DNA of 63,918 nucleotides, counting the filler, from Aduncisulcus paluster (taxonomy: Eukaryota), in assembly GCA_024181965.1 (NCBI GenBank). It is 10 parts of 10 records of this genome, joined end to end, with 100 filler letters (N's around TTAATTAATTAA, not from the genome) between each part and the next. Parts side by side here need not be neighbours in the genome. Positions count along the whole stretch, not along the records: positions 45,214 to 51,035 come from BQXS01011564.1; 9 more parts are not named here. One strand, given 5' to 3'. The notes under the pieces are model-generated. The model worked only from the letters and a program-made list of their open reading frames with translations, was not told the origin of the DNA and searched no databases. The position numbers were made by a program, and so were the translations under genes. This document shows positions 1 to 63,918 of this stretch, one piece after another. Within the stretch, counting starts at the first letter, position 1. Every line of letters starts with the position of its first letter.

Positions 1-3000
1 AATACAGTTTCACCTGCTCGAGATTCTTTGACCATTCTGTCGAATTGATACTTACTTTCTTGGATTTCATCCTGAATTACCTTTTCATCTTCCAATTGAC
101 AAATTTCAGCTTCAAGAATACGACGTTGACGACGATCCATTGCATCTTTGAGCTTTGTTTCATCATAACACCATCCAAATTTCCTTCCATTTCTCCACAA
201 ATACTCGCCAAATCCAACACCACCACTTCCTTTGCCAGCATTAACAACCAACCATCCGCTCACAAGTTCCTTTTCCGTTTGTTTATCCTCCCCAACTCCA
301 TATCCAACACCTCTTTTTCTTCCCTCATAAGAGAGGGACGAGGAGGAGTGATCATGTTGTTTCTTTCCACGGTGTTTGAGTGAAGAAGATGAAGACTTAA
401 GCTCCTTGATATGATCTTTCTCAAAGAAATTCAAGGTGAATTTGACTTCACGTCCCTTTTTCCTCCCTCGAATTGCTCGTTTTCGGATAAATTCAGCGGA
501 TTCCCCAGTGCATAGAACGAATCGAGGTCTGCATGGAGCAGCTGTCGAGCCTGAAATATTAAGTGACTTAGAGAGGGATGAGATATGTGAGAATTCATGG
601 GGTGTCCCGAGAACCCGTTTCGAAGGAGATGACATCATGTGACTATTGGAATATTCTGGAGATTTCTTGCTTCCACGAGTTGAAGACTGAAGGTAGTGTG
701 AAGATGACTTTGATTGATACAACGGCGATGATACCTGTTGTTGGGGATATGTGGGACTTTTGGGAGAATACTGCATCGACGGCTCTAAATGATACTGATT
801 AGGTCCACTTGGGGAAGGTACATCACGAATACCGGTCATATCTGTACATGGATCATAATTTTCCTCAAATTCATAAGAATGTTTGGGTTGTGCAACAGTA
901 GTAGAGTACAACTTTTCAGCGTGACGAGTTTTGATCTGCTCATCAATCGTTTGCATCGATCTTGTCCGCCCAGATGAAATATCCTCGGGATTCTTTGTAG
1001 CAAACTCATCAAGATTATCTTTCGGTTCGGCACTGAACAGTGTATTGGGCTTTAGCTTGGCGTGAGCAATATCTCTTTCTTTATCAGTGATAATCATGCA
1101 ATTATACGCATAAAATGAGTTAGATGTCCCTCGTACACGGTGTAACTTTTCGAATACAACTCCATTCCTATCCAAGATAGCTCTCCACACACACAAAAGC
1201 CAAGAAGTCGCAGCTCTTGTGTATGATTGGTGGCAGGCCTTCTCAGAAGGGAACAAAGGAGTAACGCAGGCAAAGAACTCATCAGTCGACATGAGAGATG
1301 TTGTACTCGAATATGCATTTGCGATGGTTATCGATTGTTGAAGAGACTGTGAACCTCGCATCTCTCGGAGCTTTCTCTCAGCCTGGAGTTGCTTCTTACG
1401 GGCCAACAAGAGTTCATGCTTAGTTTTGGGACTTCCAGATGTGCCCTTTGTTAACATTGTGAGATCAAACGATATCAAACCTTTCTCAGTATACATGTTC
1501 TCCATTTCTTTTTCAATCACTCTTGAAGCATAATTTGAACGAATAATATGACGTGCTTCTTTCTCAGGCAAATCGAATGCAGGAATTGATGGAGGAACTT
1601 GAGATGTTTTTAAGCTTGAAGGATCTTTTCCTGCCTTCATCTCATCTTCAGAATCACCAGCATAAGTGCTACTCACGGTATAACACTCATCTCCTCCTTC
1701 TCCTTGGTCGAAAGAGGAGTAAGAATAACTACTTTCCAACTCTTCATTCATTTCATCCTGTTCTGGGGGGTAATCCAGCGATGATGCACTGGTGCCGTGC
1801 CGAAGTTTCCTCTCTTCTCTCAATCGTTTCTTTTCTTCTTTTTGCCTCTTTGCTTCTTCTTTCATTTCTTTGTGCTGGTTGCGACGTATTTCTTGATCTC
1901 TTAGACGTCTCCATTCCTCAATTTGTCTAATTTCTTCCAAATCGATATTTTGACGCAGTTCATCGATCCAATTCCCGCATTCTTCGAGTTCATCACTATC
2001 TGGAATAAACACAATACTTCCTGAATGAATGTCGGCAGTTGTTTTGAGTTGATGTTGAAGTGTTTCTCGGACCTTTTCAAGCCACCATCTGCGAAAGAAC
2101 CGAACAAAGCAGAGGGAGACAACACAAGAAAGGAACGGAATGGNNNNNNNNNNNNNNNNNNNNTTCTTCCAAATCGATATTTTGACGCAGTTCATCGATC
2201 CAATTCCCGCATTCTTCGAGTTCATCACTATCTGGAATAAACACAATACTTCCTGAATGAATGTCGGCAGTTGTTTTGAGTTGATGTTGAAGTGTTTCTC
2301 GGACCTTTTCAAGCCACCATCTGCGAAAGAACCGAACAAAGCAGAGGGAGACAACACAAGAAAGGAACGGAATGGACGATGGAAATTCAAGCCCATAGAT
2401 CATTCCTTGAAGAAGAGCCTGGGATTGTTGAGAAAATCCACGAGCAGAAGTGACTGAAGAGTCCGATATTTGGGATAAACTTGAGGTTTGTTTGTTCAAA
2501 AGTGGCGTTCCACGTTTCTTCTTTGAATGTTGAGAAAAAAAAGAGTGACCATTTACAGCTTGATCTTTGGCTCTACTCGTTGGTGCATGGCTTATTAAAC
2601 GGTAGAATGGAACATGGACGAGAACATGGTGGAATATTGATTGGACAGTTGTGAATATTCGTTGCTTTTCAAGGGTTCGAGGTGTGCGTTCTGCTCTAAC
2701 TAGAACTTGTTGAGGGGGAATGTTCAGCGATGTTTGGATTGGAGGCGATTTTATATCACATATTGAAGAGGATTTATCCTGATAATGCTTTTGGATTGAT
2801 GAGTCAGGATGAGCAGTATCCTGTGGTGAGTAGGTAGGTTTAATTGCTGCAAGATCCTCCAATTTAGAATCATTGAATTCTGAATCAGTTCTTTCAAGTT
2901 GCATTTTATCAAATTCTATCATAATATCAGTATATAAAGAAGCGGGAAGACTCCGTTGGACAAATAAATTCTGAAGAAACACTTCTTCATAGCGACTTTG

Positions 3001-3426
3001 AATGAGAGAATATTCCTTTTTAATCTTATCAAATTCAGTAGTGACAGAATCTCTCTGTGTAACTACTTTTTCAAGTTCTTCCTCCAATTTTGAAACTTGC
3101 ATCTGGGTTTCGAGTTCAATTTCCGCTATTTTATCATCTCGAGTTTTAAGAAGTTTAGATTGTTGTTCAATTATATCCTCTTTGCTTTCAATAGAGACAC
3201 GAAATCCATCAGCGAATGACTTTATCATTTTTTGCATTTTATCATAAAGAAGTTTAATCTTAGCTTGGAGAGCATATACATCTTTTTCTTCTTCTTCACT
3301 TTCTGAACCAGAAGTAGGCTTTCCTTGTCCATCGGAGGCAACATCAGTTAATTCTTGTAATGACACCTCAAAATCGTGTCCTAATTTCTCAAATAGCTGT
3401 GTATAATCCACTTCTTGTTCAGACAT
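1..3426 (-). CDS. Large hypothetical protein with N-terminal coiled coil; 3' end runs off the window
   Basis: ORF 3426-2164 (MSEQEVDYT...) resumes in frame at 1931 once the overlap duplicate (1932-2143 = 2164-2375) is collapsed (...NIDLEEIRQIEEWRRLRDQEIRR...). I read it open from 1931 to ~1140 and again at 60-1 in the same frame. Confidence 0.8.
1932..2375. other. Assembly artefact: 212-nt overlap duplicated around 20-N gap (2144-2163)
   Basis: 1932-2143 is identical to 2164-2375; collapsing restores the reading frame. Confidence 0.9.
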
Positions 3427-3650
3427 TCATAAATAAGTTAGTAAATAAAAATGTCTGCTACAAAAGAACGAGTTATCAGCATTTATATTCCTCAGAATCC
3501 TCAGCTTAAACATAGGGAATAATTTCGCATGTAAGTTCATTTAATTAAAATAAAGAATAAATTTTTCCTGTTTAAACCATTTTTCAAAAGGCAACCAACT
3601 CGAAAGCTTAAATTCGTTTGTTTTGACACACCTACATTACTAATTCATAA

Positions 3651-4499
3651 ATGAGTTCAAGTTCTGGAGTATTTATATCAGATAAAGATAAACAAAGTGA
3701 TTCATTTGAATCTTCATTAGAAAAACTAGCTGATACAGTTTTTGATGTCAGAAAAGCTGTGTATGTGTATTATTGAAAGTTTTTCTCTTTTATTTCATAA
3801 TAACATACTTTTAATATTTGAATTTTAAATATAACAATATTATTTAGGACTAGTTTCATTGAAAGTGACATCCAGGGTGTCACTCTAATTCCAAGGCCGC
3901 ACCATATTTTTGATGGCGTAATATTTGTTAGAGAAGGACCTTTGCGCAGTTCTATTTTTAGATTATTACTTAAACTTAGATTTGATGAAGATATTCCAAC
4001 ACATAGTTTATTTCTATATCCTGCTCCATTCCATCCCTTTTTTTCAGAGTTAGGAAAACTTTTATTGCCAGTTGATGTCATTAAAGATAAGGAATATGAT
4101 ATTTTAACTTCGATTATGCAATATCTTGTCTTTGTCATCACCAAACCTTTCGAACTTGTCAATTCTGATGCTATTTTTATTAATTCATCATTGGTCCAGA
4201 ATACTACAGCTGCAAAATTGTTGAAAACTGCAAGAAAACTTGTTGATAAAGAAGATTTCGATGGAGTCTGTGAATATATTACAAAATCACATGAATGCTC
4301 CCAATATTCCCGAAAATTACTTTTAACTGAGAAAAAAACCCCGGATTTCCAAGGATATCAATGGTATTTGGATCTTTCTCAGCCTGAAACGGATGAGGAT
4401 AAGCGTCGAATTGAAGCGATTAAGCAACGAATTATTGGGGTGAAGCCTGCATCCAGAGAGTCCTGGATTGAACTTTTGAAGTCTATTCTTTCGTTATAA
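3651..4499 (+). CDS. AKTIP/crossbronx-like ubiquitin E2 variant (UEV), 2 exons (3651-3760, 3848-4499), 253 aa
   Basis: ATG at 3651; the 87-nt GTATGT...TTTAG intron 3761-3847 joins in frame. Protein has the UBC-fold pattern GVTLIP..HIFDGVIFVREGPLRSSIFRL...PFHPFFSELGKL, with no catalytic Cys at the expected position, as in the AKTIP family. Confidence 0.7.
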
Positions 4500-4925
4500 C
4501 AATGATAATTTGATCGTTCTTGTTAAATGGATATTTATTAGACTCAGACGCAACAATGATCCAAAACTAAAAAATAACTCATAAAGTCTGATTCAAAGTT
4601 AAAATTTCATTCATTTGTGAGGGAAAAAAGAAGAATATGTCAAATATTTCTTAAGTTTAATTATTAATAACAAAGAGAAATATGGATATTTGTTAAAATA
4701 AGCAATCGTTTCTAAAAATAGCGAGCGTTTCTTCACGATATAAGATAAAAAGCAAACAACCAACTTTCACAAGAGTTTTCATCAAAACGTAAACATAAAT
4801 ATGCCATATATTTCAAAAATATTTCATATTTCGAGACCTTGTGACAATAAAAATGTCCATCGATTCAAGAATAAATATGTCAACATGACATTTGACTATT
4901 ACTATACATAAAATAAATAAACAAA

Positions 4926-6101
4926 CTATTTTAGTTGCCAAATATTGTTAAATTGTTCATCAAGCCGCGATAAAACTTCATTTTCTTGAGTAATTCGTGC
5001 CATTTCGTATTTGTTTTTTATCTCCCTGAAAGGATCAACTTCCCAGAGAACACGCAATAAACCTCCCCAAAGAAAGTCACTCCATGAACATTCAATGTCG
5101 ATATCGCATGAAATCAAAGGAATAGCGGCATTGAAATCAATATAAAACCATTGATTAACCGTGGATAATGGAAACTCAAATGGAAGCGAAACAATACCAA
5201 AATCATCGATATTAATGTCACATAACTCCTTTTTCTTACATTTAAGACATAAAAACATTGGGAATACTTGTAACTTGAGAGTCAAGTGTTTTGGACGGTG
5301 AGTTTTGGGCATATGAAACCAAATACGACGGACACAGTGGAAAGCCTGAGAAAATGGGACATGCATCGTAAAAAAAAGCGCAAATTTAAATTGTCCTTGT
5401 AAGAATTGCGTGAGAACTGATTTTGACCACCCTGTAGAATCTTCGGCTGACGCATGATCGAAATCTATCTTTGCAAGTATCATAGATTCAATGGGCGGTG
5501 ACTGATCGAAGAGAATTGCTGGCCTCCTGATCGATTGCAGCTGTTGAATACGATCTAAGGATTCTTGAAGAGATTGAGAATCTTTAATAAACCGAATTTT
5601 ATCCATGCGACAAACTGGCGCTGTCTTGCTTTCTGAATTCACTGCTTCCATACATTCAATTGTACACGATTCAATTCCGTGAACATCAATATTATCAATT
5701 TGATAATACGTCCACATGCCTCGAGGTAATGGTGGGACATCATATAGATGAGTGATTACAGTACCATCAGATGATACAAATATGAAGCGAAGAAGTTTTG
5801 GAAACCCTTTCCGCAAAGAATTGTGAGAAGCTGTGAATAAAAACTTAGAAATTCCTACAGGTGAAAGAAAGTCGAAACTAAGCGAATGAAATGTAGAAAA
5901 ACAATGGGCATCAATAAAACAAGCAAATGAATGTGGATGCGCAAGAGATTGACCTGAAGCATGTGAAGAACGTAGAGGAACCACTGAAGGATCAACATGT
6001 GTGGGGATACACGGATCAACAATTTGAAAAGTTCCAATTTTATCATAAGCTTGTCCAAGATGAGACGATATGGATATAAGAGACTTAGATGAAGAATACA
6101 T
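4926..6101 (-). CDS. Hypothetical protein with two tandem jelly-roll-like (APC10/DOC-like) repeats
   Basis: Likely ATG at 6101 (MYSSSK). Two internally similar units: FPKLLRFIF...WTYYQID..IESCTIEC and RPKHLTLKL...WFYIDF..LISCDIDIEC. Fold assignment is inference. Confidence 0.65.
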   Translation of the reverse strand: MYSSSKSLISISSHLGQAYDKIGTFQIVDPCIPTHVDPSVVPLRSSHASGQSLAHPHSFACFIDAHCFSTFHSLSFDFLSPVGISKFLFTASHNSLRKGFPKLLRFIFVSSDGTVITHLYDVPPLPRGMWTYYQIDNIDVHGIESCTIECMEAVNSESKTAPVCRMDKIRFIKDSQSLQESLDRIQQLQSIRRPAILFDQSPPIESMILAKIDFDHASAEDSTGWSKSVLTQFLQGQFKFALFFTMHVPFSQAFHCVRRIWFHMPKTHRPKHLTLKLQVFPMFLCLKCKKKELCDINIDDFGIVSLPFEFPLSTVNQWFYIDFNAAIPLISCDIDIECSWSDFLWGGLLRVLWEVDPFREIKNKYEMARITQENEVLSRLDEQFNNIWQLK

Positions 6102-6277
6102 TGTGATGAATAGAAGAATCTCACCCAAAACAATTACAAAATATACAATATAGGAAAAAGTTTAAGTAATTATAAATAAAATGATTCAAAATTGAATTAA
6201 ATAACTTGTTCCTATGTTTGAATAGCGAGAAAAATGGCAAAACTCCAACCAATAGTAATACAACACGATTATAAACA

Positions 6278-6295
6278 TTCCGCCCTATCTGTCTT
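6278..6295 (+). promoter_or_regulatory. Candidate promoter motif TTCCGCYCTATCTGYCTT (copy 1)
   Basis: Near-identical copy at 32840-32857. Both lie in divergent intergenic regions, ending 143-145 nt before the + strand ATG. Confidence 0.4.
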
Positions 6296-6439
6296 GTTAA
6301 ATTTATTGAATAAAAATTTTTACGAATTTTTTTTTTTTTGTATTTTTCTCTTAACTTAGATTATTCTGAGAGTTTCGGTTTGATTTCTAGTTCCTTGTCT
6401 TGATAACTTATAATTTTCAAATTCAATTTTTTGAAAGTA

Positions 6440-9400
6440 ATGTTCATCCAACCTTCCATTTTTACTGGATATTTTTTTGTATTTTTTTGTTTTATCTTTC
6501 TATTTCCATTTTGTCGTGCCGGTCAAGAATTAGGGATTACAATCACTGAAGATAACTATCATTGTAGCGCACCTACTTGTGATATTTTATCGGCCTTCGC
6601 TACTGCCTGCACAACAGCTTCAAATGAGCCGGTGAACTTGACAATTTATAATGATACAGAGTATCCTGTTAAGTTTTCAGTTGACACAATCACTTTAAGT
6701 TGTATAAATGCCCAATATCGTCTCGTAATTGAGATGCTTAGTCCTGTAGAATTCCTGAATGAAGCTCTTCTACAAAATTTTGAATTTGCTGGAGATGGAA
6801 CCAGCGATATCACTTTCCATGGACCAACCACATTTAAAAATCTCATTATAAGAGATTCTAAAATTAAAATTGCCAAATCTGATGAACCAACTATTTTTTC
6901 TGAAGTGACTATCACTTCTTCTCGAATTCGTGTATCTTACCCTTCTTTTATACCATATAATGTTTATTTATTTGATGAAACCTCATTAGTCGTTGTTGGA
7001 TCTCTTGTTATGTCTGAAAATACTCTCATTCAGGCTGCTCCAACCAGTGGTGTTTCTGAGCTACAAAATGTTTCTATTGATGTTAAAGGAGACGTTGAAT
7101 TCCCAATGAACTTTGATTTGGGAGTTCCTGGTCAAATTATCATGAAAAATATCGTTAATGCTAACGGAAATCCTGCTTTGTCCGTTGATGGTGGAATGTG
7201 TCATATGAATCCGAATGCTGTCTATTCATCGCCATCAATACAATTTTCTAATATTAATGTGTCTGGATGGAAGTCTCCTCTCCACTTTACCGGAGCTATC
7301 CCGTCCTCTTGTACCACAGACGACGGATCAGATATACAATTTGGTCTTAAGAATGCTTACTTCACCGGATGCAAGTCAAGTCGTGGAGGAGCATTGCAAC
7401 TCAATGCAGATGTGGGCATTGAACAAGACTTTTACTTTGATCACGCTGTATTCCACCAATGTACTGCTATTGGTGGTGGTGCTATCTACACTGCGTGCCC
7501 TATTTTCATTAAAGACTTCGGCGTTGGCTCAACTCGTCCTGATCTGACGTCATCTCTCAGCGATATCAAGAATATTACGTCATATCCTCTCATTGTGTCT
7601 GAATGCTCGGCTACTGTTGGTGGAGGTGTTGTTCTTGAAGCCAGTACTGCTTATGAAAAGAGCGTTACCCTTGAATTGCTTCCTACATCAAGAAAGATGA
7701 AGGCTTTTATTGAGATTGATGAGGAAGATCCCACAGATGATGAAATTACCACCAAATATAGCGCTCTGCTGCCATTCATCCTTGACAATTGCTCTGCCAC
7801 CTATGGAGATAAGCTTAACACTGACCCTGTTCATATTTGCTACACTGTTGATGACATTGTCCACTGCCCAAGTCTGAGCGACACCTTTGTTGAGGCCGTG
7901 AGTGCTAAGGCATGGGATGCAGCCTTGAGTGTGACAGATGACTATGATCTTGATGAGTATTATGCATCTACGGCTGATTCTTTCCTCTCTCAGCTTGAGG
8001 AAGATACTGGTATTGCCCTTGGAGACTCCGATGGAACGACTTATGAGGGCGATTGGCTTGATTCTATCCTTGATGAATCAGACAATGCCGATGCAGCGGC
8101 TGCTTTTGAAGATACCACTGATTCTAGCTGTTACTCTGATCCTTATGGAAACAGTGACACTTGTTCATGTTCGATTGATGCCTATATGGACACTGAAAAG
8201 TGTGGAGTGTCATTCGATGACTTCTCTGAACTCACCAATGTCGTCGTTCGTGAGGTTGTTGAGAATCCTTGTGACACTGATTCCTTTTCCACGGCCTGTT
8301 TGTGCTATAGTAACCCATTTGACGAGGAATGCTCTGATGATGATGATGGCGACACGATTACTACTTTCTACTCTTGCTTTGCCGAAGAGTTTGATATTGA
8401 ACTATGTTGTGAAGAAACTGACTATGTAGCTTCCGTGTGTTGTGAAGTCTTGGATGACGCTGGATCCATTCCAAGATGTGCAGACTACCTTAGTGAGGAC
8501 ACTGACCAAGCTGCTGTCGGTTTTGCCGAATGTATGGCCACCCCGGAGGAAGGTGGCGTTGCTGAATCCTCCACCGATCCTGATGGTCTTGAGATCTGCT
8601 GTTTAATCTATGGAATTGATCAGGATGAGAACTGTGCCGATGCCTACAGTGATAACAATTACGCTGCCATTTCGATCCTCTCTGATATGAGTTCTTCCGA
8701 GTACAAGGCTGGAACACTCTCGATCGAGGATATCCTTGATAGACACTGTGGGTATGATACGAGATGTGAGTTCTCTGCCGTGTGTAATGCCATTGTAACT
8801 GCTGACGATCTCTTCCCGACCCTCTATGAGATGTGTAACTACACTCTTCATGATCCTGTCACGTGCTGTTTCTACACTGATGAGAATGATCAATATCCTG
8901 CTCAATCATGCGCTGCCAGCGTGTTTATGAGTCTTTATGAGCTTGATATCCTTGGAGCTACCACTCTCCGTAAGCAGTGTCGATATGTTATGGATTCCCT
9001 GGATGACACTGATTCTATCTGTGAACTGGGCGATCAATATACTGATTATGCTTACACTCAGAGTACTGATAGATGTCTTGCAGACTATGACATTGAAACG
9101 TGCTGTTCAAGCTCTATGCTGATGAAAGGAGTCCGTTTCAACGAGATGAGTAAGGAATGTCAGGCATACCAGTTCTTCACTGCTCAGATGAAAGCATATG
9201 CCGAGGGTTCTGATGCAAGGAGATACACTACATGTGTTGCTCTCCAGTCTGCTGACACATACATGTACCCTCCGAATGTCTCAGACACTTATAACACATG
9301 CATGGCTCTTGAACTCTCTCTCTGAGTGTGTTACTTGGACTGACGCTGAGTATTTGAAACAGTGCCCGTTGTATTATGCCGTCGCAACTGGGCTGGATAC

Positions 9401-12400
9401 TGACCTTGATGATAGCGCTGATGTTGCTGCCACCGAGTTCTCTTCATTGCGTCCTAAATGGGCGGAGAAGAAGAATTTCATTGAAAACAGGCGTGTGAGT
9501 CTGTTTATCGACTCTAAGGCAGACACTTCCCAAGAGAAGAGGATCAACCGTCGTAATTTCTTGAATTCTTCACCATCAGTTCCTTTCAATTCTGTGCCCG
9601 ATGGGATTGAGACCACAAACAATGGTCTTGAAGTTGATAATTATTCAAAGAACGTGACAGTGTCTCTTTATTCTTATTTCGTTGAACCCACAGTTGCTCT
9701 CGTTGAAGATGGACATTTCATCACTTTAGCTACAACCTCTGGTGATGATGTGTACAATAGGGCGGCGGTTACACCCATGTTCTTCCAATTCGAGTCTTCC
9801 TACTCCTCTGCAAACCACTCTAGCACTCAGGAGGTTGTTGTGGCTGCTCCAAAGGAAGAAACGTACGGATATGCCTTCTTGAAGGTATTTGGAAGAGATA
9901 TCAATGCATTCAAACTCTCTGTAAAACTCCCCACTTGTAGCATCGACTCTGCCCTTCAGGTGACTGGGTCCAATCCCTTTCGAGGGATGTGTATCAAGTG
10001 TAATGGTCCGAGCACATACAAGGGAGTTAAGGAGAAAGGTGCTCTCTGTCAGATATGTCCTGATGGTGCCACATGTTACGGTGGAGGTGTTGTGAGTAGC
10101 TCTGAGGGGTATTGGACAATGCTTGATCCTGACACTGGTGCCATTGTCCTACGTGATGATGGTACTGTGCTCCATCATGAATGCCCCATTGACAACACAT
10201 GTATGGGTAATGATGCCTTGTTGGAAGAGAATGACTATGTTATGAGTCCTGCTCTTGTTGAGGGTGGGTGTGCCGATGGACACAATGGTTCTCTCTGTCT
10301 CTTGTGTAATGATGGATGGGTCAGAGGTGGTGTGAATGAAGGGTGTGGACAATGTACCAATAAGTTCTTTGTGTTGATTTCCTTCGGGGGAATGTTAGTT
10401 CTCCAGGTTCTATTCACCATCTATGGATGTGTTCAAACTGCTCGTGAAGAGCTTTCAATTGAACAGAGACACGAATTCCAACTGAGAGGATACCGGCAAA
10501 TCCAAGTTTCAGGGTCATCTTCTGAGCTCTCAAGCAGAAACAATGATGCCCAGTCTGATCGATCTTCGGTTCATTCAAGTCAACCCAGTCACCATTCGAG
10601 TGCATCCAATCATGGATATCCCATTTCACCTGTCCAACGTGCCATTTCACCCATTCAAGAGAGCAGATCTCAACCCATTGCCCCATCAACGATTCCTCCT
10701 TTGACTTGTATTGAATTGGCCTCATCTTCTATTTCCTCTTCCACCCCGAAAGGAAAAGAGGATAACAAGTCCTTTGTGAGTGTTCGTGAGCTTGTTGCTT
10801 CTCCAATAACCTCCACCAGAACAGATCTTGTTGAAGAGTTGGATGATGAAACAGACGACCGTACTCTTGAAGAGACCCAATCTCAACATGATACAACAGA
10901 ATCTGAAGTGAAAGGTTCTTCAAGAAATGAAGACCAAGAAACAGGGTTCGAGATTGCTGTGGGCTTTGATGATCTTGAGAAACATCAAGAACAGGAACTC
11001 AAGGAAGAAGAAGTTAGTGGAGAAGGAGGAGAGGCTCGTGAAGATCCATGTGAATTCGCCTCTATTGTGAATGTTGTGGAGGATCCTAGAGAAGATACAA
11101 TCTCTGAGACACCTAGACAGAACACAGTCGTCGTGGAAGATGAACAATCGTCCACTACAGGTGTATCTGATCATCATGTGGCTACTTCAGTCACTCCCTC
11201 GGTCTCTGATGAGGGCAATTCTGTCCCCAATACTCTGAATCGAGCCAATAGCATGCTTTCTGTCACTTCTCAACCTGATGCCCATATTACTCAGGTGAAG
11301 GGAATCAGTGAACCAGAGGAATCCAGTATTGCGTCTTCCTCTACCACCACAAAAACTAGGATAGTTGAAGATGAGACCATGGAAGATGAGACCATGGAAG
11401 ATGATTCTGTGAAACAATCGTTATCTGAGAAGAAGCGGACTGGGTGTGTCGATCATCAAGTCGAAGAAACAGATGAAACTATGGTTGGACCTTGCTTTGG
11501 GAAAGATCTTGCTTCTTCATGTCCTCCAAGTCCACACATGGATATGATCACCCAAGTCACTGCCATCACCTCTGAGATTCCAAATGAATCTGAAGGTACT
11601 GTGGTAACACATAATCAGGCACAGATCGAGACTCCTCGTTGGAATGAAGGAGAGTATGTTGTACAACGTCTAGAAGCCATTGAAGGAGGAGAAGAAGGAG
11701 AAGAGGAAGAGGAAGAGGAAGAGGAAGAACCACAAACTCTTAGTATTACCACATCCTTGTCTCTTCTTTTGAGCCATTGNNNNNNNNNNNNNNNNNNNNA
11801 TAATCAGGCACAGATCGAGACTCCTCGTTGGAATGAAGGAGAGTATGTTGTACAACGTCTAGAAGCCATTGAAGGAGGAGAAGAAGGAGAAGAGGAAGAG
11901 GAAGAGGAAGAGGAAGAACCACAAACTCTTAGTATTACCACATCCTTGTCTCTTCTTTTGAGCCATTGGCAGACTCTTATAGTGGCTCCATGGGGTGTGA
12001 GCTTTGGTATATTTAGTTTGGATGCTCTTGATCTGTCTCCTCGGGTGTTCAATGTAGGCATCAGTTGTCTCTGGCCCTCAAATTTCTCCCCTTTCTTGAT
12101 GAGTCTCCTCAACATGCTCTTCCCCACAATTCTTATACTCTCAACTCTGTGTGGTATGTCCTTTGTTCTCAAGCGTATGCACAAGGTATTTACAGAAATG
12201 GATAGTGCAGTTTTGTTTTCACTATTTTGTGAGGTATTCTTGCTTATTTCCACTGAAGCTGCTGCTTCGGTGCTTCGTGTGTTCAAACTTGGCCTTGTTG
12301 CTGGATCTGATAGTGAAACAATGAGTGAATATGTCTGGATTTATGATACAAGTATCCGAACAAGTGATTCACAATGGAAAACGTTGTTATATTGCTGTAT

Positions 12401-13277
12401 CGTTGTGCTTTCCCTCAACCTTGTAATTGTTCCACTTGTTCTTGGTCTTGGTGCCAGGAAAAAGTTCACGACAACCGGCAGAAAGATTCCAATGGTCGAA
12501 GGGTTGAAAGATGGGTTCACATGGTTTATCGTTGGACTATTGGTCTTCAGACAGCTGCTCCAGATTGTTGTTTCAGTTGTCAATGGAGGTACAATCCAAG
12601 TATTTGCCATTGCTATTCTTTTGATTGTTGCTAGAATTGTATTTTGGAAATTCATGCCCTTCTTTGTGACTCAGGAGAACAATGCCATGATCTGGTCATT
12701 TGATATCCTTGCCCTCTCTTACCTAACCCTTGGTCTGGGCAATATCCTGAAGGAAGGTGCTGGAGGACGTTGGATATTCAAGATATTCGTTGCTCTTTCC
12801 ATCATGTTCAACGTTTTAATGCTTGTTATTATGATAATTTGCATGACAGAGCATTTCAAGCTTGTTCTTATGGAGAAAGCCAAAGATATTATTGAACGAA
12901 TCAAGACAAAACTCATGAATTACAGTGAAGATGATGAAATTGACAGATTAAAGAAAGAAAATAGGGAGAAAGAACAACAGTCTGAGGCCTCTGAATTGAC
13001 CCCAAGAGCTAATTCCCAGAAGAATCCAGCCGATCTTGAAGCCAACGGTGAAGATATTAAGGTGAAAGAGAAACCGTCAAGTCCGAGGAACGGCGGAAAA
13101 CAACTTAAAAAGAGCAATTATGGGAGTTCGAAGAAGTCGAATATGTCCAGCCCGAGGAAACAGCATCGTCCTTCACTCAATTTGGTGCTTCCACCTTTAA
13201 TTGAAGGACTTGATGATGTCAGTGACTCAAAGGATGCGACAAGACTTCCACCTGTTCTTGAATCATTAAATGAATGA
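6440..13277 (+). CDS. Very large cell-surface protein: signal peptide, beta-helix/GGA-repeat region, Cys/Asp-rich region, Cys-rich (GCC2/GCC3-like) segment, multi-pass (about 7TM) C-terminus; split by a +1 frameshift near 9314-9325
   Basis: ORFs 6431-9325 and 9198-13277 overlap and share the same Cys/Asp-rich character across GAA(CT)5GAG. N-terminal hydrophobic leader; GGAL/GGAI/GGGV motifs; C-x2-CPDGATC...GYW...C...GHNGSLC..C..GW motif; several hydrophobic helices at the end. Confidence 0.8.
11611..11968. other. Assembly artefact: 169-nt overlap duplicated around 20-N gap (11780-11799)
   Basis: 11611-11779 = 11800-11968. Confidence 0.9.
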
Positions 13278-14183
13278 ATTAATATATCATTTTTGGTTAT
13301 TAGTTCTTTCATTTTTTTTGATTATAAAACCCTCCTGCGTTTTTTGGTGTTTAATATCTTTCATTTTCATTATCTAGCGTTTTATTGGCTCATTAATTCC
13401 ACACAATTACGACTGTTATCATGCGCACAATCTGATCAGTCGAACACTTCCATATACCGTTTATTTTTGCAGAATTTACATTATTATTATTATTGTTGTT
13501 GCTTTTCCATTTCATTATTTACATTTATATTTTTGTTTTGAACTGCCTCGTTCATCCTGAATGATTGGAGATACCTTGTATTTTTCAACCCAAATCTTCT
13601 AATCATCGAATTATAATGTGTTATTATTGAATAAAAACCATTCTTCTTCACTCCAAGAGCTCTAATTAATCATTAATTCAATTATAACGATCATCGCTAT
13701 GATAATGAGGTTGAACTGACGAGTACAGAAAAAAAAATATTTTATGTTCAATGCTGCTTATTTTAACGAGAGTTGTATTGTAAAATACGAATTTAAACTC
13801 ATTTCCATAAAACATTAAAAGTTTAACAATTCATGATACCATGATAATATACTTTTCAGAAATCATACAAACTTTTTTTTTCTTAAGAATAATTAATTTG
13901 AACAGCTGTATTGGACACACAATCGATCTTCGATGAATTTAAAATGACATGGGAAATAGTTCACAAAATAGAAAAAAAAAGATTTGAACATATCAAGGCC
14001 TTTGAATTATTATGAATTGGGTATAATTGAATTTTATTTTTGTGGGCAATCATCATCGGAGTGATTTGATTTCTGAGTCAGATGAAAACAATTGAGTAAT
14101 CTCCCCTTTGCTAACATTGCCATTTATTTTGTCTTACATTTTTAATTTATTTTATAACCAATTGAATCAAAAACAAATATAAT

Positions 14184-14663
14184 ATGCTATCTGTTCAAAC
14201 ACCAATCATTTCAAAGGATTTCTCAATTCAATCGGAGGAAGACTCTTTCATTCGGCACAAACGTGATGCGAGCGAATCACATGATCGTTCTGAATCTGAT
14301 GAAGTGAGTACTAGTTATTCTGTGTCTTTTTCTGCCAGTAGATCACCATCTTCAAAACCTAGTGATACTAAATCAAGGTTATTTTACAAAACCGAACTAT
14401 GTAACTCTTATATGGAATATGGACATTGTCCATACGGTTCAAAATGTTGTTTTGCCCACGGAATCCATGAGTTGAGAAGTAGAACTGCTTCACATGGTGC
14501 TGTGGCCCAGAAATGTAAGGCTTTTCATTCAAATGGGGTCTGTAATTATGGACGCAGGTGTCGTTTCTGTCATGAGGAACATATTTTCTATGATATATAC
14601 CCTAAATTCGCCCAAGAAGGAGAAAACTTTTTGAAGTTTGGCTACAAGTTTGATTTCGAATGA
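14184..14663 (+). CDS. TIS11/ZFP36-family tandem CCCH zinc-finger RNA-binding protein
   Basis: YKTELC-x8-C-x5-C-x3-H ([31 protein letters not shown]) followed by a second finger [20 protein letters not shown]. Confidence 0.9.
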
Positions 14664-15105
14664 AAAATTAAATTTTAAACCGTTTTTGAAATTTATTTTG
14701 TGTTTTCTTCTTTTTGTTGAATTATTGCTCCATCTGGAGTTTAGTATAGCGCTCAAGAATTTCCTTTTATTATATTCGGTTTATTTCATAATATAGATCG
14801 ATAACTTTAAATATAATCAAAATTATTATTATTGCCATTTCCTCATTTATGCCCTTTGTTGAAATATGCTTTCTCTTATCATTGGTACTATTCGACCAGT
14901 TCTAATTATCAATTTGACTTCATTTTATAGTTATTCTGGTTGTATGCACATATTATGTGTCTTTGTTTATTTTTCTGATAATTTTCTAATAAACTTATTT
15001 AGTATTCTCTTTCAAGATGAATTCTACTCCGACCTTTCTTTCAAAGAAATTCTTTGTCACCGAGTTTGGCAACATCCAAAATATATAGACATTATTTTAA
15101 ACATC

Positions 15106-15777
15106 ATGGGTAAGAAACAAACCGTTACTTTCGATTCTTCGCGTTGTAAAATTTCCCTAACTACGGCTAAGGCCCGATTAAAATTTACCATTGAGAAAAC
15201 TTCCGATAAGAACTACGATAAACTCAAAGATGTCATTAAATTACTTGAAAAGGAGAAATTTGATCTCGCCTTTATCAAAACTCAGAATATTATGGTGAAT
15301 AATTATCATCTAAAAGGAATGTACGAACTGGACGATCATATTGAACATCTTCGCGAGGAATTGCCAACAATATCCAAGAATTCTGAGATGGCATCTTCCA
15401 TTTTACCTCACATGTGCGCTATTGTGTGGGCTTCTCGTAACAGCAGCTTGCTCCCCGATTTAATCACCGTTTCTCAACAGTTATCTGCTAAATATGGCCC
15501 TGAAAAATTTGAAGATTTTCTTAAGTTATCATATCCATCTGAGAAATTCAAAAGTTACTTCACCACTTCAGCTTTTCCTGACAAGTTTGTTTGGAAGTAT
15601 CTTTTAACGATTGCTGAAGATCACAGGTGTCCAATTCCAACAATTCCATCTGAAGAGGAGGAATACACTTTCCCAACTCTCGAATCTGTTATTCCAGGAG
15701 TTTACTATCCGACCGAAGATGATCAGGCTCTCCTTGAGGACATTAGAAAGATGCAGGAAATGGACAAATTCAAGTGA
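15106..15777 (+). CDS. IST1: IST1 (ESCRT-III-related regulator of Vps4)
   Basis: Start more likely MGKK at 15106. F..SRCK.SL..A.ARLK...IVWAS...PDL..VSQQL.AKYG.EKF pattern of the Ist1 N-terminal domain; short C-terminal MIM-like helix DDQALLEDIRKM. Confidence 0.8.
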   Translation: MGKKQTVTFDSSRCKISLTTAKARLKFTIEKTSDKNYDKLKDVIKLLEKEKFDLAFIKTQNIMVNNYHLKGMYELDDHIEHLREELPTISKNSEMASSILPHMCAIVWASRNSSLLPDLITVSQQLSAKYGPEKFEDFLKLSYPSEKFKSYFTTSAFPDKFVWKYLLTIAEDHRCPIPTIPSEEEEYTFPTLESVIPGVYYPTEDDQALLEDIRKMQEMDKFK

Positions 15778-15880
15778 AAATGAAAAAATAAAGCTGATTG
15801 TTCTCGAATTATTTATTATTTTTTGGGATTATCAAAATATTATTTCATGTTTAAGGAGGGAATTATGTCATATTTCAGGT

Positions 15881-16362
15881 TTAGTGCAATCTATTGTATC
15901 TCTCGTCTTCAGCCCGCATACTTTCAGCTGCAGCAGCGGCCTTGTCTTCAAGTTCTCTCTTATGACCAAGATACATCAAGAAAAAGAATAAAATTGTGCA
16001 CACGGCATATATTCCTGCGGATAAAAACAAATTATTTGAAGCACTTTTTCTTGTCGCGTCATCTTTGGCAACGAAAAAAGCATAATTATCGGCAGGAATA
16101 AAATCAGTGGCCAAGAATATTCCAAAGATAGTCTACAAACAAGATATTAACATATAAACATAATCAACAAAGAAATTCAAAATAATTAAACGCAAATTAA
16201 AAAATACATACAAATAGAACAATTCCTAGGGCAAAGATTCCACCACAAAAACCACAACCTAATAAAATAATGAAAATGAGAAAGGAACAGAAAAAAAATA
16301 GGAAAAATATATTAAAACAATAACATACAAAATTGGCAGTTCTTTAATTCACACCCACACAT
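15881..16362 (-). CDS. RNASEK: RNase kappa / V-ATPase V0 subunit f homologue, 3 exons (16362-16329, 16258-16212, 16132-15881), 110 aa
   Basis: Two GTATGT...TAG introns (16328-16259, 70 nt; 16211-16133, 79 nt) give MCGCELKNCQFCCGFCGGIFALGIVLFTIFGIFLATD...ASNNLFLSAGIYAVCTILFFFLMY.... This two-TM hairpin matches the RNASEK pattern (C..LS.WG.I.L...GIFF ... NCF.AA.LY). Confidence 0.7.
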
Positions 16363-16701
16363 GATATATTGTTGTCAAATGCCGAGACTTCTTCAAAGTT
16401 GCGATTCAGACATAGTATTGAAATATTAACACATTTTATCGATATATTATCTATTTATAATTAGCTTTCAACATTTTTTTGTGTTCAATGGGTTTGATTT
16501 CAGAAGTTAGCCATCAAAGCAGCTATCCTTTGAAGGTACAATGTATAAAATATTTAAAAATACATCCATTAATTATATATTTTGTATTTTCGCCAATAAA
16601 GTTTTATAAAATTTCCTCATTGTCCCTGGAAAAAAAAGTGAAATAAAATCGACGCTTTCTTCTGAATTGATAAACAATTTGTATTATTAACAGTCATAAA
16701 T

Positions 16702-19700
16702 ATGCGTGAATTGGATCATTTTCTTCAAATTAATCCAATTCACACTCTCAATATTCTTACAACCCCTTTAGAGTATGCTCATCTCTTCCACTTCCGTCCT
16801 TACGAGAATAGTGAGGCCTTTTTACGGAAACGAGTTAAAAAAGGGAATATTATTTTATCTACTATAAATTCAAAATTCTTACCACTTTCTGATATCGTTT
16901 CGTCTCTCTCTAAGATCAAGCCCACAACTCATCTTTCGATAATTGTTTCAACCCTTCGTTGTTTCCATGCAATTGTAAATAGTACTCGTGATACCGATTT
17001 TTTGCATGTTCCCGCATTCCGGTGGTCTACTGTTCACACATATTTCAAACCTTCGGATCTCGCTCAGTGTTTGACAGAGTGTTATGTATCATATGTTCAG
17101 CATATCCCTAGATGGCAATTATTTGCAATGGCGATCAATGCAGTGTGCGATCATATCTCAACGAGACAACGCAGTGAAAAGATTCGGGAGGAACGGCATA
17201 AAATTCAATCATTTGTACAGGACTATCTGTTATTTATTCCTCATCACGCATATCTCCAGCCTGGGGCATTTGTTCCGAATGCAGGAGTGTTTTCTTGTAT
17301 GATTATTGTTGCTCTTTTGATTATTGGAAAAAATCCATCTGAATGCACTTCAATCGTGAATGCTGGAACTGCTTTAGCTGCAAAACAAGCCTCTTGGGAT
17401 GGAAAACAAGTGTGTCACCGGATTGATAGAGCTCGGCGTGACTTGATGGATGAGGTTAGACAGTCTCCTCTAATATTGAGCTGTCTCCGTGATTCCAATC
17501 GTAAAAAGGTCGCTGAAGCCCTCATTAAACTTCTTGATAAAGTTATCATCCATGGAAACTTCGATGAGCATGATTCTCTTGAAGCCGCATGTTTGATATC
17601 ATGGTTATCACATGGGTGTGAACCTAAGGACCATATGCACGCATTTATGAATATTTTAGAGCATTGCAATAGTGGATCATACGATAGCTCGACCATGCTC
17701 ACTGTTCTTCTCAAGACAGCAGCGACAACAAGCTCCCCATACATCATTCGACGATGTCTCACGGTTGCCCTTGTGCCCAGTGTTGTTGCGAATGTCTTAA
17801 GTGAGAACAAACAGTCAGGAATCCACATGAAAAAGACGTCCTCCATCCAACGACGAGATGATGATGATCCCTCTTCTACTCCAGCACAAACAGGTGGGTT
17901 TCCTGGCTCTAGTGTATCATTCATAAGCAATCCAGTGTCCAATGGAACTCAATTTCAATCATTTCCATTCCACCCGCCTCAATTAGGTCTTCCTGCGACA
18001 TTCTCATCCTCCCATTCCTCTTCTTCTCTTCTTCTTTTGAATCTGATTGCGCTCTCTGCCTACCAAGGTGTTCTATTATTGGAACCGAGTGATAACCACT
18101 TTCTCATTCGTACTTTGGGATCTCTTTTCTCCACCTGTGGACACTCTTCAGCCGTGTATGTTCTCCGTCATGTGCTTGTAACTCTCTTGGGAGTTCGAGA
18201 AAGAAAGAGAGAGTATGATAAAATAGCGAAGAAGAGGTCTCAACTCCAAAGCGAGTGGGAGAAGAAAGAGAAAGAGGCCAATGAAAGGAAAATAAGAGAA
18301 CAAATGGCAAAGAGGAAAAGAGAGAACGATAGAAGACGTATATCGGAAGAACAGCAGCGTCAAATGCAAGACGGAGAGAGATTGTTCATCCCAACGCAGC
18401 AATATGTAACCCCTTTTTCCCCCAATCCTTCCATTCTTCCCGGAATAGCTACAATCGATGGTTCCATTCCCTATGGTGCTATTCCACCAAGTGTAGCGCA
18501 GTCCCCTTTCTCAATTGCAATGGGCATGCAGCTGAACCAGTCCCTTTCGTATCCATTGTTACAGCCTGTATCTGAACCAGTTGTCATTGGTGGCCAATAT
18601 CAAACCTCTGGTGTCTCTGAATCCACATCTCCAATTCCTTCAACATCCATAGGAATCACAAGTTCACACATTGTTAATCTCCATGGAATGAGTGTGCCAA
18701 TGACACAAGTAGCTGATATCGGGGGATTCACTGTCCACGATTCTCTTCCGCCTCCACCTCAGCGATCAACTCAATCATCGATCTCTTCGTCTGGCGTTGG
18801 TCAAATCCCTCTTGTCCAATACCAGCTTTCTTCTACCCCGCAGACACAATCCCAAGCGTATCCAATGAGATCTCCACCGCCACAGATGGATATGTCTTCT
18901 CANNNNNNNNNNNNNNNNNNNNGCTGATATCGGGGGATTCACTGTCCACGATTCTCTTCCGCCTCCACCTCAGCGATCAACTCAATCATCGATCTCTTCG
19001 TCTGGCGTTGGTCAAATCCCTCTTGTCCAATACCAGCTTTCTTCTACCCCGCAGACACAATCCCAAGCGTATCCAATGAGATCTCCACCGCCACAGATGG
19101 ATATGTCTTCTCAAAGCAGACCTAACCCCAAACGGAGTGGAATCCATTCACATTCTCACCCTCAAGGACAACCCGCATCCTCCCATCCACATCAAAGACA
19201 AGCTCATACGGCTCACCTGCCTCCAAGATCATCCAGTCAGCAACATCCAGTATCCCATCATCATTCGCCATCCACCCATGTTCCCATGCCGACTCTCCCC
19301 GAACTCCCTGCTGAATTATTCCTTGACATGTACCTTCGGATAATGTTTCAAGCACCTACCTCCATTGATAATCCTCTTCGGACGATGCTTCAGGCTTATG
19401 TATTACAGCCTCTCTCACTGGCATTGTCTGATTTATACTCAAAATGGATCACCTGGGAAGACAGACCACCTGACATGAATGGAGAACACAGTGCCGTATT
19501 GCAGACAACTTCAAACATTTGTCCCGTGTGCAATGATCTGCCTGTCCCAGATGTCGGATCGTGTAAATGCGGGAAATGTTCTGTATGTCCATCGTGTGGG
19601 TATCAATTTGTGCGGTGTGTTTCTGGCATTGCTCAGCCCTATGGTCTCAATTTCTATAAAGGAGAGATCGAGGAGAGAAGTGTAGAAGCGAAAGAAAGGG

Positions 19701-22700
19701 AGGAATTGATTGAAAAGATCAAGCGTGTGAAGGAAGGTGGAAAACAATCGGTGTCGGATGATGCTATTCCGACCACATTTACAGTGCCACAATCGATGCA
19801 TTCGCACAAGGAAAGCATGAATATGTTAGAAGGATGCTATGATGAAGAATCAATGACAGCATCACATCAAACCCCAGCCAAACAGCGTCTATATTCCTCA
19901 AATGGCTCATTTGGGAGGGATAGTGGAGTGGAGACACATGGATACTATTCTCAGCATGATAGAGAGAAAGAACGGATGGGTGGAGTAAGTGGAACAGGAG
20001 ATGAGCTCTGTATGCCACCAGGACCTTCTTCTCAGCCTCTTGTCAGTATGTTCTCTCTTGGATACCTTCCCTTCTCATCCCCTCGACTGTGCCTCTTAAA
20101 TACTATCCACCATTGTATCTTCTTAACAGCCTGTCTGTGTGATGGAGCCATCGATGTCAACCATATCCTTGGTGTAACCTTGTCAACAATAACCAGAACA
20201 CGTTCAGTTGCTGCCATGAGACTCATTCGTAGGTGTATGGATGTTAGATGTGCTGAAGGATTGCTTCGAGCACTCAGATCTGTATGTGCAGCCCGAAGAG
20301 GTGTTATTTCCATGTTCTTTGGCTCATCTAAATCCTCATCTCTTATTCCAGAACGTCCTGATCAGACGAATTCCGATAGATCTGCTTTGGGTATTTGTGG
20401 GTTGATTGGCGATGGATCCGTTCATATTGGCTCCGATGTTATCCAAGAATATAACACTCATGTTGACCCTCTATTGCATTTTCTGTCGTTTACTTGCCTT
20501 GTTTTAAGTAACAAATGTCACGATGTGAGGGAGGAAAGGACAAAGAAACTCGGTCGGTTTGCTCTTGCGAATACTCCAACTGATTTCCATTATCCCCACC
20601 TTTCAGAAATGATTGTTCAAGAAATTGCTCATTATGTTAAATGGTTCCACCTATTCACGAATGGGAAACATCTTCTCGAGGAATACGAAAGTATTAAACG
20701 AGTCTTGGNNNNNNNNNNNNNNNNNNNNTCATGTTGACCCTCTATTGCATTTTCTGTCGTTTACTTGCCTTGTTTTAAGTAACAAATGTCACGATGTGAG
20801 GGAGGAAAGGACAAAGAAACTCGGTCGGTTTGCTCTTGCGAATACTCCAACTGATTTCCATTATCCCCACCTTTCAGAAATGATTGTTCAAGAAATTGCT
20901 CATTATGTTAAATGGTTCCACCTATTCACGAATGGGAAACATCTTCTCGAGGAATACGAAAGTATTAAACGATTCTTGGGACTTTCTGGACAAGCAGTGG
21001 CTGCTATCCCTGTGCTAATTAGATCCACAGCAGCGTTGTCGCTTGATGCTGTTCTTGGTTTGTTGTGTTTCTCTCATTTTGTTCCAAAAAGTCACGTTTG
21101 TCGTGATTTTGAATGTGCTCGCTTGTCATTTTCTTCATTCGGCCATCTTGCAGCCAAATGGGGTGGTGGGATCAATAGCGACGTTGATACTTATGTAACA
21201 AGTCAATTTATGCCTTTATTCGTGAGTGTTATGAAAGTTCTCGATCGAGAGCGTGAAAAAGAGGTTCTAAAGGCTCTAAGTCAAGACCAATGTGGAGCTG
21301 GATCATTGGGAAAGAAATCAACGATAACTCAGGACCTTGGATCTCACAAGGATGAAGAAATTGAATCTCCTGGTATTACTCCAGAAAACAGGGCAACAAG
21401 TCTTCTAAATCGAGGATTTTCGATAACTGTACAGTCGCATAAAGTTCTCTCTATCCAATCTTTTTCGTCAAGACCACCCATCTCATCGTCTCCTCCTTCT
21501 TCTTTCCTTCGTGGCCTTCACTTTTCCTTGTCTTCATACTGTTCGTGGCATGTCCAAAACAATACAATTCAGATTATTCCCATCCATCTCTTGTCAATGC
21601 TCAAGGAAGAGATCTTGCCTAGACTGATGGTGCATATGTATGAGCTTGTATGCGAGTGCATCTGTGGATCGAACCCTTCTTTGCCTGCTGATGTCAGAGT
21701 TCTATCAAGAGCCATCAGTGGTGTGTATGAACTTCTCCTCTCTCGTGATCTCGTAAAAGCATCGGACCTCATTGAATTTATCTTCAAAATGTTGCTTATT
21801 ATTGGGAAACATATCAGATTTATGATCTCTGCAGCTGCTCGCATGCCCTTGTATGTGTGTTCTGAGAGTTTATTCGATACCCTCTTTACTCCTCTTCCTC
21901 TCACTCGTGGAGGACAGCGTCAGGTGAGAACTGTTAGTGTTTGGAAGGAAGTGTTTAAGCTGAATCCTTATGATCAAGAGACTCTGGCTATCTTATTGCT
22001 TGATACATTGCCTCCTTCCGTGTTGTTATGTCCTTCTGTTGTGACACACTTTATTTTACCCTTGTGTGAGAGGAGGAAGAAGAGGGACAAGCAATTTGCA
22101 AGTGAAAGAGTGAGAAAACAAGATCTCAAGGATGCCATCAAGGAAGAAACAGTTGGAAAACGTCGAACTAGCCATCATCTATCTTTCTCTGGCCATACTT
22201 CCCAACCTTCAAAGGAGTTTGATGGCAATTCTGTTGGTAAGGATGGGAAAATTTTGCGTTTTGGCTCTACTGATACGTCTAGTATTATGGGTTCATTGGC
22301 TCATTCTTGTGTTTCTTCAGGGAGTACACGTTCTGTTGGATCCACGTATGAGAAGAATGAACGACCTGAAGATCCTCAACAAACAGTTCCCGTATCTTCC
22401 CTATCCCTTCCCTTACATCATGCACATACTCACACCCAATTGCTATCCTCTGCTACCACTCCTCTTTTCCCTCCCTTCAGGATCCTCATTAACTGTCTCG
22501 AAGAGCTCTTGTGCAGTCACCATTTTGCTCATTCAAGGGATTTGTCGGCCCTTTCAACGATATTCTCATATTATGCCCACACTCAGTTAATGGAACAAGT
22601 TTTGACTCCTCATATTTCTGCAGATCCTAAGAAGAGATTGCATTCGTCCGTTCATAATAGTATTCGTAGAGCCTTTGCAGCTCTTCAAACAGTCATAACG

Positions 22701-22717
22701 TCACTTCTTTTTGTGCG
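16702..22717 (+). CDS. Very large hypothetical protein (helical regions, coiled coil, P/S/Q/H-rich linker, Cys cluster); 3'-partial
   Basis: ORFs 16702-18902, ~18923-20708 and 20729-22717 join in frame after removing two overlap duplicates. Contains CPVC...CKCGKCSVCPSCG; truncated at the contig linker. Confidence 0.8.
18712..19113. other. Assembly artefact: 191-nt overlap duplicated around 20-N gap (18903-18922)
   Basis: 18712-18902 = 18923-19113. Confidence 0.9.
20458..20979. other. Assembly artefact: 251-nt overlap duplicated around 20-N gap (20709-20728)
   Basis: 20458-20708 = 20729-20979 with one terminal mismatch. Confidence 0.9.
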
Positions 22718-22817
22718 NNNNNNNNNNNNNNNNNNNNNNNNNNNNNNNNNNNNNNNNNNNNTTAATTAATTAANNNNNNNNNNNNNNNNNNNNNNNNNNN
22801 NNNNNNNNNNNNNNNNN
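22718..22817. other. Artificial 100-nt contig linker N44-TTAATTAATTAA-N44 (all-frame stop); same linker at 25292, 28254, 41399, 45114, 51036, 55007, 57993 and 60581
   Basis: The same linker occurs nine times and ORFs are truncated on both sides, so adjacency across linkers is not biological. Confidence 0.97.
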
Positions 22818-25291
22818 CATCGCCAACAGAAACCTTGTCAGCAGCATCGATCAGGTCGGACACACAGCCATGCAAGCCCACATCAGGCACAACACTAGCA
22901 CACCCATGAGTGCCATCGGAGTTCACACGGCATTCGGAGCCATACTCACACCCACCAGAACAGTCGGCAGAACGTGTGCATGTGAATGTGTCCGAATCAA
23001 AGTACGTGTAATATGAGTCGCTCATGCAGGTCACATTCCAGGTGTCGGAGGAAGGAGCAGTCTCAGAGCACACAAGACGTTTAGAGATGGCTGCAATCGT
23101 GCTGTCAGAGTCAGGGTCTAGAGAAGGACAGTTGCAGGTTTGATCAGAGGAATCAATAGAAATGTTATCGGACTCAAACAATTCAATCAAATCATCTTCA
23201 TCTTCATTTCCAAAACAGAGATTATTTGAACTCATGTCAAGTAAATACAGATTAGAAAGATCAAAGAGAGGAGAAACATCACTGATATCATTTCTAGATA
23301 TATCCAAATATTTTAGTGATACAAGGGTGGAAATGGAAGAAATATCTGTAATTGCAGTTCCTGAAAGCAACAGAGAGTTTAGGGAAGAAAGAGAGGAAAG
23401 GGGAGTTAAGTCAACATTACTGAGATCATTGCTAGAAGCACTTAAATACTTCAAATGCTGAAGATAAGAGAGGGGAGAGATATCAGATATAGAATTATCA
23501 CGTAAACTTAACCATTCAAGAGATGTCATGCCACTAAGAGGAGAGATATCCTCAATGGAATTATAATGAAGATGCAATTTCTTCAAAGAAGAGCATGAAG
23601 GACAGGATTCGGCTGAAAGGAATGAAATATCTGATAGCGAATTGCCTCCAAGATCAAGAACCTGAAGACTGGTCAAGGATGACAAGTCTGGAGGTGTGGT
23701 GATTTCAAGACTATCTAGAACACACTCTCTTACATTTGGAGGAAGAATGGCTTCAGACATGTCATTCCACGTTACACCTATACCATCTATATTTAGATAT
23801 TTTAGACTCGTAACTGAACCCATTGAGAATGTGGAAGAGGCGGGGGTAGATACATAAATGGTAAGATCTGTCAAACTTATCAAAGAGGATAAAACAGAGG
23901 AAAGTTGTGTGGCATCAGATAAACTACAATTAGAGAAAACAATTGATTGGAGTGCAGATGCAGTGGATAGGTTGGAGAAGTCTGAAATAGAAGAATCATT
24001 CCAGGAAAACACACGCAACTTGGGTACTGTGGAAAGATCGGGAACAATAGAGGAAGAAGAATTAGGAATACTCAGATACTCAAGGGAAGGAAGGGAAGGA
24101 ATGGATATATTAGATGGTGTATAAATATTACCCATATTCAGAGTCTTGAGGGAGGAAAGATGATAGAGGGGGGAGATGCTAGATATGGTAGAATCTGAAC
24201 TCAGCGTTAAGCTTTCCAAATTAGACAATTGAGCGATATTCTGGAGATCAGAATCATCGATAGTATCACATTTCATCGTCAATTGTTGGAGATTGGGCAG
24301 ATTGGACATATCAGGTATGTCATTGCAATCGTAATACCACCAACCAAAGGTCAAAGATTCCAAGCTTGAAGCATCACCAAGAAAAGAGTAAGAAATAGAT
24401 GTATCACCAACTTCGTAAATATCAAGGAATTTCATATTGCCAATATTGGATAAACATGAACTTGAAAAGCTTCCAACATATGCATCGTGTAAATCCAAAT
24501 ACTCCACGTTCGATAAGGAGGATAACCAAGAAACGGACCAGTATAACTCTCCTTCAAACTCATGAAGGTCAAGATGGGTAAGAGATGTAAGGGAGGAAAG
24601 ATCAGGATAGTCAGAAAGTTCAGTGGTTGAATAAGATAAATCCAAATATTTCAGATTTGTCAACTCAGCCAACACATCCAAACTGCAGTAGATCTCACTA
24701 TGGGACGCACTGAAATGTGCAAGAGTATCCTTCACTTGGGATAGTTTGGAAAGATCGTAGATATAGCAGTACATCAGATCCAGACTAACAAGGGTTGGGA
24801 GGTTATCGATGAAGTCCAAATCTGAAATAACAGTATATCCAATAGTAAGCTCTGTTACAGTGGATGGGATTGAACCAAGATCACGGCTATCGTTGACAAG
24901 ATATGAGTACTCGTAACCCAACCCATCAATTAAACCTTCCATCACATTCAATGACGTCACCGTCGCTGGCACAGGAGACAAGTCATACACGCTCGTGCCA
25001 CTCAGATCCAACGTCGTCAGCGCGGGGAGGGCTGACCCATCGGACAGGGCAAGACTCGAAAAGAACCCGGGGAACGTGACGTTCGTGCGCCCAGAGACGG
25101 AAAGCGTGGTCAGGGACGATGGGAACATGCCTTGCACAGTCACATCATAGTGATTGTCAGAGTCGAACAGAGGACTCAGGGACGACAGCTGAGTCGCCCA
25201 GTAGTCGCCAGAAGAAACGGCTCCAACAGTCAAGTACAATGCACGCAGAGACGTCAGACGCGAGAAATCAGTGTTCGGCGCAATGTCAATG
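22818..25291 (-). CDS. Internalin-like leucine-rich-repeat protein with Cys-rich cap module; partial at both ends
   Basis: Many LxxLxLxxNxIxDISPL repeats followed by CNC...VCSET...C..GCEYG.ECR; frame open across the whole contig. Confidence 0.9.
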
Positions 25292-25391
25292 NNNNNNNNN
25301 NNNNNNNNNNNNNNNNNNNNNNNNNNNNNNNNNNNTTAATTAATTAANNNNNNNNNNNNNNNNNNNNNNNNNNNNNNNNNNNNNNNNNNNN

Positions 25392-28253
25392 TATCAAGAT
25401 GGTTCTATTTGTCACACTATCCATGATCCATATCTAAGAACAATCCTTGTTAATTCCTCTTCTGACATCACTTTGAATTCTTCAATTGTGACTGTGGATA
25501 CTTTACGTCAATCATCACTCGCAACACTAAGTATTGGAACTTCTGACTGGAGTAATGTTACCAAGCTTCAAGGACTTGAGTATCTTGGCCATTTAACATC
25601 CCTTGATCTCCACGATTTTGATTTGTCTGGAGAAACACACGGATATGAATACAACGATGACATTCCTTCCTACAATCGTTTGGTTATCCAGATACTTGCA
25701 AAGAGAGCGCTATATTCTTGCGCCGCAGGGGGAGATGGATCTGTTAACTCTGGTCTTATTAACCTCAATCTCTCCTCGACAGGAATTCGTCAAATCGAGG
25801 ATATTCTTGATTTCTTTTTGCCTTCTGCAACCGATTACGTCACACAAAATTTCCGTCTTGCATCTATTGATGTATCAAATAATCGTATATCGGATCTTTC
25901 CATTTTCCTAAATCCTTATTACCTCTCAGCTCCATTCTTGACATCTATAGATATCGGAAATAACTATATATGTGATGTTAGTGGGTTTATGACGGCATTC
26001 TCAGATTATTTTTCTGGTATCTCCATTATCAATGATATTCCACAAGATTGTCATTGTTCTGAAGCATTGTCATCATTGTTTCAGGTTTGTCGTGAGACAT
26101 ATCCAGATTATTGGGAAATTGAATGCTGGAAAGGGTTTTATTTCGATGAAGCCTCTGAAACCTGTCGTATTGCTTGTCCAGTTAATTATTTCTCCAATGA
26201 ATTAGGAGCATGTGTGTCGGCTGTATCTCTCTATGACAATACAATACTATCCAAAGCATGTAATTTGAACGACAATATGATGCCTGTTTTAGTCAGTGGT
26301 GATGCCCATGTGACCTGTCAATGTCGGACGGGATGGTATGGAACTGGGTGTGATAGTGAATGTCCATATGATCCTTATGATTCAACGATGCTATATTCAT
26401 GCGGCTCTGATCAAGATGCCTACCCGTCCCCACATGGAAAGTGTGTCACTTCTACCCATTATTGTGAATGTAACGATGAATTCTATGGAAATTCGTGCGA
26501 ATATATCATGTTTAATGATCCCTCTCTACTCTTCGCATTATGTTCTATCCTGTACAATGAAACTTCTTGCGCCATTTCTCCCCTTGAAATGAAGAATATC
26601 CTAGTTTCAGAAGGAATCACATCTCTTGATCTGAGTTATTCCACTACCGGGTATGATATATCCGATCTTCAGGGGCTTCACTTTGCATATGGAGTAACTG
26701 AAATCAATTTGTCTGGAAACAGTTTTTCTAGATTAACTGGAATCACTGAACTTGCTGATTCTGTTACAAAATTGAATATTTCTAATTGCGTTAACCTTGA
26801 TAATGTTGCATGGACAGTAGATCTCATCCAATTTTCACAATTGACCGAGTTGGATGTTAGCAACACATCGTTTTCAACCACATCATATCTTAATAGCAAC
26901 CTCCAATCAACATTAACTAAGTTTTCGGCTTCAAATTGTAGTAATCTCACCAATTCCACTTTCTCTTTGGCTTTATTTGAAAATATTGAATCCATTCTGA
27001 TTGGCAATTCTGGAATTGATTTAGTTCCATCATTCACTGACAATATCAATACTTTGACTGAACTTGATGTATCTGGAATATCTGTGTATAGCGACAATTA
27101 TTTCGAAAACATTTCTCAATGCACTGGATTAACCAACTTAATCATTCAGAATTGTGACATCTCGGATCCGTCTCCACTGTATATTTTGTCTAATCTTGTT
27201 TACCTGGACATTTCCTACAATATTATCTGTGGGACCAATATATCTGATTCTATCAGTGATAAATTACCTTCTAATCAAACAAAAACAGTCATTTCCTCTT
27301 CCAATACATGTCCTCAATGTTCTGCTGAAACATGTTCTGAATGTCAACAGCTTGAAACCTCTGAAGCCATTGCGGATAACAAAGTGTGTTCTGAGACCGT
27401 TCCTGGATCAGAGAACTGGTATCCTGTGTGTGCCAGTGATTCCTATGCGAGTTATTCCGATGCGTCCACTTTTGAATGTCATCAAACGAATGAGAATCTT
27501 TCTGACAATTGTATCGGTGGGTGTGAGTATGGCGAAGAGTGTCGATATCTCAGTGTGAATGAAGACTCCTCCATCAATGCTTCATGCTTACCTGTGATAG
27601 TTGATCCAGGATTGAGGAGTTATATAGCCACACTGATATCGAGTGATGATAAAGATGTGGATGAATTCAGTGTTGCATCACTCCAAACGATCACGGCCGC
27701 AATTACTTATTCCGACTCTGAAACATATCCTCTCACTGACATTGGTGGAATTGAGCACATTGTGAATTCTTCCTCATTGAATCTGTCCGATAATGGAAGT
27801 TTGTCAAATATCGATCTCATCTCAACAATGACTGGTTTGACGGAGTTAAAGTTAAATTCTTGTTCCCTTGAATCAATCGGTCTATTGTATAAGCTTGTGT
27901 CTCTTGAAACCCTCGAGCTGAACAACAGTCAAAGTTCCTCGATTTCTTCGACGATCGTTATCTCATCATTTAGCTCCATGGTGAACATTGTTGTCTTTGA
28001 AATTGAAGGGTGGACACATATCTATGATATTCCCCTGTTCGAGCAAGATCCACCCACTCTCACTACCCTCAATGTGTCAAAGACTAACATTCAGACTCTC
28101 ATAAAGCTTTATCCCCAAAGGGAATCACTTACTTCCTTGTCTGCAAGTCACGATAATATCCACGATCTTTATGGAACATCTATCTTCCAGAATCTTGAGG
28201 AATTGAATCTTCAGAATAACAAAATATCTGACCCAACCCCTCTGTTTGCCTTC
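25392..28253 (+). CDS. LRR + EGF-like + Cys-rich modular surface protein; partial at both ends
   Basis: LRR blocks separated by EGF-like motifs (CQCRTGWYGTGC, CECNDEFYGNSC) and the same VCSET...GCEYG.ECR module as the neighbouring LRR gene; frame open from 25392. Confidence 0.9.
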
Positions 28254-28354
28254 NNNNNNNNNNNNNNNNNNNNNNNNNNNNNNNNNNNNNNNNNNNNTTA
28301 ATTAATTAANNNNNNNNNNNNNNNNNNNNNNNNNNNNNNNNNNNNNNNNNNNNG

Positions 28355-29200
28355 ATCCAAAAACTTCCCAAAAAAGATTATTCTTCCAAACCCTCTCCAG
28401 AAATGGGCGTTGCAAGCTCAAGTCCTGTTCAAGAAAAGAACAAATTATATTCCTTTTGTCAAAACCCTTCATCAATCCGCAGATATAGTGATTCTGTTGA
28501 TCGTCTGCTCTCCACTCATTCGTATGGAATTTTGACATCTCCACCTCCAAATACCTCCCTCCCTCAAGATGCTCCTATGCAATACCATTCTGTACCATCT
28601 CATCATTTCAGAGGACAAAAACATCCAGATCAGATGCACATTGTGGGTAAAAAACAAGAACGTATGGGAACAGAAGAAGCAGAAGAAGGACTTCGAGAAA
28701 GTGTCAAAGATCTTGAGGATTCGGATGAGAGTGACGATGCTCTCCACCGTTGCCTCGAAGAAGCACGTGCCTTTTCATGGACATCGAGAAGAGAAGTTCC
28801 CGTGATTCCTGATGTTACCGCCTTTCAGAAATGGATGAGTCGTCGGGGTTCATTCCATGATGTATATTTACGTGTGATGGATATTGCTGAAGATGGAAGG
28901 CCTATCATTGGATGGGAATCGTCTCCAACCAAGATTCCTGACGTTTCAAGGCGTATTTATGTTGAAGCTGTTGATTTCAAACTCCTAAAGTCCGAGATGG
29001 AATCTCATATTTCTTCCCCCATCAATCATTCTTGTGTCCTTGTATTGTTTGGGAAAAGGAGTGTAAATCCAACCCAGGCTGTGGCAATTACATTGATTGC
29101 ACCAGACAGAGATTCACGGGACAAATGGGCTAGATTTGTTGAGAGTTATGTAGGTTCTGAGCGACCATTAATTCAGTTTGTAGAAGATGGTATCCACTGA
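28355..29200 (+). CDS. Protein with C-terminal PH-like domain; 5'-partial
   Basis: Frame open from the contig start. C-terminal FQKW...VYLRV...IIGW...CVLVLF...ITLIAPDRDSRDKWARFV has PH-type strands and the terminal Trp helix. Confidence 0.65.
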   Translation: MQKLPKKDYSSKPSPEMGVASSSPVQEKNKLYSFCQNPSSIRRYSDSVDRLLSTHSYGILTSPPPNTSLPQDAPMQYHSVPSHHFRGQKHPDQMHIVGKKQERMGTEEAEEGLRESVKDLEDSDESDDALHRCLEEARAFSWTSRREVPVIPDVTAFQKWMSRRGSFHDVYLRVMDIAEDGRPIIGWESSPTKIPDVSRRIYVEAVDFKLLKSEMESHISSPINHSCVLVLFGKRSVNPTQAVAITLIAPDRDSRDKWARFVESYVGSERPLIQFVEDGIH

Positions 29201-29708
29201 ATATAGAATCTAATAGTATATAATATAGTATAATATAATATAGTATAGTATAGTATAGCCACGTTTATTATTATATTCAAGAATCTTATTCTTGATCGAA
29301 ATGAATAACGGTTTATATTAAATGAATGAATTTATTAAATTTATGAAGCTTTCAGTTGTGATAATATAATCATTATAATATAATGTTAGTAGGACTTATC
29401 TTGGCTTTGTTTCACTTCTATCGTGTGAATACAATAGCTATACAAAACTGTACTACGTTTCAGAATATAAATAGATTCAAATAGCATATATAAATATACA
29501 TACAAAAGTTGAAGATGATGAATTCTTATTGTAATAAGTTATTGTGTATTTCTTGGAAAATGTTTTCACAAATAAATATTATTTTGGCGGTGAATAGAAG
29601 GCTATTCGACTCAAATTTAGGGGATATGACTAAAAATAGAATTCTGATAGATCAAATAATAATTTTATAAATTGGAAATTCTGAATCAACGAATAATACA
29701 ATAATAAA

Positions 29709-32639
29709 TTATTCATCTCCATTTCGTCGGAACTTTTTCTCTCTCACACCATGCCCCAATTCTGTAGGCTTTGGTCCAGAAGGAGGTCTTGGAATCACAG
29801 AAGTTCCAATGGTTTTGACAGCCGACACACTCGACATTTTAATGCCTTCAATCGCAAATTGATCCGGAAACTTACCCGGATCAATCGTACAATCCATTTC
29901 AGAATCAAGTATCTCTTGGAATGTTCCTGAAGCAAACTGAGGAATCTTTGTGCGTTCTTTCTTTTTCAGTTCCCTCGCAATTGATGCATTCATTAACCTC
30001 GTGGAATTAATCAAAACTCCAGTTCTACGCATAACGGTCTCACTAGCTTTCTTGATATCATTGATAGTGATCGAATCTGTTGAAGTGCCTTGCTTGCCAA
30101 TTCCCCATGCACGATCGGCAGCCGTCCCCCTGTCACTGGTCTTTGGATGGAGCATGACATCGCTTCTTCCTAGACTCATTTCCGCCCCAATATCCTGCAA
30201 CTCATACAGAGATTTTAACAGTGGATCGCGAGGCACACCTTCCTGTGAAAATGTAGATTTCTTGAATAGAGTGGCCAATGATGACGAGGGATCAACAAGA
30301 GCGCTGGAGGGAAGTGGTACAGTGGCATATGGATCATCATTGACCTCTTCCTCTTCCATTCTGCGTTCTGAAGAAGATCCAAGGGAACTAGATGGGCGTG
30401 TCTTTTCAGAATATCCCTCAATAAATGGAAGATCAGTCAGATTACGAGAGTTTGGTCTGGCGGGAGTGAACATATCATATGTTATGAGTGGTTGTGATCC
30501 AGACGATCCCATCTTAACTGTTCTAATCGTCCTTGATGCTTTTGATGACATATTGTTGGACGAGACATTCTTTGGATGCTTATCTGCACTCACACTGCGG
30601 CCACCAAGATGTTCTTCGGGTTCTTCGAGAATAGGGAGAAATCCACTATCTGGAAAAGAGAGTTTCTGCTTTGAAGATGTCATGACTTGAGACATACTGC
30701 CACGACGAGGGAAGGAAGACGAATCGCCAAGATTTGAGTTGGACGGAGTTCGTTTCATTCCATGAGAAGTGGCCGCTTTTGACCGGTTAGCCTGCAAATG
30801 ATCGGCTCCTTCCTCAAATAATCCCCATGGAGTACTCCGACTTCTAATTTGTTTAACTTTTTCATCCATTGCCTGCAATAGTCGGAGAGGATTACTAGCA
30901 GTTGAGCCACGAGATGAGGGCCTTTTGCTCTTTCGGGAGGAAGAAAGACTCGTTGTATGTTGTTTGAGGGCCACTTTCAAACTCTGTTTATGTCTGGCCT
31001 CTTCACTCGCGAGCATCGTGAGCATGGAAGCAGTTGTACTTGATAAGGAAGCAGGAGTAAATGACCCATCGGTTGTGCCGAAAGGAAGTGCACCCTGGCC
31101 GGCAGTATGTTGTAATGATCGAGCACCTTCCCTTCCAACAATTATTCCACTATTCTTCAACATTCGCTGTGTGTGTTCCTTCTCTTGCTCCTCAAGTTCT
31201 TCGAGTTCTTCAATCGATTGCGGCACAATAACATTTCCAATCTTATCGGCTTTGACCCATAAGGCCTCTCTCACATCTTTCCACGTCGCTTTTGCGTATA
31301 ACTTCTTATTAAACGATTGTCTTGTTTTCCTGAGAAGCTCTAGAATACGGGTTTGTTCACCTTTCCGTATTTTAATCCCACTAACATTGGTTTTATGCAT
31401 ATCAGAGAGCACTTCTTGACAGTGAGAGAAGTTGGCATCTTCGTTATGCGTCTGTTTATGCCAAGATTCAGCCTTTTCGGCAGTATGTTCACTCATATCG
31501 ACACTCAAAGTATCTTGGAGCTCAACAGCTTGTCTCGATTGTAAATATATGCTTTCACATCTCTTCTCAAGATAGTCTTTAACCTTATCTTTGCATTTCT
31601 CCCTCTCTTCCATCTTCTTTTCTCTCTCTTTACGCAGAGTAACATGAGTATCAGCATGCCATTGATCAATACGATCCAATCTTTCGCTGAATTTCAGCGC
31701 ATCCTCCACGGCCTTCCTAATAGTTTCTTCAAGGGCTCGAAATCTTACAACCATATCAGAAATAGCTGCATTTCTATCCAGTTTAGCCGCATCTACTTTC
31801 TCTTTAATATGAATATCGTGACGAATAAGCTTTCCTTCAACTTCTTGAACAGTAGACTTGCAGTCAAGATTCAACGATCTTCCTTGAGAATCGACATCAC
31901 GACACCAAACCTCATCATGTTCTGTTACTTTAATTCTCTCTTTTCTAATCTTTTCTACAAGAGAATCGGTGCGAGAACGACCAGATTGAATAGTTTTAGC
32001 CAAGGCCTCGGGAATAGCTTTCTGTTGACTCTCCAACATTGTCTGTCCACGATCCAAGGCAGCACTAACGGGGGGAATAAGAGCCTTTGTATCACGAATT
32101 TGAACAATGCCTTCCTGCTCTGTTTGGGAAAACATTTTCGAAACATCATCAAATTTCCCTTTCATGAGAGCAAAAACATTTTTATGTTCCAGCATTTTTG
32201 AAGCTGTTGAGGCAACACGAGCAGTTGCAGTATCATCAACACCAGTAGATTCTGTGACATAAGCGGCCAATTCATCTTCAAGGTTTTCTATTTTTAAAAT
32301 CAGTGCAGCTACCTTCGGCTGGAAATCAGTGGGTGAGGGAAATTGCGAGGTAGCTGTGCATACACATGATGATAATTTAGACATCAATAGAGACATATTT
32401 TTGTGTATATCTGCATCTAATATATGTATTTTATCGGTAAGCGTCCGTAATGAATTTTGCCGTAAATCTGAATGTTTGATTGTATCTTTGTTTCTCAAAA
32501 CTGACACCAATTCTCCTTTTGTAAGGAAATGAGAAGCCTTTGAAAATAAATCTGTTGCACTTTGGAAGTTATCAGCAACTTCACTAGAAAAGGCATGTAA
32601 TCCTGTAAAATGAAGTTGAGCAGATACAGAAGATGACAT
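29709..32639 (-). CDS. Hypothetical coiled-coil protein (976 aa) with Ser-rich disordered C-terminal half
   Basis: Long uninterrupted ORF, ATG after an AT-rich intergenic region, heptad-rich N-terminal half. Confidence 0.85.
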   Translation of the reverse strand: MSSSVSAQLHFTGLHAFSSEVADNFQSATDLFSKASHFLTKGELVSVLRNKDTIKHSDLRQNSLRTLTDKIHILDADIHKNMSLLMSKLSSCVCTATSQFPSPTDFQPKVAALILKIENLEDELAAYVTESTGVDDTATARVASTASKMLEHKNVFALMKGKFDDVSKMFSQTEQEGIVQIRDTKALIPPVSAALDRGQTMLESQQKAIPEALAKTIQSGRSRTDSLVEKIRKERIKVTEHDEVWCRDVDSQGRSLNLDCKSTVQEVEGKLIRHDIHIKEKVDAAKLDRNAAISDMVVRFRALEETIRKAVEDALKFSERLDRIDQWHADTHVTLRKEREKKMEEREKCKDKVKDYLEKRCESIYLQSRQAVELQDTLSVDMSEHTAEKAESWHKQTHNEDANFSHCQEVLSDMHKTNVSGIKIRKGEQTRILELLRKTRQSFNKKLYAKATWKDVREALWVKADKIGNVIVPQSIEELEELEEQEKEHTQRMLKNSGIIVGREGARSLQHTAGQGALPFGTTDGSFTPASLSSTTASMLTMLASEEARHKQSLKVALKQHTTSLSSSRKSKRPSSRGSTASNPLRLLQAMDEKVKQIRSRSTPWGLFEEGADHLQANRSKAATSHGMKRTPSNSNLGDSSSFPRRGSMSQVMTSSKQKLSFPDSGFLPILEEPEEHLGGRSVSADKHPKNVSSNNMSSKASRTIRTVKMGSSGSQPLITYDMFTPARPNSRNLTDLPFIEGYSEKTRPSSSLGSSSERRMEEEEVNDDPYATVPLPSSALVDPSSSLATLFKKSTFSQEGVPRDPLLKSLYELQDIGAEMSLGRSDVMLHPKTSDRGTAADRAWGIGKQGTSTDSITINDIKKASETVMRRTGVLINSTRLMNASIARELKKKERTKIPQFASGTFQEILDSEMDCTIDPGKFPDQFAIEGIKMSSVSAVKTIGTSVIPRPPSGPKPTELGHGVREKKFRRNGDE

Positions 32640-32839
32640 ATGATAATATTATTCTCTAATTCTTTTATGATTAAATGGATAACCTATATGAAAAAGGGAG
32701 AACTGGGTTTCAAAACGTTCCTTTTGAAAATCTATATTCCCATTCATTAATTTGAATATATTTAAGTTAATTATCATATATAGGCTTGAACTTTTAGAAA
32801 ATAAAGTTTCTATATTCACTACATTAGAAATTTCAACAT

Positions 32840-32857
32840 TTCCGCTCTATCTGCCTT
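32840..32857 (+). promoter_or_regulatory. Candidate promoter motif TTCCGCYCTATCTGYCTT (copy 2)
   Basis: Matches 6278-6295 at 16/18 nt, with similar flanks (AACAT... and ...GTTAAAT / GTTTAAAT). Confidence 0.4.
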
Positions 32858-32999
32858 AGTTTAAATATAATAAAGTTTTAAAAGCACCCCCCATTTTTAA
32901 TATTATACGTCAAATTGTATATGAGGTTCTAATCCATAAGTTTTATTGTGAACAGCCATTCAATCGCATTTTGTGCAATATTAGGTAACGAGGCAAAAT

Positions 33000-34547
33000 A
33001 TGAAAGAGTCAGATATGAAGGAAAGGGATAAAAGCCCTGAAATTGATCATAGGACTCAGCAAATCATGAAATTACTTGTTAAACATCACAGTCAAATGTT
33101 TCCTGATGCTCCAAGGAACTGGTGGGTAGATTGGGCAAATGAAGTGAAGCAAATGGAAATAGAAGGATCTGTTTTATTTGAAGATGAAGAATTTGTCTTC
33201 ATGTATCCTAGCATCGAGCTCGTTCGAGAATTTAAATCTTTCAAAGAAAAACTAAAACCCAAACCAGTGTCATCATTTTCTTCAAGGAAAAGACCTCCTT
33301 CCTCATCTATTAAACATCGTAAGTTAGAATCTGCCCGTGCTCGAGTTCTTCCATCTATCAATAATTCTTCTCCCAAATCCTCACCCAAAAGTCCTGTATC
33401 CAAGAAACATACGTCATCCCAAAATGCTTCTCTAGTGTCCTACTTTTTCTCTGGCCTTGAAACATCATTGAATTCAGGCATTTTGCTAAGTTTGAATAGC
33501 ATGCCCCTTCCTCTCTCGAGGCATATGACCATAGCATCTTCAATATATTATACTCTATTCCAAAATAAGTTCAATTTAATTAAAACACCTCTTATTCATA
33601 ATCCCTTTTTATCTGAAATCGAAAAACGTCACACTGTTGAAAAAGAATTAATATCTCAAGGATCCAATCAAGAATTTATTGCCCGTAAACGTGCTTTCAC
33701 ATCATTGTATTCAGATGAAAAACAAAAACGTCGTGGCAGGGCTGTTCTTGGAGCTCTTGGAATTGGATTGACGCATACTGTTGTCCCTGATGCTGTGATG
33801 AGCTTGAAAGAAGAGCAAACCCATCAAGCTATCCGCGACTCGATATGGTCGGTGTATGCATGTTGCATTGCCGGTACAGAAGAGAGTCGGGTAAGGTGTT
33901 CTAACGTTACTCGAGCCAAGCCTCTCAATGCTGCGATGGGATCAATAAGTATTCGAGAGTTAGGTGGAATAAGGTACCCAGCCGAACCTCCCAAACCCTT
34001 GGATGTAACACCATCACTGATGGATGTGTTGCAAAAAGACATACATATTCCATCTCCTTCTCTTCTCTCTCCGTCAATTCTGTTGCCAACAGGAATGTAT
34101 GGCATGTTCGACACACGAGCAGATGTAAAGGAAACAATATATCGGAAACAATTGGCTTTTAAGAGATTTAGGCGTGCCATAAATATTATTATTATCAGAT
34201 CACGGTTGAATCGAAGACTCAAAAAGGTGAATGATTTCTTCAAATTACCATCGGCAGCATCATCAAGCACCTCATCTGATGCGAGTGGGGATCGTTTAAA
34301 CTCGTCAGTGATGAAAGTATGCTCCGATCTCTCAATACCTCTAGATATGAGAATACAGTGTCAATCTGATAGTACAAATTGTCAATTATGGGGCATGTGT
34401 GATGTTAGGGGAGAAAGAGATGTATTTCTTGAGCCAAAAGGACAGGATGATTCCGTTGTTGTCTGTGGAGTCCATGATGAGGAAATCATTGTTCCAAAGC
34501 TAGATAGAAGGAATTTCGAAGATTTTGATTTAGGATTCTATGTATAA
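33000..34547 (+). CDS. Hypothetical protein (515 aa), possibly CFAP221/PCDP1-related
   Basis: Clear ORF. The segment FD...RKQLAFKRFRRAINIIIIRSRLNRRLKKV resembles the conserved basic helix of CFAP221 as I recall it; family call is weak. Confidence 0.6.
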   Translation: MKESDMKERDKSPEIDHRTQQIMKLLVKHHSQMFPDAPRNWWVDWANEVKQMEIEGSVLFEDEEFVFMYPSIELVREFKSFKEKLKPKPVSSFSSRKRPPSSSIKHRKLESARARVLPSINNSSPKSSPKSPVSKKHTSSQNASLVSYFFSGLETSLNSGILLSLNSMPLPLSRHMTIASSIYYTLFQNKFNLIKTPLIHNPFLSEIEKRHTVEKELISQGSNQEFIARKRAFTSLYSDEKQKRRGRAVLGALGIGLTHTVVPDAVMSLKEEQTHQAIRDSIWSVYACCIAGTEESRVRCSNVTRAKPLNAAMGSISIRELGGIRYPAEPPKPLDVTPSLMDVLQKDIHIPSPSLLSPSILLPTGMYGMFDTRADVKETIYRKQLAFKRFRRAINIIIIRSRLNRRLKKVNDFFKLPSAASSSTSSDASGDRLNSSVMKVCSDLSIPLDMRIQCQSDSTNCQLWGMCDVRGERDVFLEPKGQDDSVVVCGVHDEEIIVPKLDRRNFEDFDLGFYV

Positions 34548-34712
34548 TATTTCTAAATTATTTATTTTGAACTTATTAATAAAATTCCTGTCATTATCTG
34601 ATGTTTTTGAAAAAAAATAAACCTGCAAGCATTAAAAAAATAAACATTCTGTCTTCACTCAACAATTGCCACATTTTCTAAATTTCCTTTTTAATTGTAT
34701 TTTTTCTAAATT

Positions 34713-35447
34713 ATGAGATATTTATCTGGAAAAGAAGCCTACGACCTCGATCAACAGTTATTTTCGACCTTTCAATATTCTGTGGTTCAACTTGTTGAAC
34801 TCGCTGGGTTATCTGTTGCCCTTTGTATCAATGATGTTTTAGCCAGAATTGGAGGCGATAAGACAGCCCTTGTCCTCTGTGGTCCTGGTAATAATGGAGC
34901 CGATGGAATCGTTGCCGCCAGACATCTTGCTCTTCATGGTTGGGAAGTTGACTTATGTATTACAAAAAAATCGTCCAAAAGTGATATTGCTGATTCATTA
35001 ATTGCTCAAGCTGTTTCATGTGGAGCCCATCTTGTTGATTTAGATTCCCTTGTTTTTGGTGATTCAATTTCGAAAGAAGGATCTTCTTTATCATATAATA
35101 TAATTGTTGATTCTATTTTTGGCTTTTCATTTGACTCTTCAAGACCTCTTCGAGCTCCATTTGATCTATGTCTTCCTGGATTGGCTAAAGCCTCTAAATC
35201 TTCTCATGTTGTGTGTGTTGATATACCAAGTGGTTGGAATGTATCTTCAGAGAAGCAAGATCCCGATAAGGAACTCATTGTTCCGTCAACTCTCATTTCA
35301 CTCACAACCCCAAAGACATGTGCTCTTGGATTGCCAAAATCAACATTTCATTATGTTTCTGGGAGATTTATACCGATAGAATTGATTAAGAGGTTAGAAA
35401 TAGATATTCCTTATGAAGGAGCTGACTTATTTGTTAAAATTCAATGA
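34713..35447 (+). CDS. NAXE: NAD(P)H-hydrate epimerase (YjeF N-terminal domain)
   Basis: QLVELAGLSVA, LCGPGNNGADGIVAARHL, IVDSIFGFSF, VDIPSGW, LISLTTPK and HYVSGRFIP motifs. Confidence 0.95.
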   Translation: MRYLSGKEAYDLDQQLFSTFQYSVVQLVELAGLSVALCINDVLARIGGDKTALVLCGPGNNGADGIVAARHLALHGWEVDLCITKKSSKSDIADSLIAQAVSCGAHLVDLDSLVFGDSISKEGSSLSYNIIVDSIFGFSFDSSRPLRAPFDLCLPGLAKASKSSHVVCVDIPSGWNVSSEKQDPDKELIVPSTLISLTTPKTCALGLPKSTFHYVSGRFIPIELIKRLEIDIPYEGADLFVKIQ

Positions 35448-35591
35448 GCTTTCACATGTGACAATACAACTTGTATTATAATTGAATTATCATGAAATTG
35501 ATCGTCTGACAGGGAATAAAGCAGCTTTATTGAGGTTGCAACTACCAATCATATTCATTAAAAAATCAGATCACAATTTACTTGACAATAT

Positions 35592-36489
35592 TTATTCCTC
35601 TTCCTCACCCTTAGCTTCAGGTTCTTTTACAAGAAGGGAATAAGTACCTTTCTTCCACATGGATATGAGATCCAACTTAGCGACACCCATATTCATTCCA
35701 AGTAATTTTAAAGCCTTGGCTTGTTTAGACGTAAGAACATCACCAACAGTGCAAACAGTGTGAATATTGGTCAACATAATTCTTCCATCATCATCGAGAC
35801 AAGTGGGGAATCCAAGATCTCTCCACTGAAGTTCCATAGAGGCAGGACAACCCTTGGCAGCTTCAAGAGTTCCGGCGGGAATTTGAACAGTTTCAGAAGC
35901 AACTTCACCACAAACAGCTGGGGCTTCACGAGTAGATTTCTTAACTATTTCCATTATACGAGAGTGAGGGAGAGAAGTAAACATTAGACCACGTTTACCA
36001 AACAAATCTTCGGAGAGTTTATGTATATTTTCAGCAAATTCAGATTCTTCGTCATGGCCGAGGGCAACACGAGAGAGACTATTTTTAGGCATGAAGAAAC
36101 GGACGTCTCCTTGGAGGGCAAGACGGAGATCAACAATGAACCTAGCAGGAAGATTAAAATATTCAAAAACATAACATGATTCAAATGACTCAATGGCCTT
36201 TTGTATATCTTGAATAATTTTAGTTTTCCTATCTTTTCCTTTCTTTTGAACCTTACTTGTATGGACTGGATAAAAGGTAAGGGAAAGAGAAAATATGATG
36301 AAAAAAGAATTTAAAATGTATTAGAATAATATTATTGAAAAAAGATAAATCAAAATATAAGTTTTGATCCAGATGTGGCCGAAAATAAACGAATCCACAC
36401 AGCATTACTTATATGAGATCTTATTGTAAAATGAAGGGGATATTTTAGAACGAAAACGTACCAACTTGAGCTCTCTTACTCTTTGGCAT
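35592..36489 (-). CDS. MRT4: mRNA turnover protein 4 / ribosome assembly factor Mrt4 (uL10-like), 2 exons (36489-36462, 36265-35592)
   Basis: ATG at 36489 gives MPKSKRAQV; the 196-nt GTACGT...CAG intron 36461-36266 joins to VHTSKVQKKGK...RFFMPKN...VALG...E.AENIHKLS..L.G.RGLMFT...SME.Q.R.LG.PT.L..G...VC..GD.LT..QA..LKLLG. Confidence 0.92.
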
Positions 36490-37140
36490 ATCCTCCGACT
36501 GCTATTTCACTCAAAACTCTTGATTGAACAACAATTCAAAACATTCTCAAGCTGGGTGAGATTTTCTTTGGATTGAATATTCGATTATTTGATCGCAGGA
36601 TAGTCAAGGATGATATTTATAATTCACAATATTAGCCAGTTACCCCTGTGGTATAACATGTTAGATGTGTACGCCGTTTTATTTGCTTGTTTCAAGTGAA
36701 TACAACTTTTCTGGGTTTTCTGGAAAATTAGTGCCATCTTTCTCCCAGTCAACAGAGTCGTTATAGATCAATTCAATTGCGAATGCTAGTGAATACTTAT
36801 CCACTGATTTATAACGTAGTTCGCGACGTATATTTACATCTTTCTTTTTTTACTTAAGACAATGATTATCACCGATTTTCCTTTCCTATTGTCAGAATTT
36901 ATTGAAAGAATTAATGTTAAATCGTATGCACACTGCTGTTTTTCAACATTACTAGATATTTCAGTGCGAATTCCCTGCACTGAAATATTCCTTTGGTTCC
37001 TAATAAAATTGAAATATTATTTTAATTGTAAAACAAGAAATAAATATTTTTTGTCGCTTGAAATTTCAAATTATACAGATTTTGTGATGCCATAAATAAA
37101 ACATGGCGTTTTGAGTCTATTTATTTATATTTATGTTATT

Positions 37141-40100
37141 ATGTCAACCGATAGTGGAACATCTGGAGATCCCACATATGGTAGTGAAAATAGACTTAAT
37201 TTAAACCACTTAAAACGGCTTCAGGCACTATTTGATGAAGCTGATGCTGATAAGGGTGGTTCACTTGATATTGATGAGTTCTGTGAAGCGTTCAAGGATG
37301 TTCTTGGTAAAGAAATGTCAAAAATAGAAATAGAAAGACTTTTTATGTCAATAGATGCCGATTGTAATGGAGAAGTTGATTGGGATGAATTTGTGAATTA
37401 TTTGATGTTTTCTCGGGAAGCCAAGGAATCTAAAGATACTAACTTTACAAGATTAGCTCCTACTGTTTCGCAAGATGATTTATTTTATCCAATTGAACCC
37501 CATAATCGCCATAAAAGTAATGTGTCCCATACGCTTATTTTTCCAAGTTCTTCGGTCTCAAAAGCACTTCAATCTTCATGTTGGCGGACGGGAATAGCAA
37601 AAGGTCCTGTAATTATATCTACTTCTCCAGATTGCCAGCTTCTGGTGTGGGATTTGGAGAAATTTCGCCCAATTGCGACTATTGATCTGAAAATGGGTGG
37701 TCCTCGTTCCTTATCTAGGGTACCACTCTGGAAATCCAATGGACAACAAGGTCTTCCTGGATCATCGGCCCCCTCCCTGACTTCCCCAACCTCTACTTCA
37801 GATGCACACTTATCTGGTCTTGTAACATCGATGTGCATTGTTTGTGAAGTTCTAAAAATAGGAACAAAAGAGGAAGAGGAGGATGATGAACTTAAACCAC
37901 TCTCTCTGAACTTGTTGTCTGCCAAAGAATTGAGAAAGAAAAATAGGCGTCGTCATGAACTGAAACATGCTCAATTCACATTTTCAGCTGGCAGTAGTGT
38001 TCCATCTACCCGCCCTTCAACTTCTTTCGTCCAATCTATATCCGATCGAGCTCGTGACTCTCTTCTTTTTGATAGTGATGTTGGTGTGAAAATAGGCACA
38101 TTTATTTCTCCTAAAGTGCATTCTAATCCCCTGATTGAGGTCAGATCATCGATTGAAGCAACGGAGGGTGGGAAAGGTGGTGTTGCCGATATATATACTA
38201 CATCTGTTGCCAACAATATTGGAGACAGCATTTCCAACAGTGATATCGACTCTCTGAGTATGTCAGCATATGTGCTTCAGGAAGCCAGGAAAGAAGAGGA
38301 GGAGAGGAGGAAGAGAGAGGAAGAGAAAAGAAGAGAAAAGAAGAGGAGAGAGATGAGAATAATAGCAGAACCAGTGACTACATCCAAGGTACATTGGGCT
38401 GATTTGAAGATAATCAAGGATGAAGAACGTGCAGAATCGGCAGGAAGTGTCCGTTTTAACATTATTCGTTCATCGATGGCTAGCCTGGTTAAAATAAGAC
38501 GTGGGGCGAAAAGAACCGAAGGAGAAGACGGTGAGGAGGAACATACTGCCGGTTCTCCGCCTAAGGCCACGCCATTGGCATTTGCAAGCTTAAGACGGCA
38601 GATTATCCCTAATGCTCGTGCAAGAGCATCACTGCGAAGACACCAATTCGTGAAGAAGGATACCTTTTTGTGGAGTGGAAGTGTTCCCATCCTTCCACCG
38701 GATGCTGCAGCTCTTCCTTCGACTTTTCTTGTGGTAACAGATGTCAGTCGGAGTATACACATGTATGATTTGTCCACCTTCAAATGTGTTGCGTCCGTGT
38801 CTGGGTTCCCCACAACCATCTTATGCACGTATTTTGTACCTTTACACGTTTCCTTGCGTCCTGTGCCTTATTTGATAATGGGTGACATGAATGGGTGTGT
38901 CTACGTGATTGCTCAGCCCAGACGGCTGTTCGTTGCTTCTACGGCTGAAATCAATTCATTGACACCCCAACCAATGCATCGGCAAGCTGGATCCAAAGCC
39001 AAGTCCACTTTTAACTCACAAGCTTTCTTTATTCCAGGTGTGGATGATCGAAAGGAAAAGAAGAGAAAGGAATGTTCAGAACAACATCAAATGCAGGAAA
39101 AGGAAAAGGAAAGAATAAGAACTCCTGAAATTCGGGGTGATCCGAGAGTTTCTTCAGTGAAAACAAGAAGGCCATATCGCATTGGAAAGAATGATAAAAA
39201 GAAATATCTTCCATCTCCATCACAACGTTTACATCAGCTTGAAGCCACACTCGAAAAGGATAAATCCACCAATTCAACCGGAACCTCTTTTACAACTCCA
39301 AAGCCTTCGACTCCATCTGCTCCTCGTCTCCCGGGAATCCATACAAGTACGTCTGGATCACATACAAGTACGTCTGGATCACATACAAGTACATCTGGAT
39401 CACATACAAGTACGTCTGGATCAACTTCGTCTTCGTCTGATTCTCCATTTCTCTCTTCCGAATCACATATATTGCACTTCCCACACGCAGCAGCATCATC
39501 TTTGGCTCCCTATTTTACTGCATTGAAACTTCATGATGGATGGGTAACTGACATCATTGTGCCTACTCATTCACCATCTCTGGCCGTAACATCGTCTTTG
39601 GACGGTACTGTCAAAGTGTGGGAATGGCGAAGTGGAATTGTTCGTCGTGTTTTACGTGGTCATAAAAGTGGAGTTGTTTGTATGGCGTATAGTGCCAAAC
39701 ATCGTGTCATTGTCAGTGGCGGCAGCGATCGACGAGTGTGCATATTCAATCTGCACTTGTCCACACCCGTTGCTGAGATTCCTATTACTGGAAATGTTCA
39801 TAAAATTATTGTTTGCGATGAATTGAATGTATTCTTTGTGCTTTGTGGAGAGAAAGAATTTTATTGTTATGACATTAAGTCACATTCTTTATTGTCTTCA
39901 TGTTTCGATAAAGTATTACGAAGACCCGAAAATGATGTTAAGTCTTTCGATATCGACTTTGACAACAAAAGAATTATATTTTCGTCTTCACGACCCCATG
40001 AAATTAAGATATTTCACACTCAAACACAGGCCCTTATGCTAGAAATGGAGAGCGGTAAAGAGATTGCTGATGAAAGGAAAGAAGAGAACGGAGATCTTGA

Positions 40101-41398
40101 TTTAATTCAGAAAGAAATGGAAACACACCTTGATTCTGGACCTCCTACTCGGGTTAAGTCTGAAGAGGAGAAAGGACCAATCACAAAAGTTAGAGAAAGA
40201 TCTGGTCTTGCATCAGTGGAAGAGAAAAGTTCAAAAGATCTTATCTCTGTGTTAGAACCTGTCTCTTTAAGTAGTGTTGTTGGTATCACTGTGAAAATCA
40301 ACAAACCGACGCCCAAAAACGTTCATTTGTTCCCATCCCACCGTAAAACCGACCGTGGAAACATTATTGCCGTTCTATTTAACGACCAGTTCGACCAAAT
40401 TGTCAGTGTCGATGTATCTGGCGGTGTGTGTGTTTCTGCCATCCCTCTGCCCCCAAATACGAACTCTTCTCCTCTTCTCTTCTCCTTCAGGAATGCCCAC
40501 GGTGTGATTCCTCTGTCATATGCTTGTTTCGATAGTAGCAAACGACGCCTTCTTACTGGGGGAAGTGATGGAAAGATTATGATGTGGAACTACAATAGTG
40601 GAGCTCCGTTGGCTTCCTTCTCAGATCATACGACCGAGATTGTCAATGTTATCCATTCAAACTATTACGAAAGCAAATATGTGGTGTTCGCATGTGGACT
40701 TGATCCTAAGATCTGTATCTGGGAAGAAGCTGTGGAACCAGAGAGCAAAAGGGTTGTAGATGTTGGGAATGACGTGCTCTGTGCTTGCATGTGTCCTGAA
40801 CTCCTCGTGTGTGTTGGAACAGCTGAGGAAATGAGGTTAGTGATCGTTAACAGTGGGTTAAAGCGAGCTTATCTATCATTCGCTCCACACCATCATGAGT
40901 TCTGTGAAATGATTACAAATCGCCGTCGCAGATTGGCATCTCTATCCTTCGTGAAGAAAACCAGAGTTGGATCAAGGTTGGCAGGCTTAACTCCTTCAGA
41001 ATCCCGAGTTCTGCCCAGTGATCCAACCAAGCTCCCTCAAAGTTCTTCGAGCTTACTCGGATCTGTCAATACATTAGCTTCCAGCACTCACATTGGTGAT
41101 ACCACTGCTCCATCGCCCTTAATTAACCCTTCGCCTTCGACTTTATCCAAACAGACTGGACAAGGAAACAAAGGATTGACCCATCATATTAGCAAAAAGC
41201 TTCTTGTTCAGCGGCAACAATTGATTAATCGGGAAAAATCGGTGTCTGAGTTGCCCATTGCCGGTCTTGAAAAGAAATCCCTTGACCAGTCAACAAATCG
41301 ACTCTCATCTCGAGTATCTGGACGGACATCTCGTCTTCGTGATGACATGCCCGTTTCTGTTATTCACGTAACACCCTTATCCTCTCCATCTGTGTTCG
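37141..41398 (+). CDS. EF-hand + WD40 repeat protein (WDR49/EFCAB8/WDR64-like); 3'-partial
   Basis: Two EF-hands (DADKGGSLDIDEF, DADCNGEVDWDEF) then WD repeats (SLDGTVKVWE, GHKSGV...SGGSDRRVCIFN, TGGSDGKIMMWN) interrupted by low-complexity inserts. Confidence 0.85.
39340..39423 (+). repeat. Coding 21-bp tandem repeat x4 (HTSTSGS)
   Basis: CATACAAGTACRTCTGGATCA repeated four times. Confidence 0.95.
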
Positions 41399-41498
41399 NN
41401 NNNNNNNNNNNNNNNNNNNNNNNNNNNNNNNNNNNNNNNNNNTTAATTAATTAANNNNNNNNNNNNNNNNNNNNNNNNNNNNNNNNNNNNNNNNNNNN

Positions 41499-42104
41499 CG
41501 CGGCTTGAATGAGAGTATCAGCAAGCATATTGAGAGTACCCACAACAACAAAGGTTGTATCATCGTATAAATACACACGGTAAGGAACAAATGATGGATA
41601 AGAAACACGAATTCGAGAGGAAGAAATAGAAACATCAGTAAAAATTGTAGGAGAATTTGATTTGGCAATTTTGATTTTTGAATCCCGAATAACAAGATTC
41701 TTAAATGTTGTAGCACCATAAAATACAATATCACTGCTATTATCTCCCACAAACTCAAAATTATTAAGAACAGCATCATTTTCAAATTCTATTGGTGTTT
41801 GAAATTCGACGACAAAACGATATTGTGCGCCAACACAATTTAAATTAGTAGCATCAGTCCCAGAAAAACGAATAGGATGATCAGTTTCACTTGAAATAGT
41901 CAAATTGATTGGTCCAGACACAGCCGCCGCACAAGCTGAGGCAAAAGCAGATAATATATCACAACGGGAATAATCACAATCATAATTGTCATCAGTAACG
42001 GAAATTCCCAATTCAGTTCCAGCCAGAACATATTGAATAAAAATCGAAAAGAAAAAAATACACAAAAGAAGCATGAAATTAAAGAATTTATAACGAAAAG
42101 TCAT
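41499..42104 (-). CDS. N-terminus of a paralogue of the 6440-13277 surface protein; 3'-partial
   Basis: AG.ELGI..T.DNY.C....CDILSAFA.AC...AQYR.V.E...TTFKNL.IRDSKIKIAKS...SSRIRVSYPSF.PY.VYL.D.T...LIQAA is shared with the 6440 ORF; signal peptide present. Confidence 0.9.
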
Positions 42105-42598
42105 TATTGCTAATAAAAAATAGATATATAAAAATCAATCTGGATCAATAGCAAAGAAATCAGTATCCTTCTTTTTCATACTGATAACAGAGATATCCAA
42201 ATAAAATATATTAAATCATGTATAAAATCTTAATTTATTTGAGTGAGTTTCATTATTATATTCCTATTAATTTGAAAGTAACACCGACGACAACATATCG
42301 ATCGGTCTGAGTTAATTCGGGAATGAATATTATAAAAAAAGGTAATTAAAGAGAATAAATTATCAGGATTTAAAATGTATATTCTTACAGGCTCACAAAC
42401 AAAACCTTCAAAAAGCCATGATTAAAGTCTGATTAATGCAAAATCAGCCTATTTTCACTTCTAATTTTGAGGTTAATAAAAACAATAAATGATGTATCAA
42501 ATACTATTTAACCGATATTCTTGCCTAGTTGGGCTTAGAAATGTTTTTGTTATTAAACAACTATTTGATTGAACTCAAAACTATAGACTGTCTTGTAA

Positions 42599-45113
42599 AT
42601 GACCCATAAAGATGGTAAAGATAATCCCTTAACGAATCATCGTATTTTTTATTCGTTAATACTTTCTTCTGGTCTCTCCAAGTCTATAGCTTCAATATTC
42701 GAAAAATATCAAATATCTCTTTTTGATTTCCTTTATGTAGTTAGAAATGATCCCGATAGTTGGGATATTCTTGGTGTTTCAGCTCATGATATCCTTCAAT
42801 TAAATACTATCGTTACTCTAGCCTTAATTTCGAATCCAGTTTTTGTTTCACCTTCAATTATAATAGACAGCATTGAGTTTTGTCATAATTTTTCCATTAA
42901 ACTCTCTCAAAAACAGAATAGAAAATATTTTAACAAATGCAAACATCTTCCTCCATTAATCTTTCCAACAACTTCAAAACAACTATCAAAGTTTTGTGAA
43001 GATATCGCAACCTTTGTTGATCATTTCGAACCTGCTCCCGTTGTGAAGAAATTGGGGAAGAATGGTCTGGAATTCTGTGGTTCTGAAAAAGATGATTCCC
43101 TGGATCTTGGCTCTTCTGTTGCCTCTAATTCATCTTATTCCCACCTGAATGACCCATCTAACCCATCAGCAAGCATTTCAACCCATGCCACAATCCTGTC
43201 TCCCAAAAAGACATCTCTTCGCATCTCGAAGCGTGTTGACAGAAAAAAGAAAGGTTTAAAAATGATAATTAAAAAGAAAACAGAAAAAGATGATGAAAAG
43301 CAAGAAGATGATCGATTTGATGAACCGCCACTTACAGAGCATTCAAAGCCATTAATTGCAAAAAACCCTTTAAAAATTACTTCAAAATCATACACCGATA
43401 GCGATGAATCCCCTTTCATTCTTTCAGACAGTTCATCTAAAGTCATATCGACCGATCAAAAATTATCTTCACAATCCTCTACAACGTTCCAGGATGCCCC
43501 TGGAGATTCTTCTATGCTTGTTTCTGACACTTCTACTAACTTTAAAGACTCCACTTCACTTGATTCAGATACTATTCATGGTATTCCCTCTTCTCTTTCA
43601 AATGGCATAGAAGAAGGAAATATTTCTCACCAGTTTATAAATAGTCATTCACTTTCCTCATCTATATCAACCAAATCTCACTTGGCGAAGACGAAATACG
43701 TTGTCTCCCCCGATACAATGTACTCTCGCTTCTCTTTCCTTCATCTCCAGAGTTCTTCCACCACTTCCTATACTTTGCATCCTAATGGCTATCACACCTT
43801 ATCTCACGTCATTCGAGTGCACGAATTGTCCCCCTTTTCTGTCCTGACGTTGACCCCCTTCATGTCACGTGCTCTTGGTCTATCGCCTGCCCATGTTCAC
43901 GCTGTCACCATCCTTCTGTTGTACTGTGTTGGATGCGGACCCATGAAGGAGGCAGAGATGCTCGAAGAGAGAGATGAACGTGAGAGGAGACGGTTGTTTG
44001 AGAAGGCCAAGAGGAGACAGCAGAGGGAAAGGGAGAGAAGTATTGATGGAGTGGATAATTCTTTGAAGCGCAATGCAGACGGATCATTCAGGTCCCCACA
44101 GTTCTCTGCACACATGCTTGGTAGTACTGCCTGGAGTGCTGAAGAGGAGAAAGAGGATGAAGAGGCTCGAAGGGAGAAAGAAGAAATCATTCTTTCCCCA
44201 TTGTCAATATTTCTCAGTCATGGCCATCGACACCCTGTCAATGATAATTTCGTGTATCAAGCACCTCCTCAGCAGCACCAGAGTCATTTCTCCATCGGTA
44301 GTGGCAGCGTATCACCTTCCACTGTCGGACCCTCCCTTATATTACCCTCACACTCGGTTGCCCATCGTTCCCGTGCCTACGGACAATATTCTGGCGGAGT
44401 AAGCTCACCCTCGACATCATCTCCTGCCGGCTCAAGTTCTCACACGTCCATTCCTTATAATTGTGTCATTCCCACGACCCATGTACACTGTGCTTTCTGT
44501 AAATACTCCTTCGACGGCATTCTATTCTTTAGCAGTGAACGGGGACAAGTGTTTCGAGCTCAGGAAAAAGATATCAAGTCTTGGGGAGTCAGTGGAAAGT
44601 CTGGTTGGAGTATACCTTGGCACCTTAGAGATCTTGGTTCGATTCCCAGCATGTCCTCGGAATCGTCTTCCGATCATCCAAGACATATCCAATCCTCCGA
44701 CTCGGGTGCCTCAGGAAAAGGGAAGACCCGTGGAAGGACTCGTTCCCGTCGTTCCTCTTCTTCTCTGAGTCGATATGTGCCCCCTGTTCCCAGTGAGGTT
44801 GTATTCTTGTCATCGATCAAGGATATCCCGGAACTCTACCTTGACCCTGCTCCGAAGAGTGTAGAAGAGGAGTGTGAGTACGAAGATGGGGAAGAAGAGG
44901 CTTTACGACTAATGGAGAGAAAAGAGCAAGAAGAACAAGAAGAAGAGGGTGCTTGTAAGACTTGTGCCAAAAATGATAGTGTTGACCATGGAAAACTTGG
45001 TGATGAGCAACCATTGGCTATCCCGTCAAGCTCCACACAATCTTTCCAGGACGATCCGATCGCTTCAGCAGCCACAATGGACTCTTGTATTGACGAAATA
45101 CCAAAGCTTGAGG
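42599..45113 (+). CDS. Hypothetical Ser-rich protein; 3'-partial
   Basis: ORF of about 838 codons running into the linker; no recognisable domain. Confidence 0.75.
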
Positions 45114-45213
45114 NNNNNNNNNNNNNNNNNNNNNNNNNNNNNNNNNNNNNNNNNNNNTTAATTAATTAANNNNNNNNNNNNNNNNNNNNNNNNNNNNNNN
45201 NNNNNNNNNNNNN

Positions 45214-46842
45214 GCCGAACTATTACATTCATTTGCCGAAAAGAAATGGGATAATTTTGACCTCGAAACCCAACTATTTTCTTCCATTTCCTCTTCTCTT
45301 TCTTCCATTTTACAGTTCTGCTCTGAGATCAACGATGTCCAGATATTGGGAAGAATTTTAGAAAGAATTAGACGTACTGTTAAATCAGAGTTCTCAAGAC
45401 GCAATCAAATCTCTCATGCATCTGCTTCCTCTTCTCTTTCCACTGTTCCCTCAACGAAAGCTCCATCGACTGAACATGATAGCACGATAGTACAGTATCC
45501 AGACACAGATAATCTCGAACATGACTCTGATATTTCCACTCCTGTTGTGTGTATCGATGGTGAAGTTGAAAGAGCTCCCTTTCAAAATGAACCTGCGTGT
45601 CCTGATCTGCCTCCTCCCGAGTCCTGTGAATTCCTCCAGTCTCTCTCCTCTCTCCTCCTCTCCCTTATTCCTCCTCTATCTGGCCGATGTTCTATTCTAT
45701 CAACTCTTTCTGAACGCTCAGCCTTACTCGAGACTCTTGACCAGCTCTGCGTGAAAGAAAAGATCCTCACAGATCGCATGGAACATGTTAGAATGACGAG
45801 GGGACGAATGTACCACACAGCCCTTGCTCAAATCGATGATGACCGTTCCCTTGTGAAAGACGAGAAGATCAAAGTCTGTGTGAGTATCCGTGAAAAGGAC
45901 GAGGAGCTATGCGATAAGGTTAAGGTCTTCAAATGTACGTGGGGTGATGGATTCAGCGTTTTAGACCAAGAGAGAGAAATTCAACTCGGTCTTTCTGCAC
46001 CAAAGACTGATATCGGTGTCGTTTCCCAGGAAGAAAATACTGAAAATATTCAAGACCATGAAGCTATTAAAGACGAAAAGAACGAAGGAGAAATTATTGA
46101 TACCTCAAAATCTCTTGATTACAAACCCTCTCTTCCTCTTTCTACTCCTCTTTCTACGAAGGATAGACCTTTTTTGCACAATGGTATAAATTTGAGTGAT
46201 GTTGTTAAGAAAGATCGTGATGAGTTTGTGAGCTGGTTAAAGAAAGAGATTAGTGATTCTCTGTTCTCGAGTATAGAATCCTCTATCGAAACCAAACGTA
46301 TCAGGCAAGCCAAAGAATTGAAGGTGCTAAGTCCATCTGAAGGAAGTCCTGAACGCGAGAAGGATATTATGACCAAAGCTGACGATGACGATGAACTGAA
46401 AGAGGAAGAGGAACTGAAAGAGGAAGAAGAATTGAAGGAAGAGTGGACAGAGGAAGAGGTTTCAGTGTCGATATTGCAAGCAATCGGTCTTGATATTAAA
46501 GACCAGGACCTCATAGAGCCAGGGAGAGAGACTGTAGTATTTGAGCAGGAACAACAAGCTATGCAAAAAGACCAAGAAGAGGAAGAGGGCAAAGATATGA
46601 TTGAAAAAAATGAACAAGAACCAGTCGAGATGGAAAGTATGCCACCCCCCGAATTCCAAGAGAGTAAGGAATCAGTTCAAAGTGAGCAGACAGATCTTGA
46701 TCAACATGAAAAAGAAAAGATCACTGATGAGCCTGAAGACAAATTGAAGCGAAGAAGGAAGAAGATCCATAAAAGACGTAGGAAGCTTGATGGTCTTAGT
46801 ATCACTCAGCTCTCTCAAGTTCCATTTGATCAACTTCTCTGA
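45214..46842 (+). CDS. Hypothetical protein with acidic C-terminus and basic tail; 5'-partial
   Basis: Frame open from the contig start (AELLHSF...) to TGA at 46842; ELKEEE repeats; KLKRRRKKIHKRRRK. Confidence 0.75.
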   Translation, partial: AELLHSFAEKKWDNFDLETQLFSSISSSLSSILQFCSEINDVQILGRILERIRRTVKSEFSRRNQISHASASSSLSTVPSTKAPSTEHDSTIVQYPDTDNLEHDSDISTPVVCIDGEVERAPFQNEPACPDLPPPESCEFLQSLSSLLLSLIPPLSGRCSILSTLSERSALLETLDQLCVKEKILTDRMEHVRMTRGRMYHTALAQIDDDRSLVKDEKIKVCVSIREKDEELCDKVKVFKCTWGDGFSVLDQEREIQLGLSAPKTDIGVVSQEENTENIQDHEAIKDEKNEGEIIDTSKSLDYKPSLPLSTPLSTKDRPFLHNGINLSDVVKKDRDEFVSWLKKEISDSLFSSIESSIETKRIRQAKELKVLSPSEGSPEREKDIMTKADDDDELKEEEELKEEEELKEEWTEEEVSVSILQAIGLDIKDQDLIEPGRETVVFEQEQQAMQKDQEEEEGKDMIEKNEQEPVEMESMPPPEFQESKESVQSEQTDLDQHEKEKITDEPEDKLKRRRKKIHKRRRKLDGLSITQLSQVPFDQLL

Positions 46843-47229
46843 TCCCTTACGTAACAAATTCTTACAATACAGTACACAAATTATTTGGAAGACAATTTCT
46901 TAATTAAAATCTTATTTATTCATCAAAGTTCTATTCCAATTCAAATGATTGATTCATGACTAATCCGACTGGATTCTGCCAACATTATACTGAATGATTA
47001 CGTGGTACTCAAAAGAATCCATTAATTGACTTATTATTGAACGCTGATAAATAATTCTATTATAATATCTATCTATATCTAATATCTTGTATCTCAATAA
47101 AGATATTTATAGTTACAGTATACAAATTGTTATATAACTATTACAAACAATATTAATGCCTGTCAACGAATAAGATAATAGAAGTAAACGGAACTATAAA
47201 AAAACAATACCGAGACGCAATGCAACAGT

Positions 47230-48204
47230 CTAGAGTTTTTTTGAGCATTCTTCATGAAACATTCCAATACAATCCAAGCCGATGGGATAAAAATCTGATG
47301 GTTTCTTCCATTCATGAGGGAATTCAGTCACTCGAGGAGATTGTGAAAGAGAGATAGAGTCATCAATCCAAAGACATGACAATCCACCAGAAAACCCCCT
47401 CGAACTTAGAGTAGAACCACAATAATCACAATATGGTGCACGAAATGATGAAAAATGCTGAGCAATAGACAGAATAACACGCTGTAAGCACTCAATTTCA
47501 ATCAGAGGAGTCCGAATTCGATGTTGAGAGACGATGAGTGTTTTCAAACGACGTGATAGGATTGATGTAACATTATTCAGCCATTCGTGTGCACAAAATC
47601 TTGGCGGAATATTCGGAAAACCAATTTCTTGCGGTAACAAAAAAAAGAATTGGTTATCAAGCGGAGCACAAGAAAACCAAACAATAACCCCACAGTTAAT
47701 CCGAACAACCACATTAAAGTATTGTTTAAAAGAAATTACCAAACCAACAATGTGTTTTTCTCGAGAAGAATAACTGATGGTCTTTTTTGGAATATCCTTC
47801 AGAGAAGGAATCGAAATTCCCTCGATTGGTTCTTTGGATGAAATAAGTTTTTCATAATCTCCAAATTTGCTCCAAAGACTATCATATGTCGCTATCTTTC
47901 CCGATGATTTTTCAATTGAATCAAAAATGGAAGAAATATGTTCAGAAAAACTGAGATAATCCATTTTAGACATAGAAGGTGGAATATAAACCGAAGGATA
48001 TGTGCAATAATCCTCATCACTCACATATAAAGGAGTAAAACTCAATATTGAATGTTTTCCATTCATTATATGACAAAACAATTCTAGTCTCTTTCTATCA
48101 TTAAGAAATAAAATATTTATGAGAAAAAAGCTTCAATAATAACAACAAATATTTCAAAAGAAACTAGAGCAATCAACATACATAAGTACATCATTTCGAT
48201 CCAT
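47230..48204 (-). CDS. Mediator subunit MED27-like protein, 2 exons (48204-48182, 48094-47230), 295 aa
   Basis: The 87-nt GTATGT...TAG intron 48181-48095 joins MDRNDVLI to KRLELFCH. C-terminal F.APYCDYCG..L...LW...MFHEEC matches the Med27 C2HC zinc-finger pattern (F..PC..CG..L...W...FH..C). Confidence 0.55.
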
Positions 48205-48350
48205 AAAACGTATCCAACTTGAGATTTAATTATATTATTGATATTAGCTTGTTTCAAAAAATCGTTTTTTTAAATATTATCTTCTATTGCAGAAAATAAC
48301 CAGAAACGATTCTATGACTTCTTCTTGAAAACAAAATACAAAACCATAAT

Positions 48351-48821
48351 ATGGGCTGTTGTTGTTCAAGTGCAGCTTATGCTGGAACTGAATTAGAAGG
48401 ATCACCCTCTCCTTATGTCCGCGGATCTTGTTGTTATAGTTCTCGACAACAAATGATTTATGATGGACTCTTACCTGAAGGTATTTTATTCTTTGAAAAA
48501 GGTGTTCGTGTTAAAATGAGGATTAGAAATCTTGTTACTCCAAAGAGGTTGATTGGAGCGAAGTTAAGCATTTCATACGGAATAGCTGCTCTTACAAAAA
48601 CAAAAATTCTCATCATGCCTGGTTCATCTCGAGATGCCTTAAGAATTGATTGGAGGACTTTGTTTGACACTGCCATAATCTCAGAAGATCCTAAAGATGG
48701 AATTACCATTCATGTCGACTTCGATAATGGAGGAATGGCAGAATACACTGTATTATTAACTCAACCACGATTATTTATGGAAAAAATTGATGAAATGAGA
48801 GCTTCTTTTGCCTCAAGGTGA
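48351..48821 (+). CDS. Small dually acylated (MGCCCS) protein with probable PH-like domain
   Basis: N-terminal Gly2/Cys3-5/Ser6 myristoylation plus palmitoylation signature; beta-rich core GIAALTKTKILI...LRIDW and a terminal helix. Confidence 0.75.
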   Translation: MGCCCSSAAYAGTELEGSPSPYVRGSCCYSSRQQMIYDGLLPEGILFFEKGVRVKMRIRNLVTPKRLIGAKLSISYGIAALTKTKILIMPGSSRDALRIDWRTLFDTAIISEDPKDGITIHVDFDNGGMAEYTVLLTQPRLFMEKIDEMRASFASR

Positions 48822-48976
48822 TCGTGACATATTATCTTTGCTGATTGGATAATAATTATCCAACAAATATCTTTCTTCTTCTTCTGTTTATAAAAATTTC
48901 AGAACATTTTTATTTTTCGTTTACAAGTTGATTTGCCGTATACTGTACTATACTATAAATCTATGAGCTATTCATT

Positions 48977-49040
48977 TAGCAAAAGATTGCCAAAACCACC
49001 ATGGTCCGACTACCTACAAGTAGGTTATCAGTACCGGTGC
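48977..49040 (-). ncRNA. Candidate Fanzor omegaRNA scaffold
   Basis: Begins 26 nt after the Fanzor stop. CACC-GGU-A-CUGAU-A-ACCUA(CUUG)UAGGU-A-GUCGG-ACC-AU-GGUG long stem, then UGGCAA(UCUU)UUGCUA hairpin. Three G-U pairs form only on the minus strand. Confidence 0.6.
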
Positions 49041-49066
49041 GAAAAAAATAGTAAAAAATAGTATAA

Positions 49067-49525
49067 CTAAGGAGAAAAAGCTTGTAGATCATCTACAGGA
49101 TGATGATCATCCAAAGAACTCGGACGTATGAAAGCTGATGGAAAAGGCTGGCAAAAATGTTTTTTTAGTCCAAGAATAGCAATATTATATGCAGCTGAAT
49201 AGTCCCTATTGCCTTCAAAACCACACTTTCCACACTTTCTCATTCGCCTTTTTTCATCGACCGTTGACAATTCATTGTGGCAACATGGACACAACTTGGA
49301 CGTATGGTATTCATCAACTTCAATGAATATACCCCCTCTTGATTGAACTGTTTGTTTTAATTTGTTCGGAAAGGAAGAGGTACTGGACGTAGATCTATAG
49401 CCTTTATATGTGGCTTTAAATGGTTTATCTCTACCCAGGTGTGCCCGTCCACAGTCCCCATAGCAGACCAACAGCTGTTTTTGTTCTTTTTTGGCCCTCT
49501 TCAGAAGTGTGGAAGCATACTTCAT
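49067..49525 (-). CDS. Fanzor/TnpB-family RNA-guided nuclease, C-terminal fragment (RuvC-II, Zn finger, RuvC-III); RuvC-I absent
   Basis: LLVCYGD...KG..S...IEVDEYHTSKLCPCCH...CGKC....NRDYSAAYNI...P.AF.RP, the Fanzor-type motif series. Confidence 0.85.
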   Translation of the reverse strand: MKYASTLLKRAKKEQKQLLVCYGDCGRAHLGRDKPFKATYKGYRSTSSTSSFPNKLKQTVQSRGGIFIEVDEYHTSKLCPCCHNELSTVDEKRRMRKCGKCGFEGNRDYSAAYNIAILGLKKHFCQPFPSAFIRPSSLDDHHPVDDLQAFSP

Positions 49526-49672
49526 GGGATACTATCTGGCTTGAAGCCACAAGTAATTGTTACTGCCTTGTATTCAGATGATTCGTCTTATTAAATAAAT
49601 AATTAATATTAATAAAATGCATATAAAATTAAACTTAAATAAAAACAGCTTATAATAATGACACATACCCAT
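49522..49672 (-). pseudogene. Spliced N-terminal remnant of the Fanzor gene (exons 49672-49669, 49586-49522; MDESSEYKAVTITCGFKPDSIP*)
   Basis: ATG G|GTATGT...TAAG|AC GAA defines an 82-nt AT-rich intron 49668-49587 with the host donor consensus. The peptide's TGA overlaps the ATG of the RuvC fragment. Confidence 0.55.
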
Positions 49673-49849
49673 TTTTAAAAAAAAGATGGACTTTTTGACG
49701 ACAGAACGAAGAAAAAAATTGTGTAAGTATAGCAAAAGCTATCATATATTTGTAATTTTATTTGACTTTTTCATTTTTACTGTTGATCTCCTGTCATCCT
49801 TGTCAAAGTCATGCTTCTCAGTTTCGGGAAGAAATACAATAATTTCAAT

Positions 49850-51035
49850 ATGGGGAGTACAGATTCAAAATATAAGGGCAATTCCATTGCTTCTTCTGTT
49901 CCTCTTCATCATGTTGAAATCAATTTTGTCAGTACCTCCGCAAGAGAGGTGAAAATAAGAGGATATACAAGAGGAGGAGAATGGAATGATTATAAAATGT
50001 CGAAAATATCGTCAGAAACATTTAAATTGAGTTTAGAATTACCCAAGGGCTTATTTTTTTTATAATTTTATTGTGGACTCCACATCGGATGGGATCTCCA
50101 GTTCATCAACCCACTAAAGATGTCACTCTGAGTGCTCAGCGGGCTGCGACACCTTCCTTGGTGAAGGAAAGGGATAGATCTTCCTCTCATTCCTCTGGAA
50201 GAAGCGTTGATCATCGTCCTCCAAAGGGTAGAGACGAGAGGTTTAGAAGCTCTAGTCGTGCTGATATGATTCCACGAGCCCCCATTCCACTCGAAGAATC
50301 GTTTAATCTCTTCAAAGAGAAATTCAGTCAGGAGATGCCTTCTCTGAGTTGGTTTGTCTCCAAAGAACGAAATACCCCTCAAGGATAGATATAAAGCCGC
50401 CCAAGATTGGTGGAAATATGGTACAGATCGCTGTGATATCATCGCCAAAAAAAAGAAGGCATCAACAACAGAGAAACAAGAGGCTTTGATTTATTTGGCC
50501 TTTTCAATAATGATTGATCCTCTGGGAACATCCCAGCCTTCAAAACACCAAGGAGCTCTTGATCTTTGTGTTGAATTCAGTCAGAACAAGAACCAATCCA
50601 CCTTTTTCCCAGCATTCTTCATTGCAGCTCATTTTCTGGCACGTGAAGGGGCATTTGCTCCTGCCCAAAATGCTTTACATCAATTCTTAATTGTAACTGA
50701 TGTCAGAGTTTCAAGAGGAACTTGCAAAGAAGAAAGGCTTAAAAAAAACAACTCAAGATCCTTTAAAAACCGAATATAAATGCCCATTATATGATAAATT
50801 GCCCAATATTTCGATGCTAAGGATGTGGACATGGTATTTATTTGCTCATATTCTTGCCAGAAACCCCGAAAGTGATCCTACACATGTTGCTATTCCCGTG
50901 AGGCGAGGCATGATGGAAATTTCCGGATTTGATCCTTCTTCAATTCCCAATTTTGCCCAACTTCCTCCCCTTTTGTTGGTATTAGCACGTATGGCTCAAA
51001 GAGTCGGTAATCTTGATGCTACAGAGGAGTTGTAC
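49850..51035 (+). CDS. N-myristoylated CBM48 (AMPK-beta-like glycogen-binding) protein with helical/TPR-like C-terminus; four +1 frameshifts; 3'-partial
   Basis: MGSTDS start; AREVKIRG....W.DYKM....F.LSLELPKG.F.YNFIVD..W pattern of CBM48 once single extra bases are skipped near 50054-50061, ~50086, ~50360 and ~50700. Confidence 0.65.
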
Positions 51036-51137
51036 NNNNNNNNNNNNNNNNNNNNNNNNNNNNNNNNNNNNNNNNNNNNTTAATTAATTAANNNNNNNNN
51101 NNNNNNNNNNNNNNNNNNNNNNNNNNNNNNNNNNNAA

Positions 51138-53705
51138 GGATCCCATTCTCGTCTCAAGACTATCTTTGATGAGTTCACTTCTTTACCCTCATCTGCTGTC
51201 ACATCCGCTCGAGATCTGTTCGCCCTTTGTTTCGAATGTTTGTCCTTGTTCGTGAAGCATAAAGTTACAGAAGACGATGGAACTCCAGATGAGGATGATT
51301 TTGAGGTTATTCTGGATAGTTCTTCCATCCAGGATATGATTGACTCTTTCTTGCCTTCAATGATCCGAGTTGAAGCTATTCTGAGAGTTGAACGAGAAGA
51401 AATGAAAGAAATGGAAGCAAAAGAAGAAGAAGCTGAAACTGCTGAATCTAGAGTGAATTCCATTACAAAGACATTGTTCAGCATTCTCAGGATCTCATCG
51501 AGAAATGTTCTATCTCAATGTATTGCCATTTTCCCCCAGATCTCCACTCTTCTCTCCAAGATGTTTATTCTCGGCCTATTTGAGAAACTTGATGATTCTT
51601 TTGTTAAAGATATCCTCCTAACATGTGGGAATATTGCATTTGCCAAAGACGATCCCACCAAGAACTCCCTTTTATCCATTCTTCTCCCCCATATCTTGCC
51701 ATGGATGAAGAAGTATCCTGATAAGAAGTTCTTTTTCTTGTGGATGATTATCTTGAAGAATATCACTCTTGATAAGGATAATACCTACTCTGATAAAGAT
51801 CGTTCTTCACAACTTTGGTTTGTCTTCCACCCTGTCTTGGCTATTATCAAGGACACTGCTTCCAAAGGTATTACATTTGATGCTGCTGCTGTAATTCGTT
51901 GCTTGGGTTTCCTTGGTAACTTGAGTTGTATTCCTTCCCAAGCCATTGAAGTTCATGATTGCATTAAAGATGGTCTTATTGATAGCTGGTTTGAGATAGT
52001 GAAGAGGAAGAAAAGTGAAGGACTGGATCCTAATTGTTGGGGAGTCAAATACTGGTCCAAACTCATTTCCATGCTATCCACTGTTCCATCTCTTGTCCCC
52101 CAACTCTCTCCCAAATATGATGCCAACATGGAGTGGTGTAAGAAGAATGGAGGATTGCGTGATGATTATACAAGATATCTTGGTATTTGTTATCCTTCTC
52201 TGAAGAAATGGGTTGAATTAGTTGAAGCTATTAAGAAATGTCCTGACTCAGAATCATCCTCAATTCTCTACCATAAACACCGAGGAGATATCCTTTCTGT
52301 CTTCCTTGCATCCCAATCAAAGAGTGAGATTGAAGAGCACAAGAGAGAGATTATTCTTTGTGTTGAGTGTTTAGATCGGTTTGTAAGACATACTATTGCT
52401 GGAAGGGGTATTTGTCTCCCAATACCTGATCTCAACAATCTCATTGACACTTTCATTGATTATCTTTCAAGAATTGAGGAAATATTGGAAGAAGCTGTTG
52501 ATGAAGAGTATTGTAGCATTTGTGTTGATTATTCTTTCGAAGTTGAAGATAAATGGGATTCTTTCATTCCCAAGATCCTTTCCACTTTCCATCGAATTCT
52601 TGAGAGAGGAAGCAAGAAGAAGTTGTCTGATAATATTGTTCTAGATTTATTGATGACTCTCAGAAACATCTCTTCTTCTCCCTCTACTTCCACTCGATCC
52701 TCTATTCTCACCCTTATCAAATCATATGTCAAAGATTGGTTGAGGATGTACAATGATAGTGAATACTATGGAGAATGGATGTATATTTTATCACAGATCA
52801 CCATATTAAGTGATGATAAACACCCCAACAAATCCCTTTGTTCTGAAGTTTGGTCTCTTTCCCACCCTGTTCTTGATGTTGTTAAGAGAGAGTTTGTTGG
52901 GGACAAGATTATTGAGGATGATCATGAATATGTTTTGCGATTCTTCTCTAACTTATGTTGTGATCCTTCACATGCTCTTGTAATCTATGACAATATTAAG
53001 CATCTTCTTGATGGGTGGTTTGAAGTTATGAAACAACATGAATGGGGAATCAAATACTGGTTCAATCTCATTTCCATGCTATCCACTGTTCCATCTCTTG
53101 TCCCTCAACTATCTCCCAAATATGATGCCAACATGGAGTGGTGCAAAGGAGAATCGTATTGTTCAACTCAATTCTATAATCAATACCTTTCCAACATTTC
53201 CTCCTTCGTATCTTCTTCATATCTCTCTTCAACTCTTTTCCATTCTGTTCCAATGGTTTCATTTCTACCATCAATTGAGACATCTTTGTGTCCTGAGAAA
53301 GATGGATATTCATACGCTTCCCATGTATGTTCTGTTATGAATCTGCATAAAACTATTCCACATCGCAAAAACAAAATCTCTTGCTATCACGATATTATCA
53401 GTGGAAAAGAAATGCAAATTCAACATGTTCTTAAACGTGATGGATCGAGTTCTCAAGATATCCTCACACACTCTTCTCTCATCCAATACACTTCTCCTCC
53501 CCAACACATGCTTGTTAAGATGCCATTTGATGATGAGAGATCCTTGAGACAATCTGTGTATGATCTGATTGAACGCACAGGTGGAGGTGTTGAAGTGATG
53601 TTTGAACAGGGATCATTATGTTGTTCGTTTGAAGAATACGATCAAGAAGCATGGAGGAAAAGAATGGAAGATATTGAAAAAGAAATGAAAGAGGAGGTCA
53701 AATAG
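51138..53705 (+). CDS. ARM/HEAT-like repeat protein of an expanded family; 5'-partial
   Basis: Long ORF with internal duplication (LWFVFHPVL...NL.C.PS.A....L.D.WFE..K...G.KYW..LISMLSTVPSLVPQLSPKYDANMEWCK twice); near-identical paralogue at 58093-60580. Confidence 0.85.
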   Translation, partial: GSHSRLKTIFDEFTSLPSSAVTSARDLFALCFECLSLFVKHKVTEDDGTPDEDDFEVILDSSSIQDMIDSFLPSMIRVEAILRVEREEMKEMEAKEEEAETAESRVNSITKTLFSILRISSRNVLSQCIAIFPQISTLLSKMFILGLFEKLDDSFVKDILLTCGNIAFAKDDPTKNSLLSILLPHILPWMKKYPDKKFFFLWMIILKNITLDKDNTYSDKDRSSQLWFVFHPVLAIIKDTASKGITFDAAAVIRCLGFLGNLSCIPSQAIEVHDCIKDGLIDSWFEIVKRKKSEGLDPNCWGVKYWSKLISMLSTVPSLVPQLSPKYDANMEWCKKNGGLRDDYTRYLGICYPSLKKWVELVEAIKKCPDSESSSILYHKHRGDILSVFLASQSKSEIEEHKREIILCVECLDRFVRHTIAGRGICLPIPDLNNLIDTFIDYLSRIEEILEEAVDEEYCSICVDYSFEVEDKWDSFIPKILSTFHRILERGSKKKLSDNIVLDLLMTLRNISSSPSTSTRSSILTLIKSYVKDWLRMYNDSEYYGEWMYILSQITILSDDKHPNKSLCSEVWSLSHPVLDVVKREFVGDKIIEDDHEYVLRFFSNLCCDPSHALVIYDNIKHLLDGWFEVMKQHEWGIKYWFNLISMLSTVPSLVPQLSPKYDANMEWCKGESYCSTQFYNQYLSNISSFVSSSYLSSTLFHSVPMVSFLPSIETSLCPEKDGYSYASHVCSVMNLHKTIPHRKNKISCYHDIISGKEMQIQHVLKRDGSSSQDILTHSSLIQYTSPPQHMLVKMPFDDERSLRQSVYDLIERTGGGVEVMFEQGSLCCSFEEYDQEAWRKRMEDIEKEMKEEVK

Positions 53706-53980
53706 AAAAGAGGAAGAAGGCAATCAAAAGAAGGAAAACATTGTCAAATTGTTTAAAGTTTAAACTAATGGGATAATCTTGTTAGAGCGGAGAGAGAGAG
53801 AGAGAGAGAGGGAGATCATACAATCAAAAATGAATAATGAATAATGGTCTTCTTTAAAATAGAGATTGCTGAATAACGTTGAGTAAGTTTATTCTCGACA
53901 ATTCTTTCGCGATAAAATGATTCATTAGAGTTGCCAAATTCGGTTATCAGTTGTATATACAAGTTATAAAATCACAAATA

Positions 53981-54270
53981 AAATCATCACGTCTATTTTT
54001 AGAAATTCTATTTTTAGAACAACAACTTCAATATTGTCGAGTCGGGATCAGAATCAACAATATCAGACATATTTGATACAGTTCTGATCCATTCCATTCA
54101 AAATAGGGGGAGGAAAACTGGAGATATCACTTCCAACAAGACATATGTGGAATTATGGATGATATGAGGGAAGAGAATATGAGAAATAACGAAGATATAA
54201 CGATCAAACGAATCTTTTCAATTTCTAAAATCTAAAAATAGATGTTCTAAAAATAGAACATGATTGATTT
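53981..54270. mobile_element. Candidate MITE: ~40-bp imperfect terminal inverted repeats built of doubled TCTATTTTTAGA
   Basis: 53981-54018 AAATCATCACGTCTATTTTTAGAAATTCTATTTTTAGA versus the reverse complement of 54231-54270, AAATCAATCATGTTCTATTTTTAGAACATCTATTTTTAGA; non-coding interior. Confidence 0.5.
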
Positions 54271-54602
54271 CAAATGTTTACAGATGGTCTGAAAAGGGGT
54301 TATAAACATCGGAATATTGAACAGAATGTGTAATTCTTGTAATTCTTTGCTTACAATCATCTCGACATGCCCTGACTCTTATTTCTTGCCTGGGCCAGTT
54401 TCATTGTTTTTATTTGCAATGAAAGCAGCTTTATCTCCAAGCGGAGTTTGGAAGATAGTTAAACACAAAGGTGACGAAAGCTCATTACCTCAGGAAAGGT
54501 GTGGAAGGAGCAGTAGTCAATAGAAAGTCCAAGAAAGATCCCGCTAAGTGATCAGGAAGTTAGTTCTCATCGAGAATAGGGGAATTTCCGAATAGGGGGG
54601 GT

Positions 54603-54728
54603 ATTTCGAAATTATTTTTAATAAAGAAATTACTCCATCAATAAACTTTATTGGTCAGCAATTTCGAAATTAGTCGGCAATTTCGAAATTGGTTCGAATT
54701 TTGAAATTGGTCCGCCAGATGTGAAATT
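54603..54728. repeat. ~19-bp tandem repeats containing the palindrome AATTTCGAAATT
   Basis: TTGGTCAGCAATTTCGAAA / TTAGTCGGCAATTTCGAAA / TTGGTTCGAATTTTGAAA / degenerate fourth unit, plus an isolated ATTTCGAAAT at 54603. Confidence 0.75.
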
Positions 54729-54863
54729 TCATTGATTTTTCCGTAATTGATTAATATCGTAATTGTATTATCGTAAAATATGATATTTTCTTAATTAAAT
54801 ACAGAAACAATGAATATTTATTGTTTAATATCTCGTAATTATGTTACAATGCTTGAACTCGAT

Positions 54864-55006
54864 CTAATCATCTTCTTCTTCGGTTGGACGTGAATCACTG
54901 GTTAAAACGGCACTTTGAGAGAGCAAAGATAAGTTTGGTGAGTGTTCAGCTGGTGCATCTTGACCTTCCTCGTCTTCTTCCTCGTCTTCTTCTACCCTCC
55001 TATTAG
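54864..55006 (-). CDS. 3' end of an unidentified acidic-tailed protein (fragment)
   Basis: Open frame NRRVEEDEEEDEEGQDAPAEHSPNLSLLSQSAVLTSDSRPTEEEDD* from the contig edge. Confidence 0.5.
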
Positions 55007-55106
55007 NNNNNNNNNNNNNNNNNNNNNNNNNNNNNNNNNNNNNNNNNNNNTTAATTAATTAANNNNNNNNNNNNNNNNNNNNNNNNNNNNNNNNNNNNNN
55101 NNNNNN

Positions 55107-55588
55107 CCGGTACCGGCGGTGATGTTCACAACGGCAAGCTTGGCACGACGCTCGGGGGAGAACTTGAACTTGTACAAGGAACGACCGGTCTCTCCAGGGT
55201 ACTCAAGAAGACAGCAGATGGACTTGGCAGCATCGGTTGGAGATCCACCTCCGATGGAACACACAAGGAATGAGTCGTGGGAATACTTGGGACGGAATAG
55301 CTCTGTGCACTCATCAATGGCCGCGGTCGTAGGGTTGGTGGTGATTTTGTTGTACATGATGTGCTCAATGCCACGCTCGGTCAAGGCGGCCTCAATCACA
55401 TCCCAGGCACCACAGCGACGGTAAGCAGACCTTGAACACACAAACCCGACACATTTGGGTTTCTCGGCATCAAGAATGTCGCCAAACTTGTTCAGAGCAC
55501 CAACTCCAAAGAAGCATGATTGTTTGGTAGTACCATACTTGAGAGTGATGACGTTGTGGATATCAATGGTATCGTAGTAATCGGACAT
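55107..55588 (-). CDS. Iron-containing (group III) alcohol dehydrogenase, prokaryote-type; 3'-partial
   Basis: FFGVGAL.K, AY.RCGAWDVI..AL...GI....Y.K...NPT...IDE, IGGGSPTDAAKS...LLEYP.....LY.FKF.P, AVVNITAGT motifs; GC-richer codon usage than neighbours. Confidence 0.93.
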
Positions 55589-56127
55589 AGTTGCGATTTA
55601 AGGTTTACGTTGGGACAAAAAAAATGCTTTCGAACAAAGAAATCGTTGAAAGAAAAATGGTCAAACAAACTCTATTTGACGAATAGAGGATCATCATCAG
55701 CGTTCAGACGGAACATGGAGAGGTACAAACATTTGTACATCAGAATTGTATCAAGAAGATGCTAGAATAAAAGGATATCACGCATGAAATGGAACAATAT
55801 TGACCGAGACACAACGAAAAGGGAGAACTTTTATCATCATCCATCAAGAGCACATATATTGCAGAGGATATGAATGATATCTTGTTGGTAAGTCTTGCGT
55901 GAGACATAATCCAGAAATATTAGATTTCAGTCTTTCCTCAATAATGCTAGAGAGCATGGTTTTGTGTTTTTGAGAGTCGAGATTTCATATCATGTCCAAA
56001 ACGGGTTATATTCGGCTTAAACTGGGATGATTGAAAAGGTAGAAAGGTCTGTACAATGCAAATTCGAGGTTTAAAATGGAATTCAAGCTCAAATAAAGAG
56101 AATAAAAAAATCAAAAAAATTAAAAAA

Positions 56128-56234
56128 CGGCAACTGACTGGAGTCGAACCAATACTTTCCACACAAATCTAAGAGTTTTTAATCAACTGATTTAAACGCT
56201 GTAGATGGATGTTCTTCCATTGAACTACTGTACC
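56128..56234 (-). tRNA. Intron-containing tRNA-like gene or pseudogene, apparent anticodon ACA (Cys)
   Basis: D-arm GTTC-AATGGAA-GAAC, anticodon stem TCCAT/GTGGA with loop CT-ACA-G, 35-nt insert after position 37 (56198-56164), T-arm ATTGG-TTCGACT-CCAGT, then a T6 terminator. The acceptor stem is imperfect. Confidence 0.55.
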
Positions 56235-56530
56235 GGGTTTGGTAATGCAAATAAATAGGACGAACTTGGATGATTCATAGGGAATGCTGTTACAAAATCA
56301 GGTTATCAAACAACCCGTATTTGTGTTTTATAGAGGAATAACTCATTTTCCAAAACGAATCAGCATATGATTGCTCAAATTGTTGAAAAGATGAATTTAT
56401 TATTCCATCATATAATCTTACTAATTTATAGATTCCAAACGAAAAATAATTGAAAGGTGGAACGGAAAGTGACGTGAATATGCACACACAATGTGAAAAA
56501 GAAGGAGAATCGAGACTGTCTGGGAAATTC

Positions 56531-57145
56531 TCACTTATTCCAAGATCCAACTTTCATCCTATTTAATCCAGAAGTAACAGCACCAAGGTAGGCCTTTCTT
56601 GGAAGATCACACTCAGCGATGTAGAAGGGGGCATGAGGATTGATTCGACGAACACATTCGGCAACACTATCGGTCATATCTTGCAAAATAGATTTGGCAT
56701 GGTCAGGGGGGACAATATCAAGAGTTGTGAATGTACGAATTGCTTGCTTGGTGGCAAATGGGTTGGAAGCACTTCTAGTTCCAGCTTCAGTTCCCTCACG
56801 AGCGTGGATACGAATACCGTACTTTTCAGGAGTTTTAGACACAACTCTAGAAATTGTAAATTTACCATATTTCAGAAAACCTCTTTCGATATGAGTAATA
56901 TCAATGAGATCGGTTTTTTCAGATCGTTCGATAAATTTGGTTTCAAAATTGTATTTAATTCTATGGAGAGACTTATTTGAGAGGATTAAAACACGCTCTT
57001 GTTCCATATCCCATTGATTGATCGAAATTACAACCCACCCTTTCACAAACCGCTCATCTTTCAACAAATGATCACGACATCTAGTAATGGCCTCCACTTG
57101 GGCCGCATATGTTTCATGGATTGCAACAGAAGGTCTGATGGACAT
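56531..57145 (-). CDS. hSac2-domain protein (TPRG1/TPRG1L-like)
   Basis: GWVVISINQWDMEQERVLILSNKSLHRIKYNF....I......L.DI..IE.G matches the hSac2 domain pattern. Confidence 0.8.
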   Translation of the reverse strand: MSIRPSVAIHETYAAQVEAITRCRDHLLKDERFVKGWVVISINQWDMEQERVLILSNKSLHRIKYNFETKFIERSEKTDLIDITHIERGFLKYGKFTISRVVSKTPEKYGIRIHAREGTEAGTRSASNPFATKQAIRTFTTLDIVPPDHAKSILQDMTDSVAECVRRINPHAPFYIAECDLPRKAYLGAVTSGLNRMKVGSWNK

Positions 57146-57324
57146 TTTGTATTGTTAAAGTTGTTGTTATGTCGAAAAAAAAAAACTAGTAAAAAAAATG
57201 TGGATGAAGGCAGCCTAATTTGCATTGTGACAATTTTTTTGAAATAATAAGAGCAAATTATTGCTAAAGAAAATAAAATACGCCAATATTTTCGATATCT
57301 ACATCTGAAAACTCGGATTAGCCG

Positions 57325-57428
57325 AGCTTTGTGACATTTGAAACGCGGATGCATTTATTAGGGAAGGGGAGATACTAAAAAGACAGAAATAAAAAGAGAA
57401 AAGAAAGGCATAGCTTTGTGACATTTGA
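57325..57428. repeat. 17-bp perfect direct repeat AGCTTTGTGACATTTGA (57325-57341, 57412-57428)
   Basis: Two identical copies 70 nt apart upstream of the hSac2 gene. Confidence 0.8.
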
Positions 57429-57614
57429 TCCTGTACCTCCTTAAACAAACCAAATTAAATCGATTAAAACCGGTTTAATATTAGTTTAGGAAACAGACTT
57501 GCTATTCCAACAAATATTTATTCACAGGTATTGGAATGCCTTTCTCAAAGGCAAAGAAACTATATCATTGATTCAAATAAAAAAAAACACAATTAATTCC
57601 GGCCAAATAATATC

Positions 57615-57992
57615 TTATTTCTTCGAGCGTTTGTTTTTCCTCGATTTATCCTTCCGATCCTCACCAATTTCTTTTTCAACCGGATCAGAATGTCTTCTTT
57701 TCCCCGATGTCTTTTCTTTTTTCTCTTTCTTTCCTTTCTCCTTTTTCTCTTTCTTTTCTTTCCTCTTCTTCTTTCCTTTCTTTTTCTCTTCATGTTCCTC
57801 ATCCTCTTCAAATTCATCATCAACATCGTCACCAGCTGCCGGTTTGACTTGTCGTAGGTCAATTTCATCTGGAATATATACGTCATCATCATCCTCATCT
57901 GCATTATCTTCCTCATCGTATCGCATCTCCTCTTCCTCTTCTTCGGGAGCACCCAACAGAACCTTGACTTTTTCCTTGGAAAATAGCATGGG
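57615..57992 (-). CDS. 3' end of a protein with acidic then Lys-rich tail (fragment)
   Basis: Open frame from the contig edge to TAA; D/E tracts followed by KKKGKKKRKEKKEKKEK. Confidence 0.7.
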   Translation of the reverse strand, partial: PMLFSKEKVKVLLGAPEEEEEEMRYDEEDNADEDDDDVYIPDEIDLRQVKPAAGDDVDDEFEEDEEHEEKKKGKKKRKEKKEKKEKGKKEKKEKTSGKRRHSDPVEKEIGEDRKDKSRKNKRSKK

Positions 57993-58092
57993 NNNNNNNN
58001 NNNNNNNNNNNNNNNNNNNNNNNNNNNNNNNNNNNNTTAATTAATTAANNNNNNNNNNNNNNNNNNNNNNNNNNNNNNNNNNNNNNNNNNNN

Positions 58093-60580
58093 TCCTCCAT
58101 GCTTCTTGATCGTATTCTTCAAACGAACAACATAATGATCCCTGTTCAAACATCACTTCAACACCTCCACCTGTGTGTTCAATCAGATCATACACAGATT
58201 GTCTCAAGGATCTCTCATCATCAAATGGCATCTTAACAAGCATGTGTTGGGGAGAAGAAGTGTATTGGATGAGAGAAGAGTGTGTGAGGATATCTTGAGA
58301 ACTCGATCCATCACGTTTAAGAACATGTTGGATTTGCATTTCTTTTCCACTGATAATATCATGATAGCAAGAGATTTTGTCTTTGCGATGTGGAATAGTT
58401 TTATGCAGATTCATAACAGAACATACATGGGAAGCGTATGAATATCCATCTTTCTCAGGACACAAAGATGTCTCAATTGATGTGAGAAATGAAACCATTG
58501 GAACAGAATGGAAAAGAGTTGAAGAGAGATATGAAGAAGATACGAAGGAGGAAATGTTGGAAAGGTATTGGTTATAGATTTGAGTTGAACAATACCATTC
58601 TTCTTTGCACCGTAGCATCTTGGCATCATATTTGGGAGATAGATGAGGGACAAGAGATGGAACAGTGGATAGCATGGAAATGAGATTGAACCAGTATTTG
58701 ATTCCCCATTCATGTTGTTTCATCTTCATAACTTCAAACCACTCATCAAGAAGATGCTTTACATTATCATAGATTACAAGAGCATGTGAAGGATCACAAC
58801 ACAAGTTAGAGAAGAATCGCAAACATTCTTCATGATCATTCTCAACAATCCTATCCCCAACAAACTCTCTCTTAACAACATCAAGAACAGGGTGGAAAAG
58901 AGGCCAAACTTCAGAACAAAGGGATTTGTTGGGAGATTCGTTATCACGTGAGGTGGTGCCAAATGATAGAATATACATCCATTGTCCATAGCACTTACTA
59001 TCATTGTACATCCTCAACCAATCTTTGACATATGGTTTGATAAGGGTGAGAATAGAGGATCGAGTGGAAGTAGAGGGAGAAGAAGAGGAATAAAAGGAGA
59101 TGTTTTTGAGAGTCATCAATAAATTTAGAACAATATTATCAGACAACTTCTTCTTGCTTCCTCTCTCAAGAATTCGATGGAAAGTGGAAAGGATCTTGGG
59201 AATGAAAGAATCCCATTTATCTTCAACTTCGAAAGAATAATCAACACAAATGCTACAATACTCTTCATAAACAGCTTCTTCCAATATTTCCTCCACTCTT
59301 GAAAGATGATCAATGAAAGTGTCAATGAGATTGTTGAAATCGGGTATTGGGAGGAAGATACTCCTTCCAGCAATATCATGTCTTACAAACCATCTTAAAC
59401 ACTCAACACAAAGAACAATCTCTCTGTTGTGCTCTTCTATCTCACTCTTTGATTGGGATGCAAGGAAGACAGAAAGGATATCTTCTCGATGTTTGTGGTA
59501 GAGAATTGAGGATGATTCTGAGTCAGGAGATTTCTTAATAGCTTCAACTAATCCAGACCATTTTTTCAGAGAAGGATAACAATTACCAAGATATCTTGCA
59601 TAATCATTACGCAATCCTCCATTCTTCTTGCACCACTCCATGTTGGCATCATATTTGGGAGAGAGTTGAAGAATAAGAGATGGAACAGTGGATAGCATGG
59701 AAATGAGTCTGGACCAGTATTTGACTCCCTGACTATTAGCATGCTCTCCTTCACTTTTCTTCCTCTTCACTATCTCAAACCAGCTATCAAGAAGACCATC
59801 TTTAATGCAAGCATGAACTTCAATGGCTTGGGAAGGAATACAACTCAAGTTACCAAAGAATAGTAAACAACGAATTACAGCATCATCATCAAATGTAATA
59901 CCTTTGGAAGCAGTGTCCTTGATAATAGCCAAGACAGGGTGGAAGACAAACCAAAGTTGTGAGGAACGATCTTTATCAGAACCGATGTTATCCTTATCAA
60001 CAGTGATATTCTTCAAGATATTCATCCACAAGAAAAAGAACTTCTTATCAGGATACTTCTTCATCCATGGCAAGATATGGGGGAGAAGAATGGATAAAAG
60101 GGAGTTCTTGGTGGGATCATCTTTGGCAAATGCAATATTCCTACATGTTAGGATATCCTCAACAAAAGAATCCTCAAGTTTCTCAGATAGGCCGAGAATA
60201 AACATCTTGGAGAGAAGAGTGGAGATCTGGGGGAAAATGGCAATACATTGAGATAAGACATTTCTCGATGAGATACTGAGAATGCTGAACAATGTCTTTG
60301 TAATGGAATTCACTCTAGATTCAGCAGTTTCAGCTCCTTCTTCTTCTTCTTCCATTTCTTTCATTTCTTCTCGTTCAACTCTCAGAATAGCTTCAACTCG
60401 GATCATTGAAGGCAAGAAAGAGTCAATCATATCCTGGATGGAAGAACTATCCAGAATAACCTCAAAATCATCCTCATCTGGAGTTCCATCGTCTTTTGTA
60501 ACTTTATGCTTCACGAACAAGGACAAACATTCGAAACAAAGGGCGAACAGATCTCGAGCGGAGGGGACAGCAGATGAGGG
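58093..60580 (-). CDS. ARM/HEAT-like repeat protein, close paralogue of 51138-53705; partial at both ends
   Basis: Colinear and highly similar to the 51138 ORF along its whole length. Confidence 0.85.
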
Positions 60581-60681
60581 NNNNNNNNNNNNNNNNNNNN
60601 NNNNNNNNNNNNNNNNNNNNNNNNTTAATTAATTAANNNNNNNNNNNNNNNNNNNNNNNNNNNNNNNNNNNNNNNNNNNNC

Positions 60682-63006
60682 GAAGGTAAATGCGATGGCA
60701 CTGATGACACAGATGGTACTGGTGGCACTGATGATATACAATTATCCATATCGAAACTACATGGAAGTAGAAGAATATCTAGAACTGCAGCTGGAGGTAA
60801 GGAAAGCAGAAAAGATGAAGAGGAGGAAGAGCAGATATCCAGTCGTCAACATTCAACTCATTCTATTCTTTCTCATTCCAAAAATAGCAATATATCAACA
60901 ACATCCTCATTATTACGCACTCATCCTGAACAATATAGTGCCACTCTCTCACATTCCTCTTCTTCTTTATCTTCCTCTTCCTCTTCCTCTTCCTCTTCTT
61001 CCTCTTCTTCCTCTTCTTCTTATAACCTTCCATCTGCTATGTATTCTTCCTCTATTTCCTCCCTATCTTCTTCCAGGGGACCATATTGTCCCAATACTCT
61101 CCCTGTAACTTCCTCTTCTTCCTCCTCTCTGGCTAGATTCAAGAGTATTCTGGCCACGATCGTCAGGAAATACACTGAGGTGCTCTCTGTAGTAGAAGTT
61201 GAAGAGGAGAGGAGGAAACGTGATGAATGTCAGACCAGTGTCTTGGCTACTTCCTCTTCTTCCTCTTCTTCCTCTTCTTCCTCTTCTTCTTCGACAAATG
61301 AATCATTGTCAAATCTTTCAGCACAAGGAACAACGATGCGAGCTGGTGACACTCATCAACATGAAGGTGATCCATCAACACATCTTCAAGAACAGCCATC
61401 CTCTTCCAGTTCCTCTTCTTGTGGTGTTTCTCATATGCTTCGTGGGACGGTAGGATTACCGACAATTATCGGTTCAACCGATATAAAACCATCCTCCTCT
61501 TCAGATCTGGGAGATATCAGTAATAGTTCTGGCAATGCCCTTGTTGCTGATAGTATTGTTGATAGTACCAGTCGTGACTGTGTTCATGTAGATCATACAA
61601 AACAATATGAAGAATTATGCATGTTATTTGCATCTAATCCCGTTCTAAAGCAACTTATTCAAGATATTATTAAGCAAGTTAATCGAGGTTGTCCAATGTT
61701 TTTGGTTGAGGAACATGTAGGAAGTGATCTTGCAACGTTTGTCCTTCTATCGATTTTACAGGCCTCAGATTGGATGTTACAACAAGAATCAAGTATGTTG
61801 AGTGGTGTCAATGGTAGTGTTGGTGGTAGTATGGGTTCATCCAGTAGTATAATTGGTGATAGAGGTAGTGGATCTGGATCTTTGGGTAGTAGCAGTATTT
61901 CTGAAGGAGGCTCTGGAAACAGCAAGGAAATGCCACATTTATTTGAGAAATGTTCTATTGTTATCGACCGACGTGATATGCTATTGTTAATCCCAAAGAC
62001 TGGTGTGTTGTTCCTTCAGGTGCAGTCTTACCTCATCCATCTATTTTCATGCCTAACAACTCAACTACATTCTTCTCACAGGTCTAAATATAGAACTGTT
62101 GCTCAATTCATTCATATATGTTTCGATGTGTTACCCTCTTCACCTTTTGCTTCCTTATTCCAGAACTTCACTCGCACACATGGAAGCAAACGAGCTCTGA
62201 TGCGTGACCTGTCTGAATTGCAGGAAGAAGTCAGCGGTCGTAAGAAAAGCAGTATCAAGGGAAGTGATGCCATTGTGCATAAAAGTTATCGTCTCCAGGC
62301 TAGAACATTGCCTTATATGCAGGCTACTACAAGGAAGCACCCGTCATCCACTCATCTACCGGCTGCAAACATTAGTTCTCATCCACAAACTATCCCCCAT
62401 CATCATTCTTCCTCTTCTGTCATGTCAGTTCCTAGTATTCATGGCAGTAATATTTCTTCTTCTTCCTCTTCCTCCTCCTCCTCCTCCTCTTCTTCTTCTT
62501 CTTCTTCTTCTTCTTCTTCTTCTTCTTCTTCTTCTTCTTCTTGTTCTTCAAAACCACCAACAGGAATGCCTGGTTCTGGTATTTCTTCCTCTTCCTCTTC
62601 TTCTTCCTCTTCGTCTGGTGTCATTGGTCAGGGATGCAGTGTGGGTATGCCATCACATCTGCCGGTTTCTTCTTCGGTTCCAGGCGGTAGTATTGGCAGT
62701 GTTGTCGGCGGTTCCACAGTACAAAGCGGCTCCACCTCATCTTCAGCCGGTAGTGTTGCCGGTTCTATCGGCAGTGCCGGTGCTCATGGCAGTGCCGGTG
62801 CTCATGGCAGTGCCGGTGCTCATGGCAGTGCTCATCCTCACTCACATCAAGCATTCATATCCTCTGGAATGCAGTATATTACTCCCCAACAACAACAACA
62901 ACAGGGTGTTCCGAGACAATATTCCTCTCTCGATTTGCACAGGATGACAGAGGCAGCCAACAGAGCAGCTTCTTCGATAAACAAACGAAAAGGGAAGAAA
63001 AAATGA
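60682..63006 (+). CDS. Hypothetical Ser/Gly-rich low-complexity protein; 5'-partial
   Basis: Frame open from 60682 into ORF 61039-63006; poly-Ser tracts flank a helical core. Confidence 0.75.
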   Translation, partial: EGKCDGTDDTDGTGGTDDIQLSISKLHGSRRISRTAAGGKESRKDEEEEEQISSRQHSTHSILSHSKNSNISTTSSLLRTHPEQYSATLSHSSSSLSSSSSSSSSSSSSSSSSYNLPSAMYSSSISSLSSSRGPYCPNTLPVTSSSSSSLARFKSILATIVRKYTEVLSVVEVEEERRKRDECQTSVLATSSSSSSSSSSSSSSTNESLSNLSAQGTTMRAGDTHQHEGDPSTHLQEQPSSSSSSSCGVSHMLRGTVGLPTIIGSTDIKPSSSSDLGDISNSSGNALVADSIVDSTSRDCVHVDHTKQYEELCMLFASNPVLKQLIQDIIKQVNRGCPMFLVEEHVGSDLATFVLLSILQASDWMLQQESSMLSGVNGSVGGSMGSSSSIIGDRGSGSGSLGSSSISEGGSGNSKEMPHLFEKCSIVIDRRDMLLLIPKTGVLFLQVQSYLIHLFSCLTTQLHSSHRSKYRTVAQFIHICFDVLPSSPFASLFQNFTRTHGSKRALMRDLSELQEEVSGRKKSSIKGSDAIVHKSYRLQARTLPYMQATTRKHPSSTHLPAANISSHPQTIPHHHSSSSVMSVPSIHGSNISSSSSSSSSSSSSSSSSSSSSSSSSSSSSCSSKPPTGMPGSGISSSSSSSSSSSGVIGQGCSVGMPSHLPVSSSVPGGSIGSVVGGSTVQSGSTSSSAGSVAGSIGSAGAHGSAGAHGSAGAHGSAHPHSHQAFISSGMQYITPQQQQQQGVPRQYSSLDLHRMTEAANRAASSINKRKGKKK
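62453..62541 (+). repeat. (TCT/TCC)n poly-Ser microsatellite
   Basis: About 29 consecutive Ser codons. Confidence 0.9.
62770..62831 (+). repeat. Coding 18-bp tandem repeat x3.4 (GSAGAH)
   Basis: GGCAGTGCCGGTGCTCAT three times plus a partial unit. Confidence 0.9.
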
Positions 63007-63715
63007 GTGAATCTAAACATTTAAAGTTGTGTATTATGTTTAATCATTATATCGTTTTTAATCCCTGATTTAGTTTGGTATTTGGTTGTAATCATTATGT
63101 AGTGTTCCAAGAAGACACGCACAGAAGACATGCACAGAAGAATCGGAGATAAGAGTTGAATATATGCCACAGTGCCCGGTTTGATGATATGTTTGACTTG
63201 AACAATGTGCAATTTGTGTGCAGATATGTTCCATGATAATCGAATCATTCCAATTCTCATGGAACTCCACGTTGTCACTGTTGATTACATTGACAGAGAA
63301 TGCATCTTCGATTTTTCCCTTGATGATGCCAATTTGTCGCTGTTCTTTTCTCCTTCAGTATTCTACGATAGGTGCAAACAACGATAGTTTCTTGGACTCG
63401 AATGATGGAGTATATTGTGATTGTGCGATTAATTTATGATTAATTAGTTCCATGTTTTTACTTCATGAATGTATGTTTTTATGACAACAATAATAATAAT
63501 ACAGAATAGAGAACAATTCCAAACAACGCTCCAAAGTTCAATAATAATGTCTCATCGTGAAGGAGAGTGTGCAACTTGTTCAACCATCAACAATCAACCA
63601 TCAACAATCAACAATCAACTTCAAGCTTGAAATGAACTCTTCTCTCAGTTGTTCCATTCACTTGATGGCATTAAGAATAAAAATAAAATCTTACATCAGA
63701 ATCTTTCCACATCAC

Positions 63716-63918
63716 TCACTGACTCTGATCCCAACCTTCCTCATGCTCAACACCAGCAACACCACATCTCATTCCTTCAATGGTTCCAACAGAGCCACCA
63801 TACTTCTTGCGTTGCTCACGGATAATGGCTTCAATGCTTGGACACTCATAGTCTTCGCCAATCGTGGGAAGGAAAGGTTTGATGCATTGGACTTTCACAC
63901 GAGCTTCATGCACACTCA
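63716..63918 (-). CDS. 3' end of a gene entering from the right edge, possibly a lineage-expanded protein kinase tail
   Basis: SVHEARVKVQCIKPFLPTIGEDYECPSIEAII...* resembles the helix after kinase subdomain XI; no catalytic motifs lie inside the window. Confidence 0.5.
   Translation of the reverse strand, partial: SVHEARVKVQCIKPFLPTIGEDYECPSIEAIIREQRKKYGGSVGTIEGMRCGVAGVEHEEGWDQSQ

Follow-up and report, generated by a model that had tools for sequence, protein, structure and literature searches.

Results

Organization of the locus

Our analysis covers a stretch of 63,918 nt, here called the window, from Aduncisulcus paluster, a free-living metamonad of the Fornicata. The draft assembly of this organism consists of 25,863 contigs with an N50 of 4.6 kb (PMC9933649). 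The window is not a single molecule; it consists of short contigs connected through linkers with 44 N + TTAATTAATTAA + 44 N (or 20 N), and features cannot be read across the joints. Its 22 runs of N lie between 2144 and 60680, for example at 45114-45213 and 51036-51135, and the locus described here is located on the piece 45214-51035. On the minus strand of this piece, an open reading frame (ORF) of 152 codons is followed by a T-rich spacer, two predicted stem-loops (SL1 and SL2) and unique sequence. The coordinates of all features are collected in Table 1.

Table 1. Features of the A. paluster locus, with positions as counted along the window
Feature	Position	Strand	Description and evidence
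152-aa ORF, C-terminal piece of a Fanzor1-type nuclease	49067-49525	minus	ORF list, Pfam, paralogue alignment, profile
T-rich spacer, 26 nt	49041-49066	minus	other copies match only partly, to about 49045-49060
Stem-loop 1 (SL1)	48997-49039	minus	17-bp interrupted stem, CUUG loop, 2 G.U pairs; folds
Stem-loop 2 (SL2)	48975-48994	minus	5-8 bp, UCUU loop, 3′ end ...CUUUUGCUAA; folds
Core exactly common to other copies	48979-49037	minus	~29x flank depth; placed from contig ends
Unique flank past the element end, putative guide	48957-48978	minus	single-copy depth below 48979; loose ends 48979/48975
AT-rich stretch in place of the remaining Fanzor gene	49534-49700		itself repeated; contig depth

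The 152-aa ORF matches the Pfam family PF07282 (Cas12f1-like TNB domain) with an E-value of 1.2e-15. It comprises a GD-motif region, the sequence VDEYHTSK, a zinc finger of the form CxxC...CxxC and the motif NRD...AAxNI. The residues of the TNB zinc finger and of the RuvC-III motif (C79/C82/C98/C101, R107, D108, N114 and I115) are present and conserved across the family. The frame is closed by a TAG codon (49067-49069) located 26 nt before SL1, so that an earlier reading of the locus, which was made without database searches and is called the sequence-only reading below, was correct in placing a Fanzor stop codon just 5′ of a structured element. It was also correct in regarding the nuclease as deleted. 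A complete Fanzor1 protein would include WED, REC and RuvC-I, and all that the window copy retains is a C-terminus of 152 aa, starting at the GD-motif region.

The public runs that contain the stretch are X1 (probably DNA) and X2 (guessed to be RNA), neither of which is recorded as RNA. At a likeness of at least 80%, 50 contigs of X1 and 43 contigs of X2 were aligned to 48501-49800. Both runs come from one sample, perhaps the source sample of the assembly, and they may show the same loci twice; they are therefore not independent support for each other.

According to these contigs the Fanzor gene is truncated at 49533/49534. A contig of X2 departs from the window at 49533 and continues with codons for KFGGTIRRD, which is also found in the A. 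paluster protein P0001. Further Fanzor sequence in the window was not found by tblastn. The AT-rich stretch that takes the place of the remaining gene reaches 4-6 times the depth of the flank in X1, with loose ends at 49547, 49642 and 49683 among the matches listed, and is almost missing from X2, whose contigs cover 48501-49556 and not 49557-49688. Possibly it represents another mobile element whose insertion or recombination cut the Fanzor gene. A loose end of nine A was seen in X2 at 49628. The five larger ORFs near the locus (498 aa with glutamate-rich repeats, 283 aa, 156 aa, 141 aa and 126 aa), located at 45346-48821 and 50068-51083, gave no Pfam match at E <= 0.01.

Predicted secondary structure

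Folding of the minus strand at 48957-49040 (84 nt) resulted in a minimum energy of -26.5 kcal/mol. Shuffled versions of this sequence had a mean of -17.0 with a standard deviation of 2.9 (z -3.32), and none out of 200 was as stable. For the plus strand of the same segment we obtained -19.5 kcal/mol (z -2.68), and 2 of 200 shuffles were as good. When the 62-nt core is folded alone, the values are -21.1 on the minus and -15.1 on the plus strand. The Fanzor-sense fold is better by 6-7 kcal/mol because of its G.U pairs. Two of these lie in the stem of SL1 and one in SL2, so that the three wobbles noticed on this strand in the sequence-only reading hold.

The same reading had described a 17-bp interrupted stem with a CUUG loop and a terminal hairpin of 6 bp. 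On refolding, the former was recovered at 49039-48997 as three runs of 7+5+5 bp and the latter at 48994-48975 with 7-8 bp and a UCUU loop. SL1 and SL2 were both retained when 156 nt were folded. As far as a prediction from one sequence can go, the two hairpins are thus confirmed at these positions. They also form the GC-richer island in AT-rich DNA that had been noted: 30 of the 62 nucleotides of the core are G or C (48%), compared with 33% in the bin 48001-50000.

The stability of the core was compared with that of all 62-nt segments of the 63.9-kb window, taken on both strands in steps of 5. As well as or better than the core folded 77 of 24,836 segments (0.3%), and the fold is therefore unusual, yet not unique. 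The most stable 62-nt folds of the window are found at 62736-62830 on the plus strand, where a GC-rich tandem repeat of 18 nt lies in an apparent coding region and not in an RNA gene.

Searches with known RNA models gave nothing at the locus. A scan of the whole window with Rfam yielded no match there, which counts against the interpretation as an omegaRNA module given below, and at 48000-50000 no Rfam match was obtained at E up to 10 except for two weak chance matches to RNase P at 49689-49809. A tRNA scan found none at the locus. Elsewhere in the window, Rfam gave a tRNA match at 56129-56234 on the minus strand (30.2 bits, gathering threshold 29), whose length of 106 nt may indicate an intron-bearing tRNA gene; ARAGORN reported no tRNA there in its default mode. 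A reading of the unit as snoRNA or SINE was also considered; no box C motif was seen by eye and there is no tRNA-like part. Among predicted peptides that read through the unit (a 42-aa ORF on the plus strand) there was no candidate. A scan of bacterial type gave 3 promoter-like sites vs 2.6 expected and 0 terminators; these are bacterial models and not relevant to a eukaryote.

Copies of the structured unit and their boundaries

Within the window the unit occurs once. A 44-nt pattern of the core with up to 3 mismatches and a 22-nt pattern of its end each found only their own match, blastn and tblastn gave no other copy of the core or of Fanzor, and a repeat search found no partner. An inverted partner or left end was found neither in the 5.8-kb contig nor in the window, and this is a second point against the omegaRNA interpretation. 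The left end is missing at this locus because of the truncation at 49533. Scans for the exact core pattern in viral, metagenome and genome contig collections returned 0 matches.

The contigs of the public runs show that the unit is repeated in the sample. In X1, a contig of 17 kb with a depth of 1,346 spans 48501-49008 and represents unique flank. Adjacent to it, a unitig of 276 nt (49008-49283) has zero mismatches and a depth of 2,665, i.e. twofold. Therefore a second Fanzor copy agrees with the window from the tail of the ORF through stop codon and spacer up to and including the first 33 nt of the structure. This second copy is presumably that of P0001, and it diverges from the window copy within the unit or at its end. 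The summed contig depth in the bin 48985-49028 is much higher, with 38,861 vs 1,346 for the flank in X1 (~29x) and 9,266 vs 218 in X2 (~42x). As summed depth is not a formal copy number, we read 29x as tens of copies.

Two expectations that came with the sequence-only reading are borne out in part by these data, namely that the scaffold is not single-copy, as indicated by the depth in X1, and that conservation ends sharply near 48977, as described below. In addition, the second Fanzor copy, which belongs to the same subfamily, has the tail of the ORF in common with the window together with 33 nt or more of the structure.

The extent of the repeat was deduced from contig ends. Position 49008 is where the 1x contig stops and the 2x unitig begins, and it equals 48978+30 as well as 49038-30. 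If the word length of the contigs is taken to be 31 letters, these ends point to an exact repeat at 48979-49037. Accordingly, the two copies linked to Fanzor probably differ from the other copies at 49038. The sole indel reported is located at 48992 (one contig per run), in the unpaired U-run between the hairpins.

On the outer side, contigs depart from the window at 48979 (2 in X1, 1 in X2), 48975 (1 in X2) and 48994 (1 in X1), among the matches listed. The sharp end of conservation that had been predicted at 48977 was thus found within 2-3 nt, at 48979 (three contigs in two rows) or at 48975 (one row), among the matches listed. Copies that diverge at 48979 go on as CATCT in a loose-end consensus of 30 letters. 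With this continuation the closing pair of SL2 would be G-C, which is G.U in the window. This change and the indel in the unpaired U-run are the only hints of covariation among the copies. One copy has the TAAA of the window and then diverges at 48975. A Helitron-type end, which consists of a hairpin and CTRR, was also considered and dropped, since the terminal letters vary between the classes of copies and no left end is present.

On the ORF side, departures are found at 49047 (3 contigs in X1, 4 in X2) and at 49045 (1 in X2), among the matches listed. Beyond 49047 the loose-end consensus follows the window for another 13 letters or so, lacking one A, so that those copies are homologous to the window up to about 49060, within a few bases of the stop codon. 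Most copies leave the window 5-20 nt from the ORF-side edge of the core, at 49045-49060 (8 contigs in 3 rows, among the matches listed). Such copies may represent solo ends or a miniature element of their own, and this also counts against the omegaRNA interpretation. Repeat and predicted structure have the same edges. Taken together, the unit is conserved among its copies and variable beyond the right end, as known from contig ends of one sample.

The Fanzor family of A. paluster

Among 356 longer candidate proteins, the 152-aa ORF has a single close relative, an NCBI model from A. paluster itself. At E <= 0.001 a HMMER search with the ORF yielded 167 proteins, two of which reached <= 1e-10; the best ones again come from A. 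paluster. At least three subfamilies can be distinguished in this organism: subfamily A with the window fragment and P0001, subfamily B with P0002 and P0152, and subfamily C with P0003, P0154, P0155 and P0153 together with the partial relatives P0158 and P0159. Subfamily C includes full-length proteins of 559-560 aa, and full-length paralogues are accordingly encoded elsewhere in the genome (P0003 with 559 aa, P0154 with 560 aa). In the paralogue alignment the full-length members carry a GIDPGR motif (RuvC-I); common to all aligned members are the YGD motif, VDEYHTSK, the four zinc-finger cysteines and NRD..AAxNI.

From YPMKYAS to AFIR, P0001 and the window fragment agree in 135 of 136 aa. Upstream of this part, P0001 has 42 additional Fanzor residues that are missing in the window. 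In its NCBI gene model, the C-terminus of Fanzor (to ...AFIR) is fused via a predicted intron to a dephospho-CoA kinase. As the latter is absent from the window, P0001 represents a different locus. The model itself appears to be an annotation chimera that combines the remnant of a transposon with a neighbouring host gene.

For the affiliation of the family, a profile (A2) of 17 sequences was used, which comprises the full-length A. paluster paralogues and distant relatives and leaves the window fragment out. Its top matches among solved structures are SpuFz1 (8gkh, E 2.4e-26), PpFz1 (9cf0, 2.3e-24) and GtFz1 (9cer, 6.2e-22), followed by TnpB and Cas12f from 1.9e-17 downward. The A. paluster family is therefore of Fanzor1 type, and by this profile it is closer to Fanzor1 than to Fanzor2, TnpB or Cas12. 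A phmmer search with P0003 alone against the solved structures gave no Fanzor match; the profile alone found them. Protein identity in alignment A2 is about 15-21% between A. paluster and relatives outside Aduncisulcus. In UniRef, the A. paluster proteins are named 'Cas12f1-like TNB domain-containing protein'.

Relatives were also collected from metagenomes, where 90 pattern matches (51 confirmed) led to 47 loci with a best-segment identity of 25-50%. The comparison of the unit with these 47 loci by blastn gave matches to A/T runs only. At this degree of likeness, the metagenome relatives are too distant to test the RNA.

Discussion

A probable right-end omegaRNA module

The structured core at 49040-48979 lies on the same strand as the Fanzor ORF, between its stop codon and the right end of the element at 48979/48975. 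As this layout matches published Fanzor1 systems, we take 48975-49066 to be the right-end omegaRNA module belonging to a 5′-truncated Fanzor1 transposon in A. paluster, and we consider this interpretation probable.

An RNA transcribed in the sense of Fanzor would fold as SL1 (49039-48997) followed by SL2 (48994-48975) and would present an omegaRNA scaffold of about 62 nt. Transcription across the element end at 48979/48975 would add some 15-20 nt of flank as guide. The flank at 48957-48978 is a putative guide by analogy with SpuFz1; it would begin with (UAAA)UGAAUAGCUCAUAG at the window locus, with its start at 48978 or 48974. A Fanzor protein loaded with this RNA would cut DNA that matches the flank, that is, unoccupied insertion sites beside a TAM, and such cutting may help the element to persist or to spread. 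Because the nuclease gene is cut at 49533 and 152 aa are left, any RNA made here could act only with a Fanzor protein from elsewhere. Judged by depth, most other copies of the core are likewise without this ORF tail and resemble the 'ghost' loci of Spizellomyces in this respect.

The omegaRNA interpretation of the sequence-only reading is upheld in part. The stable fold with its strand bias, the Fanzor1-type protein, the second Fanzor copy, the high copy depth and the sharp boundary near 48977 are observed here and speak for it; that the RNA is produced, processed, bound by Fanzor, guided by its flank and active in trans is what we infer. The idea of a guide-only cassette is plausible. It has already been published in the form of the ghost loci and is not new.

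Alternative explanations

The most serious alternative does without any guide RNA. The unit would then be a terminal or recognition hairpin of a transposon (or of a miniature derivative) which is used as DNA by the transposase, and the window copy would be a dead relic. A sharp outer boundary and high depth are indeed typical of any transposon end, the long stem is nearly palindromic so that the plus strand folds too, and the length of SL1 is unlike that of the solved Fz1 scaffolds, as far as these are described in the accessible parts of the literature. However, the right end doubles as omegaRNA scaffold in every Fanzor/TnpB system studied, according to the same sources, and the Fanzor-sense strand folds better by the 6-7 kcal/mol that are owed to G.U pairs. 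Two predicted hairpins followed by flank and a distance of 88 nt from the stop codon also match what is reported for SpuFz1. We therefore regard this alternative as unlikely.

Another possibility is that the unit is an independent dispersed repeat, either a small foldback element (MITE) or an unknown small-RNA gene, with no functional tie to Fanzor. This explanation is weakened by the fact that both Fanzor copies of subfamily A carry the unit at the same distance from the stop codon, as shown by the 2x unitig, and by the shared boundary of divergence: the unique sequence of the window starts at 48979, where other copies diverge and where the end of the Fanzor element is expected. The lack of an Rfam or tRNA match speaks in the same direction. 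What makes an independent repeat attractive is that, judged by depth, ~27 of ~29 copies are not joined to an ORF tail, and that a boundary 5-20 nt from the core on the ORF side would delimit a compact element of ~62-82 nt. On balance we judge it quite improbable. The idea that the hairpin arose by chance, in a 3′ untranslated region or an intergenic spacer, can practically be dismissed: AT-rich eukaryotic spacers contain hairpins occasionally, and 77 of the 24,836 segments of the same size fold as well, but no shuffled sequence (0/200) was as stable, and a 59-nt core recurs at ~29x depth with sharp edges that are those of the structure.

Significance

If the RNA is made and loaded, the right-end omegaRNA module would extend working Fanzor1/omegaRNA systems to Metamonada. 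Its scaffold of ~62 nt would rank among the shortest natural ones, which makes it interesting with regard to compact genome editors. The excess of scaffolds over nuclease genes would be the second or third natural example of ghost guide loci, and it bears on the question whether Fanzor serves transposons in trans.

A wider scenario is tentative at best. In it, A. paluster would run an active Fanzor1 system in which the ~62-nt scaffold has been amplified to tens of copies with absent or broken ORF, each of them providing a different flank guide for the few intact nucleases whose genes lie elsewhere. This would amount to a natural multi-guide repertoire and to the first RNA-guided nuclease system described in Metamonada, which we hold to be doubtful for the time being. 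A literature search, which covered papers outside subscription and without their supplements, found no paper that joins Aduncisulcus with Fanzor or TnpB and none that joins Fanzor with Metamonada. The accessible part of a survey preprint (10.1101/2023.08.09.552727) contains no metamonad term.

Comparison with known systems

In all Fanzor and TnpB systems studied, as described in the accessible parts of two reports (PMC10432273, PMC10530073), the guide RNA originates from the right end of the element and the guide from its flank. The comparisons below draw on the same kind of partial text.

The nuclease of A. paluster is of Fanzor1 type like SpuFz1 of Spizellomyces punctatus (Saito et al. 2023), and the SpuFz1 structure 8gkh is the best structural-sequence match of the A. 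paluster family. In SpuFz1, a region of ~80 nt separates the stop codon from the 3′ IR (PMC10432273), compared with 88 nt from the stop codon to 48979 in A. paluster. The scaffold ends at the element boundary in both cases, with 75 nt in SpuFz1 and a core of ~62 nt here, which is a likeness in layout. Beyond the boundary both show a variable flank, which in SpuFz1 serves as a guide of 14-15 nt (PMC10432273). For Fz1 in general, omegaRNAs of 75-150 nt including the guide are reported (PMC11423790). In SpuFz1 and PpFz1 the order is SL1, a single SL2 and then the guide (PMC11423790); in A. paluster, two stem-loops followed directly by the flank are predicted. However, SL1 has 7 bp in the three solved complexes of GtFz1, SpuFz1 and PpFz1 (PMC11423790), whereas 17 bp are predicted here, and this is a further point against the omegaRNA module. 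The inverted repeats, the CA/TAM motif and the left end of SpuFz1 were not seen at the window locus. Moreover, the host of SpuFz1 is a fungus, whereas A. paluster is a metamonad and its system is known from sequence alone.

The TnpB omegaRNA (reRNA) of IS200/IS605 elements such as ISDra2 combines a right-end RNA with a flank guide, as proposed here, and TnpB shares the RuvC domain and the zinc-finger TNB domain with the A. paluster nuclease (PMC10432273). The omegaRNAs of bacteria terminate close to the 3′ region of the tnpB ORF, as stated in the discussion of PMC10530073, whereas in A. paluster the whole structured part is located downstream of the stop codon. The host and the nuclease clade (Fanzor1) are eukaryotic in our case.

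Scaffold copies outnumber nuclease copies in S. punctatus as well as in A. paluster, where the core reaches ~29x and the ORF tail 2x. For Spu-1, 134 ORF-less ghost loci with a retained omegaRNA region were described beside 42 Fz loci in the parts of PMC10432273 available to us; ghost omegaRNAs supported SpuFz1 editing in human cells, and an action in trans was proposed. Similarly, Chlamydomonas reinhardtii has 6 Fanzor copies and 20 extra copies of the fRNA (PMC10530073). These ghost loci and extra fRNA copies resemble the window locus in having a scaffold with the nuclease gene absent or broken. A ghost locus has both ends and no nuclease ORF; the window locus differs in keeping 152 codons and in having no left end, and is not a clean IR-to-IR ghost element. 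The locus is a good example of a design that has been published before and is now seen in a new eukaryotic supergroup; it does not represent a new mechanism.

Follow-up and report, generated by a model that had tools for sequence, protein, structure and literature searches.

Architecture of the locus

The window (the whole 63,918-nt stretch of Aduncisulcus paluster DNA that was analyzed) carries on its (−) strand a Fanzor fragment of a family that we call A, closed on one side by a terminal hairpin and adjoined on the other by a mosaic of pieces from other loci (Table 1). The fragment lacks the RuvC-I aspartate and corresponds to approximately the C-terminal quarter of the protein. Positions 48975-49533 are identical to contig G000:C321 at 556 of 559 nt, and both C321 and C811 diverge from the window copy at 49533; most of the ORF is missing between 49533 and 49534. 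Upstream of this junction, the spliced reading MDESSEYKAVTITCGFKP looks by eye like ...NYVTLKCGIRR of a sister family, B, and the position of the predicted intron matches that of family B's 96-nt intron. We regard this locus as a dead DNA copy of a family-A Fanzor that has undergone internal deletion and has one defined end.

Table 1. Coordinates of the window copy, its candidate repeats and its flanking pieces.
Feature	Position	Strand	Description
AGCTATTCATTTA flank	48966..48978	+	Left copy of candidate degenerate TSD; aligns 11/13 with 49737-49748
Terminal hairpin, element 3′ (right) end	48975..48994	−	8-bp stem with one G-U pair; all Watson-Crick in G000:C321
Right 9-mer copy	48977..48985	+	Two variable nt (TA) plus 7-nt tip GCAAAAG
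Right-end module, probable omegaRNA scaffold	48975..49066	−	Predicted long stem plus terminal hairpin; common to non-coding relatives
Family-A Fanzor C-terminal fragment	49067..49533	−	PF07282, E 1.2e-15; VDEYHTSK, C4 zinc finger, RD
Fanzor exon 2 start	49534..49586	−	Out-of-frame junction to C-terminal piece
ATG 49672 and retained 82-nt GT-AG intron (49668-49587)	49587..49672	−	Predicted from sequence
Upstream region	49673..49740	−	~73% like family B; true left end of B ~337 bp farther out
Left 9-mer copy	49730..49738	+	In weak 5-bp hairpin 49729-49742; homology to B fades here
AGCTATCATATA	49737..49748	+	Right copy of candidate degenerate TSD; overlaps 9-mer
61-bp piece	49753..49813	+	95% identical to region upstream of gene on G000:C12304
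G000:C12504 gene, two pieces (49820-50077, 50094-50368)	49820..50368	+	16 nt of filler between the pieces
G000:C19 gene copy	50369..51018	+	99.5% identical, without first codons; extends to assembly gap

Another piece of the C12504 gene lies inside an element on C12511 that has the same tip and is flanked by a target-site duplication (TSD). A "CBM48-like" label given to this gene by eye was dropped, Pfam being without a match. We considered an assembly chimera; one X1 contig spans both junction 49753 and junction 49820, its depth being that of a single copy (1161, compared with 1345 for the host flank and ~2500-2700 for the stretch common to C321). Evidence from X1 contigs extends to only 30 letters on one side at the tip junction and to only 29 at the 49533 junction, slightly short of what counts as a bridge; X1 and X2 represent one sample, possibly the source of the assembly. 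The empty site reconstructed in the original prediction did not turn up: neither an empty allele nor its joint was found in contigs of three runs, contigs that drop rare variants.

The 9-mer and its two hairpins

The original prediction held that TAGCAAAAG occurs at both ends of the element in direct orientation, each time as part of a hairpin. Both copies are indeed present on the (+) strand, and a third was found in the window at 37595, giving 3 occurrences compared with 0.51 expected, a number reached in 0/100 shuffles for a word that was picked post hoc. Both hairpins are real as well. The right one has an A-C mismatch when read on the (+) strand, the same position being a G-U pair on the (−), i.e., gene-sense, strand, where the hairpin closes a predicted two-stem fold; for the last 71 nt of the right end this fold reaches −25.7 kcal/mol (z −4.19, 0/200 shuffles). 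The left one (ATAGC-AAAA-GCTAT) is weak (−5.0 kcal/mol; z −2.3 on the minus and −1.6 on the plus strand) and is absent from family B in the alignment with B. As had been claimed, the window copy is without terminal inverted repeats (TIRs): no inverted repeat linked its two ends among the longest 25 of 156 pairs, and inverted matches of at least 8 nt between 48940-49070 and 49500-51036 were limited to four A/T runs.

The left 9-mer lies ~60 nt upstream of the ATG, where BLAST homology with family B ends (49740), in a region that is single-copy in the assembly and in X1 contigs. A match of 9 nt or longer linking the tip zone to the body of the element arose in 99/1000 and 34/1000 Markov simulations, 278/2432 random window pairs and 5/119 tiled windows, and these four controls put such a match anywhere in the element at 3-11%; when confined to a fixed 25-nt zone, a 9-nt match was seen in only 31 of 14482. 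The word itself is near chance, whereas its position beats chance. Between 49000 and 63918, no repeat of at least 9 nt abuts the tip beyond the 9-mer and an overlapping A-rich word.

A second, imperfect repeat (AGCTATTCATTTA / AGCTATCATATA; 11/13 aligned, one gap, one mismatch) brackets 48979-49736 and is possibly a degenerate TSD of 12-13 bp, the best candidate in the window copy. Among AT-rich words, 99 of 6929 (1.4%) match equally well, and the last 4 nt of 48966-48978 are also readable as the outer arm of the hairpin. A degenerate TSD needs two edits, although the window copy differs from C321 at just 3 of 559 sites. The left flank (48942-48958) also has ACTGTACTA and ATACTATA, words that are present in family-C tips; this may be chance.

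Protein identity and other mobile-element genes

The Fanzor protein motif is given in PMC3627910 as D-X(125,275)-[TS]-[TS]-X-X-C4 zinc finger-X(5,50)-RD. It is present in the family B protein of C12276 (D381, TS565, first Cys 569 and RD598), and the window fragment retains TS, C4 and RD, the first D being lost. According to PMC13565253, the RuvC-II glutamate stands ~6 residues ahead of the zinc finger; in our alignment VDEYHTSKLC is invariant across seven sequences, with E562 compared with C569. In a profile search of the PDB, the best match was L79, a TnpB-like chain of mimivirus type (E 4.6e-5, aligned over the C-terminal part alone), and a single-sequence search gave nothing. These searches did not separate Fanzor1 from Fanzor2, and our Fanzor1 label is taken from the TIR/TSD context rather than from a tree. 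Fanzors of at least three additional, more divergent families were also noted (L023/L024, L032-L034 and L035/L036), with 35-55% identity to the window fragment.

A MULE transposase is encoded by an 809-codon ORF with one PF10551 match (G000:C9722:16034-18460); among the best candidates scored, nothing within 15 kb of this locus is in common with the ends of family B. Overlapping fragments of a Helitron RepHel gene lie on C12407, C9315, C941, C12145, C7757 and C12002. They have no sequence in common with the ends of families A and C as far as these short contigs reach, the RepHel ends being unassembled. By eye, the short contigs L190-L192 resemble bacterial DNA, with ORFs similar to NADH dehydrogenase and cysteine desulfurase, which suggests contamination in the assembly.

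Tips and duplications of families A and C across the genome

Pattern GCAAAAGATTGCCAAA gave 63 matches in the genome compared with 13 in the control. The nine with at most one mismatch were taken up (the remaining 54 have two), and those on C11481 and C12440 were dropped as chance. Seven loci carry the tip, and the bases outside it vary: the two nucleotides before it are TA in the window only, TG in C321, C12282, C11398, C46 and C12759 (whose tip reads GCAAAAT) and TT in C12511. Since TG or TT precedes the tip elsewhere (TA in 0/6 other tip-bearing copies), the 9-mer fails both as a constant end and as a TSD of host origin. For the TA of the window copy there are two readings: target sequence, or one transition after which the stem still pairs as G-U.

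The proposal that the ends are element-encoded stands for the right end, where homology between copies ends within a few bases of 48975-48979, supporting a terminus that is both element-encoded and hairpin-embedded; the left copy was not confirmed as an end. Families A, B and C all keep a terminal hairpin, its sequence differing between them; the tip in particular differs between A and C while the hairpin persists, and GCAAAAG is missing from family C and from three A-type tips. Across 14 aligned right ends, helix 1 is 91% paired with six one-sided changes, covariation did not exceed that of shuffles, and Rfam had no match for the module. Pairing within the RNA scaffold had also been taken to favor an element-encoded end. 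In Fanzor1, however, the TSD is stated to become part of the RNA scaffold or of the TAM (Yoon 2023; 2026 review), so scaffold pairing alone is no proof of such an end.

For the left side, a BLAST search with 49535-49830 returned the sequence itself, two 96-bp intron pieces, family B and a C12304 piece (8/8 matches), and a 22-nt pattern with three mismatches returned itself and three unrelated matches. Because no second family-A left arm was found, the left 9-mer is not demonstrable as an element end, and its zone aligns to the interior of family B. Outside this genome, pattern matches in metagenomes (394) and viruses (68) yielded no confirmed relative.

The right-end module of families A and C was found at 16 other loci, and at five of these an exact repeat of 8-15 bp directly adjoins the tip: C12511 (11-bp duplication, 1863-bp insert), C11398 (15 bp, 91-bp insert), C46 (L184; 14 bp, 12-bp insert consisting of just the hairpin tip), C11832 (8 bp, 719-bp insert) and C11301 (10-11 bp, 931-bp insert), the far copy lying where family homology ends in the last two. 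No duplication is seen at the other 11, of which seven leave the contig within 0.5-1.6 kb and four have long flanks without a repeat. A T-rich tetramer precedes the duplication in only two of the five. The far ends of copies with A/C tips are scattered, with fragments of other loci frequently adjoining them; the copies are anchored at the 3′ end and variable at the far end.

Such a pattern bears on two alternatives. The hallmarks of target-primed reverse transcription (TPRT) are 3′ anchoring, 5′ truncation and duplications of 8-15 bp, all of which are present here, and a non-LTR reverse transcriptase primed on a hairpin-ended Fanzor/omegaRNA transcript would leave 3′-anchored, 5′-truncated copies with variable TSDs. 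Moreover, RT- and RLE-like fragments adjoin family A/C pieces on C11075, C811, C12534 and C12556 (by eye). We nevertheless consider a retrocopy very unlikely: the intron is kept, which speaks for a DNA template; a poly(A) tail is lacking, and tip and duplication are separated by no more than 3 extra nt; and the host-gene scraps are opposite in sense and are 5′ parts of genes.

Alternatively, intact family A may have 7-nt direct termini (CTTTTGC), being Replitron- or Crypton-like and moved in trans by an HUH enzyme or a tyrosine recombinase. The window copy would then have its left end at 49738, with TAAATGA as a "fuzzy" end derived from the parent flank and ATAG as a short TSD. This explanation alone accounts for both the 9-mer and the adjacent imperfect repeat, it places the left 9-mer at the point where homology to B stops, and the layout fits that of Replitron-1 insertions as described in PMC10288648 (direct repeat, hairpin at the right end, fuzzy end, variable TSD and a left end after RG). 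However, direct termini are seen in one copy only, GCAAAAG being at the far end of none of the five relatives with a flanking duplication; the tips without this word, noted above, and the interior position of the left 9-mer zone in family B also count against them, and no Rep or recombinase ORF adjoins the copies (ORFs of 21 loci). We therefore find direct termini doubtful.

At two loci (C9982 and C11832; L109:2565-2600 and L182:662-700), the tip is replaced by a perfect fold-back round one central base, the scar sequences being TTTTGGCCA-C-TGGCCAAAA and GATGCA-C-TGCATC. Since fold-back and templated-insertion scars exist in this genome, the variable duplications may be the product of host repair without involvement of Fanzor.

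A sister family with terminal inverted repeats

A tblastn-type search gave 18 matches, including ORFs of ~645 codons with Fanzor motif spacing. Near-full-length family B ORFs with all three RuvC motifs are located on C12276, C12577 and C12704 (L029, L030 and L026; 645, 651 and 489 codons, respectively). Six coding B copies end sharply at ...TCGCAAATTGAATTTGTTC, and the left end, which lies beyond the equivalent of 49740, starts with GGATGAATT. The TIRs are 19 nt long and imperfect (13/19 matching). Exact flanking repeats were found in eight of the ten two-ended copies (9, 10, 8, 15, 10, 13, 10 and 9 nt), and of the remaining two, one has a repeat of 6 nt and one has none; the cases with 13- and 15-nt repeats have eroded left ends. 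The modal TSD is 9 bp, with most at 9-10 bp. Judging by these ends, family B is a MuDR-like TIR element. The broader statement of the original prediction, by which Fanzor termini in this DNA would not be TIRs, is not confirmed, nor are direct-repeat termini supported as a family rule.

Were the insertion simply that of a MULE, with TAGCAAAAG serving as its 9-bp TSD and a TAM ending in GCTA, it would agree with family B in its modal TSD length. Yet other copies show seven of the nine bases to be part of the element, so the 9-mer is not a MULE-type 9-bp TSD, and no TIR lies inside the repeat. The candidate TAM presumed that the 9-mer is the target; the 5′ flanks of B and A/C insertions have no common motif from which a TAM might be deduced, and those of B show nothing TAM-like. 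This interpretation is largely refuted and in our view hardly tenable.

Family B also carries other DNA: the copies on C12687, C12585 and C10934 hold a Fanzor tail together with host-gene pieces in opposite orientation. The non-coding copies of A, B and C have one internal body in common and differ in their right-end modules; on C9982, an A-type tip is combined with the left end of family B. Two family-A tips have pieces of the C12504 gene next to them. The non-coding body, with repeated GC-rich stems CTCCCGCCTGAAAA...GAAACGTCAGGTAGGGGA, bears three different right-end modules (loci L119, L125, L128, L129, L134, L159, L104, L182, L109, L108 and L176-L181); by eye, the stems recall a degenerate hammerhead without the CUGANGA core. 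Part of this C12504 gene (G000:C12504:10394-12700; L105) is tandemly triplicated ~2 kb outside a B left end.

The window stretch could accordingly be a Pack-MULE-type relic that once had B-like TIR ends, in which the Fanzor pieces and the host scraps at 49753-51018 were the cargo of one element, the left end has been lost or is hidden in a gap, and both short repeats are chance. The TIRs and 8-15-bp repeats of family B, its copies with host-gene pieces, the body common to A/C and B, the mixed element on C9982, the C12504 pieces beside A tips and the existence of a MULE transposase ORF (C9722) all fit this explanation, and the flank TGAAT of the window copy is similar to the terminal TTGAATTTGTTC of family B. 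On the other hand, the window is without any B-type left end, the only tip-abutting repeats of at least 9 nt in 49000-63918 are the two named above, the 12-nt TIR tail of B is on none of the other A/C tips, the C9722 locus is without B end sequence among the best candidates scored in 15 kb, and both coincidences (31/14482 and 99/6929) would be required. A relic of this kind is thus possible, though on the unlikely side.

A model for the origin of the window copy

Our preferred reading, to which we give about an even chance, is that an internally deleted Fanzor was inserted by a one-ended paste of the repair type, its joints showing microhomology, possibly together with the degenerate 12-13-bp TSD. 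Copying would begin at the terminal hairpin as one-ended synthesis, the template would switch on short matches, and the product would be sealed into a staggered break, giving duplications of variable length (8-15 bp). The 9-mer would then be a junction feature: its right copy would consist of the 7-nt tip and two variable nucleotides, and its left copy would be the gene's native upstream sequence, where copying halted or switched, probably aided by microhomology. The break could have been made by Fanzor, by a MULE transposase or by a nuclease of an HUH element or retroelement, or none of these may have been involved. The Fanzor lineage of the window copy also travels as family B, the MuDR-like TIR element. 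Against such a paste stands the rarity of a 9-nt match at a fixed position, which microhomology would explain only in part; the 11 loci at which no duplication is seen, the two edits and the 1.4% background of the candidate TSD, and the T-rich tetramer at just two of five duplications also weigh against it.

Microhomology-mediated end joining gives templated insertions, i.e., multi-template mosaics with short fillers and microhomology joints. The copies described here are like templated insertions in their multi-template mosaic, short fillers, microhomology at joints and fold-back scars (C9982 and C11832), but differ in that the same hairpin tip is reused as the start, which suggests an element-specific step.

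More speculatively, one Fanzor lineage may move in two modes, as the MuDR-like TIR family B and as the TIR-less, hairpin-anchored A/C, the duplications of the latter arising from Fanzor's staggered cut; we think this rather unlikely, and the same low confidence covers, jointly with it, a swapping of right-end modules on the common non-coding body. In the boldest form, intact family A would have 7-nt direct termini and the window copy would be a Replitron-1-like, guide-directed insertion whose parent tail resembled the target, a scenario that we hold, jointly with Fanzor-made duplications, to be improbable to a similar degree.

Comparison with known systems

Two kinds of Fanzor element described by Bao and Jurka (2013; PMC3627910) are relevant here: CRe-1/2/3 of Chlamydomonas reinhardtii, Fanzor1-bearing non-autonomous Helitron2 elements with "one-ended" insertions and TSDs of 7-19 bp, and Fanzor elements of the MuDR type, whose TSDs are 9 bp long. 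As far as they are described there, the CRe elements resemble families A and C in their intact hairpin 3′ end, variable 5′ truncation, internal deletions, extra sequence on the 5′ side and duplication length (7-19 bp compared with 8-15 bp here). In contrast, neither Helitron2 ends (ATIRs) nor a Helitron link is seen here (a 3′ hairpin is present, and inverted matches of at least 8 nt to the 3′ region are A/T runs only), the TTTT or T-rich target of the CRe type is found in just 2/5 cases, and copies are far fewer. On one-ended Helitron2 insertions of Fanzor, our literature search found PMC3627910 only.

The MuDR-type Fanzor1 comparators are ROr-4, PBl-3 as well as MCi-4 (PMC3627910), and Spu-1 with its ghost loci (Saito 2023; PMC10432273). 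Going by these accounts, family B is like them in being Fanzor-only, with short TIRs, mostly 9-10-bp TSDs and many ORF-less copies that keep the right-end module, and unlike them in its short imperfect TIRs (13/19), in having no autonomous MuDR matched to it and in carrying host-gene pieces; the window copy of family A differs in being without a TIR.

Replitron-1 and Replitron-N1 (Craig 2023; PMC10288648) have a short direct repeat, a right-end hairpin, a variable TSD and a fuzzy end, features that the window copy may be read as having too, the fuzzy end being a possible one. Their repeat is, by that account, constant in 50 insertions, whereas here it occurs at both ends once; the parts of PMC10288648 on which we draw do not describe Replitrons as Fanzor carriers, and here no Rep ORF lies beside the copies. 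The same paper speculates that Fanzor causes odd TSDs. We found no literature on Fanzor with Pack-MULE, on Fanzor in metamonads or on transposition in Aduncisulcus, although survey supplements may list loci.

Implications

Overall, the original prediction described a sequence arrangement that is real and interpreted it mostly wrongly, and the window copy itself is debris. The guess of a GCTA TAM is set aside as unsupported. To judge from PMC3627910, both patterns seen here, one-ended and MuDR-type, have already been described for Fanzor, and the families reported here are new members. The boundaries of a Fanzor family are now defined in a poorly sampled protist lineage, and family B, with exact ends, near-full-length ORFs and varied flanks, offers a ready substrate for omegaRNA and TAM assays. 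If it is true that Fanzor cutting makes one-ended copies with variable TSDs, a problem posed both by Bao and Jurka (2013) and by Craig (2023), namely why elements bearing Fanzor produce duplications of this kind, would become testable in a second lineage. Should the two-mode reading hold, A. paluster would provide a second lineage, far from Chlamydomonas, that ties Fanzor to non-canonical TSDs.

Follow-up and report, generated by a model that had tools for sequence, protein, structure and literature searches.

A probable 5′-truncated remnant of a Fanzor-type nuclease gene between host genes of Aduncisulcus paluster

The locus and its open reading frame

The window, the whole stretch of Aduncisulcus paluster DNA that was analyzed, is 63,918 nucleotides long, filler included. 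In a gap of about 1 kb between two genes of this free-living fornicate (Fornicata, Metamonada) lies a partial nuclease gene, and the adjoining open reading frames (ORFs) carry WD40/EF-hand and LRR domains. The features discussed below are the following.

48095 to 48181, minus strand: host intron of 87 nt (GTATGT...ATAG) in the adjoining minus-strand gene, seven codons into it
48975 to 49047, minus strand: multicopy two-hairpin segment of about 70 nt, covered by the RNA-like run and starting 20 nt after the stop codon
49008 to 49533, minus strand: stretch common to the window and a second, longer genomic copy (P0001), from tblastn, contig depth, and a contig of the RNA run
49067 to 49525, minus strand: remnant ORF (152 codons and a stop) that encodes the C-terminal part of a Fanzor-type nuclease
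49587 to 49668, minus strand: intron-like GTATGT...AG stretch of 82 nt; the motif is present, splicing is unsupported
49669 to 49672, minus strand: the supposed first exon, ATG-G, which falls in single-copy intergenic DNA on the upstream side of the breakpoint

The 152-amino-acid ORF spans RuvC-II, the zinc finger, and RuvC-III, the C-terminal part of a TnpB-superfamily nuclease. The motifs VCYGD, VDEYHTSKLCPCC, CGKC, and NRDYSAAYNI all fall within it; its zinc finger is C79xxC82...C98xxC101, and its RuvC-III motif is R107-D108. A profile match to TnpB or Fanzor, on which a sequence-only reading of this DNA depended, was found: the ORF matches the Pfam Cas12f1-like TNB domain (PF07282; E 1.2e-15, 57.9 bits against a cutoff of 26.3), the last 68 positions (320 to 387 of 389) of the NCBIfam profile guided_TnpB (NF040570; E 3e-13), solved Cas12f/TnpB chains in the PDB down to an E of 4e-6, and the mimivirus Fanzor2 structure from RuvC-II to RuvC-III (E 3.2e-4). 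These motif and profile matches are far beyond chance, and the ORF has the RuvC-II, CxxC...CxxC, and RuvC-III RD elements of the TNB domain in the TnpB/Cas12f/Fanzor superfamily. No stop or frameshift interrupts its 152 codons, and the native C-terminal tail is kept, as evidenced by the alignment of FIRPSSLDDHHP with the FCYSHQDLHHP tail of full-length paralogues.

The active site is rearranged in the manner of Fanzors. According to sections of two published accounts (PMC10530073; PMC10711439), an inert Gly or Pro takes the place of the canonical Glu, and an alternative Glu appears some 45 residues later, six positions ahead of the first CxxC. In the ORF, G23 (of YGD) occupies the canonical RuvC-II place, and the alternative E72 (VDEYHTSKLC) lies 49 residues on and six residues ahead of the first CxxC; the whole fits the pattern ExxxxxxCxxCx(15)CxxCx(6)D, with YGD 49 residues upstream. 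Both G23 and E72 are invariant in all eight A. paluster sequences of alignment A1, which has 41 invariant columns. The motif pattern and this alignment thus uphold the sequence-only identification of a Fanzor-type TnpB homologue from its Gly and shifted Glu.

The setting is that of a eukaryotic chromosome. The intron of the adjoining gene, 1.4 kb from the Fanzor ORF, appears as a joint from 48094 to 48182 in run X2 only, with ends that read CT..AC on the plus strand, and the spliced reading of the gene is continuous (MDRNDVL/IKRLELFCHIMNGKHS...). Run X2 is taken as RNA-like only because this GT..AG joint is present in it and absent from the DNA run X1, and the joint serves here as a positive control. 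It also bears out the earlier claim that the fragment shares its contig with spliced host genes. The metamonad host, likewise proposed from the sequence, is confirmed by an A. paluster protein that is 99% identical to the ORF product (133 of 134 residues).

The 5′ truncation and the longer relatives

A second copy of the gene fixes the point at which the window copy is cut. In tblastn, residues 43 to 178 of P0001 align to 49531 to 49124 at 99.3% identity, and the two copies differ by one amino acid in the 134 to 136 residues compared. Upstream, P0001 has 42 extra family-like residues (..AKRFWRREKFGG..) that align with paralogues. A contig of the RNA run departs from the window at 49533, and its 255 further letters encode KFGGTIRRD of P0001, while a DNA contig over 49505 to 49602 bridges the junction at single-copy depth; at its 5′ end the window copy breaks off at 49533/49534. 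Also, contig depth in the DNA run is 2458 to 2665 over 49008 to 49402, against 1100 to 1346 in the flanks. The second copy is outside the window, in which 48900 to 49600 has no other copy and a longest other match of 19 nt.

What is missing was delimited by searching the whole window with 12 family proteins in tblastn. All 12 match 49097 to 49531, nothing beyond that interval is better than E 0.2, and the RuvC-I aspartate (and with it a complete D-E-D triad), WED, and REC are absent from the window copy. The proposed loss of RuvC-I and several hundred codons therefore stands, by tblastn and alignment alike. Since WED, REC, and RuvC-I are missing, the window copy cannot be a nuclease on its own, and the piece looks dead. 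Its frame is still open because the copy is young, with the single amino acid difference noted above, and openness alone is no evidence of use. A search around the fragment for inverted or direct repeats as possible element ends returned only short, low-identity pairs.

A full-length relative had been suggested elsewhere in the genome, and two were found on other A. paluster contigs, P0003 (559 aa; E 1.1e-23, 46%) and P0154 (560 aa). P0155 has 458 aa, and P0152, P0153, and P0002 are partial family members. The RuvC-I motif GIDPG or GVDPG is present in P0003, P0154, P0155, and P0152, extending to GIDPGR or GVDPGR in the long ones, and the full-length paralogues also have an upstream TDG motif. 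At least eight family members, on different contigs, form one group, and word-index protein searches returned A. paluster proteins only. The NCBI and UniRef entries carry the automatic name "Cas12f1-like TNB domain-containing protein," so the family is unremarked rather than unseen.

In a FastTree analysis of 144 domain rows and 110 columns, a branch with support 76 separates the eight A. paluster rows from all others. These rows nest within a larger group of 42 tips (support 92), to which all five named fungal proteins and the long Fanzor1-like proteins also belong, and rows with Pro at the shifted-Glu place fall outside it. The named relatives nearest to the family are fungal. Moreover, hhalign matches the A. 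paluster sequences to the long fungal-type group with a probability of 99.8% over 166 columns. For P0003, AlphaFold 2 gave a model of low confidence (mean pLDDT, 54.9), and Foldseek on this model ranked Cas12f first, which confirms the superfamily and does not separate Fanzor from Cas12f.

Three known systems offer points of comparison. As a group, Fanzor2 proteins are small, resemble TnpB, and are linked to IS607. Their representative from Acanthamoeba polyphaga mimivirus (L79, PDB 9B0L; PMC11832414) is the best solved-structure match of a profile built from A. paluster sequences only (E 3.4e-5), but the match is limited to the C-terminal ~90 residues, and the A. paluster proteins, at 559 to 560 aa, group with long fungal-type proteins. 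Prokaryotic TnpB2, such as Thermoplasma volcanium TnpB, shares the shifted catalytic Glu and the TNB domain, as sections of Jiang et al. 2023 (PMC10530073) describe; TnpB2, however, resides in archaeal and bacterial IS200/IS605 elements, whereas the A. paluster copy lies in a eukaryotic chromosome between spliced host genes.

Fanzor1, known from SpuFz1 and the Spu-1 elements of Spizellomyces punctatus (PDB 8GKH; Saito et al. 2023, PMC10432273; Bao & Jurka 2013, PMC3627910), is likewise a eukaryotic nuclear TnpB homologue. The A. paluster family resembles it in having Gly in the canonical RuvC-II position and Glu six residues ahead of CxxC, as well as in the DPG RuvC-I motif and upstream TDG of the full-length paralogues, and the many partial copies per genome. 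Profile A2, which mixes A. paluster sequences with 15 non-Aduncisulcus rows, matches SpuFz1 at 9.2e-36, and its matches to SpuFz1, GtFz1, and PpFz1 range from 9e-36 to 7e-27. In contrast, the A. paluster-only profile does not reach the Fanzor1 structures (no Fanzor1 chain is among its 19 matches at E ≤ 1), and P0003 is only 13 to 22% identical to the 15 non-Aduncisulcus rows of A2. The two also differ in that the host lineage is Metamonada and that the window copy is the last quarter of the gene only. The A. paluster nucleases would most likely be Fanzor1-like, with the tree, hhalign, and the mixed profile for that placement and the A. paluster-only profile and the Foldseek ranking against it.

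Readings of the locus

We propose that the locus is very probably a 5′-truncated, nonautonomous remnant of an RNA-guided nuclease gene of the Fanzor type, most likely Fanzor1-like, between host genes, a reading built on the observed homology, truncation point, second copy, full-length paralogues, and eukaryotic context. The remnant retains the last 152 codons, with the rearranged RuvC-II, zinc finger, RuvC-III, and native stop, and would also retain the 3′ noncoding end of the element. The element presumably arrived by transposition, and its 5′ part may have been deleted or never fully copied. The hairpins past the stop codon would then belong to an omega-RNA or right-end module. In the described case of S. 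punctatus, 19 of 42 Fanzor loci are full-length, according to sections of the published account (PMC10432273), so partial genes are common there.

The hairpin segment raises the question of whether such a remnant might still serve a purpose. Contigs of both runs, several in number, have loose ends at 48975, 48979, and 48994 before the segment and at 49045 and 49047 behind it, so that the sequence on either side of it varies and it is found at more sites than the ORF is. In the bin 48919 to 49113, the DNA run sums to a depth of 11938, compared with 1345 for the flank (about ninefold), and the RNA-like run to 2970, compared with 218 (about 13-fold), contig depth being no measure of copy number or expression level. 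The segment folds at −25.7 kcal/mol (z −3.85), and none of 200 shuffles folds as well. A search of 48850 to 49250 against Rfam at E ≤ 5 gave no family, only four chance-level rows, none near its gathering score. We infer that the segment is a candidate omega-RNA scaffold and/or the right end of the element.

One extension of the remnant reading, with which it is compatible, is that the locus is dead as a protein gene and yet acts like the "ghost" loci of S. punctatus: the 3′ module (the ORF end plus 48975 to 49047) would be transcribed into a candidate omega-RNA, the adjoining host sequence below about 48975 would supply the guide, and full-length Fanzors from elsewhere, of putative activity, would use the RNA in trans. 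The position of the segment 20 nt past the stop, its folding, and its dispersal argue for this idea, and there is precedent in 134 ghost loci without a gene and in ghost omega-RNAs that work with SpuFz1, as reported in part of PMC10432273. Against it, the segment is a single sequence, with no covariation to weigh; the contig depths are neither copy numbers nor expression levels; Rfam has no match; and a transposon terminal repeat, a MITE, or a dispersed repeat with no link to Fanzors would account for the segment just as well. We therefore consider the extension possible but doubtful. The same tentative standing, one chance among several, belongs to the wider proposal of a living Fanzor1-like system in A. 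paluster, the first in Metamonada, in which full-length transcribed nuclease genes and a dispersed omega-RNA module of about 70 nt would operate with truncated loci that serve as "ghost" donors of guides and direct the nuclease to the host sequence beside 48975.

Upstream of the breakpoint, the sequence-only reading had placed a start, ATG-G, followed by a host-type spliceosomal intron of 82 nt, and had taken the locus for a small, eukaryote-adapted, Fanzor-derived gene. The ATG-G and the GTATGT...AG stretch are physically there, and the stretch resembles the verified host intron at 48095 to 48181 in its GTATGT donor, its length (82 versus 87 nt), and its start-proximal position. As an intron of the Fanzor gene, however, it lacks support. 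Spliced, the sequence reads as a 22-aa peptide that ends at a TGA (49524 to 49522) in a frame shifted by one base from the 152-aa ORF, and this peptide, the supposed product of the first exon, has no similarity to family members (best E 0.8, over five residues). Homology to the longer copy ends at 49533, within the supposed exon 2. The splice at 49668/49587, for which a check of RNA data had been advised, has no joint in the X2 contigs that do contain the host joint at 48094/48182; those contigs are thin here (bin 49504 to 49698, depth 77), and the missing joint weighs as no support for splicing, not as proof against it. Furthermore, the window has 35 occurrences of GTATGT, where chance alone would give 20.4 ± 4.3, so this motif alone is weak evidence of an intron. 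An alternative acceptor at 49532 (GATAG/TATCCC), read by eye with the same donor, joins out of frame with the ORF and was rejected for that reason. The stretch has the GT..AG ends of a spliceosomal intron, then, with no joint among the X2 contigs and no continuous frame, and an intron-containing gene is very unlikely. Because the intron is unsupported, adaptation to eukaryotes on account of it has no basis at this locus. DNA contigs cover 49505 to 49857 at single-copy depth, and the proposed exon and intron upstream are host intergenic DNA with no relation to the gene.

Still less probable, by a little, is a domesticated fragment, in which a 152-aa protein of zinc ribbon and half a RuvC fold would be made and serve a new host role, such as nucleic acid binding. 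In its favor are the open frame, the ATG, and contigs of the RNA run that cover the ORF (49007 to 49372, depth 683 versus 218 for the adjoining contig, depths that are not expression levels). Expression of a short zinc-ribbon protein is possible, although this RNA could come from the 99% identical second copy. The ATG at 49525, however, is an internal Met of the parent protein, the same Met lying inside P0155 and P0153 in the alignment; half a RuvC fold would probably be unstable; and the sequence is databased only as part of a chimeric gene model. At 99% identity to another copy, moreover, selection has had no time to leave a trace.

Finally, contamination deserves mention. Prokaryotic TnpB proteins typically measure 350 to 450 aa, and many of the 167 database matches have that size and a Pro at the shifted-Glu place. 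The culture holds food bacteria, and earlier transcriptomes were contaminated (PMC9933649); a bacterial TnpB misassembled into a eukaryotic scaffold is nevertheless effectively refuted by DNA contigs that bridge both junctions to single-copy host DNA, a GC content of 33% like that of the surroundings, the rearranged active site with its fungal nearest named relatives, the single A. paluster group on different contigs, and viral and metagenome contig scans with profile A3 that gave 68 and 393 pattern matches, respectively, and no confirmed close relative. A scan for bacterial promoters and terminators was at chance level. Eukaryotic DNA beside a spliced host gene means that the fragment is not bacterial contamination, and in this the sequence-only reading was right.

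A Fanzor-type family in a metamonad

Fanzors are eukaryotic RNA-guided nucleases that are now under development as compact genome editors. Our literature search found no published report of a Fanzor in Metamonada, although survey supplements may list such hosts, and for Fanzor together with Trichomonas, it returned only an AlphaFold 3 paper by title, which does not concern Fanzor host range. The terms "metamonad," "Trichomonas," and "Excavat(a)" are absent from the main texts of Bao & Jurka 2013, Saito 2023, Jiang 2023, and Yoon 2023, whose supplementary tables may list such hosts, and "Giardia" is absent from two of these main texts. The element is of a known kind, in a lineage for which no printed report was found, and the locus itself is a case of ordinary decay.

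The window locus adds only one example of the usual decay of such elements, and P0003 and P0154 are the full-length candidates for testing. How widely Fanzors are distributed among eukaryotes matters for the question of how many times TnpB entered that domain, and with a multimember family in a free-living fornicate, the known hosts would come to include a deep-branching lineage.

The remnant frame and its host

The feature at issue is a C-terminal piece of a TnpB-superfamily nuclease gene.

49525-49067 (minus strand): TnpB-like remnant ORF, 152 open codons, MKYASTLLKRAKKEQKQLLVCYGDCG...VDEYHTSKLCPCCHNEL...CGKCGFEGNRDYSAAYNIA...

All four motifs named in the sequence-only reading, from VCYGD through NRDYSAAYNI, are present in this frame, and the profile searches proposed there as a test for TnpB or Fanzor gave matches. 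Pfam PF07282 ('Cas12f1-like TNB domain') matches at E 1.2e-15 (57.9 bits; cutoff, 26.3), and the NCBIfam 'RNA-guided endonuclease TnpB family' matches at 3e-13 over its final 68 profile positions. Among solved structures, Cas12f/TnpB chains are best at 4.2e-6, with the mimivirus Fanzor2 L79 at 3.2e-4. The rearranged Fanzor site claimed earlier is likewise borne out: the canonical RuvC-II Glu place holds an inert Gly, G23 (YGD), and the shifted E72 lies 49 residues past it and six ahead of the first CxxC; from there, 15 residues lead to the second CxxC and 6 more to the RuvC-III Asp. The arrangement agrees with the expression ExxxxxxCxxCx(12,18)CxxCx(4,8)D of Yoon et al. (PMC10711439), as well as with the description by Jiang et al. 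(PMC10530073) of a rearranged RuvC-II active site in Fanzors and a subset of TnpBs. Membership of the Aduncisulcus paluster family in the TnpB superfamily, and its Fanzor-type site, are firm.

When longer proteins were sought by word index, the sole match was A. paluster GKT28503.1 (P0001), which shares 133 of 134 aligned residues with the ORF, in keeping with the 'probable metamonad' host first suggested. This free-living fornicate (Metamonada) has a draft genome of 29.4 Mb, 39% GC, and 11,743 predicted introns (PMC9933649). Contigs from two public sequencing runs that contain the locus, X1 and X2, were mapped over 45214-51035. A joint at 48094->48182, present in X2 and absent from X1, skips 87 nt bounded by GT..AG on the minus strand, and X2 therefore acts as RNA and X1 as DNA.

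48095-48181 (minus): host-gene intron, 87 nt, GTATGT..ATAG, start-proximal, after seven codons
47230-48257 (minus): host gene carrying this intron, a model of A. paluster introns

The spliced reading runs unbroken from MDRNDVL into IKRLELFCHIMNGKHS..., so a spliced host gene lies on the contig, 1.4 kb from the remnant ORF. Together with eukaryotic-type neighbors, this upholds the view that the locus is not bacterial contamination. The window is gene-dense (GC 33-46%), and neighboring ORFs carry WD40 plus EF-hand and LRR domains, with a match to any Pfam family in 2 of 9.

Several other features of the window were observed. Summed contig depth spikes at 46384-46578 (30,173 versus 1,346 in X1; 10,628 versus 218 in X2), and small indels occur at 46414-46417; the pattern is suggestive of a simple repeat or one of high copy number in or beside ORF 45346-46842 (+). 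X2 depth over 50284-51035 reaches 29,000-53,500 versus 218 nearby, which suggests a strongly expressed host gene immediately upstream of the remnant (ORFs 50354-50779 and 50700-51083, both +). An Rfam tRNA match at 56129-56234 (-) scores 30.2 bits (gathering score, 29) and spans 106 nt for a 71-position model; ARAGORN called no tRNA there, and the match could be a eukaryotic tRNA gene with an intron. The window also holds 22 N runs, namely, nine pairs of 44 N's with 12 bases within each pair (e.g., 22718-22761 with 22774-22817 and 51036-51079 with 51092-51135) and four of 20 N's; these runs were read as scaffold gaps or withheld stretches, and several interrupt long ORFs.

A second copy, the 5' truncation, and the proposed intron

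The genome has two near-identical copies of the remnant stretch, as evidenced by DNA depth, contig divergence, and P0001. DNA-run depth is 2458-2665 over 49008-49402, about double the 1346 over 45214-49008 and the 1100-1162 over 49505-49857. A contig of the RNA run tracks the window to 49533 and continues with 255 further letters, opening with the KFGGTIRRD code of P0001. P0001 itself extends 42 residues further upstream (..LSAKRFWRREKFGGTIRRDK) in alignment with full-length paralogues (..LSEAKFWRRQRFGRDLMLEKK), and no counterpart of these residues was found in the window. The window copy stops at 49533/49534, adjoining single-copy intergenic DNA, and a contig of the DNA run (49505-49602) extends across the breakpoint. 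By tblastn against the whole window, 12 family proteins match only 49097-49531, every other match having E >= 0.2, which sustains the earlier claim that RuvC-I has been lost. The Met at 49525 corresponds to a site within the parent protein, one at which the paralogues P0155 and P0153 also have Met. The C-terminal tail (FIRPSSLDDHHP...) aligns with full-length paralogue tails, indicating that the native stop is retained. In the public gene model of P0001, the remnant is fused after 'SAFIR' to a dephospho-CoA kinase (CoaE, E 2.4e-41), most likely a gene-model artefact.

The sequence-only reading had placed an ATG-G and a host-type spliceosomal intron ahead of the Fanzor coding sequence.

49668-49587 (minus): intron-like stretch, 82 nt, GTATGT...AG, behind ATG-G at 49672-49669

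These elements are present, and the stretch resembles the confirmed 87-nt intron at 48095-48181 in donor, length, and start-proximal position, but its splicing did not hold up. The spliced reading yields 22 codons (MDESSEYKAVTITCGFKPDSIP) ending at a TGA (49524-49522), one base off the TnpB-like frame, and the peptide gave only chance matches of 4-6 residues against the family set (best E 0.8). Also, most of the would-be second exon falls on the upstream side of the 49533 breakpoint, where the DNA is single-copy and not shared with the longer copy. X2 contigs report no joint at 49668/49587, where depth is thin (77 versus 218-683 nearby) and where, in contig data, a missing joint is no proof against splicing. 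GTATGT occurs 35 times in the window versus 20.4 +/- 4.3 expected, so a single case with an AG some 80 nt on is unremarkable. We therefore regard a real intron of this gene as highly improbable. The start of ORF 49811-50065 (+) lies only ~320 nt from the breakpoint, and the stretch proposed as exon 1 and intron is thus probably the promoter or 5' region of that ORF. This neighbor has no Pfam match; it holds MGSTDSKYKGN..., by eye a possible N-myristoylation site.

Full-length relatives and classification

An exhaustive HMMER search of 1.84 billion representative proteins identified 167 at E <= 1e-3, with the two at E <= 1e-10 (P0002 and P0003) both from A. paluster. Cluster membership added others.

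P0002: 146 aa, transcript set, 49% identical to the window ORF
P0003: 559 aa, 46% identical to the window ORF over P0003 residues 409-547
P0154: 560 aa, 90% cluster of P0003
P0155: 458 aa, 90% cluster of P0003
P0153: 263 aa, partial, 90% cluster of P0003
P0152: 328 aa, partial, cluster of P0002

P0003 and P0154 are the full-length relatives whose existence elsewhere in the genome had been predicted. The long paralogues carry a RuvC-I motif (GIDPGR or GVDPGR) and, upstream, a TDG motif; across the paralogues and the window ORF, 41 columns do not vary, among them G23, E72, the cysteines, and R107-D108. A. paluster thus has no fewer than three subfamilies, which show 45-51% identity to the window ORF. 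No parent was found for the subfamily to which the window copy belongs, as P0001 extends beyond the end of its 6,095-bp contig. On other A. paluster contigs, public gene models P0158 and P0159 join Fanzor pieces to unrelated genes, with 85% identity to P0003 over ~14-15% of the query (P0003 residues 290-559); with P0001, these fused models indicate further family fragments dispersed in the genome. UniRef automatically names the A. paluster proteins 'Cas12f1-like TNB domain-containing protein'.

The closest named proteins outside A. paluster come from the early-diverging fungi Coemansia, Podila, Actinomortierella, and Linnemannia; other relatives are unnamed metagenome or Logan proteins. For a FastTree analysis of the shared domain (144 rows, 110 columns), cluster members P0160-P0180 were excluded, as were 14 of 158 rows in which the match was too short. 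A branch with support 76 separates the eight A. paluster rows from the others, and they belong to a larger, 42-tip group (support, 92) together with all five named fungal rows and the long proteins (>500 aa). In a first pass, the shifted-Glu place held Pro in 54 rows, Glu in 41, and another pattern in 36; Glu occurs in most of the 42-tip group, and Pro-type rows lie outside it.

The A. paluster alignment matched 15 long relatives with 99.8% probability (E 3.6e-30, 166 columns). The mixed profile of both matched the Fanzor1 structures SpuFz1 (9.2e-36), GtFz1 (2.1e-31), and PpFz1 (7e-27) most strongly, followed by mimivirus Fanzor2 (2.2e-19) and TnpB/Cas12f (1.4e-11 and lower). In contrast, the A. 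paluster-only profile matched Fanzor2, its best at 3.4e-5, and Cas12f/TnpB, with no Fanzor1 chain among its 19 solved-structure matches at E <= 1. An AF2 model of P0003 was weak (pLDDT 54.9, pTM 0.40); with this model, all 36 Foldseek matches at E <= 1e-3 were TnpB-superfamily nucleases, AsCas12f ranking first, SpuFz 10th, and ApmFz2 23rd. The family is probably 'Fanzor1-like'.

The 3' segment and a proposed history

49047-48975 (minus): two-hairpin segment, starting 20 nt past the stop codon

This segment has a folding energy of -25.7 kcal/mol; shuffled sequences gave -14.6 +/- 2.9 (z -3.85), and none of 200 folded as well. In X1 and X2, several contigs match only the segment and diverge from the window at either side, with loose ends before it at 48975, 48979 (2 contigs), and 48994 and behind it at 49045 and 49047 (3 contigs in X1, 4 in X2). 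The bin that contains the segment has a summed depth of 11,938 versus 1,346 (X1) and 2,970 versus 218 (X2). The loose ends and depth together indicate that it is repeated at dispersed sites and outnumbers the ORF. Contigs of the RNA-like X2 cover it; Rfam has no family for it, and no second copy was found in the window. In the elements described by Saito et al. (PMC10432273), 134 'ghost' loci retain the 3' module but lack the gene, and of the 42 loci that have the gene, only 19 are full-length. By analogy, the present segment, judged from one sequence, is a candidate omega-RNA and/or right end.

We propose that all or part of a Fanzor-carrying element inserted between two host genes and that whatever lay upstream of 49533 was lost or failed to be copied. 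The remaining piece cannot form a RuvC site, as the RuvC-I Asp and the WED and REC domains are all missing; its frame is still open owing to the recent origin of the copy, which differs from its sister by a single amino acid. Any activity it has now would not be that of a nuclease; a role as guide-RNA source for full-length Fanzors made elsewhere is a tentative and rather unlikely proposal.

No printed report of a Fanzor in Metamonada or Trichomonas was found, and supplementary host tables may list metamonads. The main texts of four Fanzor surveys contain no 'metamonad', 'Trichomonas', or 'Excavat(a)', nor 'Giardia' in the two searched for it; that of Saito et al. (PMC10432273) does use a Fanzor2 from Naegleria. 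This kind of element is already known, with partial copies being usual in the genomes described so far. The remnant locus is ordinary, and the A. paluster Fanzor family is worth a short follow-up.
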